DNA of 24,000 bases from Thermotomaculum hydrothermale (GTDB taxonomy: Bacteria > Acidobacteriota > Holophagae > Thermotomaculales > Thermotomaculaceae), in the NCBI RefSeq assembly GCF_016592575.1, contig NZ_AP017470.1, positions 991,471 through 1,015,470 on the forward strand. The letters run 5' to 3'. The notes beneath the pieces are model-generated. The model did no database searches. It worked only from the letters and a program-made list of their open reading frames with translations, and had not been told where the DNA came from. Below are positions 1 through 24,000 of the stretch, one piece after another. Both the position numbers and the translations under genes were made by a program. How positions within the stretch are numbered: the first letter of the stretch is position 1; every line of letters starts with the position of its first letter.

Positions 1-8
1 GTATTTAT

Positions 9-1358
9 ATGAAGGGATTCATCAAGTTAATTTTAATATTTTCAATAACAACAATAGTTAATTTGCATGCAATTGCACAACAAAATTTAAAACCTATTGA
101 AAAAATGACTCTGGATAAAGCAATAAAAATTGCACTTGAAAACTCACCTTATTTAAAGGCTGTTGAGCATGAGAAAAACGCAGCTAAAACTTATGAAAAA
201 GAGGCAAAGAGTTACAGGCTTCCTCAGGTAAATTTAAACGAGATTGTAATGAGAACCAACAATCCAATGGAAACATTTGCACTTTCACTTTCCCAGGAAA
301 ACTTTAACTTAATGGATTTAATGGTAAATGACCCCAACCACCCTTCTCCACTTAACGATTCAATTACCCAGCTTCAAATAGTGCAACCCCTCTATATGGG
401 CGGAAAAATAACTCACGGGATTAAAGCAGGCCAGAAAATGGCAAAGGCAGGGGAAAAGAAGTTTGAAAGAGCAAAACAGGAAGTTATATTTAATACTAAA
501 ACAGCATATTTAAATGTTTTACTTGCAAAAAAGTATGTTGAGTTAATGGACGAAGTTGTTAAAACAGTGAAAACCCATGTTGACATGGCTCAGGCTTACT
601 ATGACACCGGCTTTATTATGGAAGCGGACTTATTGCAGGCAAAGGTATTTTTAGGCGATGTTGAACAAAAGAAGATAACAGCAGAAAACAATTACAAACT
701 TGCAAAGGCATACTTCAATAATGTTATTGGCGTTGACCAGAATAAAGATTTTGAATTTGTTAATCAATTTAAATTTGAGGATAAAGAATACAATCTTGAT
801 AAATTGCTAACAGAGGCGATTGAAAATAGACCAGATTATAAAGAGTTAAAATTAAAGGTTGATGCTGCAAAGCACAATATTAGTATTGAAAAAAGTGAAT
901 ACAAACCTAAATTATTTCTAATTGGAGAATTGAATTACCATGATAAACAGTTTTTAGGAACTGATGGAGATTCGTTTAAGATTATGGCTGTTGCTAAATT
1001 TAATCTTTTTAATGGCTTCAAAACAAAAAACAGGGTGCTAAGGGCTAAAGAGCAGTATAATTCCTATTCCAAATACTTAAAACAAATGGAAGAGGGAATT
1101 TATTTGCAGGTTAAACAGGCTTACTTTAATTTAAATGAAGCCAAAAAAAGGTACAAAGTTGCAGAGTTATCTGAAAAGCAGGCAAAGGAAAACTTAAAGT
1201 TAAGGGAAGAAAGGTACAAAAAGGGAGTGGAAAAGACAACTGACCTGCTTGATGCAGACACCCAGTATATTCAGGCTAAAACCCAGAAACTGCACGCATT
1301 GTTTGATTACTTAAAAGCAGAAGAAAAACTAAAATTTATGATAGGAAAAATAAATTAA
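9..1358 (+). CDS. TolC-family outer membrane efflux protein (OMF)
   Basis: 449-aa ORF with an N-terminal signal peptide (ITTIVNLHA/IAQQ). Long helical, coiled-coil-rich sequence in two halves, as in OEP/TolC proteins. It is the first gene of a tightly spaced OMF-adaptor-RND set. Confidence 0.85.
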   Translation: MKGFIKLILIFSITTIVNLHAIAQQNLKPIEKMTLDKAIKIALENSPYLKAVEHEKNAAKTYEKEAKSYRLPQVNLNEIVMRTNNPMETFALSLSQENFNLMDLMVNDPNHPSPLNDSITQLQIVQPLYMGGKITHGIKAGQKMAKAGEKKFERAKQEVIFNTKTAYLNVLLAKKYVELMDEVVKTVKTHVDMAQAYYDTGFIMEADLLQAKVFLGDVEQKKITAENNYKLAKAYFNNVIGVDQNKDFEFVNQFKFEDKEYNLDKLLTEAIENRPDYKELKLKVDAAKHNISIEKSEYKPKLFLIGELNYHDKQFLGTDGDSFKIMAVAKFNLFNGFKTKNRVLRAKEQYNSYSKYLKQMEEGIYLQVKQAYFNLNEAKKRYKVAELSEKQAKENLKLREERYKKGVEKTTDLLDADTQYIQAKTQKLHALFDYLKAEEKLKFMIGKIN

Positions 1359-1368
1359 GGAGGATTAG

Positions 1369-2424
1369 ATGAAAAAGGTACTGCTGTTTAGCATATTTGC
1401 TTTAATATTAGTTTCATGCTCTAAAAACGATGTGGGAGAGTTAAAACAACTACCGCCAGTTAAAACTAAATTTACAAAAGTGGAAAAGGTTGTTACCTCT
1501 GAATTAGTTGAAGCACCAGGACAGGTAACATCTATCAAAGACGCTTATATTATGGCAAAATCTATTGGAACAATTCTCAACATTCAGGTTAAGGCAGGGG
1601 ATTTTGTTAAAAAAGGCCAATCACTTTTAACCATAGACTCATCAGACATAAAATCTAAATTACAACAGGCAAAGGGAGCTCTTGCCCAGGCTGAAGCTGC
1701 ATTAACAATTGCAAAAAACAATTACGAGAGGTTTAAGGAGCTTTACAAAAGAAACGCCTGCTCAAAGGTTGAGTTGGAGCAAATGGAATTTCAGTACAAT
1801 AAGGCAAAAGGCGCAGTTGAAATGGCAAAAGGTGCTGTAAACGAAGCAAAGGCTTATTTAAAATACTCAAAGGTTGTTTCCCCTTTCGATGCTATTGTTG
1901 TTGAAAGAATGGTAAATATAGGTGACTTTGCTGCACCAGGAAGGCCTTTATTGAGAATTATTGACCCAAAGGATCTGAGGTTTGAATGCACAATAGGTGA
2001 ATCAGATGCAAAATACATTAAAAAAGGCGATAAAGTCAGTGTAAAACTTGACTCATTACCTGAAAAGATTGAAGGTGAAGTTGCTGAGATTTCTGGTGGT
2101 TCAGATTTCTTAACCCACACTGTTACTGTTAGAATTGCTATCCCATTTGATGAAAGGCTTAAAGCCGGTATGTACGGAGTTGCATACTTTAATTCAACAC
2201 CAAAACAGAGAATTTTTGTCCCTGAAAAATGTATTTTAAAAAGAGGCGAGTTAAATATTGTTTATGTTGTTGATAAAAACAATATAGCAAAACTAACCCT
2301 GGTTAGATTAGGCAAAAAATTCGGTGATAAGTTTGAGGTATTGTCAGGCCTAAAAGGTGATGAAACTGTAGCGTGTTCAAACCTTTCCAGAATCTCTGAC
2401 GGAGTGAAACTGGAGGAGATGTAA
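1369..2424 (+). CDS. RND efflux periplasmic adaptor (HlyD/AcrA-type membrane fusion lipoprotein)
   Basis: The ATG lies 10 nt after the OMF stop, behind AAGGAGG. Lipobox LILVSC (Cys17). A coiled-coil hairpin segment (LQQAKGALAQAEAALTIAKNNYERFKELYK) is flanked by beta-rich segments typical of adaptors. Confidence 0.85.
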   Translation: MKKVLLFSIFALILVSCSKNDVGELKQLPPVKTKFTKVEKVVTSELVEAPGQVTSIKDAYIMAKSIGTILNIQVKAGDFVKKGQSLLTIDSSDIKSKLQQAKGALAQAEAALTIAKNNYERFKELYKRNACSKVELEQMEFQYNKAKGAVEMAKGAVNEAKAYLKYSKVVSPFDAIVVERMVNIGDFAAPGRPLLRIIDPKDLRFECTIGESDAKYIKKGDKVSVKLDSLPEKIEGEVAEISGGSDFLTHTVTVRIAIPFDERLKAGMYGVAYFNSTPKQRIFVPEKCILKRGELNIVYVVDKNNIAKLTLVRLGKKFGDKFEVLSGLKGDETVACSNLSRISDGVKLEEM

Positions 2425-2425
2425 A

Positions 2426-5400
2426 ATGGAAAAAAAACATAAATTCGGGCTTTCAGGCTCTATAGCAAGGTACTTTATAGATTCAAAACTAACTCCCTTG
2501 ATTATTATAATCTCTCTTTTAATGGGAATTTTTGCCGTCTTAATTACACCAAGGGAGGAAGAACCTCAAATTGTTGTTCCAATGATTGATGTAATGGTAA
2601 TGTACCCCGGGGCATCTGCCAAACAGGTTGAAACAAAGGTTACAATACCAGTTGAAAATTTAATGTGGGAAATCCCAGGAGTTGAGTATGTTTATTCTAC
2701 TTCAGCACCAAATTTCTCACTCACAACAGTTAGATTTTATGTTGGAGAAGATGCTGAAAGGTCACTTGTAAAAGTTCTGCAAAAGCTTCAGTCTAACTAT
2801 GACAAAATTCCACCTGGTATTTCATTTCCTCTTGTAAGGGAGTTTTCTATTGATGATGTTCCACAGGTTGCGTTAACCCTTTATTCAGATAAATACGACC
2901 ATTACCAATTAAGAAGGCTTGCCACAGAAGTTGCAGAAAAGATAAAAAGAATTAAGGATGTTTCCAGAATTGATATTATAGGGGGAACCCCCAGAACATT
3001 CAGGGTAATTCTTGACCCTGTAAAAATGAAGGTAAAAAATATTTCCCCATTGCAAATTGCTGATATGTTAATGAAAAGGCACTGGAATTTACCTGCCGGA
3101 GAAATTCAGACAGATAATAAATCCTTTGTTGTGGAAACTGGATATTTTATCCAGAAAATAGAGGACTTAGAAAACTTAGTTGTTGGCGTTTATATGGGAA
3201 AACCTGTATTCCTTAAAGATGTTGCAAAAATTGTTGATGGGCCAAAGGAAATTGACAACTATGTTTTCTTTGGCGTTGGGCCAAGTGCTGAAAAAAGGGA
3301 TATAGATAAGTATAATAAATACCTCTACCCTGCTGTAACAATTTCAATTGCTAAACGAAAAGGAAGTAATTCAGTTGTTATAGCACATGAAGTAAAAAAG
3401 ATGGTTAAAGAATTAAAGGGGTATATTATTCCTAAAGATGTGCATGTTGCCGTCACAAGGGATTACGGAGAAACTGCCCAGGATAAATCAAACGAGTTAA
3501 TTGAGCATGTAATTATTGCAACTGTTGCTGTTGCTATATTTATGGGTTTTGCATTAGGTATAAAAGAGGCAATTGTTGTTTTAATTGCAGTACCTGTTAC
3601 CTTAGCATTAACTTTGTTTGCATCCTACTTCTTTGGATATACCTTAAACAGGGTGTCTCTTTTTGCTTTAATCTTTGCGATTGGAATCCTTGTTGACGAT
3701 GCTATTGTTGTTGTGGAAAACATCCACAGGCACTTTGTAATCAATAGAGGTAAAGGTAACTTAAAAGAAATTGCGGCATTTGCTGTTGACGAGGTGGGAA
3801 ACCCTACAATTCTTGCAACATTTACAGTAATTGCAGCACTACTACCTCTTGCATTTGTAACAGGAATGATGGGGCCTTATATGAGGCCTATTCCTATAAA
3901 TGCTTCTGCTGCAATGCTTTTTTCACTTTTAGTTGCATTTATAGTTTCCCCCTGGCTTGCTTACAGGCTGCTTAAAGGAGAAAAATTTAGCGAGGATGAG
4001 GTTAAAGAAGAGACTGGTGGGAAACTATATAGCTATTATAAAAAATTTATGTACTTATTAGTAGACGATGGGAAAAAGGCTTTCTTCTTTATCATGTTTG
4101 TTGTGTTTTTATTGTCAGGCTCTATTTACCTTTTTCTTGCAAAAAAGACAATTGTTAAAATGCTCCCCTATGACAACAAGGCTGAACTTCAGATAATAAT
4201 TGATATGCCGGAAGGCACCACTCTGGAAAATACCACAACAGTTGCAAGGGAAATAGGGGATTATTTAAGAACTGTTCCTGAAGTATCAGACTTTGAGATT
4301 TATGCAGGAACTGCTGCCCCCTTTAACTTCAATGGGCTCGTAAGACATTACTTTTTAAGAAGAGGGGAAAATGTAGCAGATATTCAGGTTAATTTCGTAA
4401 ACAAACATAAAAGAAAGAAAAAATCCCATGATTTAGCTAAAGAGATAAGAGGTCCAGTTCAAAAAATTGCAAAAAAATATGGAGCAAATGTAAAGATAAC
4501 TGAAATTCCACCGGGACCTCCTGTGCTTTCAACACTTTTGGCAGAAATTTATGGACCAGATTACAACAAACAGATTGAGATAGCAAGAAAGATTAAAAAA
4601 ATTTTTGAAGAAACAGATGGAGTTGTTGATGTTGACTGGTATGTTCAGGACCCGCAGGTAAAATATGAACTTGTGCCTGACCCGGTAAAAGCAGCATACA
4701 ATGGAATTACTGTGGAACAGATTGCTAAAACCCTTGCATTGGTTCAGTATGGGATGGATTTAGGATTGGCTGATGTTCCAAGGGAAATGGAAAATGTTTG
4801 TATAAATGTCAGATTGCCAAGGAAAGACAGGACTTCAATTAAAGACCTAACAGATATTTATGTTCATGCTAAAGACGGCAGAATGGTTCCTTTATCTGAA
4901 CTTGTAAAAGTTAAAAAGACTGTTGCAGATACCTGGATTTACCATAAAAACCTAATGCCTGTTGTCTATGTCACAGGCGAGGTTTCAGGAAAGGAAGAAT
5001 CTCCTGTTTACGCAATACTAAAAATGAAGAAAAAAATAGAAAAACTTGATATAGGAACTGGTTACAAACTGAACCAAAGATTTACCGACTTACCGTTTGT
5101 GGACAAAAAGTATGAAATGAAATGGGATGGAGAATGGCACATAACCTATGAGGTATTCAGGGATATGGGAATAGCCTTTGCAGCGGTTATGGTACTTATA
5201 TACATCCTTGTTGTGGGATGGTTTAGATCATTTATAACGCCATTAATCATTATGTCCCCTATTCCTTTAACCCTTGTGGGAATTGTGCCAGGCCACTGGA
5301 TAACTGGCAAATTTTTCACCGCAACTTCAATGATAGGTTTTATTGCACTTGCTGGAATTATTGTAAGAAACTCTATACTTCTTATTGATTTTACTGAATT

Positions 5401-5671
5401 AAGGCTTGAACATGGAGAACCTTTAAGAGAGGCTGTTGTTGACGCTGGAGTGGTAAGGTTCAGGCCTATTGTTTTAACTGCTATGGCACTTGTTGTGGAT
5501 GCTCTTGTAATCATTATGGATCCAATTTTTGAAGGGCTGGCTATCTCTCTTATGTTTGGAGTTATTGTATCTACAATTTTAACCCTATTTGTAATACCTG
5601 TTTTATACTATTACACTTCAAAGGTTATTCCTTTGAAAAAATTTGAAGAGGAGGATTCATATGACAGTTAA
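2426..5671 (+). CDS. RND efflux pump inner-membrane permease (AcrB/CzcA superfamily)
   Basis: 1081-aa ORF starting one nt after the adaptor stop. Two large soluble loops alternate with clusters of hydrophobic helices. Conserved TM4-type motif FAIGILVDDAIVVVENI. The substrate class cannot be told from sequence alone. Confidence 0.9.
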   Translation: MEKKHKFGLSGSIARYFIDSKLTPLIIIISLLMGIFAVLITPREEEPQIVVPMIDVMVMYPGASAKQVETKVTIPVENLMWEIPGVEYVYSTSAPNFSLTTVRFYVGEDAERSLVKVLQKLQSNYDKIPPGISFPLVREFSIDDVPQVALTLYSDKYDHYQLRRLATEVAEKIKRIKDVSRIDIIGGTPRTFRVILDPVKMKVKNISPLQIADMLMKRHWNLPAGEIQTDNKSFVVETGYFIQKIEDLENLVVGVYMGKPVFLKDVAKIVDGPKEIDNYVFFGVGPSAEKRDIDKYNKYLYPAVTISIAKRKGSNSVVIAHEVKKMVKELKGYIIPKDVHVAVTRDYGETAQDKSNELIEHVIIATVAVAIFMGFALGIKEAIVVLIAVPVTLALTLFASYFFGYTLNRVSLFALIFAIGILVDDAIVVVENIHRHFVINRGKGNLKEIAAFAVDEVGNPTILATFTVIAALLPLAFVTGMMGPYMRPIPINASAAMLFSLLVAFIVSPWLAYRLLKGEKFSEDEVKEETGGKLYSYYKKFMYLLVDDGKKAFFFIMFVVFLLSGSIYLFLAKKTIVKMLPYDNKAELQIIIDMPEGTTLENTTTVAREIGDYLRTVPEVSDFEIYAGTAAPFNFNGLVRHYFLRRGENVADIQVNFVNKHKRKKKSHDLAKEIRGPVQKIAKKYGANVKITEIPPGPPVLSTLLAEIYGPDYNKQIEIARKIKKIFEETDGVVDVDWYVQDPQVKYELVPDPVKAAYNGITVEQIAKTLALVQYGMDLGLADVPREMENVCINVRLPRKDRTSIKDLTDIYVHAKDGRMVPLSELVKVKKTVADTWIYHKNLMPVVYVTGEVSGKEESPVYAILKMKKKIEKLDIGTGYKLNQRFTDLPFVDKKYEMKWDGEWHITYEVFRDMGIAFAAVMVLIYILVVGWFRSFITPLIIMSPIPLTLVGIVPGHWITGKFFTATSMIGFIALAGIIVRNSILLIDFTELRLEHGEPLREAVVDAGVVRFRPIVLTAMALVVDALVIIMDPIFEGLAISLMFGVIVSTILTLFVIPVLYYYTSKVIPLKKFEEEDSYDS

Positions 5672-5858
5672 CAGAGCGCTAAGGTTGGTTGCAGGCATTT
5701 TTATCCTTGTTTCTGTTTTACTGGCTGTTTATGTTAACAAAAATTGGTGGTGGTTTACCGCTTTTATTGGAGTAAACCTTATTCAATCTGCATTTACTAA
5801 TTGGTGCCCTATGATGACAATATTAAAAAAAATAGGGTTAAAAGACGACTCCTGTTAA
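5661..5858 (+). CDS. DUF2892 / YgaP-like two-helix membrane protein
   Basis: 65 aa when started from the ATG at 5661. That ATG is preceded by GAGGAGGA (5648-5655) at 5-nt spacing. Two hydrophobic helices and the family-typical C-terminal motif NLIQSAFTNWCPMM. Overlaps the RND stop by 11 nt. The ORF-track TTG start at 5643 is less likely. Confidence 0.7.
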   Translation: MTVNRALRLVAGIFILVSVLLAVYVNKNWWWFTAFIGVNLIQSAFTNWCPMMTILKKIGLKDDSC

Positions 5859-5877
5859 ACCAGATTCTTAAATTTAG

Positions 5878-5902
5878 AGAGGGGGGTTCCCCCTCTTTTT
5901 TT
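5878..5902 (+). terminator. Rho-independent terminator closing the RND operon
   Basis: Perfect 8-bp GC-rich stem AGAGGGGG / CCCCCTCT with loop GTT, followed by T6, located 20 nt after the DUF2892 stop. Confidence 0.85.
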
Positions 5903-5959
5903 ATTTAAAAGATTTTTCAAACTGATATAATATTTTAAGAAAAATTAAAGGAGTAAATT

Positions 5960-6259
5960 ATGTCAGACAATAAACCAAACAACCCTCATCAGATTCAGTT
6001 GCAGATAGATGATAAGGTTGCTGAAGGGATTTATGTAAACAGCGCAAATGTAATGTTTAACAAAGGGGAATTTGTAATTGATTTTATAAGGGTAACCCCA
6101 CCTCCCGGAAAACCTAAGGTTATGTCAAGGGTTATTATGTCCCCCATTCAAATGAAAGCATTTTTAAAGGCACTGGAAAACAATGTTGAAAAATACGAAA
6201 ATCAGCATGGGAAAATAATTCTTGACGAAAAAGACAAAAAGGTCGGGTTTGACAGGTAA
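5960..6259 (+). CDS. DUF3467 domain protein (function unknown)
   Basis: 99-aa ORF behind AAAGGAG. The core EGIYVNSANVMFNKGEFVIDFIRVTPP resembles the DUF3467 signature. Its stop TAA overlaps the maf ATG (TAATG). Confidence 0.6.
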   Translation: MSDNKPNNPHQIQLQIDDKVAEGIYVNSANVMFNKGEFVIDFIRVTPPPGKPKVMSRVIMSPIQMKAFLKALENNVEKYENQHGKIILDEKDKKVGFDR

Positions 6260-6837
6260 TGTTTGTCCTTGCATCAAAATCACCAAGAAGGCTTGAGTTA
6301 CTTAAAACAATAATACCTGATTTAGAAGTAATACACCCGGAAGTTGATGAGACTTCTATTAAGTCTAAAAACCCTGCAAACCTTGTAATGAAGCTGTCTC
6401 AAGCAAAAGGAAGGTTTGTATTAAAAAAACACAATAAAGAAAATGTAATTGCTGCCGATACTGTAGTTGTACTTGATAATGAAATTTTGGAAAAACCAAA
6501 AGACAGGGAAGATGCTAAGAATATTCTCAGAAAACTATCTGGTAAAACACATAAGGTAATTACAGGCGTATCAGTTTTTATAAAAGACTTCTGTTTCTCT
6601 TTTTACGATGAAACGCAGGTCGAATTTTACGAATTAACTGATGAAGAAATTGAATGGTATATCTCCACAAACGAACCTATGGACAAAGCAGGAGCTTACG
6701 GAATTCAGGGACACGGAAAAATATTTATAAGATCAATAAAAGGGGACTATTTTAATGTTGTCGGTTTTCCAATTGCAAAATTCTATCAAAAGTTAAAGAA
6801 AAATAAAATTAATTTGCCCTTTCTAAAAAAAGATTAA
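6259..6837 (+). CDS. maf: Maf-like nucleoside triphosphate pyrophosphatase (septum formation protein Maf)
   Basis: 192 aa. N-terminal LASKSPRRLELL and C-terminal DKAGAYGIQG motifs are diagnostic of the Maf/YhdE family. Confidence 0.9.
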   Translation: MFVLASKSPRRLELLKTIIPDLEVIHPEVDETSIKSKNPANLVMKLSQAKGRFVLKKHNKENVIAADTVVVLDNEILEKPKDREDAKNILRKLSGKTHKVITGVSVFIKDFCFSFYDETQVEFYELTDEEIEWYISTNEPMDKAGAYGIQGHGKIFIRSIKGDYFNVVGFPIAKFYQKLKKNKINLPFLKKD

Positions 6838-7100
6838 ATATTTTTTAATTGTTTACCTGGTTTGAACTTGATTGATTTGCCTTCTTTAATTTTAATCACT
6901 TCGCCTGTTTTAGGATTTCTACCAACCCCTAACTTTTTGTTTCTTAAATAAAAAATGCCAAACCCTCTAAACTCTACCCTTTCTCCCTTCAAAATTGCAT
7001 CTTTAATAGAAGAAATCATGATGTTTACAGCCTCATTTGCCTCAGCTGTAGAAATACCGGTTGATTCTACAATCTTTTTTACAATATCATTCTTAACCAT
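6834..7100 (-). CDS. HU/IHF-family nucleoid DNA-binding protein
   Basis: 88 aa from the ATG at 7100, which is preceded by GGAGGA at 4-nt spacing. The track start at 7115 is a TTG inside the SD region. Motifs FRGFGIF and GRNPKTGE (beta-arm) are typical of HU/IHF. Confidence 0.85.
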   Translation of the reverse strand: MVKNDIVKKIVESTGISTAEANEAVNIMISSIKDAILKGERVEFRGFGIFYLRNKKLGVGRNPKTGEVIKIKEGKSIKFKPGKQLKNI

Positions 7101-7138
7101 ACAATCCTCCACCAATTATTTTCAACTATCTTAAAGAA

Positions 7139-7167
7139 AATATAACTCTTTTAATGAATAAAATCAA
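7139..7167 (-). promoter_or_regulatory. Candidate sigma70-type promoter of the HU/IHF gene
   Basis: On the minus strand: TTGATT, 17 nt, TATATT, about 39 nt upstream of the ATG. AT-rich background makes chance matches common. Confidence 0.3.
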
Positions 7168-7211
7168 GAAAATAATTGAGATTTTTTGAAATTAATCAAT
7201 TTTTTTAATTT

Positions 7212-8216
7212 TTATTCGCTTATTTCTCCTGAAATATTTTTTAAAAAAAGCTTTTTTATCTCAGAAACATTATAATCTTTTGACAACAGGTACTGAAATT
7301 TCATTATTGCTGATTCAATAGTCATATCAAGGGCAGAAATTGCTCCTGCCTCTTTTGCTTTTCTACCACATTCGTACGCATCAAGGTTTATCTTCCCTCT
7401 CTTTGCCTGAGAGGTAATTATAACCGGAATACCTAATTCATTTGCCTCAATGATAAACGGTATAAGAGAATTTTCCAGAATGGGAATATTGCCTGTTGCA
7501 TATGCTTCGACAATTATTCCATCTGTATCATTGTTTAAAAAATGCCTGTAAATTGACGGATTTAATCCAGGAAAAGTCTTTATATGGACAATATTTTTTT
7601 CTTTTAGAAAATTGAACTCTATTTCTCCACCAAAAGATATAGGCATTATACAACGGTTGTTTAAATTAATTTCAACTCCAACAGTTGCAAGGTAAGGAAA
7701 ATTAGGGGAATCAAAGGCGTCAAAATCTCCACTTGAAACCTTTGTTGCCCTGTTTGCCCTCATCAACTTTGAATTAAAGCATATAGCAACCTCAGGAATA
7801 TCCATTGTGGCAAACTCCACCGCATTTATGAGGTTTAACCTTGCATCTGTTCTAATGTGTCTTAAAGGCTTCTGAGAGCCTGTTAAAATAATTGGCTTTT
7901 TGTTGTTCTTTATCAAAAAAGAAAGAGCAGAGCCAGAGTAAGCCATTGCATCTGTTCCGTGAATAATTACAAAACCATCATAAAGTTCGTAATTTTCTTT
8001 TATGACTTCAACAAGTTTGTTTATGTGTTTAATTGTTAAATTGGCACTATCAATGTTAAATGCAAAAACAGTTTCAATATCAGCAAGCTGATTTAACTCA
8101 GGGACAAAATTTACCACACTTTCCTGAAATTGAACAGGTTTCAAGCTATTATCTGGTTTACCTTCAGCCATTCCCAATGTGCCGCCTGTGTGTATCATTA
8201 AAATCTTTTTACTCAT
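7212..8216 (-). CDS. ansA: L-asparaginase, type I (cytoplasmic AnsA-like)
   Basis: 334 aa from the ATG at 8216, which sits behind GAGGTG. The track start at 8243 adds 9 unlikely residues. Catalytic-site motifs IHTGGTLGM and IIHGTDAM. Confidence 0.8.
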   Translation of the reverse strand: MSKKILMIHTGGTLGMAEGKPDNSLKPVQFQESVVNFVPELNQLADIETVFAFNIDSANLTIKHINKLVEVIKENYELYDGFVIIHGTDAMAYSGSALSFLIKNNKKPIILTGSQKPLRHIRTDARLNLINAVEFATMDIPEVAICFNSKLMRANRATKVSSGDFDAFDSPNFPYLATVGVEINLNNRCIMPISFGGEIEFNFLKEKNIVHIKTFPGLNPSIYRHFLNNDTDGIIVEAYATGNIPILENSLIPFIIEANELGIPVIITSQAKRGKINLDAYECGRKAKEAGAISALDMTIESAIMKFQYLLSKDYNVSEIKKLFLKNISGEISE

Positions 8217-8264
8217 TTTCACCTCGTTAAAACAGTTACCCACGATGAATAAATTTTTAAACTT

Positions 8265-8407
8265 TGAATTTTAGATTTTAAATTATGGATTCTGAATGTT
8301 GAATTATAGATTAAGGAAAAAATCAAATTAATTTCTACAAAGAGATACTTACTCATCAATCCAAAATCCAGCATCAAAAATCCAAAATTTTCAAACCCAA
8401 AACCTCA
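8265..8407 (-). other. Long imperfect inverted repeat (putative RNA hairpin) in the hslU-ansA spacer
   Basis: Core arms 8286-8312 and 8358-8384 give 20/27 Watson-Crick pairs. Four more become G-U pairs only in the minus-strand transcript. Outer arms 8265-8285 and 8385-8407 extend the pairing with bulges. Confidence 0.4.
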
Positions 8408-8452
8408 AACCTAAAACCCAGAACCCAATACCAAATACCTAAAACCCAACAC

Positions 8453-9823
8453 CTACAAAATATACTTTCCTACATCCTCTTTTGAAATTATCTCTTTCAG
8501 CTTATCTTCAACAAATTTCTTATCAACTGTAACAACAGTTCCGCTTAATTCAGGGCCTTTAAAAAGAATATCCTCAAGCAATTTTTCCATAATTGTATGA
8601 AGCCTTCTTGCCCCTATATTTTCAATTGAATCGTTTGCAATATAAGCATACTCTGCAATTGTTTCAATTGCCTCTTTTTCAAAAACAAGGCTTACATTTT
8701 CTGTTTCCATTAAAGCCTGATACTGCTTAATTAATGCATTCTTCGGCTGGGTTAAAATTTTAACAAAATCGTCTTTGGTTAATGAGTGCAACTCAACCCT
8801 TATTGGAAACCTACCCTGCAATTCAGGGATTAAATCAGATGGCTTTGCTATGTGAAACGCCCCTGCTGCAATAAACAAAATATGGTCTGTCCTAACAATG
8901 CCATACTTTGTTGGCACTGTTGAACCCTCAATAATAGGAAGTAAATCTCTCTGCACCCCTTCCCTGCTAACATCAGGGCCACTACCCCCTGATGAGCGTG
9001 AAGTAATCTTGTCTATTTCGTCTAAAAATATTATTCCGTTGTTTTCAGCAAGCTTTATAGCCTCTTCCTTTACCTTTTCCATATCAATCATCTTTTCTGC
9101 TTCTTCTTCGGTAAAAAAGTCAATAGCCTCTTTTACAGTCATTTCCCTGCTCTTCTTTTTGGGAGGCTCAAACAAACCGGAGAGCCCGTCTTTTAAATCC
9201 TCAAACATATCCATTGTTCCGCCTGCTACAATGTCAAAAATAACCTGAGGGCTTGCCTGTTTTTTTACTTCAACCTCTATTTTTCTATCATCAAACAGCC
9301 CGTTTTCAACATCTTTTCTCTTTTCCTCTCTTAAATTGATCATTCTTTCATAGTGGGGAAATCTTGGGTCATCACTGCTATCAGGCATTGATGGTGCTGG
9401 GAATAGAATATCTAAAACCCTGTCAATTGCCTTTTCCCTTGCCTGTTTTTGAATCTTTTTTGTATAAGTCTCCTTTACCATCTGAATGGCAACCCTTACA
9501 AGGTCTCTTATCATAGACTCAACATCCCTTCCAACATACCCCACTTCGGTAAATTTAGATGCTTCAACTTTCACAAAGGGGGCATTTGCAAGCTTGGCAA
9601 GCCTTCTTGCAATTTCAGTTTTACCAACCCCTGTTGGTCCTATCATAATTATGTTTTTGGGAGTAATCTCCTCTGCTAACTCTTTTGGAAGCTTTTGCCT
9701 TCTTATCCTGTTTCTCAAAGCAATTGCAACAGCCTTCTTTGCCTCATTTTGGCCAATAATATACTTATCAAGATGCTCAACTATCTCTCTTGGTAATAAC
9801 TCTTTTCTCTCTAACATTTTCAT
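8453..9823 (-). CDS. hslU: ATP-dependent protease ATPase subunit HslU
   Basis: 456 aa. N-terminus [29 protein letters not shown], Walker A GPTGVGKT, Walker [11 protein letters not shown], and a long charged I-domain insertion. Full-length HslU pattern. Confidence 0.95.
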
Positions 9824-9835
9824 ATTTTCTCTCCT

Positions 9836-10303
9836 TTAATCTCTTCTAATTATCAGTATTCTTGGGTATGATTTAAAGTGTTTAATTCTCACCCCAACGT
9901 AAACATACGCATCTTTAAACTTCCAGTAATAGTGTACTACTGTAAAGTTAGGGTGGCTAATAGTTCTTGAAATTGGAATGCCGTAAAGCTTTGTTAAACA
10001 ACCTTTAAGTTTGAAAATAAAATCCCTTGCCTTTTGAGGGTCTTTTTTGTATCCAAACCATATATCAATTGCCTTTATTTTATCCCCTTTGAAAATAGGG
10101 GAAACGCTTGCAAACTCATCGCAAAATTTAACGGTAAAAGAATCACCTGAATGAAGGTATAGTCCATTTTTCTTTGCAGTACTTATAAACTCTTTTATAT
10201 TCATACCTGGTTTAAGCCCGAAAAAGCCAGGAAAAGGTTTTGACGAACAACTATTTAAAATTAAAACCGCAAATAATAATGATAAAAATAATAATTTCTT
10301 CAT
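9836..10303 (-). CDS. Hypothetical lipoprotein
   Basis: 155 aa with signal peptide and lipobox LILNSC. I recognise no family motif. Its stop overlaps the hslU RBS. Confidence 0.6.
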   Translation of the reverse strand: MKKLLFLSLLFAVLILNSCSSKPFPGFFGLKPGMNIKEFISTAKKNGLYLHSGDSFTVKFCDEFASVSPIFKGDKIKAIDIWFGYKKDPQKARDFIFKLKGCLTKLYGIPISRTISHPNFTVVHYYWKFKDAYVYVGVRIKHFKSYPRILIIRRD

Positions 10304-10304
10304 A

Positions 10305-10562
10305 CTAAACCTCTTTAATTTTTTTTATGGATAATAAACTCTCCCTCTCAAGAGATTTTAACAGATTTATGCAATCTTCAAAGTTACATTTAAGGCAGGC
10401 AAATTTCAACAATGTTGACTCATCGTTAACAGTTGTCATAATTGCAAGCCCCTCATAGCTTTCAAGAATTACCCTTAAATAAAAGATATTTTCCTTTTTT
10501 GTTTCCGTAAAAACCTCAATTGTTTTTGCATCTTCTAAATTAATCGCTTTACTTTCTAACAA
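10305..10562 (-). CDS. Small conserved protein, DUF4911-like
   Basis: 85 aa. The segment FYLRVILESYEGLAIMTTV resembles the DUF4911 core as I recall it. Overlaps the U32 gene end by 14 nt and ends 1 nt before the lipoprotein gene. Confidence 0.5.
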   Translation of the reverse strand: MLESKAINLEDAKTIEVFTETKKENIFYLRVILESYEGLAIMTTVNDESTLLKFACLKCNFEDCINLLKSLERESLLSIKKIKEV

Positions 10563-11787
10563 TTGAATTTACCCCGCAGTTAAAATTTCCATAAACCCTA
10601 ACAACTGTATTCGGATTTCCTTTTTCTACCTCTTCCCCATTGTTTGCAGCAAACAGTTTTTCAACTTTAAACTTTTCAACCTTCAATCCCCTGTCTCTCA
10701 ATTCAACAATTTCTCCCTTTGAAAGAGGATTTTTTAATAGTATTTCAATATACTCTTCCGTTTTATTCACCACGCTTCCAACAAAAGCAAACTGGTTTAT
10801 ATATTTTGATGACTCAAAGTTATAACTTGAAGAATCAGGAGTGCCTTCAAAAAAGTTTGTGGTAAAACCTCTATTGCTTACCCTTGATAATTCTTCAACA
10901 AAACTGTCTTTCATTTTTTCAAAATCTTCCCTCTTCCCCTCACAAATTAAATCAATTGCAGTTCTGTAAACATCTGTAGTTACAGCAACATAGTGCATTG
11001 ACTTCATTCTTCCTTCAATCTTTAAAGACGCAACTCCCGCATCAATTAGTTTGTCTAAAACAGGAATTGCGCATAAATCTTTTGAATTAAAGATATAGCT
11101 TCCCCTCTCGTCCTCCTCAATTGGAAAGTACTGCCCCGGCCTCTCTGCCTCTTCAAGCAGTTTGTAATTCCACCTGCAACTCTGGGTGCACTCTCCCCTG
11201 TTAGCGCTTCTCCCTGTCATATAGAGGGAAAGAAAGCACCTTCCGGAATATGCAATACAAAGTGCTCCGTGGACAAAAACCTCTATCTCTCCATTTGCGT
11301 TTTTGCACATATTACTTATCTGGTTTAAATTCAACTCCCTTGCCACAACAATCCTTGATACCCCCTGCTTAAACCAGAAATTGGCGGTTTTTGTATTCAT
11401 AACATTTAACTGGGTGGAAATGTGGACATCAATGTCAGTCAATTCCTTAGCAAGCAAAAAGATTGCAGGGTCTGAAACAATTAAACCGTGAGGCTTAATT
11501 GTGTTTAACTCAAATAAAATGTACTCTATTTCTTCTAAATCCTCGTCATAAGGAAAAATATTCAAGGTAACATATACCTTTTTCCCCAATTCATTAGCAA
11601 CTGTTACCGCTTCGCTTAACTGATCAAGTGTGAAATTGCCTGCAAAATTTCTTAAAGAAAACCTTTTTAAGCCTAAATAAACAGCATCAGCCCCGAAGTG
11701 AAATGCGGTAAGCATTTTTTCAAAATTGCCTGCCGGGGCAAGCAATTCAGGTTTTTTTATCTTTTTTTCTTCCACTTTCTTCTCCAA
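10549..11787 (-). CDS. Peptidase U32 family Fe-S protein (TrhP/YrrO-like putative O2-independent hydroxylase)
   Basis: 412 aa. N-terminal ELLAPAGNFEKMLTAFHFGADAVYLG (U32 TIM-barrel start). Four-Cys motif C-x6-C-x15-C-x3-C (CIAYSGRCFLSLYMTGRSANRGECTQSC). Sits immediately downstream of mltG. Confidence 0.85.
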   Translation of the reverse strand: MEKKVEEKKIKKPELLAPAGNFEKMLTAFHFGADAVYLGLKRFSLRNFAGNFTLDQLSEAVTVANELGKKVYVTLNIFPYDEDLEEIEYILFELNTIKPHGLIVSDPAIFLLAKELTDIDVHISTQLNVMNTKTANFWFKQGVSRIVVARELNLNQISNMCKNANGEIEVFVHGALCIAYSGRCFLSLYMTGRSANRGECTQSCRWNYKLLEEAERPGQYFPIEEDERGSYIFNSKDLCAIPVLDKLIDAGVASLKIEGRMKSMHYVAVTTDVYRTAIDLICEGKREDFEKMKDSFVEELSRVSNRGFTTNFFEGTPDSSSYNFESSKYINQFAFVGSVVNKTEEYIEILLKNPLSKGEIVELRDRGLKVEKFKVEKLFAANNGEEVEKGNPNTVVRVYGNFNCGVNSIVRK

Positions 11788-12779
11788 TAGATAACCTGAT
11801 ATTCTTTTACATACTTTAAGTGTTGCTTGTAAGTCTCACTAAACAAATGCTTTCCCTCGTTATTTGATACAAAAAATAGATACTTTGAAACTGCCGGGCA
11901 AAAGGCAGCCTTCATTGCGTTAAACCCTGGGTTTGCAATCGGTGTTGGCGGCAATCCTTTTATGTAATAGGTGTTAAATGGATGCTTCATTCTTATGTCT
12001 TTTTTCCTGATATTTCCGTCATACCTTCCCTCTAAAATAAGGGCATAGATAATTGTTGGGTCGCATTCAAGCCTCATTCCCTTCTTCAGCCTGTTGTAAA
12101 AAACAGATGCAATTAAAGGCATTTCGCTAACAACTGAAGTCTCCTTTTCAACCAAAGACGCAAGCTTCAACACCTCATAATCGCTTAACTCAATCCCTCT
12201 TTCCTTTAAGCATGCAAACTCTTTTGCTTTTTTAAACTGCACTTTAAATTGTGAAACCATCTGCTCTATAATCTCTTTTTCAGTTGAATTTGCCCTGAAT
12301 AAATAAGTATCGGGAAATAAAAACCCTTCCAGTGTTTTTGCACTTTTAAATTCATCAGGCAAAAAATCCTGAGGAGTATAGAAGTACTGCATATAAACTT
12401 CTTTTTTTCCTAAGTTTGATTTTTCAAGCCTGTCAAATATTTCAAAACAGTTAAACCCTTCGGGAAAGGTTACCTTTATTAGCCTTGCCTCTCCCTTTGT
12501 TAGCCTCTTTGCAAAGTCAATGATGTTGTAATAGTTTGAAAAAGAGTAATAGCCTGCCTTTAACTTCCTATCAAGGTTTAACATTCTCACTGTAAATAGA
12601 AAAAGCCTTGAAGAAAAAGGTGTTTTTTCTTCAACCTGTCTGGCTATTGATTTAACACTTTCCCCTTGTTTAATCTCTATTACACAGGAAACCTTCTTTG
12701 AAGAAAAAAGGCTTGCAAAACCATACAAAAGGGAAAGCACAATAATTACTGAAATTGAAATTAAAACTATTTTTTTCAT
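11757..12779 (-). CDS. mltG: Endolytic murein transglycosylase MltG (YceG family)
   Basis: 340 aa with a single N-terminal TM helix. YceG motifs TFPEGF, LASLVEKET, VFYNRL, LECDPT, YNTYYIKGLPPTPIANPG. Confidence 0.9.
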   Translation of the reverse strand: MKKIVLISISVIIVLSLLYGFASLFSSKKVSCVIEIKQGESVKSIARQVEEKTPFSSRLFLFTVRMLNLDRKLKAGYYSFSNYYNIIDFAKRLTKGEARLIKVTFPEGFNCFEIFDRLEKSNLGKKEVYMQYFYTPQDFLPDEFKSAKTLEGFLFPDTYLFRANSTEKEIIEQMVSQFKVQFKKAKEFACLKERGIELSDYEVLKLASLVEKETSVVSEMPLIASVFYNRLKKGMRLECDPTIIYALILEGRYDGNIRKKDIRMKHPFNTYYIKGLPPTPIANPGFNAMKAAFCPAVSKYLFFVSNNEGKHLFSETYKQHLKYVKEYQVIYWRRKWKKKR

Positions 12780-12783
12780 AAAA

Positions 12784-14592
12784 TTACTTCTGGTCTTCGT
12801 TTACCTTTAATATTGCTAAAAACGCTTCCTGAGGGATTTTCACCTTGCCTACAGCTTTCATCCTCTTTTTACCCTCTTTCTGCTTTTCAAGAAGTTTTCT
12901 CTTTCTGGTAATATCTCCGCCGTAACACTTTGCCAAAACATTCTTTCTCAAAGCCTTAACCGTTGTTCTTGCAATAACCCTTCTACCAATTGCAGCCTGA
13001 ATTGCAACCTCAAACATCTGCCTTGGTATTAACTCTTTCATCTTTCTTGTTAAAGCCTGTGCCCTGTAATAAGCCTTGTCTTTGTGAACAATTACAGAGA
13101 GGGCATCAACAATTTCTCCATTTACAAGTATGTCAAGTTTTACAAGGTTAGATTCTCTCATTCCTGCAATTGAATAGTCAAAGGAAGCGTATCCCCTTGA
13201 AACTGACTTCAATCTATCGTAAAAATCAATTACAATCTCGTTTAAAGGCAATTCGTATTCAATTAAAACCCTCTCCTGAGAAAGGTATTCAAGCCTTTTT
13301 TGAATTCCCCTTCTATCTGTGCAAAGTTGAAGAATTGGCCCTACAAACTCAGCCTTTGTAACAATTGTTGCGTTTACAACAGGCTCTTCAATCTTTTGAA
13401 TATACTGAGGTTCAGGCATTTTTGAGGGGTTTGAAACAAAAATCACCTCTCCGTTTGTCTTTGTAATCTTATACTCAACACTCGGTGCGGTTGAAATCAA
13501 GTCAAGGTTATACTCCCTCTCAAGCCTCTCCTGAATAATCTCCATGTGCAAAAGCCCTAAAAATCCGCACCTAAAACCAAAGCCTAAAGCGTCTGATGTT
13601 TCAGGCTCAAAAACAAATGCTGCATCGTTCAATTTAAGCTTTTCCATTGCATCTCTTAAATCTTCGTAATGTGTATTCTCTGTCGGGAAAAATGAGGAAA
13701 AAACAACAGGCTTCATCTCCTGAAAACCTGGAAGAGGCTCTGCACACTCTTTACCATCTTCGGTAATTGTATCCCCTATCTTTGTGTCCTGAATATTCTT
13801 AATGCCGGCAATAACATAGCCAACCTCGCCAGCCTTTAACTCTTTTGTCTTTGTCATTTTGGGAGTAAAAATGCCAACCTCGTCAACCTCGTAAACCTTC
13901 CCTGTTGAAATAAACTTCATCTTCATTTTAGGGTAAATCTTTCCCTCAAAAACCCTTGTAAGAATAACAACTCCTCTGTAAGAATCGTACCATGAGTCAA
14001 AAATCAAAGCGGCTGTTGGGTTGTTTTCATCACCTTTTGGTGGGGGGAAAACCTCCACAATCTTTTCTAAAACCTCGTCAACTCCAACCCCTGTTTTTGC
14101 AGAAACTAAAACAGCATGCTCTGTATCAAGCCCTATAACATGCTCAATCTGTTCAAGCACTTTATCTGGGTCTGCCGCAGGCAAATCTATTTTATTCAAA
14201 ACAGGAAAAATCTCTAAATCATTGTCAACAGCAAGGTAAGCGTTTGCAAGAGTCTGTGCTTCAACTCCCTGAGAGGCATCAACGACTAAAATTGCCCCTT
14301 CGCATGCCTTTAAACTTCTTGAAACCTCGTAAGAAAAGTCAACATGCCCCGGTGTATCAATAAGGTTGAAGGTGTACTCTTTCCCGTCTTTTGCCTTATA
14401 CTTAACTGTAACTGCATGGGCTTTAATTGTAATTCCCCTCTCCCTCTCTAAATCCATATCGTCTAAAATCTGCTCCTTCATATCCCTCTTTTCAACAGCG
14501 CTTGTCTTTTCTAAAATTCTATCTGCTAAGGTTGATTTTCCGTGGTCAATGTGGGCTATTATTGAAAAATTTCTTATTAATTCCTTTGACAC
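12784..14592 (-). CDS. lepA: Translation elongation factor 4 (LepA)
   Basis: 602 aa with a GTG start behind GGAAGGAG. GTPase motifs [21 protein letters not shown]. LepA-specific C-terminus ([28 protein letters not shown]). Confidence 0.95.
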
Positions 14593-14625
14593 AAGACACT
14601 CCTTCCGCTTTTAAAACACTGAAAA

Positions 14626-14654
14626 AATATAGCAAAATAAAGGCATTCAGTCAA
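14626..14654 (-). promoter_or_regulatory. Candidate sigma70-type promoter of the lepA operon
   Basis: On the minus strand: TTGACT, 17 nt, TATATT, about 30 nt upstream of the lepA GTG and only 21 nt downstream of the preceding stop codon. Confidence 0.4.
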
Positions 14655-14674
14655 GGTAATAGAAGGTTGACGGA

Positions 14675-17371
14675 TTACCTTCTAATCTTTCTCCTTAATG
14701 AGACAATTAATTGATAGGCAAGGTAAGAAACTGCAATTGAACCTATTGCGTATGCTGTTTTATACCCTGGAATGTGGTTTGCATTTTCAGAATTGGCAAT
14801 GGTTCTCCACGGCACAAAGAGTTTTGCAAATGAAGAAAAGAAGAAATCAAGGCCTGTAAAGAAAGTTTTAATAAAATGCTCAGTTGAAAAAGTCTGAAAA
14901 ATGCCAAAAATATAAATAACACATAAAGACAATAATAGATAAATCAAAAATTCAAGAAGTCTCCACCATTTTTTAAAATTAACAAGAGATAATGCAAAGA
15001 AGCACACCAGAAGAAACGGTAATAAAGTCCATAGAATGAAATAATAGTCTATTTTATTTAAGAAAAATAATTGAGTAAATTCATACAAACGCAAATATAG
15101 CTTGTCTTTATCGAGTAAATTAAAGAATGAAACATACATGGCAAAAAACAAAATCCACTTTAAAGGCCTAAACCAGTTTTGTGCAAAGTTTGAAGAAAGT
15201 TTTGATATACCAAAAATAAGTTTGTCTTCAAGTGAAGTTGATAAGAAATTTTTTAGGATAAAATAACTTTTATAAAAAAATCTCTTTAGAATACTTAAAT
15301 TTTGTTCGGCTAAATTTGAATTTCCATAATTTAAGTATCTCTCATAAGCCCTCATTTCAAGGGCATAAAAGTCTCCTCCGTGAATAAAGTCTTTTTGTTT
15401 ATCGTGAGCAAGTTTTAACTGCCTGTAAATATCCTGAGCCCTATCAGGCTCTTTTTCAAATAAATCCTTGCAAATCCTTTTCTCACTTACCTCTCCCCAC
15501 TTTGTATTTATAAATTCGGCATCTGAAATTGAACTATCTATAATATTGATTTCTTTTGCATTTGAAAAATCACAGTTTATAAAACGCATCTTGTTTAGGA
15601 TTGAATTGTTTATTTCAAAATATAACTCTTTATCTCCCTTAAAGTTAAGGTTAAAAATAACAAATTCTTTTGCATGGTTTGTTAAATTATTAAGTTTTAA
15701 AATTCCTATATTTATATTTTTCAATTCAATTTGTGCATTAGATGAAAATTGAGGATTAAAAATTTCAAGATGGTTAATTGATTTACCCTGAGAATCTATA
15801 ACAAATTTTGATTTTATTTCAACTGATTTGAAAATAATTGGATTGTTAAAATAAACTCCCCCAAAATCTGCATCTCCTTGAAATGTTGCTACCAAAAAAT
15901 CTGCATCTCCTTGAAATGTTGCTCCCAAAAAATTTGCATATTTTTGAAATGTTGCTCTCCAAAAATTTGCATATTTTTGAAATGTTGCTCTCCTAAAATT
16001 TGCATCTCCTTGAAATGTTGCTACAAAAAAATCTGTCTTTCCTTGAAATGTTGCTCTTTCAAAATCTGCTTCTCCTTGAAATGTTGCTCCCCAAAAATTT
16101 GCATACACTTGAAATGTTGCTCCCCAAAAATTTGCATATTTTTGAAATGTTGCTTCCCTAAAATTTGCATCTCCTTGAAATGTTGCTACCAAAAAATCTG
16201 CCTCTCCTTGAAATGTTGCTCCCCAAAAATTTGCATATTTTTGAAATGTTGCTCCCCAAAAATTTGCATATTTTTGAAATGTTGCTTCCCTAAAATTTGC
16301 ATCTCCTTGAAATGTTGCTTCCCTAAAATTTGCATCTCCTTGAAATGTTGCTCTTTCAAAATCTGCATCTCCTTGAAATGTTGCTCCCCAAAAATTTGCA
16401 TACACTTGAAATGTTGCTCCCCAAAAATTTGCATATTTTTGAAATGTTGCTTCCCTAAAATTTGCATCTCCTTGAAATGTTGCTACCAAAAAATCTGCAT
16501 CTCCTTGAAATGTTGCTCCCCAAAAATTTGCATACACTTGAAATGTTGCTCCCCTAAAATATGCATCTCCTTGAAATGTTGCATCCCCAAAATATACCTC
16601 TCCTTGAAATGTTGCGTGCATAAAATTTGCCTCTCCTCTAAATGTTGCATCCCCAAAATATGCCTCTCCTCTAAATGTTACATCCCCAAAATATGCCCAT
16701 CCTCTATATGTTGCATTCCGAAAATATGCCTCTCCTAGAAATGTTGCATCCCCAAAATTTAAATGCTTAATAAATTTACACTCTTCGCCTTCATACCAAA
16801 AATTAAAATCTTTTTTTAAAAAATTGTTTTCATCTCTAATATCATCATCAAATTCACTAAACTCAGGAAAAATTACCCACTTAAAATCATAATAATCTTT
16901 TTCCTCACTTTTATTTAGCAACTCTCTGTAATAATTAACCAGAGCTGTATCATAACTGACATTTTTCTCTATTTTTTCAGGGATTTCTTTTTCAGGGTAA
17001 TCAACTGCAAATCTGTAAGCCCTTATTCTTTTCCAGAATTCATTAATTAGGTTTTCTCTCCATTTTATAGAGAATTCTATATAAAATTCTTTTTTTTCTT
17101 TTCTGGCTTTTTCACGCTTCTCTTTCCATTCTTTGTACTCATCAATATTTTCTATCCAGATTTCGTTTTCTTTTTCGCAGTGGAAAATGCATGTTGTAAA
17201 TTTCTTTAGTTCATCTTTTGAAAGTGATTCAAGGGTTTCGTCATCTTTGAGGAATACAGCAATCGGCTCAATTACATTTCTATTTATTTCTTTACAAACC
17301 TCGCACTCATGGCTTTCAAGGCCTAAATCTCTTGCCTTTTCTTTGGTTAAATACTCTACCCTATAGCCCAT
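14675..17371 (-). CDS. Large membrane-anchored beta-solenoid-like repeat protein: N-terminal Cys/His module, 27 x 11-residue pentapeptide-like repeats, C-terminal multi-TM domain. Function unknown.
   Basis: Uninterrupted 898-aa ORF with AAGGA 6 nt before the ATG. aa 1-208 are soluble, with C23xxC26 and C61xxH64C65. aa 209-505 are 27 units of ATFxGxAxFxx. aa 506-625 are degenerate Asn/Ile-rich repeats. aa ~733-891 hold four to five hydrophobic helices ending in RRKIRR. Confidence 0.85.
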   Translation of the reverse strand: MGYRVEYLTKEKARDLGLESHECEVCKEINRNVIEPIAVFLKDDETLESLSKDELKKFTTCIFHCEKENEIWIENIDEYKEWKEKREKARKEKKEFYIEFSIKWRENLINEFWKRIRAYRFAVDYPEKEIPEKIEKNVSYDTALVNYYRELLNKSEEKDYYDFKWVIFPEFSEFDDDIRDENNFLKKDFNFWYEGEECKFIKHLNFGDATFLGEAYFRNATYRGWAYFGDVTFRGEAYFGDATFRGEANFMHATFQGEVYFGDATFQGDAYFRGATFQVYANFWGATFQGDADFLVATFQGDANFREATFQKYANFWGATFQVYANFWGATFQGDADFERATFQGDANFREATFQGDANFREATFQKYANFWGATFQKYANFWGATFQGEADFLVATFQGDANFREATFQKYANFWGATFQVYANFWGATFQGEADFERATFQGKTDFFVATFQGDANFRRATFQKYANFWRATFQKYANFLGATFQGDADFLVATFQGDADFGGVYFNNPIIFKSVEIKSKFVIDSQGKSINHLEIFNPQFSSNAQIELKNINIGILKLNNLTNHAKEFVIFNLNFKGDKELYFEINNSILNKMRFINCDFSNAKEINIIDSSISDAEFINTKWGEVSEKRICKDLFEKEPDRAQDIYRQLKLAHDKQKDFIHGGDFYALEMRAYERYLNYGNSNLAEQNLSILKRFFYKSYFILKNFLSTSLEDKLIFGISKLSSNFAQNWFRPLKWILFFAMYVSFFNLLDKDKLYLRLYEFTQLFFLNKIDYYFILWTLLPFLLVCFFALSLVNFKKWWRLLEFLIYLLLSLCVIYIFGIFQTFSTEHFIKTFFTGLDFFFSSFAKLFVPWRTIANSENANHIPGYKTAYAIGSIAVSYLAYQLIVSLRRKIRR
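15857..16747 (-). repeat. 33-bp in-frame tandem repeat array (27 units) with a 297-bp higher-order duplication
   Basis: The 12-mer TTGAAATGTTGC recurs 23 times at exactly 33-nt spacing (15878 to 16604). Many whole 33-mers are identical. Units 16220-16516 and 15923-16219 align with 15 mismatches over 297 nt by hand. Confidence 0.95.
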
Positions 17372-17394
17372 TATAAATCCTTTTGTTTTTTCAA

Positions 17395-17423
17395 ATTATA
17401 TCAATAAGTTAGCATTGTGTAAA
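17395..17423 (-). promoter_or_regulatory. Candidate sigma70-type promoter of the repeat-protein gene
   Basis: On the minus strand: TTTACA, 17 nt, TATAAT, with the -10 ending 23 nt upstream of the ATG at 17371. Confidence 0.4.
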
Positions 17424-17499
17424 CATATAGAGTAAAAATTAAATTAAAGATTTGTTCCGTTTTTTTAAAGCAGTTTTATTTAAGGGTTATCTCACTTTC

Positions 17500-18717
17500 C
17501 TATTCATACCTTAATGCGTCGATTGGGTTGAGTTTTGCGGCTTTGTATGCAGGGAAAACCCCGAATATTACCCCAACAAGTGAGGAAAAGATAAATGCAA
17601 GTAGTATCCCCCAGAATGGCACATACATTCCTGGGAAGTTGGGAATCATTTTTGATATTAGAAAGCCGAGGCCTAACCCTATTAGAATGCCTATTATTCC
17701 ACCGACAAGGCTTAAAATTACAGATTCAACAAGAAATTGGTAAAGGATATGCTTCTTTGTTGCCCCCACAGCCTTCCTTACCCCTATCTCTTTTGTTCTT
17801 TCGGTTACAGAGACAAGCATAATGTTCATAATGCCTATTCCACCAACAATAAGGGATATTCCAACAATCCCTGCAACAATTAAGGTTATTATTGAGGTTG
17901 TCTTTTTGAAGCTTTCAAGTATGTCCTGCTGTGTTTGAACCTTAAAATCGTCTGCCTTGCCCTCTTTGATTTTGTGCCTTTTCCTTAAAATCTTTTCAAT
18001 TACCTCTTTTACCTGATTTATTTTTTCAAGGTTTTTAATTGTTAATTGAATGTATATGTGGTCTTTTAAGTTTTTGCCTTTTATGTCAATTACTGTGCTA
18101 AACGGCATAAATACATAATCGTCCATGCTTCTGCCGAAAAATGAGCCTTTCTTTTCCATTACTCCAATTATTTTTACAGGAACATTGTCTATTAAGATAA
18201 ACTTGCCAATAGGGTTTTCCCCTAATTTCAGGCTGTCAACAACCTCTTTCCCAAGCACGCAAACCTTTCTTCTATGCTTTAAGTCAAGGTAATTTATAAA
18301 CCTTCCTGTTTCAACATACTGGCCGTTAATGTCCTGATATAGGGGATAAACGCCGTAGAGGCTTGATGAATGGCTTAATTTTTTGGAACTTGCATTGCAG
18401 GAAGCAAACACTATGGGGGCAAGGTTTTCAATATCATCAATTTGCTTTTTTAAAACAAGTGCATCTTCCATTGTAAGTTTCGGGGGTTCTTTTAACAGCT
18501 CAATAAAGTTTGTTGTGGCGCGGTAAGGCTGAATTGTAATAATGTTTGTTCCCATCTGCTCCTGCTGAACCTGAATTGTGTTAAATATGCCCTGCACAAG
18601 GGAAATAATTGTTATGACAGAAGCAACTCCTATTATTATCCCCAAAGTTGTTAGAAAACTTCTTAATTTATTGGCTTTAATTGAGCGAAGGGCAAGCTTT
18701 ATGTTTTCTATAATCAA
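17500..18717 (-). CDS. MacB/FtsX-type ABC transporter permease (type VII, with periplasmic core domain)
   Basis: 405 aa. One N-terminal TM helix, a ~230-aa periplasmic domain, then three C-terminal TM helices. FtsX-family loop ERTKEIGVRKAVGA. 4-nt overlap (ATGA) with the ATPase gene. Confidence 0.9.
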   Translation of the reverse strand: MIIENIKLALRSIKANKLRSFLTTLGIIIGVASVITIISLVQGIFNTIQVQQEQMGTNIITIQPYRATTNFIELLKEPPKLTMEDALVLKKQIDDIENLAPIVFASCNASSKKLSHSSSLYGVYPLYQDINGQYVETGRFINYLDLKHRRKVCVLGKEVVDSLKLGENPIGKFILIDNVPVKIIGVMEKKGSFFGRSMDDYVFMPFSTVIDIKGKNLKDHIYIQLTIKNLEKINQVKEVIEKILRKRHKIKEGKADDFKVQTQQDILESFKKTTSIITLIVAGIVGISLIVGGIGIMNIMLVSVTERTKEIGVRKAVGATKKHILYQFLVESVILSLVGGIIGILIGLGLGFLISKMIPNFPGMYVPFWGILLAFIFSSLVGVIFGVFPAYKAAKLNPIDALRYE

Positions 18718-19403
18718 TTTTTATACTCCTTAATTATCTTTCCGTCTTTAAGTACTATTGTCCTTTCAGTTTCTTTCCCTATTTCAGTTTCGTGGGTAAC
18801 TAAAACAATTGTTTTCCCCTCTTCGTGAATCTTATGAAATAAATTGAGAATTTCTTCCGTGGTTTTTGAATCAAGGTTTCCTGTCGGCTCGTCAGCAAGG
18901 ATAATTGAGGGCTCGTTAACAAGTGCCCTTGCAATTGCAACCCTTTGCCTCTGCCCACCAGACAATTGATTTGGTTTATGCTTCATTCTGTCTGCAATAC
19001 CCATTTTATCAAGGTAGTATTCAACTATTTCTTTTCTCCTTTTTTTAGGGATTCCAGCATAGATTAAAGGGGTTTCAACATTTTCAAATGCAGTCAGGCC
19101 TTTTATAAGGTTGAATGTCTGAAAAACAAAGCCTATCTCTTTGTTTCTTATTTTAGATGCCTGAATATCATCTAAAAAAGAGACATCTTTCCCCTTTAAA
19201 AAGTATTTTCCTTCAGTTGGAGAATCAAGGATACCGATTATATTCATTAAGGTTGACTTTCCTGAACCGCTTGCCCCCATTATTCCTAAAAATTCCCCCT
19301 CTTTAATATTGAGGCTTATTCCGTCAACAGCCCTTAATTCCGTTTCACCCATTTTATAAAGCTTCTTAATTTTCTCTAATTTTATCAGTATGTTATCACT
19401 CAT
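18714..19403 (-). CDS. ABC transporter ATP-binding protein (MacB/LolD-like)
   Basis: 229 aa. Walker A GASGSGKST, signature LSGGQRQR, Walker B ILADEPTGNLD, H-loop VTHE. Confidence 0.95.
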   Translation of the reverse strand: MSDNILIKLEKIKKLYKMGETELRAVDGISLNIKEGEFLGIMGASGSGKSTLMNIIGILDSPTEGKYFLKGKDVSFLDDIQASKIRNKEIGFVFQTFNLIKGLTAFENVETPLIYAGIPKKRRKEIVEYYLDKMGIADRMKHKPNQLSGGQRQRVAIARALVNEPSIILADEPTGNLDSKTTEEILNLFHKIHEEGKTIVLVTHETEIGKETERTIVLKDGKIIKEYKN

Positions 19404-20535
19404 TTTTAAAGTTAATCTTATCTCCGTTTTTAAGGGTTTTCAAGACTCTATAAGGGCCTGTAACAACTGTATCGTTTTCGCTTAATCCTTCCTTTACTTC
19501 AACATAAAAATCGTTTGATATGCCTGTTTTAATATATGTTTTTTTCGCTATTTTGTTTTTAACTTTAAAACAGTACTCTTTGCCGCTTTCCTCTTTTCTT
19601 ACCGCCTCAATAGGTATAATTAATGCATTTTTGCTCTCTCTTACCTTAATCTCAGCCCTGCCGCTCATTCCTGGTTTTATTTTTGGATTTATCTCCTCAA
19701 AATCAATTTTAACCTTAAAAAGGGATACATCCCTGCCAGCAGGTTTTTCTGCTGATTCAGATATCTGCTTCACAATACCCTTGAAAACTTTGTTATCAAA
19801 AGCGTCAAGGTGGATATCCGCTTCCATCCCTTTTTTTAATAGGACAGAATCAACCTCGTTTACATCAACTTCAAGCTCAAGCTTATTCATATCGCTTAAA
19901 ACCATAATTATTGAGCCCGGATTGTTTATTGTCCCCTGGATTACCTGCTCTCCAACCTCTTTTCTAAGGCTCGTTACCTTTCCGTCTATTGGCGCAACAA
20001 TCTTTGTTTTTGAAAGGTTTTCTAAAGCCTTTGCAAGGTTTGCGTTTGCCTGCTTAATGTAAAATTCCTGCTGGGATACATTCAACTTCTTTGACTCAAA
20101 TTGATTTTTTGCATTTTCAAATTCTTCTTTTGATAGTATCCCGGATTTAAAAAGCTTTAATTTTCTTTTAAAATCCTTTTCACTCTGTTTTAAATCTATC
20201 TTTAACTGCTCCAAAACAAGCTTCTGCTTTTTTAATTCTGCTTTAAGTCTTGAAACTTCGCTTTTATAGTTTTTGTCGTCTATTCTGCAGAGTAAATCTC
20301 CTTTTTTAACAAAATCCCCTTCCTTTACTGGAAGTTCAACAATTTTGCCCATTATTTCAGACATTACTGTAACTGTTTTGACAGGCTTAACAGTTCCTGT
20401 CCCTGAAATTGTTTCTGAAATATCCTTTTTCTCAACCTTTTTAACCTTAACAAATTTTCCGTTGTCTCTATTTTTTAGCACTCCTGCAATTACAAAAAGA
20501 ATTATAACTCCAGCAATAATTAGATACTTTTTCAT
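19396..20535 (-). CDS. Periplasmic adaptor (HlyD/MacA-type membrane fusion protein)
   Basis: 379 aa. N-terminal TM anchor, long coiled-coil (SEVSRLKAELKKQKLVLEQLKIDLKQSEKDFKRKLKLF), C-terminal beta-barrel segments. 8-nt overlap with the ATPase gene. Confidence 0.85.
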   Translation of the reverse strand: MKKYLIIAGVIILFVIAGVLKNRDNGKFVKVKKVEKKDISETISGTGTVKPVKTVTVMSEIMGKIVELPVKEGDFVKKGDLLCRIDDKNYKSEVSRLKAELKKQKLVLEQLKIDLKQSEKDFKRKLKLFKSGILSKEEFENAKNQFESKKLNVSQQEFYIKQANANLAKALENLSKTKIVAPIDGKVTSLRKEVGEQVIQGTINNPGSIIMVLSDMNKLELEVDVNEVDSVLLKKGMEADIHLDAFDNKVFKGIVKQISESAEKPAGRDVSLFKVKIDFEEINPKIKPGMSGRAEIKVRESKNALIIPIEAVRKEESGKEYCFKVKNKIAKKTYIKTGISNDFYVEVKEGLSENDTVVTGPYRVLKTLKNGDKINFKNE

Positions 20536-20549
20536 TTTTCTCCCTTAAT

Positions 20550-21236
20550 TTAAACCAACAAAACAGAAATAACGATTAAAGCAATATACGGGATAAATAC
20601 TGTTAAAAAAGACTTTGTTAAGCTCTCCTCTGTAAAAATATGAAAGCCTATTCCTAAAAGTGAAGCAAACCATATTCCAAAAATATCAATTTTTGTAAAA
20701 AGGGTATAAAGTTTCTTTCCTAACGCTTGAGATGAAAAGTAATATCCAAGGTTAGTTGGCATAAGGCTTTCCACAGGTGTTGTTTTAAAATCAGTAATAA
20801 GCAGAATGATAATAAAAATAATTGTTGACAAAAGGTAAACAAAAAATGCGTTTCCTGTTATAGCAAGTGCATCTTTAAAACTTAAATCAGAAGTGTAAAC
20901 CTTGGCCATTGTGAAAAGGTAAAGCGCCACTATTAACAAAAAGAAAAATGAACCGACAAAAGCCCCTATTGGCATTGCATATTTTGCTACTTTTGACTGC
21001 ATATTTATTATCTGGTCTGCCTGTTCTTTTGAGAATTGTTGCATTTTCTCTGATTTTTCAAGTTTTTGAGTGATTACATATTTCATATCAGCGTTAAAAG
21101 CGTAATAACCTGTGGCAGCAGTTGAAAGAATAACTGTTAACAAAAAAGGAAGCCAGAAAGTCTTTTTTTCCTTTAATTTTTCAAATCCCTTAAAGGGCGA
21201 GGTAATTACCTCAAAGGCAAGCTTCAAAGATTCCAT
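20550..21236 (-). CDS. Yip1-domain multi-pass membrane protein
   Basis: 228 aa behind GGGAGG. Soluble N-terminal stretch (FEVITSPFKGFEKL) followed by about five hydrophobic helices, with a charged loop after the first, as in bacterial YIP1-family proteins. Ends 14 nt before the adaptor gene. Confidence 0.6.
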   Translation of the reverse strand: MESLKLAFEVITSPFKGFEKLKEKKTFWLPFLLTVILSTAATGYYAFNADMKYVITQKLEKSEKMQQFSKEQADQIINMQSKVAKYAMPIGAFVGSFFFLLIVALYLFTMAKVYTSDLSFKDALAITGNAFFVYLLSTIIFIIILLITDFKTTPVESLMPTNLGYYFSSQALGKKLYTLFTKIDIFGIWFASLLGIGFHIFTEESLTKSFLTVFIPYIALIVISVLLV

Positions 21237-21297
21237 TTAAACCTCCCGGTCTTAATTCATATTAATTATTACGATAAAAGGAAAATTTTGTTTTAAA

Positions 21298-21624
21298 TTA
21301 ACCTAAAGCAAAAATAATTGCCCCGACAAATCCCCTTAGAAAAATTGCTATACCTATAAGAAATAAGGGGTCAACCATCCCTTTACAACAAAAAGAAAGA
21401 ACTGCCAATATTCCAATTAAACAATGAAAAGCGTACATATTGGCCTTTGCATAAAGCATTCTTTCCCTTTCATCCCCTGCCTTTTTCACAAAAACATGAA
21501 GTGCAATCAAAGAGAAAAAAGCAAATCCTGCAAGCCCAAATAAACTCATAAAAATTAACATTAAAGACCCCGCCACAATGTCAATGTAATTGTGAGCTTC
21601 AACCTGGTTAAATATTTTCTTCAT
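21298..21624 (-). CDS. Small 4-TM membrane protein coupled to the XRE regulator (DUF2178-like?)
   Basis: 108 aa from the ATG at 21624, which sits behind GAGGAGG. The track start at 21660 is unlikely. Four hydrophobic segments. Overlaps the XRE gene by 17 nt. Family name is uncertain. Confidence 0.55.
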   Translation of the reverse strand: MKKIFNQVEAHNYIDIVAGSLMLIFMSLFGLAGFAFFSLIALHVFVKKAGDERERMLYAKANMYAFHCLIGILAVLSFCCKGMVDPLFLIGIAIFLRGFVGAIIFALG

Positions 21625-21826
21625 TATTTTCCTCCTCAAGAGTAAAAATTTCTTCAACATTTACACCGAAAACCTTTGCCATTTTCAAGGCAATTACCAC
21701 TGAAGGCACATACTTGCCTTTTTCAATTGAATTGATAGTCTGCCTTGAAACACCAACTTTTTTTGCTAAATCTTCCTGGGTTAAATCGTACATAGCACGA
21801 AAAACCTTGATTTTGTTTTTCAGCAT
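21608..21826 (-). CDS. XRE-family helix-turn-helix transcriptional regulator (YozG-like short form)
   Basis: 72 aa. Canonical HTH_3 core LTQEDLAKKVGVSRQTINSIEKGKYVPSVVIALKMAKVFGVNVEEIF. Confidence 0.9.
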   Translation of the reverse strand: MLKNKIKVFRAMYDLTQEDLAKKVGVSRQTINSIEKGKYVPSVVIALKMAKVFGVNVEEIFTLEEENNEENI

Positions 21827-21912
21827 AAGAGAACCCCTTTTCTGATTCCAATCTTTAAAGATTCTAATAATAAAATCATTAAAACCTCCAAAAAGTTAAT
21901 AGTAACAATAAT

Positions 21913-21941
21913 AATGTAAATAAAAGTTAACTTTTTGTCAA
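21913..21941 (-). promoter_or_regulatory. Candidate promoter with embedded palindromic operator upstream of the XRE gene
   Basis: On the minus strand: TTGACA (21936-21941), 17 nt, TACATT (21913-21918). The spacer contains the perfect 14-nt palindrome AAAAGTTAACTTTT (21922-21935). A second GTTA-n4-TAAC dyad lies at 21895-21906. Confidence 0.45.
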
Positions 21942-22005
21942 GTATTCTTTACATTTTTTCAAACAAATTTTACATTAATAAATAAAAGGGATTGATAATT
22001 AAAAC

Positions 22006-22033
22006 AAAAAAAGGGGGATAATTCCCCCTTTTT
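22006..22033 (-). terminator. Rho-independent terminator after atpC (symmetrical, potentially bidirectional)
   Basis: GGGGG-ATAATT-CCCCC hairpin flanked by an A7 run on one side and T5 on the other, 26 nt downstream of the atpC stop. Confidence 0.85.
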
Positions 22034-22058
22034 GATTTATTACTTGTTTTTATTTTGC

Positions 22059-22472
22059 TTAACTTACTTCTTTACCTATGAGTTTGAGCCTTGCCATTGC
22101 CCTCATTAATGCAGCCCTTGCTCTTTCAATGTCGGTGTTTTCGTCAGGGTGCTCAAGCCTTTCTTTTGCTCTCTTTAATGCAGCCATAGCCCTTTCAGCA
22201 TCAATTTCTTCTGGCAATTCAGCTGTCCTGCAAAGCATGGTAACCTTATCAGGTAAAACTTCCACAAAGCCGCCTGTTACGGCAAGTTTCTTATTATCCC
22301 CTGTAATGTCGGTAAAACTAAGTATTCCTATTCCCAATTTAGCAAAGTATGGGGTATGCATAGGCAAAGCCTGCATTTCACCTTCATATGCCGGAATTGT
22401 AACCTCTTTAACCTCTATCTCAAATACGCTTCTTTCAGGGGTAACGAGACTGAAATGCATTGTTTCAGCCAT
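22059..22472 (-). CDS. atpC: F0F1 ATP synthase subunit epsilon
   Basis: 137 aa. N-terminal beta-sandwich start (MHFSLVTPERSVFE) and a C-terminal helical hairpin (AERAMAALKRAKERL...ARAALMRAMARLK). Located 4 nt after atpD. Confidence 0.9.
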   Translation of the reverse strand: MAETMHFSLVTPERSVFEIEVKEVTIPAYEGEMQALPMHTPYFAKLGIGILSFTDITGDNKKLAVTGGFVEVLPDKVTMLCRTAELPEEIDAERAMAALKRAKERLEHPDENTDIERARAALMRAMARLKLIGKEVS

Positions 22473-22476
22473 AGTA

Positions 22477-24000
<1,524 letters not shown>

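Follow-up and report, generated by a model that had tools for sequence, protein, structure and literature searches.

Between two housekeeping operons in a 24,000-nucleotide stretch of the Thermotomaculum hydrothermale genome (the window), encoding a MacAB-like ABC efflux system and lepA, respectively, lies the gene TTHT_0956, whose public annotation is 'pentapeptide repeat-containing protein' and nothing further. Characterised pentapeptide-repeat proteins comprise soluble gyrase protectors, secreted effectors, and a toxin receptor domain, and to our knowledge few members of this class have a known function at all. The locus raises the question of what a protein that couples such repeats to a Cys/His-containing N-terminus and a membrane-embedded C-terminus might do, and whether it stands by itself.

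Anatomy of the TTHT_0956 protein

TTHT_0956 is an intact, stand-alone gene coding for a predicted inner-membrane protein, with its bulk in the cytoplasm and a polybasic cytoplasmic tail (Table 1). Its 2,697-nt frame opens with an ATG and runs without frameshift or internal stop, bearing out the single intact 898-aa ORF described in an earlier note on this DNA; the start is supported by the homologues, which begin with the same MGY/WRV.YL residues. The promoter-like signal that the note had assigned to the gene is present and is the best such site of the region. The lepA promoter-like site lies ~20 nt past the stop, outside the gene, and marks its 3' boundary, with no terminator-like site found between the two, again as previously noted. 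Since such matches are no more frequent over the whole region than in shuffled sequence (13 found versus 13.2 expected), both sites are to be read as mere consensus matches. An ORF on the + strand (15878-16738) was dismissed as an antisense by-product of the repeats.

Table 1. Features of TTHT_0956 and its immediate surroundings (window coordinates)
Feature	Position	Strand	Evidence or remark
Complete ORF, 898 aa + stop	14675..17371	(-)	TTHT_0956 / WP_201328860.1, Thermotomaculum hydrothermale; identical sequence in protein collection
N-terminal cap domain, aa 1-198	16778..17371	(-)	AlphaFold2 pLDDT 92.1, pTM 0.89
Candidate metal-binding residues, C23-x2-C26 ... C61-x2-H64-C65	17177..17305	(-)	Conservation
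27 uninterrupted 11-residue units, Pentapeptide_3 type, aa 206-502	15866..16756	(-)	Pfam, TRF, AlphaFold2
Atypical Asn/Ile-rich β-solenoid continuation, aa 503-622, ending in a conserved W-G rung	15506..15865	(-)	AlphaFold2 pLDDT >90, strands; conservation
Conserved helical hairpin, aa 635-682, R-D-x-Y-R-Q-L-K ... D-x-Q-K-D-x-I ... F-Y-A-L-E-M	15326..15469	(-)	AlphaFold2 pLDDT >90 (aa 642-682)
Two amphipathic helices, aa 694-731, and conserved S-N-F-x-Q-x-W into first membrane helix	15173..15292	(-)	Conservation, AlphaFold2, hydropathy
Membrane module, aa 734-898, tail Y-Q-x5-RRKIRR	14678..15172	(-)	Hydropathy and charge; AlphaFold2 helices pLDDT 56-87
Shine-Dalgarno-like AAGGA	17378..17382	(-)	6 nt upstream of ATG, read from sequence
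Sigma-70-like promoter match TTTACA-17-TATAAT with TG extension	17395..17423	(-)	11/12 matches; consensus match only
Promoter-like site for lepA, TTGACT-17-TATATT	14626..14654	(-)	10/12 matches; consensus match only

The five-part division of the protein proposed earlier proved correct, as did the hydrophilic character of the N-terminus and its want of a signal peptide. The N-terminal cap is predicted by AlphaFold2 to comprise a β-hairpin, a Cys/His knuckle, and three long helices, with a 34-residue insert separating two knuckles in the window protein. Among 70 sequences, C26, C61, and H64 never vary and C65 is retained in at least 90%, while C23 is invariant in the close homologue set; these five of the Cys/His residues singled out before are thus present and conserved, whereas H21, also named then, is not a conserved ligand. 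The corresponding C..C...C-I-x-H-C motif is found in 64 of the 150 best family members and 79 of 113 further ones. The cap is probably zinc-binding, although no zinc-ribbon model of Pfam matched the N-terminus (the sole such match, PF24230, falls inside the repeats with E 0.041), and its fold had no Foldseek match among PDB and viral models. A word-indexed search recovered 15 homologues of the cap among 5.8 billion proteins; short proteins resembling a stand-alone N-terminal domain were rejected as frameshift truncations.

The count of 27 uninterrupted 11-residue units in the earlier note holds, but their register is that given in Table 1 and not aa 209-505. The unit reads F-x-x-A-T-F-Q-G-D/E-A-N and corresponds to a 33-nt DNA period (27.3 copies, 83% match, TRF score 1040). 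The Pfam scan suggested earlier yielded a strong match to PF13576 (Pentapeptide_3) in nine stretches (E 7.3e-72; 237.8 bits versus a cut-off of 27), while PF00805 barely scored (24.5 bits, no stretch passing by itself) and models of the Ion_trans_2 type did not match. Under a definition of the pentapeptide superfamily as at least eight contiguous pentapeptide-type repeats scoring above the family threshold, the protein belongs to it via PF13576, its 27 contiguous units amounting to 54 faces. AlphaFold2 places short strands every 5 or 6 residues (pLDDT >90), compatible with a four-faced coil of 22 residues, and extends the solenoid through the Asn/Ile-rich, strand-like repeats that had been noticed beyond the regular units. 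The pentapeptide-type solenoid, first read from the sequence, is supported by both Pfam and structure prediction; in the model it is a β-solenoid ~9 nm long, built of the 27 Pentapeptide_3 units and ~120 residues of atypical turns. It is acidic (net charge -12, pI 4.5) and exposes Trp and Tyr at corner positions. The window solenoid is very regular, and resembles an array of repeats expanded recently more than a surface shaped for binding.

The solenoid is followed by the helical hairpin, in which a K, Y, E, M, and L are invariant across 124 sequences, and by the membrane module, where hydropathy and AlphaFold2 place helices at about 734-751, 776-798, 803-826, and 870-892, with a candidate amphipathic or re-entrant segment at 833-851. 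The previously suggested topology of four TM helices with both ends cytoplasmic fits the hydropathy and charge pattern; the model of this part is of moderate confidence (pLDDT 56-87). Pfam gave no match, and in particular no ion-channel family, over aa 503-898, a PDB sequence search with both terminal modules as profiles returned nothing below E 0.17, and channel or transporter families were matched neither by sequence nor by fold (best Foldseek hit to the PDB, E 0.4).

Family extent and the varying solenoid

The combination of the Cys/His cap, Pentapeptide_3 solenoid, hairpin, and membrane module defines a large uncharacterised family: a profile of aa 590-898 recovers 2,347 protein clusters at E<=1e-3 and 913 at E<=1e-10. 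The earlier view of an architecture without characterised counterpart stands with respect to sequence, fold, and literature, where no paper on the family was found; it is, however, not a one-off, and the gene had already been annotated. Similarly, the extreme rarity suggested by word-indexed searches with single terminal domains (4 and 15 matches) was overturned by the full HMMER profile search; a locus search with alignment A2 gave 6 loci only. We define the family by the R-Q-L-K...F-Y-x-x-E-M hairpin, S-N-x-x-Q-x-W, a final helix with Y-Q/H, and a polybasic C-terminus. The window protein matches family profile A3 with E 1.3e-80 and carries all the C-terminal family motifs, save that V-P-W takes the place of N-P-F. 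Among the best 150 members, 143 reach the end of the module model, 142 terminate there, and 143 have at least three K/R in their last eight residues. Pentapeptide families are the sole Pfam domains detected in any member, and neither terminal module matched anything in Pfam, NCBIfam, PADLOC, PDB sequences, or PDB folds; a PHROGs search returned nothing useful.

Family members occur in Acidobacteriota, Aquificota, Thermotogota, Campylobacterota, Deferribacterales, and other lineages, in a patchy phyletic distribution, and the GC content of the gene (27-30%) lies below that of its flanks (37-39%); both points disfavor an old core function. The survey of repeat-number variation that had been proposed found solenoid length to differ widely, with proteins of about 400 to 1,060 aa. 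Relatives are often truncated in assemblies, the breaks falling at contig ends or a homopolymer run. In one metagenomic protein (P0010) the N-terminal domain is joined to a CorA-type GMN tail. The core of the membrane module consists of two helices, the only membrane helices of minimal members, and the window protein has two extra helices inserted into it. Polar motifs of the module, namely S-N-x-x-Q-x-W, N-P-F, and Y-Q, are conserved family-wide, and two Arcobacteraceae loci encode, beside the full-length protein, a stand-alone paralogue of the module (hmmsearch E 4e-18 and 1e-14); these two observations suggest that the module is more than an anchor.

A search for conserved neighbors, likewise proposed in advance, came out negative: no partner gene is kept across ~15 neighborhoods, so the family protein probably acts alone. 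Arcobacteraceae carry the gene at two syntenic sites of the core genome, adjoining secDF or detoxification genes, rather than in mobile defence islands. Mobile or toxin-antitoxin genes are sometimes nearby, viz., Fic, ResIII, and a transposase (L001), HicAB and RhuM (L003), a KAP NTPase (L017), HepT/MntA (L009), and TnpB (L010). A link to DNA_alkylation repair (PF08713) was rejected as a general feature, holding in Arcobacteraceae only. Searches of 50,697 phage and 72,556 plasmid records did not find the C-terminal module, and the defence models of PADLOC-DB 2.0 matched the window protein with 0 families at E<=1.

A pointer to function comes from Aliarcobacter butzleri, which alone contributes more than 20 distinct 90%-identity clusters. 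Three strains carry the gene at one fixed locus, in the order DJ-1, the family gene, ABM or RhuM, and DNA_alkylation. Between strains the flanking proteins are 95-100% identical (ABM 99%), whereas the family protein is only 58-61% identical. The divergence is limited to the solenoid, where three-way identity falls to 0-20% for protein and 25-55% for DNA, with an abrupt 5' boundary, while the knuckle core keeps its CILHCEKD sequence and the strains share 80-100% identity in the C-terminal module. From these alignments, the solenoid appears to be exchanged as a cassette while the chromosomal locus stays the same. A constant module with a replaced variable segment is the usual pattern of specificity determinants under diversifying selection, and offers a concrete, testable handle on the family; the hypervariability is that of relatives only about 25% identical to the window protein, and not of Thermotomaculum.

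Likenesses to known systems

The topoisomerase-protecting proteins Qnr, MfpA, AlbG, and McbG share with the window protein, as predicted, a right-handed β-solenoid of tandem short repeats with inward Phe/Leu and a small residue at i-2, and an acidic cytoplasmic rod. These proteins are soluble, ~180-220 aa long, have strict 5-residue repeats (PF00805), and dimerise via a C-terminal helix; in contrast, the 898-aa window protein has alternating 5- and 6-residue faces (the 11-residue unit of PF13576) and four predicted membrane helices, and adds the Cys/His cap, conserved hairpin, and membrane module. The likeness to Qnr, MfpA, and AlbG drawn earlier lies in the predicted fold only, and no significant sequence or fold match was found: NCBIfam gave no Qnr match and only a sub-threshold one to PipB2 (22.5 bits versus a cut-off of 354), phmmer with the repeat region found nothing in the PDB at E<=0.01, and in the PDB neither the top Foldseek hit, SV2A (E 0.4), nor that to AlbG (E 0.84) was significant. 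The luminal domain of SV2A/B/C, the botulinum neurotoxin A receptor, is a pentapeptide solenoid within a 12-helix transporter. Here too a solenoid sits on a membrane protein, where it serves as a protein-binding surface; yet these proteins are eukaryotic, with only four and a half coils, placed on the vesicle lumen side, and an unrelated membrane domain of the major facilitator superfamily.

HglK of Anabaena, to judge from its description, likewise joins a pentapeptide-repeat domain and four predicted membrane helices in one polypeptide, and influences septal junctions and the deposition of heterocyst glycolipids; the order of the two parts is, however, reversed, with the membrane helices N-terminal and canonical AXLXX repeats C-terminal, and no Cys/His cap or conserved hairpin is described (PMC8145042). 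Envelope-stress systems also feature membrane-tethered β-helix domains (Toastrack/PspC-type, or HAAS fused to pentapeptide repeats; bioRxiv 10.1101/2020.09.24.301986). These proteins resemble the window protein in having a β-helical domain held at the membrane by transmembrane helices, but occur in operons with PadR-like or Psp/Lia partners, unlike the family of the window protein, in which no partner is conserved; Pfam found no HAAS (DUF1700), Toastrack, or PspC domain in the window protein. Bacterial NACHT/STAND proteins, single-protein immune sensors of which some have pentapeptide-repeat sensors (PMC7159879), share the combination of a variable repeat region with a constant module and within-species diversification, but the window protein has no NTPase or other enzymatic domain, no PADLOC match, and no place in defence islands.

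Possible functions of the family

We tentatively propose that in this family a constant membrane module carries a cytoplasmic rod that varies and serves for recognition, possibly in conflicts with invaders. Module and hairpin, the constant part, would keep the rod at the membrane on its cytoplasmic side, and would probably also be active within the membrane, by oligomerising, pairing with a partner, or leaking ions. The solenoid would be the variable specificity element, binding a partner that also varies, most likely a phage or mobile-element protein arriving at the membrane. Such binding might sequester the invader protein, in a decoy or exclusion role, or be relayed via the hairpin to the module and elicit an abortive, membrane-perturbing response. 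A recognition element is favored over a ruler because the solenoid is hypervariable within one species while the membrane module is constant and has a stand-alone paralogue. The lack of a PADLOC match, absence from phages and plasmids, syntenic core positions, housekeeping neighbors, the very regular array of the window copy, the moderate confidence of the membrane model, and the distance of the hypervariable relatives count against this reading. The wider claim, that these are single-gene immune or exclusion proteins of a widespread class not recognised before, in which the hypervariable solenoid recognises invader proteins and the hairpin and membrane module execute a response or block entry, is unlikely on present evidence. 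Were it to hold, the family would bring a sensor and a membrane effector of new types; otherwise it would still provide two new domains and a solenoid fold employed in membrane-anchored form, in at least ~900 to 2,300 clusters, with two of the three modules lacking a Pfam or NCBIfam model and a solved or recognisably similar structure.

The chief alternative is a housekeeping role as a membrane-bound scaffold or adaptor on the cytoplasmic side, in which the rod would recruit or space an envelope, secretion, or division partner and vary under weak constraint; a role of this type has been proposed for the cyanobacterial HglK. The core positions beside secDF or detoxification genes in Arcobacteraceae, the housekeeping operons on both sides in the window, and the absence from phages, plasmids, and defence models accord with it, as do the widely varying solenoid length in the family and the very uniform repeats of the window copy. 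Nevertheless, we consider it rather unlikely: neutral drift cannot produce a segment of such low identity with a sharp boundary between nearly identical genes in one species, no partner gene is conserved, and the patchy distribution and AT-richness speak against an old core function. A membrane-tethered DNA mimic, akin to Qnr, MfpA, AlbG, and McbG, would act on an enzyme that handles DNA, for instance a topoisomerase, by binding it and either shielding it from a poison or keeping it sequestered at the membrane. The pentapeptide-type solenoid, the acidity of the rod, and the detoxification-type neighbors in Arcobacteraceae (PF08713 DNA_alkylation repair, ABM monooxygenase, DJ-1/PfpI) point this way. 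It is improbable, however, in that a conserved target such as gyrase leaves the hypervariable solenoid unexplained, the topoisomerase protectors show no significant sequence or fold similarity and have no counterpart of the membrane module or Cys/His cap, and the repair-gene neighbor is confined to Arcobacteraceae.

The conserved polar motifs in and around the membrane helices, the strictly conserved hairpin, and the stand-alone paralogue would also suit an ion channel or transporter that is regulated by the solenoid and serves physiology rather than immunity, the membrane module being the pore and the hairpin its gate. The CorA-type tail of P0010 might be read likewise, but was set aside because its contig has a coverage of 1.76x and may be chimeric. 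With no channel or transporter family matched by sequence or fold, minimal members having two membrane helices only, and the membrane part of the model moderate in confidence, a channel is decidedly improbable. That the ORF is decaying or artefactual, a runaway repeat expansion without function, as its near-identical 33-nt units and the frequent truncation of relatives could suggest, is hardly credible: the frame is intact and equipped with a ribosome-binding site and a promoter-like site, the truncations have their breaks at contig ends or a homopolymer run, and the window copy retains the family-wide motifs, with both terminal domains conserved and predicted to fold confidently.

A membrane-anchored pentapeptide-repeat solenoid with two conserved terminal modules

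The product of the window gene is a membrane-anchored Pentapeptide_3 solenoid protein. It belongs to a large family that is uncharacterised, and both its terminal modules are conserved but unmodelled. The 898-residue product is identical to BBB32509.1/WP_201328860.1 (locus tag TTHT_0956) of the thermophilic acidobacterium Thermotomaculum hydrothermale, publicly annotated as 'hypothetical' or 'pentapeptide repeat-containing protein'. Its ORF is intact, as first read, and the ATG start, preceded 6 nt 5' by AAGGA, is supported by the beginning MGY/WRV.YL common to the relatives. A scan found no terminator-like site between its stop codon and the lepA promoter-like site, in agreement with the earlier note; the promoter-like sites themselves are consensus matches and no proof of function, since shuffled sequence yields equal numbers (13 observed versus 13.2 expected).

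The five-part anatomy proposed from the sequence is borne out by two AlphaFold2 models built from family alignments. The first (aa 1-250; pLDDT 92.1, pTM 0.89) comprises a β-hairpin, the Cys/His region and three long helices, followed from about aa 199 by short strands whose spacing alternates between 5 and 6 residues. The repeats do form 27 uninterrupted 11-residue units (F-x-x-A-T-F-Q-G-(D/E)-A-(N/D/Y)), in a register starting three residues earlier than had been stated, at aa 206-502; at the DNA level, Tandem Repeats Finder reports a period of 33 nt, 27.3 copies, 83% match and a score of 1040. Two further ORFs in this array, one of 286 codons (reading KCCSPKICI...) antisense to it and one of 93 in a different frame, were rejected as genes, being by-products of the 33-nt periodicity. 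Pentapeptide_3 (PF13576) matches with 237.8 bits (cut-off 27), which places the protein, with a predicted fold, in the pentapeptide-repeat superfamily; the classic PF00805 model barely attains its threshold. Trp and Tyr are frequent at the variable corner positions of the solenoid, and the rod would be about 9 nm long, as estimated from ~18-19 coils of 4.8 Å.

In the second model (aa 480-898; pLDDT 81.9, pTM 0.75) the Asn/Ile-rich region continues the solenoid to about aa 622, followed by a helical hairpin (aa 642-682), both with pLDDT >90, and then by eight or nine helices with pLDDT 56-87. Hydropathy places membrane helices at about aa 734-751, 776-798, 803-826 and 870-892 and an amphipathic segment at aa 833-851; together with the basic short loop NFKKWWR and tail RRKIRR, this is consistent with the suggested four-helix topology with both ends cytoplasmic. 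Metal sites built on cysteines are typically cytoplasmic. Given a candidate site of this kind, the topology and a hydrophilic N-terminus lacking a signal peptide, we infer that the entire rod is cytoplasmic.

The architecture is not unique. In a word-indexed search of 5.8 billion proteins, whose sensitivity is limited, the C-terminal part had only 4 relatives and the N-terminal part 15. Full HMMER, run with a profile built on aa 590-898 over 1.84 billion cluster representatives, gave 2,347 matching clusters at E<=1e-3, of which 913 reached E<=1e-10 and 65 reached E<=1e-30. The hairpin is included in 146 of the 150 best matches; among the 150 best family members, the module model is matched through to its end in 143, 142 terminate there, and 143 have at least three K/R among their last eight residues. 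Conserved features include a W-G rung at the solenoid end, the hairpin motif R-(D/E)-x-x-R-Q-L-K ... D-x-Q-x-N-x-I-x-A-N-x-F-Y-x-x-E-M, S-N-(F/H)-x-Q-x-W preceding the first membrane helix, N-P-F (V-P-W in the window protein), and a final helix that contains Y-(Q/H) and precedes R-R-x-x-(K/R)-R; the membrane module also has an insert that varies from no helices to about four. At the N-terminus, the motif C-x2-C ... C-(I/V)-(F/L)-H-C-(E)-K-(D/E)-x-W is present in 64/150 and in 79/113 further members, with C26, C61 and H64 invariant and C65 nearly so; H21, counted in the motif by the earlier note, is not conserved in relatives. Pentapeptide families are the only Pfam domains detected anywhere in the family.

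The nearest relatives belong to Aquificota and Thermotogota, their named sources, which are thermophiles, including Aquificales, Desulfurobacterium, Aquifex and Thermotogota; others come from many Aliarcobacter and Arcobacter species and from metagenome-assembled Deltaproteobacteria, Delongbacteria and Deferribacterales. Relatives are frequently at contig ends, probably where repeats break assemblies.

Genomic setting and solenoid variation

Apart from this gene the window is housekeeping in content, with no tRNA gene or Rfam match; it holds two separate efflux systems, one RND and one MacAB-like (Table). The non-repeat parts of the gene (14678-15865, 16757-17371) have a GC content of 27-30%, versus 37-39% for the neighbouring lepA and MacB-like genes and 35% over the window as a whole; a bias of the protein towards certain amino acids (Asn, Ile, Lys, Phe) could account for this, or else a foreign origin of the gene.

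Table. Features in the window and at contig loci carrying relatives (L numbers)
Feature	Position	Strand	Remarks
Window protein gene	window 14675..17371	-	ATG-initiated ORF, 898 aa
Promoter-like site TTTACA-17-TATAAT	window 17423..17395	-	TG extension; 11/12 consensus matches
lepA promoter-like site TTGACT-17-TATATT	window 14654..14626	-	~20 nt past stop codon of window protein gene
MacAB-like HlyD-ABC-FtsX operon	window 17500-20535	-	directly upstream of window protein gene, gap 128 nt
lepA, YceG family (PF02618), U32 peptidase genes			downstream of window protein gene
OEP-HlyD-AcrB (RND) efflux operon	window 9-5671	+	
Maf, asparaginase, ATP synthase subunits			elsewhere in window
AAA+ ATPase gene			in window; best Pfam matches AAA_2 and ClpB_D2-small
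ORF, 155 aa	window 9836-10303	-	no Pfam match at E<=1e-3; directly upstream of AAA+ ATPase gene
ORF, 120 aa	window 21298-21660	-	no Pfam match at E<=1e-3
Rejected ORF, 286 aa	window 15878-16738	+	
Rejected ORF, 93 aa	window 16186-16467	-	
Family gene, position A, three A. butzleri strains	L003 8001-9365; L017 5001-6248; L018 5001-6257		
Gene just downstream, differing between strains	L003 9457-10293; L017 6337-6657		
Position A			Methyltransf_16, (DJ-1), gene, (ABM or RhuM), DNA_alkylation, tRNA_edit; A. butzleri, A. aquimarinus, A. skirrowii
Position B			secD-secF, gene, ..., DUF6394, leuS, lptE
Stand-alone module genes	L012 6634-7164; L015 9547-10035		directly downstream of full-length gene; S-N-x-x-x-W ... 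N-P-F ... Y-K-L
Nine-A run	L019 7384-7392		closes frame of N-terminal domain
Gene of relative P0010	L020 360-953		

No conserved partner gene was found in the relatives' neighbourhoods. Those of the thermophiles are mostly housekeeping (trpC, release factor, polyamine synthase), with an occasional HepT/MntA pair, IS605 TnpB, DDE transposase, or Fic and ResIII. Arcobacteraceae carry the gene at two syntenic positions, A and B, the latter in A. suis, Malaciobacter molluscorum and a metagenome-assembled Aliarcobacter genome. At position B of two genomes the gene next downstream encodes the membrane module alone, without solenoid or hairpin (E 1e-14 and 4e-18 against the module profile), and its product might form hetero-oligomers with the full-length protein. 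The phage and plasmid collections contain no C-terminal module, and plasmid matches to one Arcobacter member mainly cover the repeat region.

At position A of three A. butzleri strains, identity is 95-100% for the flanking proteins and 99% for the downstream ABM protein; for the pentapeptide proteins it is just 58-61%. All three keep the knuckle core CILHCEKD, and their last ~190 residues are 80-100% identical, while three-way identity over the solenoid stretch (about aa 35-270) is 0-20%; along the DNA, identity of 96-100% drops sharply to 25-55% at the gene start and recovers through the hairpin region. More than 20 distinct 90%-identity clusters come from A. butzleri among the homologue matches listed. 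In situ drift cannot have yielded this pattern, which requires that divergent solenoid cassettes be swapped in between constant ends or be kept there over the long term. Since the gene just downstream also differs, being of the RhuM family in one strain and an ABM monooxygenase in two, position A in A. butzleri is a small variable region inside otherwise conserved synteny.

Known systems and candidate functions

The claim that the terminal modules lack a characterised counterpart held in every collection searched. The sole NCBIfam match to the window protein is PipB2, far sub-threshold and within the repeats; PADLOC gave zero matches, PHROGs only weak ones inside the repeats, and the viral model library none for the N-terminal model. 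Profile searches of both terminal modules against PDB sequences found nothing below E 0.17, the repeat region matched no PDB chain at E<=0.01, and Foldseek with both models found nothing in the PDB below E 0.4, SV2A and AlbG topping the list for the C-terminal model (E 0.4-1.3). Literature searches found no paper on the family, and a 2021 review of pentapeptide repeats names only HglK and SV2 as membrane-associated cases (PMC8145042). HglK resembles the window protein solely in combining repeats with membrane helices, in reversed domain order, and SV2 solely in using a solenoid on a membrane protein; the membrane-tethered β-helices of envelope-stress systems share the theme but not the domains.

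Given its conserved polar motifs, the invariant hairpin and the stand-alone paralogue, the membrane module appears to be more than an anchor, and the solenoid, hypervariable between strains while the ends stay constant, is likely a specificity element. From these two considerations we tentatively favour, at well below even confidence, a constant membrane module that would hold out a variable rod for recognition on the cytoplasmic side of the membrane. The rod's partner would most plausibly be variable itself, namely proteins of phages or other invaders, which might be sequestered or excluded, or whose binding might be relayed as a signal to the membrane module. However, there are zero defence-model matches, the family gene lies outside defence islands and holds core syntenic positions, and its neighbours in the window are housekeeping; moreover, the hypervariability is seen in relatives just ~25% identical to the window protein, whose own array is very regular, suggesting recent expansion.

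A housekeeping scaffold or adaptor, with which such neighbours and positions would sit easily, is a somewhat less probable reading, and one for which the variation in A. butzleri is harder to accommodate. With a net charge of -12 and a pI of 4.5 the rod is acidic, as might suit a DNA mimic tethered to the membrane and directed at topoisomerases or other DNA enzymes; we consider this unlikely, and by sequence similarity, size and solubility the protein lies outside the Qnr/MfpA/AlbG/McbG group. A physiological channel gated by the solenoid is marginally less likely still. A decaying ORF is highly improbable; the frame has no internal stops. The interest of the family rests on its large size, on two domains without recognisable relatives, and on the cassette-like variation of the solenoid at one fixed locus, through which a role in recognition can be tested directly.

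Three irregularities were observed among the relatives. The metagenomic P0002 begins with MCIRDR, which we take to be the usual translation of a sequencing-adaptor remnant, and its N-terminus is probably artefactual. P0010 joins the N-terminal Cys/His domain directly to a CorA-type Y-G-M-N-F motif and membrane tail (PF01544); this fusion may be chimeric, given a contig coverage of 1.76x. At L019, the contig of P0014, a run of nine A's closes the N-terminal domain's frame (…ELKKK*), which with eight would run on into the usual family sequence (…ELKKNKDLILFN…FIFPEF…); P0005 and P0011, on separate contigs, have the same truncated ending as P0014, the DNA having been read for L019 alone, and the truncation there is either a homopolymer sequencing error or phase variation.

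Follow-up and report, generated by a model that had tools for sequence, protein, structure and literature searches.

The gene for hypothetical protein TTHT_0956 of the hydrothermal-vent bacterium Thermotomaculum hydrothermale carries a tandem array of 27 in-frame 33-bp units that is very probably the product of a recent hierarchical amplification of a coding repeat; it specifies the regular beta-solenoid of a Pentapeptide_3-type protein that is anchored in the membrane and probably cytoplasmic. The array occupies positions 15857-16747 on the minus strand of the window, by which we mean the whole 24,000-nucleotide stretch of DNA that was analyzed. It is in frame with an open reading frame at 14675-17371 (minus strand), whose 898-aa product matches TTHT_0956 with 100% identity and coverage and yields an AlphaFold model with a pLDDT of 86. 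The encoded segment, residues 209-505, has a net charge of -11 over 297 residues. The array is of a kind already known, a coding minisatellite of ordinary type that has higher-order structure and lies in the gene for a solenoid protein.

The array consists of exactly 27 x 33 nt. Tandem Repeats Finder, named as a check in the original prediction of an in-frame minisatellite, returned a period of 33 over 15856-16757 (27.3 copies, 83% matches, score 1040). The 12-mer TTGAAATGTTGC is present in 23 copies, with starts from 15878 to 16604 and a spacing of always exactly 33 nt, in agreement with the predicted count and span; shuffles give an expectation of 0.02 copies and 0 of 100 reached 23. The array is thus a minisatellite, being composed of head-to-tail units that fall within roughly 10-100 bp, are in frame, and recur far above chance. 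Whole units recur verbatim as proposed, the 33-mer quoted as an example having four copies, and the 27 units reduce to 18 distinct sequences with 16 pairs of identical units. The unit consensus is ATFQGDANFRE and the general pattern ATFxxxAxFxx, in which A1, T2, F3, A7, and F9 are near-fixed. T2 and F9 are invariant, one substitution each is seen at A1 and F3 (the latter kept in 26 of 27 units) and two at A7 (kept in 25 of 27), leaving positions 4, 5, 6, 8, 10, and 11 as the variable ones.

The five units closest to the 5' end of the gene (16583-16747, minus strand; residues 209-263) stand apart at their variable codons, with R or L for Q, E for D, and Y for N. Six such units had been described as diverged in both codons and residues; this holds for five, the sixth (16550-16582) being only 2 nt from the commonest unit, and it holds at the variable codons but not at conserved residues, since same-residue codon pairs are identical in 69 of 69 cases among the five (and in 592 of 602 against other units). 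Two degenerate units, KDFNFWYEGEE and CKFIKHLNFGD, precede the array (16748-16813, minus strand); they form strands in a model of the array alone and probably cap the solenoid at its N-terminal end.

Superimposed on the 33-bp period is a block of nine units. Units 8-16 (16220-16516, minus strand) run in the order LV, RE, KY-WG, VY-WG, ER, RE, RE, KY-WG, KY-WG, and units 17-25 (15923-16219, minus strand) repeat this order, matching at all but 14 of 297 nt (95.3% identity). The longest exact repeat in the array, 131 bp, occurs at lag 297. Units 26-27 (15857-15922, minus strand) begin a third, partial copy, as judged from the distance matrix and an exact 58-bp repeat at lag 594, and unit 26 does not differ from unit 8. 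The predicted nine-unit duplication is therefore real, with the unit order given and 8 mismatches concentrated in one unit, although the total had been put at 15; the value of 1 difference in 132 nt for the opening four units (17-20 versus 8-11) was reproduced. The eight clustered mismatches belong to the unit pair GDANFRE/GKTDFFV, and the odd unit GKTDFFV of the second copy (16022-16054) is nearest to the LV-type unit 17, from which it is 3 nt away. The full-length model has a dip in pLDDT over residues 446-454, which raised the possibility of a structural break at this odd unit; the dip is absent from the array-only model, and the break was rejected as not robust.

Units nine apart are 95.3% identical over 297 bp, compared with 84.6% for adjacent units, which is the signature of a higher-order repeat. 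When the order of units 6-27 was shuffled, a nine-unit block with at most 14 mismatches appeared in only 2 of 2000 trials, so the block duplication does not reflect chance ordering. The block is itself composed of a four-unit and a five-unit sub-block, marked by exact 79-bp repeats at lags of 132 and 165.

A recent origin of this uniformity at the DNA level, by amplification or homogenization and beyond protein-level selection alone, is strongly supported. When same-residue codons were compared over every pair of units, 2400 of 2411 comparisons (99.5%) gave identity, whereas the codon usage of 13 other window genes would predict 51%. All 23 Gln codons in the array units are CAA, compared with 77% CAG and 23% CAA elsewhere. 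Silent sites are thus more alike than codon bias explains, as found in recently amplified or concertedly evolving arrays. When codon homogeneity was compared across arrays, the window array ranked highest (0.98), homologous arrays of at least six units giving 0.70-0.88. These values uphold the original prediction that a recent event in the DNA, rather than protein selection alone, is responsible. It is extremely improbable that the array is old and uniform merely because the solenoid requires certain residues, with codon identity the result of codon bias. The near-fixed A, T, F, A, and F are indeed conserved family-wide, and every homologous array shares codons somewhat more often than expected, but this explanation is contradicted by the observed codon identity, by the exclusive use of a minor Gln codon, by the identity of whole 33-bp units and 131-bp stretches, and by the lower homogeneity of homologues that are under the same structural constraint.

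The changes that do separate units are predominantly replacements. Between the two copies of the block there are 14 replacement changes and 0 silent ones, which become 6 and 0, a nonsignificant excess, once the unit with eight mismatches is set aside. On a minimum spanning tree of the 18 unit types we counted ~46 replacement versus 2.8 silent changes (ratio ~4.3, binomial P = 0.004), a small tally of non-independent events that includes multi-nucleotide unit differences and uses a spanning tree in place of a true phylogeny. A tally of variable columns shows a weak contrast in the same sense, with variation at 15 of the 22 first or second positions of codons as against 4 of the 11 third positions. 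Silent sites had been thought to be as conserved as replacement sites; their strong conservation is evident, but they are in fact the more conserved of the two (~46 replacement versus ~3 silent), which indicates that exposed residues diversify on a codon-homogenized scaffold.

We infer that the array reached its 27 units recently, within the Thermotomaculum lineage, as units recombined out of register or replication slipped between them. Growth would have proceeded from single units to four- and five-unit sub-blocks and then to the nine-unit block of 297 bp, which would have been duplicated and a third copy begun. Silent sites would be virtually identical because the units share one recent ancestor or because gene conversion keeps them alike. 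The differences that persist, almost all of them amino-acid changes at exposed positions, may have been selected (kept or favored) or may simply be unconstrained. Gain or loss of a single 33-bp unit leaves the reading frame intact. Exact repeats reach 131 bp, so that on mechanistic grounds blocks would be expected to go on being gained and lost; ongoing polymorphism is a prediction. Block duplication is an ordinary route of growth for solenoid proteins.

TTHT_0956 comprises, in order, an N-terminal Cys/His domain, the solenoid of 11-residue repeats, an irregular beta-helix, and a helical region with a membrane domain. The N-terminal domain (residues 1-197; 16781-17371, minus strand) contains the motif FWKRIRAYRF and the family-invariant residues C23, C26, C61, and H64, which on sequence grounds are a probable zinc site. 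Alignment and the AlphaFold model place the irregular beta-helix at residues 506-632 (15476-15856, minus strand); it starts with a degenerate unit, VYFNNPIIFKS, and its motifs NNxxNxxKEF, MRFINCDFS, and WGEISExRIC are conserved in the family. Model and hydrophobicity then delimit a helical region (DIYRQLK..FYALEMRAYE), a membrane domain, and lastly a basic tail, YQLIVSLRRKIRR (together 14675-15475, minus strand). Segments 779-797 and 806-824 are strongly hydrophobic, and inspection of model and sequence by eye suggests two weaker C-terminal membrane helices. Neither the N-terminal Cys/His domain nor the C-terminal membrane domain matched a Pfam family. No signal peptide was detected in TTHT_0956, its N-terminus being hydrophilic; because membrane helices lie at the C-terminus and are followed by a basic tail, the solenoid is probably cytoplasmic and not exposed at the surface.

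The array matches Pfam Pentapeptide_3 (PF13576) in nine stretches with 237.8 bits against a cut-off of 27 (E = 7.3e-72), and shows the spacing of that family, with aromatics alternately 6 and 5 residues apart and an Ala two residues before each. The match to PF00805 is marginal (24.5 bits vs 20.2, E = 2e-5), all single stretches being below threshold. The array-only AlphaFold model is confident (pLDDT 94.5, pTM 0.91) and has two short strands per unit. We read the 11-residue unit as two faces of a beta-solenoid, one of five residues (ATF-x-x) and one of six (x-A-x-F-x-x). Ala and Phe point inward and are fixed, and the residues that vary point outward. Two units, or 22 residues, would make up one coil. 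The rise of a beta-solenoid is ~4.8 A per coil; if there are two units per coil, one unit is half a coil, or ~2.4 A of rod, and each 297-bp block adds ~4.5 coils, or ~22 A. A sequence search of PDB chains gave no match to the protein even at E <= 10. By structure, the top solved entries from Foldseek were exclusively QnrB1, AlbG, EfsQnr, and MfpA, on which superposition gave TM scores of 0.2-0.3, an rmsd of 10-12 A, and E >= 0.011; even the best match, QnrB1 (E = 0.011, TM 0.21-0.29), superposed poorly despite the confident model.

Among 5.8 billion proteins, 635 relatives of TTHT_0956 were found at E <= 0.001, and the best 120 of these were examined. PF13576 is precomputed on nearly all of the best 120 of 635; the whole architecture is common to 15 of these 120, and in same-architecture homologues among them the number of units ranges from ~9 to 37. 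The combination of Cys/His head, Pentapeptide_3 solenoid of variable length, and membrane domain is found in vent thermophiles of the Acidobacteriota, Aquificota, Thermotogota, WOR-3, and Campylobacterota. No close orthologue was found among the 5.8 billion proteins, in a collection of one genome per species, or in JGI metagenomes, and TTHT_0956 is alone in its 90% cluster. Nearest to it in these collections are a paralogue with 39% identity and, in other phyla, proteins with 30-58% identity. Over the flanking domains the paralogue, TTHT_0832, shares 57%, 62%, and 48% identity with TTHT_0956, but only 37% in the array.

In 1892 units from 109 homologues, A1, T2, F3, A7, and F9 are conserved and the varying positions are the same as in the window array. 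The xYANFWG unit type occurs in only 2 of these 1892 units, a near-absence indicating that the unit types arose in the Thermotomaculum lineage. The possibility that they are ancient types kept by selection was rejected, as Tyr6 and Trp10 are not associated in the homologue units. Other homologous arrays (L004 and L001) hold identical units and multi-unit blocks of their own.

It is unlikely that the unit count or the block duplication is an assembly artefact, produced by collapse or expansion of near-identical repeats. The dimensions of the locus (891 bp of array, a 297-bp duplication at 95% identity, and exact repeats as long as 131 bp) are of the kind that invites such errors. Four homologue-bearing metagenome or MAG contigs (L016, L022, L023, and L029) end or begin inside arrays and others (L006/L019, L012, and L027) break within ~70 codons of them, breaks that are suggestive, although short contigs may also be truncated there at random. 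Literature searches did not reveal how the source genome had been sequenced, and the unit count depends on that assembly. Against an artefact, the source is a single contig of 2,317,141 bp, which suggests a finished genome, and the frame is intact across 27 units and the 898-aa open reading frame. Reads or overlaps longer than ~135 nt would give a unique path, because 14 positions distinguish the block copies and the longest exact repeat is 131 bp. Collapse, moreover, alters the unit count and neither the existence of the array nor its codon homogeneity.

Two adaptive accounts were also weighed. That the array is a contingency locus, a hypermutable switch of length and surface on whose variants selection acts (through phage or a competing partner, for instance), much as pathogens have variable surface proteins, is distinctly improbable. 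It would fit an in-frame repeat with long exact repeats, the excess of replacement over silent changes at exposed positions, the wide variation in unit number among homologues, and the presence of two diverged paralogues in one genome. However, the lack of a signal peptide, together with the C-terminal membrane helices and basic tail, makes the solenoid probably cytoplasmic; PADLOC defence models matched no family at E <= 1 with the whole protein, the N-terminal domain, or the C-terminal half; and the genes next to it, lepA and one for a MacB-type ABC exporter, have housekeeping roles. Somewhat less remote, though still doubtful, is a positively selected, fast-evolving cytoplasmic rod from a family confined to vent thermophiles of several phyla, in which a zinc-binding head would be held at a distance from the membrane for which unit number serves as the ruler, selection would diversify the exposed residues (replacement-to-silent ratio ~4), gaining and losing blocks would be a means of adaptive tuning, and the 11-residue solenoid geometry would be without a solved representative. 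Recent hierarchical amplification, as set out above, is the reading we prefer.

The alternating 5/6 spacing of Phe is shared with Pentapeptide_3 (PF13576) proteins, many of them annotated as "pentapeptide repeat-containing protein / YjbI", among which the window array, at 27-29 units, stands out for its length and has by far the greatest uniformity in DNA. Canonical pentapeptide-repeat proteins (PF00805; MfpA, Qnr, AlbG, and Rfr) are right-handed quadrilateral beta-helices of 4 x 5 residues per coil with the same inward pattern of Ala and Phe. The array departs from this canonical type in its period, which is 11 residues (5 + 6; 33 bp) in place of the strict five-residue A(D/N)LXX repeat that gives canonical coils of 20 residues. 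In addition, TTHT_0956 is a membrane-anchored protein of ~900 aa whose array has a net charge of only -11, whereas the canonical proteins are soluble DNA mimics of ~200 aa.

The ice-nucleation protein of Pseudomonas borealis has 65 tandem 16-residue repeats, modeled as a beta-solenoid (PMC9418140). Bacterial ice-nucleation proteins share with TTHT_0956 a long regular solenoid made of many near-identical in-frame tandem units, but their repeat, fold, and organism are unrelated, and they organize water at the outer membrane. The host of TTHT_0956 is a thermophile. Genes of the inaZ type repeat at 8, 16, and 48 codons, in a hierarchy that resembles the one of single units, four or five units, and nine units in the window array. 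Coding VNTRs of bacterial surface proteins and higher-order satellite repeats are expected to change by slippage or unequal recombination, and resemble the array in having in-frame units of tens of bp and blocks more alike than adjacent units. The defining property of VNTRs is length polymorphism, whereas the window array is known from one genome, and VNTR surface proteins are surface antigens, whereas the domain encoded here is probably cytoplasmic.

The array offers a clean and quantifiable case of solenoid growth, from one unit to four or five and then nine, with silent sites identical and exposed residues diverging, and would be a natural experiment if rod length matters to function. It also draws attention to an uncharacterized architecture of Cys/His head, Pentapeptide_3 solenoid, and membrane domain. 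The locus is a spot where the reference assembly merits verification, and unit counts of related genes in short-read MAGs are unreliable.

Several other identities were considered within the window. A plus-strand open reading frame at 15878-16738 (286 aa) and an out-of-frame one on the minus strand at 16186-16467 are stop-free alternative frames of the repeated unit and were rejected as genes, because it is the sense frame that homologues conserve and that matches a Pfam family (E = 7e-72). No Rfam RNA element was matched in the window. A K+-channel pore in the C-terminal domain was likewise rejected, hhalign aligning only the first 33 columns of Ion_trans_2 with a probability of 4%, and no profile match of TTHT_0956 to Ion_trans_2 (PF07885), with its TxGYGD-type filter, was obtained even at E <= 10. 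The tails of Ion_trans_2-bearing relatives are merely collinear with that of TTHT_0956 (FY..EM; GYGE.P vs SNFAQNWFRPL; basic C-terminus). A promoter-like site, TTTACA-17 nt-TATAAT with an upstream TG (17395-17423, minus strand), lies 24 nt upstream of the ATG and has 11 of 12 consensus matches, the total of such sites in the region being equal to the shuffle expectation.

The window holds one dominant tandem array, placed by Tandem Repeats Finder at 15856-16757 (period 33, 27.3 copies, 83% matches, score 1040), in agreement with the 33-bp minisatellite of the original prediction. It occupies 15857-16747 on the minus strand as exactly 27 units of 33 nt, encoding residues 209-505 of an 898-aa ORF (14675-17371, minus strand) that is in frame with the units. 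The 12-mer TTGAAATGTTGC occurs 23 times from 15878 to 16604 at a constant spacing of 33 nt, the same count and spacing as first reported, against 0.02 expected from dinucleotide-preserving shuffles. The proposed 297-bp, nine-unit duplication is also genuine, its two copies (units 8-16 at 16220-16516 and units 17-25 at 15923-16219, numbered along the gene) differing by 14 mismatches over 297 bp rather than the 15 originally counted. As described, eight of these fall in a single unit (GDANFRE vs GKTDFFV), and the first four units of the two copies differ at 1 of 132 nt. When the order of units 6-27 was randomised, 14 or fewer mismatches were obtained in 2 of 2000 trials. Based on exact 79-bp repeats at lags 132 and 165, the block is composed of 4-unit and 5-unit sub-blocks, and units 26-27 start a third copy. 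Two off-frame ORFs in the array, 15878-16738 on the plus strand (286 aa, KCCSPKICI...) and 16186-16467 on the minus strand (93 aa, MQILGKQHFK...), were rejected as genes, since each is the repeated unit read in another frame that lacks stops; automatic annotation could pick up both.

At positions where both members of a unit pair encode the same residue, the codons are identical in 2400 of 2411 comparisons (99.5%), as opposed to the 51% predicted from codon usage in 13 other ORFs of the window. Glutamine is encoded by CAA in all 23 array cases, while elsewhere CAG accounts for 77% of the codons for this residue. The codon-identity statistic was 0.70-0.88 (expected 0.39-0.67) in homologous arrays of six or more units, drawn from nine or more genome and metagenome loci, the window array being the extreme. 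These data support recent duplication or conversion at the DNA level as the source of the array's uniformity, rather than convergent evolution under constraint on the protein, and the interpretation first offered for the origin of the array was largely right.

The accompanying assertion that synonymous positions are as conserved as replacement positions was not borne out, silent positions being the more conserved. Between the two block copies there are 14 replacement changes and no silent ones, a contrast that loses significance once the single eight-mismatch unit is excluded. A minimum spanning tree of the 18 distinct unit types has ~46 replacement and 2.8 silent changes (ratio ~4.3, binomial P = 0.004), a small count with non-independent changes, and variable columns make up 15 of 22 first and second codon positions and 4 of 11 third positions, a weak contrast. 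The 5' units, described earlier as more diverged in both codons and residues, are so only at variable codons; their conserved-residue codons are shared (69/69 identical among themselves and 592/602 against other units). The array is thus a scaffold with homogenised codons on which the exposed residues diversify, reflecting either selection or positions that are free to change. The xYANFWG type (residues 5-11 of the unit) was found in only 2 of 1892 homologue units, making it all but exclusive to this protein, which places the origin of the unit types within this lineage.

The encoded protein is 100% identical to TTHT_0956, a hypothetical protein of Thermotomaculum hydrothermale (2,317,141-bp contig; Acidobacteriota, Holophagae). 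This thermophile came from a chimney at a deep-sea vent (Izumi et al. 2012, cited in PMC5462960). Among Pfam families, the array matches PF13576 (Pentapeptide_3, E = 7.3e-72) and only marginally PF00805. Each unit combines a five-residue and a six-residue half-unit (ATF-x-x / x-A-x-F-x-x), with A1, T2, F3, A7, and F9 nearly invariant (one substitution each at A1 and F3, two at A7) and positions 4, 5, 6, 8, 10, and 11 variable, a pattern common to the 1892 units of 109 homologues. The full-length AlphaFold model has a pLDDT of 86 (95-98 in the repeats), and an array-only model (m03805244c0c4, residues 187-527; pLDDT 94.5, pTM 0.91) has two short strands per unit. The predicted fold is a beta-solenoid akin to pentapeptide-repeat proteins, presumably with 22 residues per coil. 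No solved structure matched the protein by sequence and no PDB structure matched the array-only model at E <= 0.001; the pentapeptide-repeat proteins QnrB1, AlbG, EfsQnr, and MfpA ranked highest in Foldseek (E of at least 0.011), yet superposed with TM of only 0.2-0.3. The 11-residue Pentapeptide_3 solenoid seems to be without a solved representative.

Pfam, NCBIfam, and PADLOC gave no assignment for either flanking domain. The N-terminal domain (16781-17371, minus strand, residues 1-197) is probably zinc-binding, with family-invariant C23, C26, C61, and H64 (CxxC ... CxxH), and carries the motif FWxRxRxYR. Downstream of the array, the AlphaFold model has an irregular beta-helix (residues 506-632), then long helices, and finally a membrane domain with a basic tail at its end. 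The protein lacks a signal peptide and its hydrophobic helices are C-terminal, from which we infer that the solenoid is cytoplasmic. The C-terminal tail (14675-15475, residues 633-898) is collinear with the tails of Pentapeptide_3 relatives that have an Ion_trans_2 K+-channel pore (P0014, P0027, P0030, P0107, and P0117). The correspondence runs through an FY..EM helix, GYGE.P against SNFAQNWFRPL, a 'pore-helix' position with FSSFAKLF against YFSFVTFTTLGYGD, and a basic end, but the filter motif is missing, and hhalign did not support homology to Ion_trans_2 past the first 33 columns. The tail may be a degenerate channel domain.

The full architecture was present in 15 of the best 120 of 635 relatives, with about 9-37 units each. 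A Cys/His head, 11-residue solenoid, and membrane tail ending YQxIxAxRRKVxR are common to vent and hot-spring thermophiles of unrelated phyla (loci L001-L033). Two homologous arrays have internal duplications of their own, four identical TTFSQGANFGN units plus a 3-unit block in L004 and a 4-unit block in L001. The same genome encodes, outside the window, a full-length paralogue, TTHT_0832 (868 aa), with flanking domains 57%, 62%, and 48% identical to those of TTHT_0956 and an array only 37% identical, indicating faster turnover of arrays than of the remaining gene sequence. In protein sequence the paralogue's array is heterogeneous, with a helical insert replacing part of the solenoid. The homologues come from vent thermophiles that span several phyla (Aquificota, Thermotogota, WOR-3, Persephonella, Desulfurobacterium, Lebetimonas). 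Their gene neighborhoods are unrelated from locus to locus, which suggests horizontal spread of the architecture within the vent and hot-spring habitat; no conserved partner gene is evident.

Neither a close orthologue nor a second strain was found among 5.8 billion proteins, one genome per species, and JGI metagenomes. Length polymorphism of the array is consequently a prediction, made because tandem direct repeats of such length are generally unstable. Exact repeats reach at most 131 bp (lag 297), so reads of more than ~135 nt may in principle suffice to resolve it. Several homologue contigs end or start inside the array or within ~70 codons of it (L016, L022, L023, and L029; also L006/L019, L012, and L027), consistent with short-read assembly failure of the kind first warned of, with no control for random truncation; the L023 and L029 metagenome or MAG contigs also have frame breaks at the array.

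We regard the array as nothing out of the ordinary, a minisatellite within coding sequence that has higher-order structure, in a solenoid protein that is already catalogued and uncharacterised. It is improbable that it represents a cytoplasmic rod under positive selection, open to adaptive tuning, of a vent-thermophile-specific family whose solenoid geometry lacks a solved representative.

The array gene has a promoter-like site with a good match 24 nt upstream of its ATG, and lies between lepA downstream and an HlyD/ABC/MacB exporter operon upstream, both on the minus strand. The window has no Rfam matches. An intergenic region at 8358-8453, bordered by minus-strand asparaginase (7212-8243) and AAA ATPase (8453-9823) genes, contains ~13 imperfect heptamers (AAACCCA, AATCCAA, AAACCTA) of telomere-like appearance.
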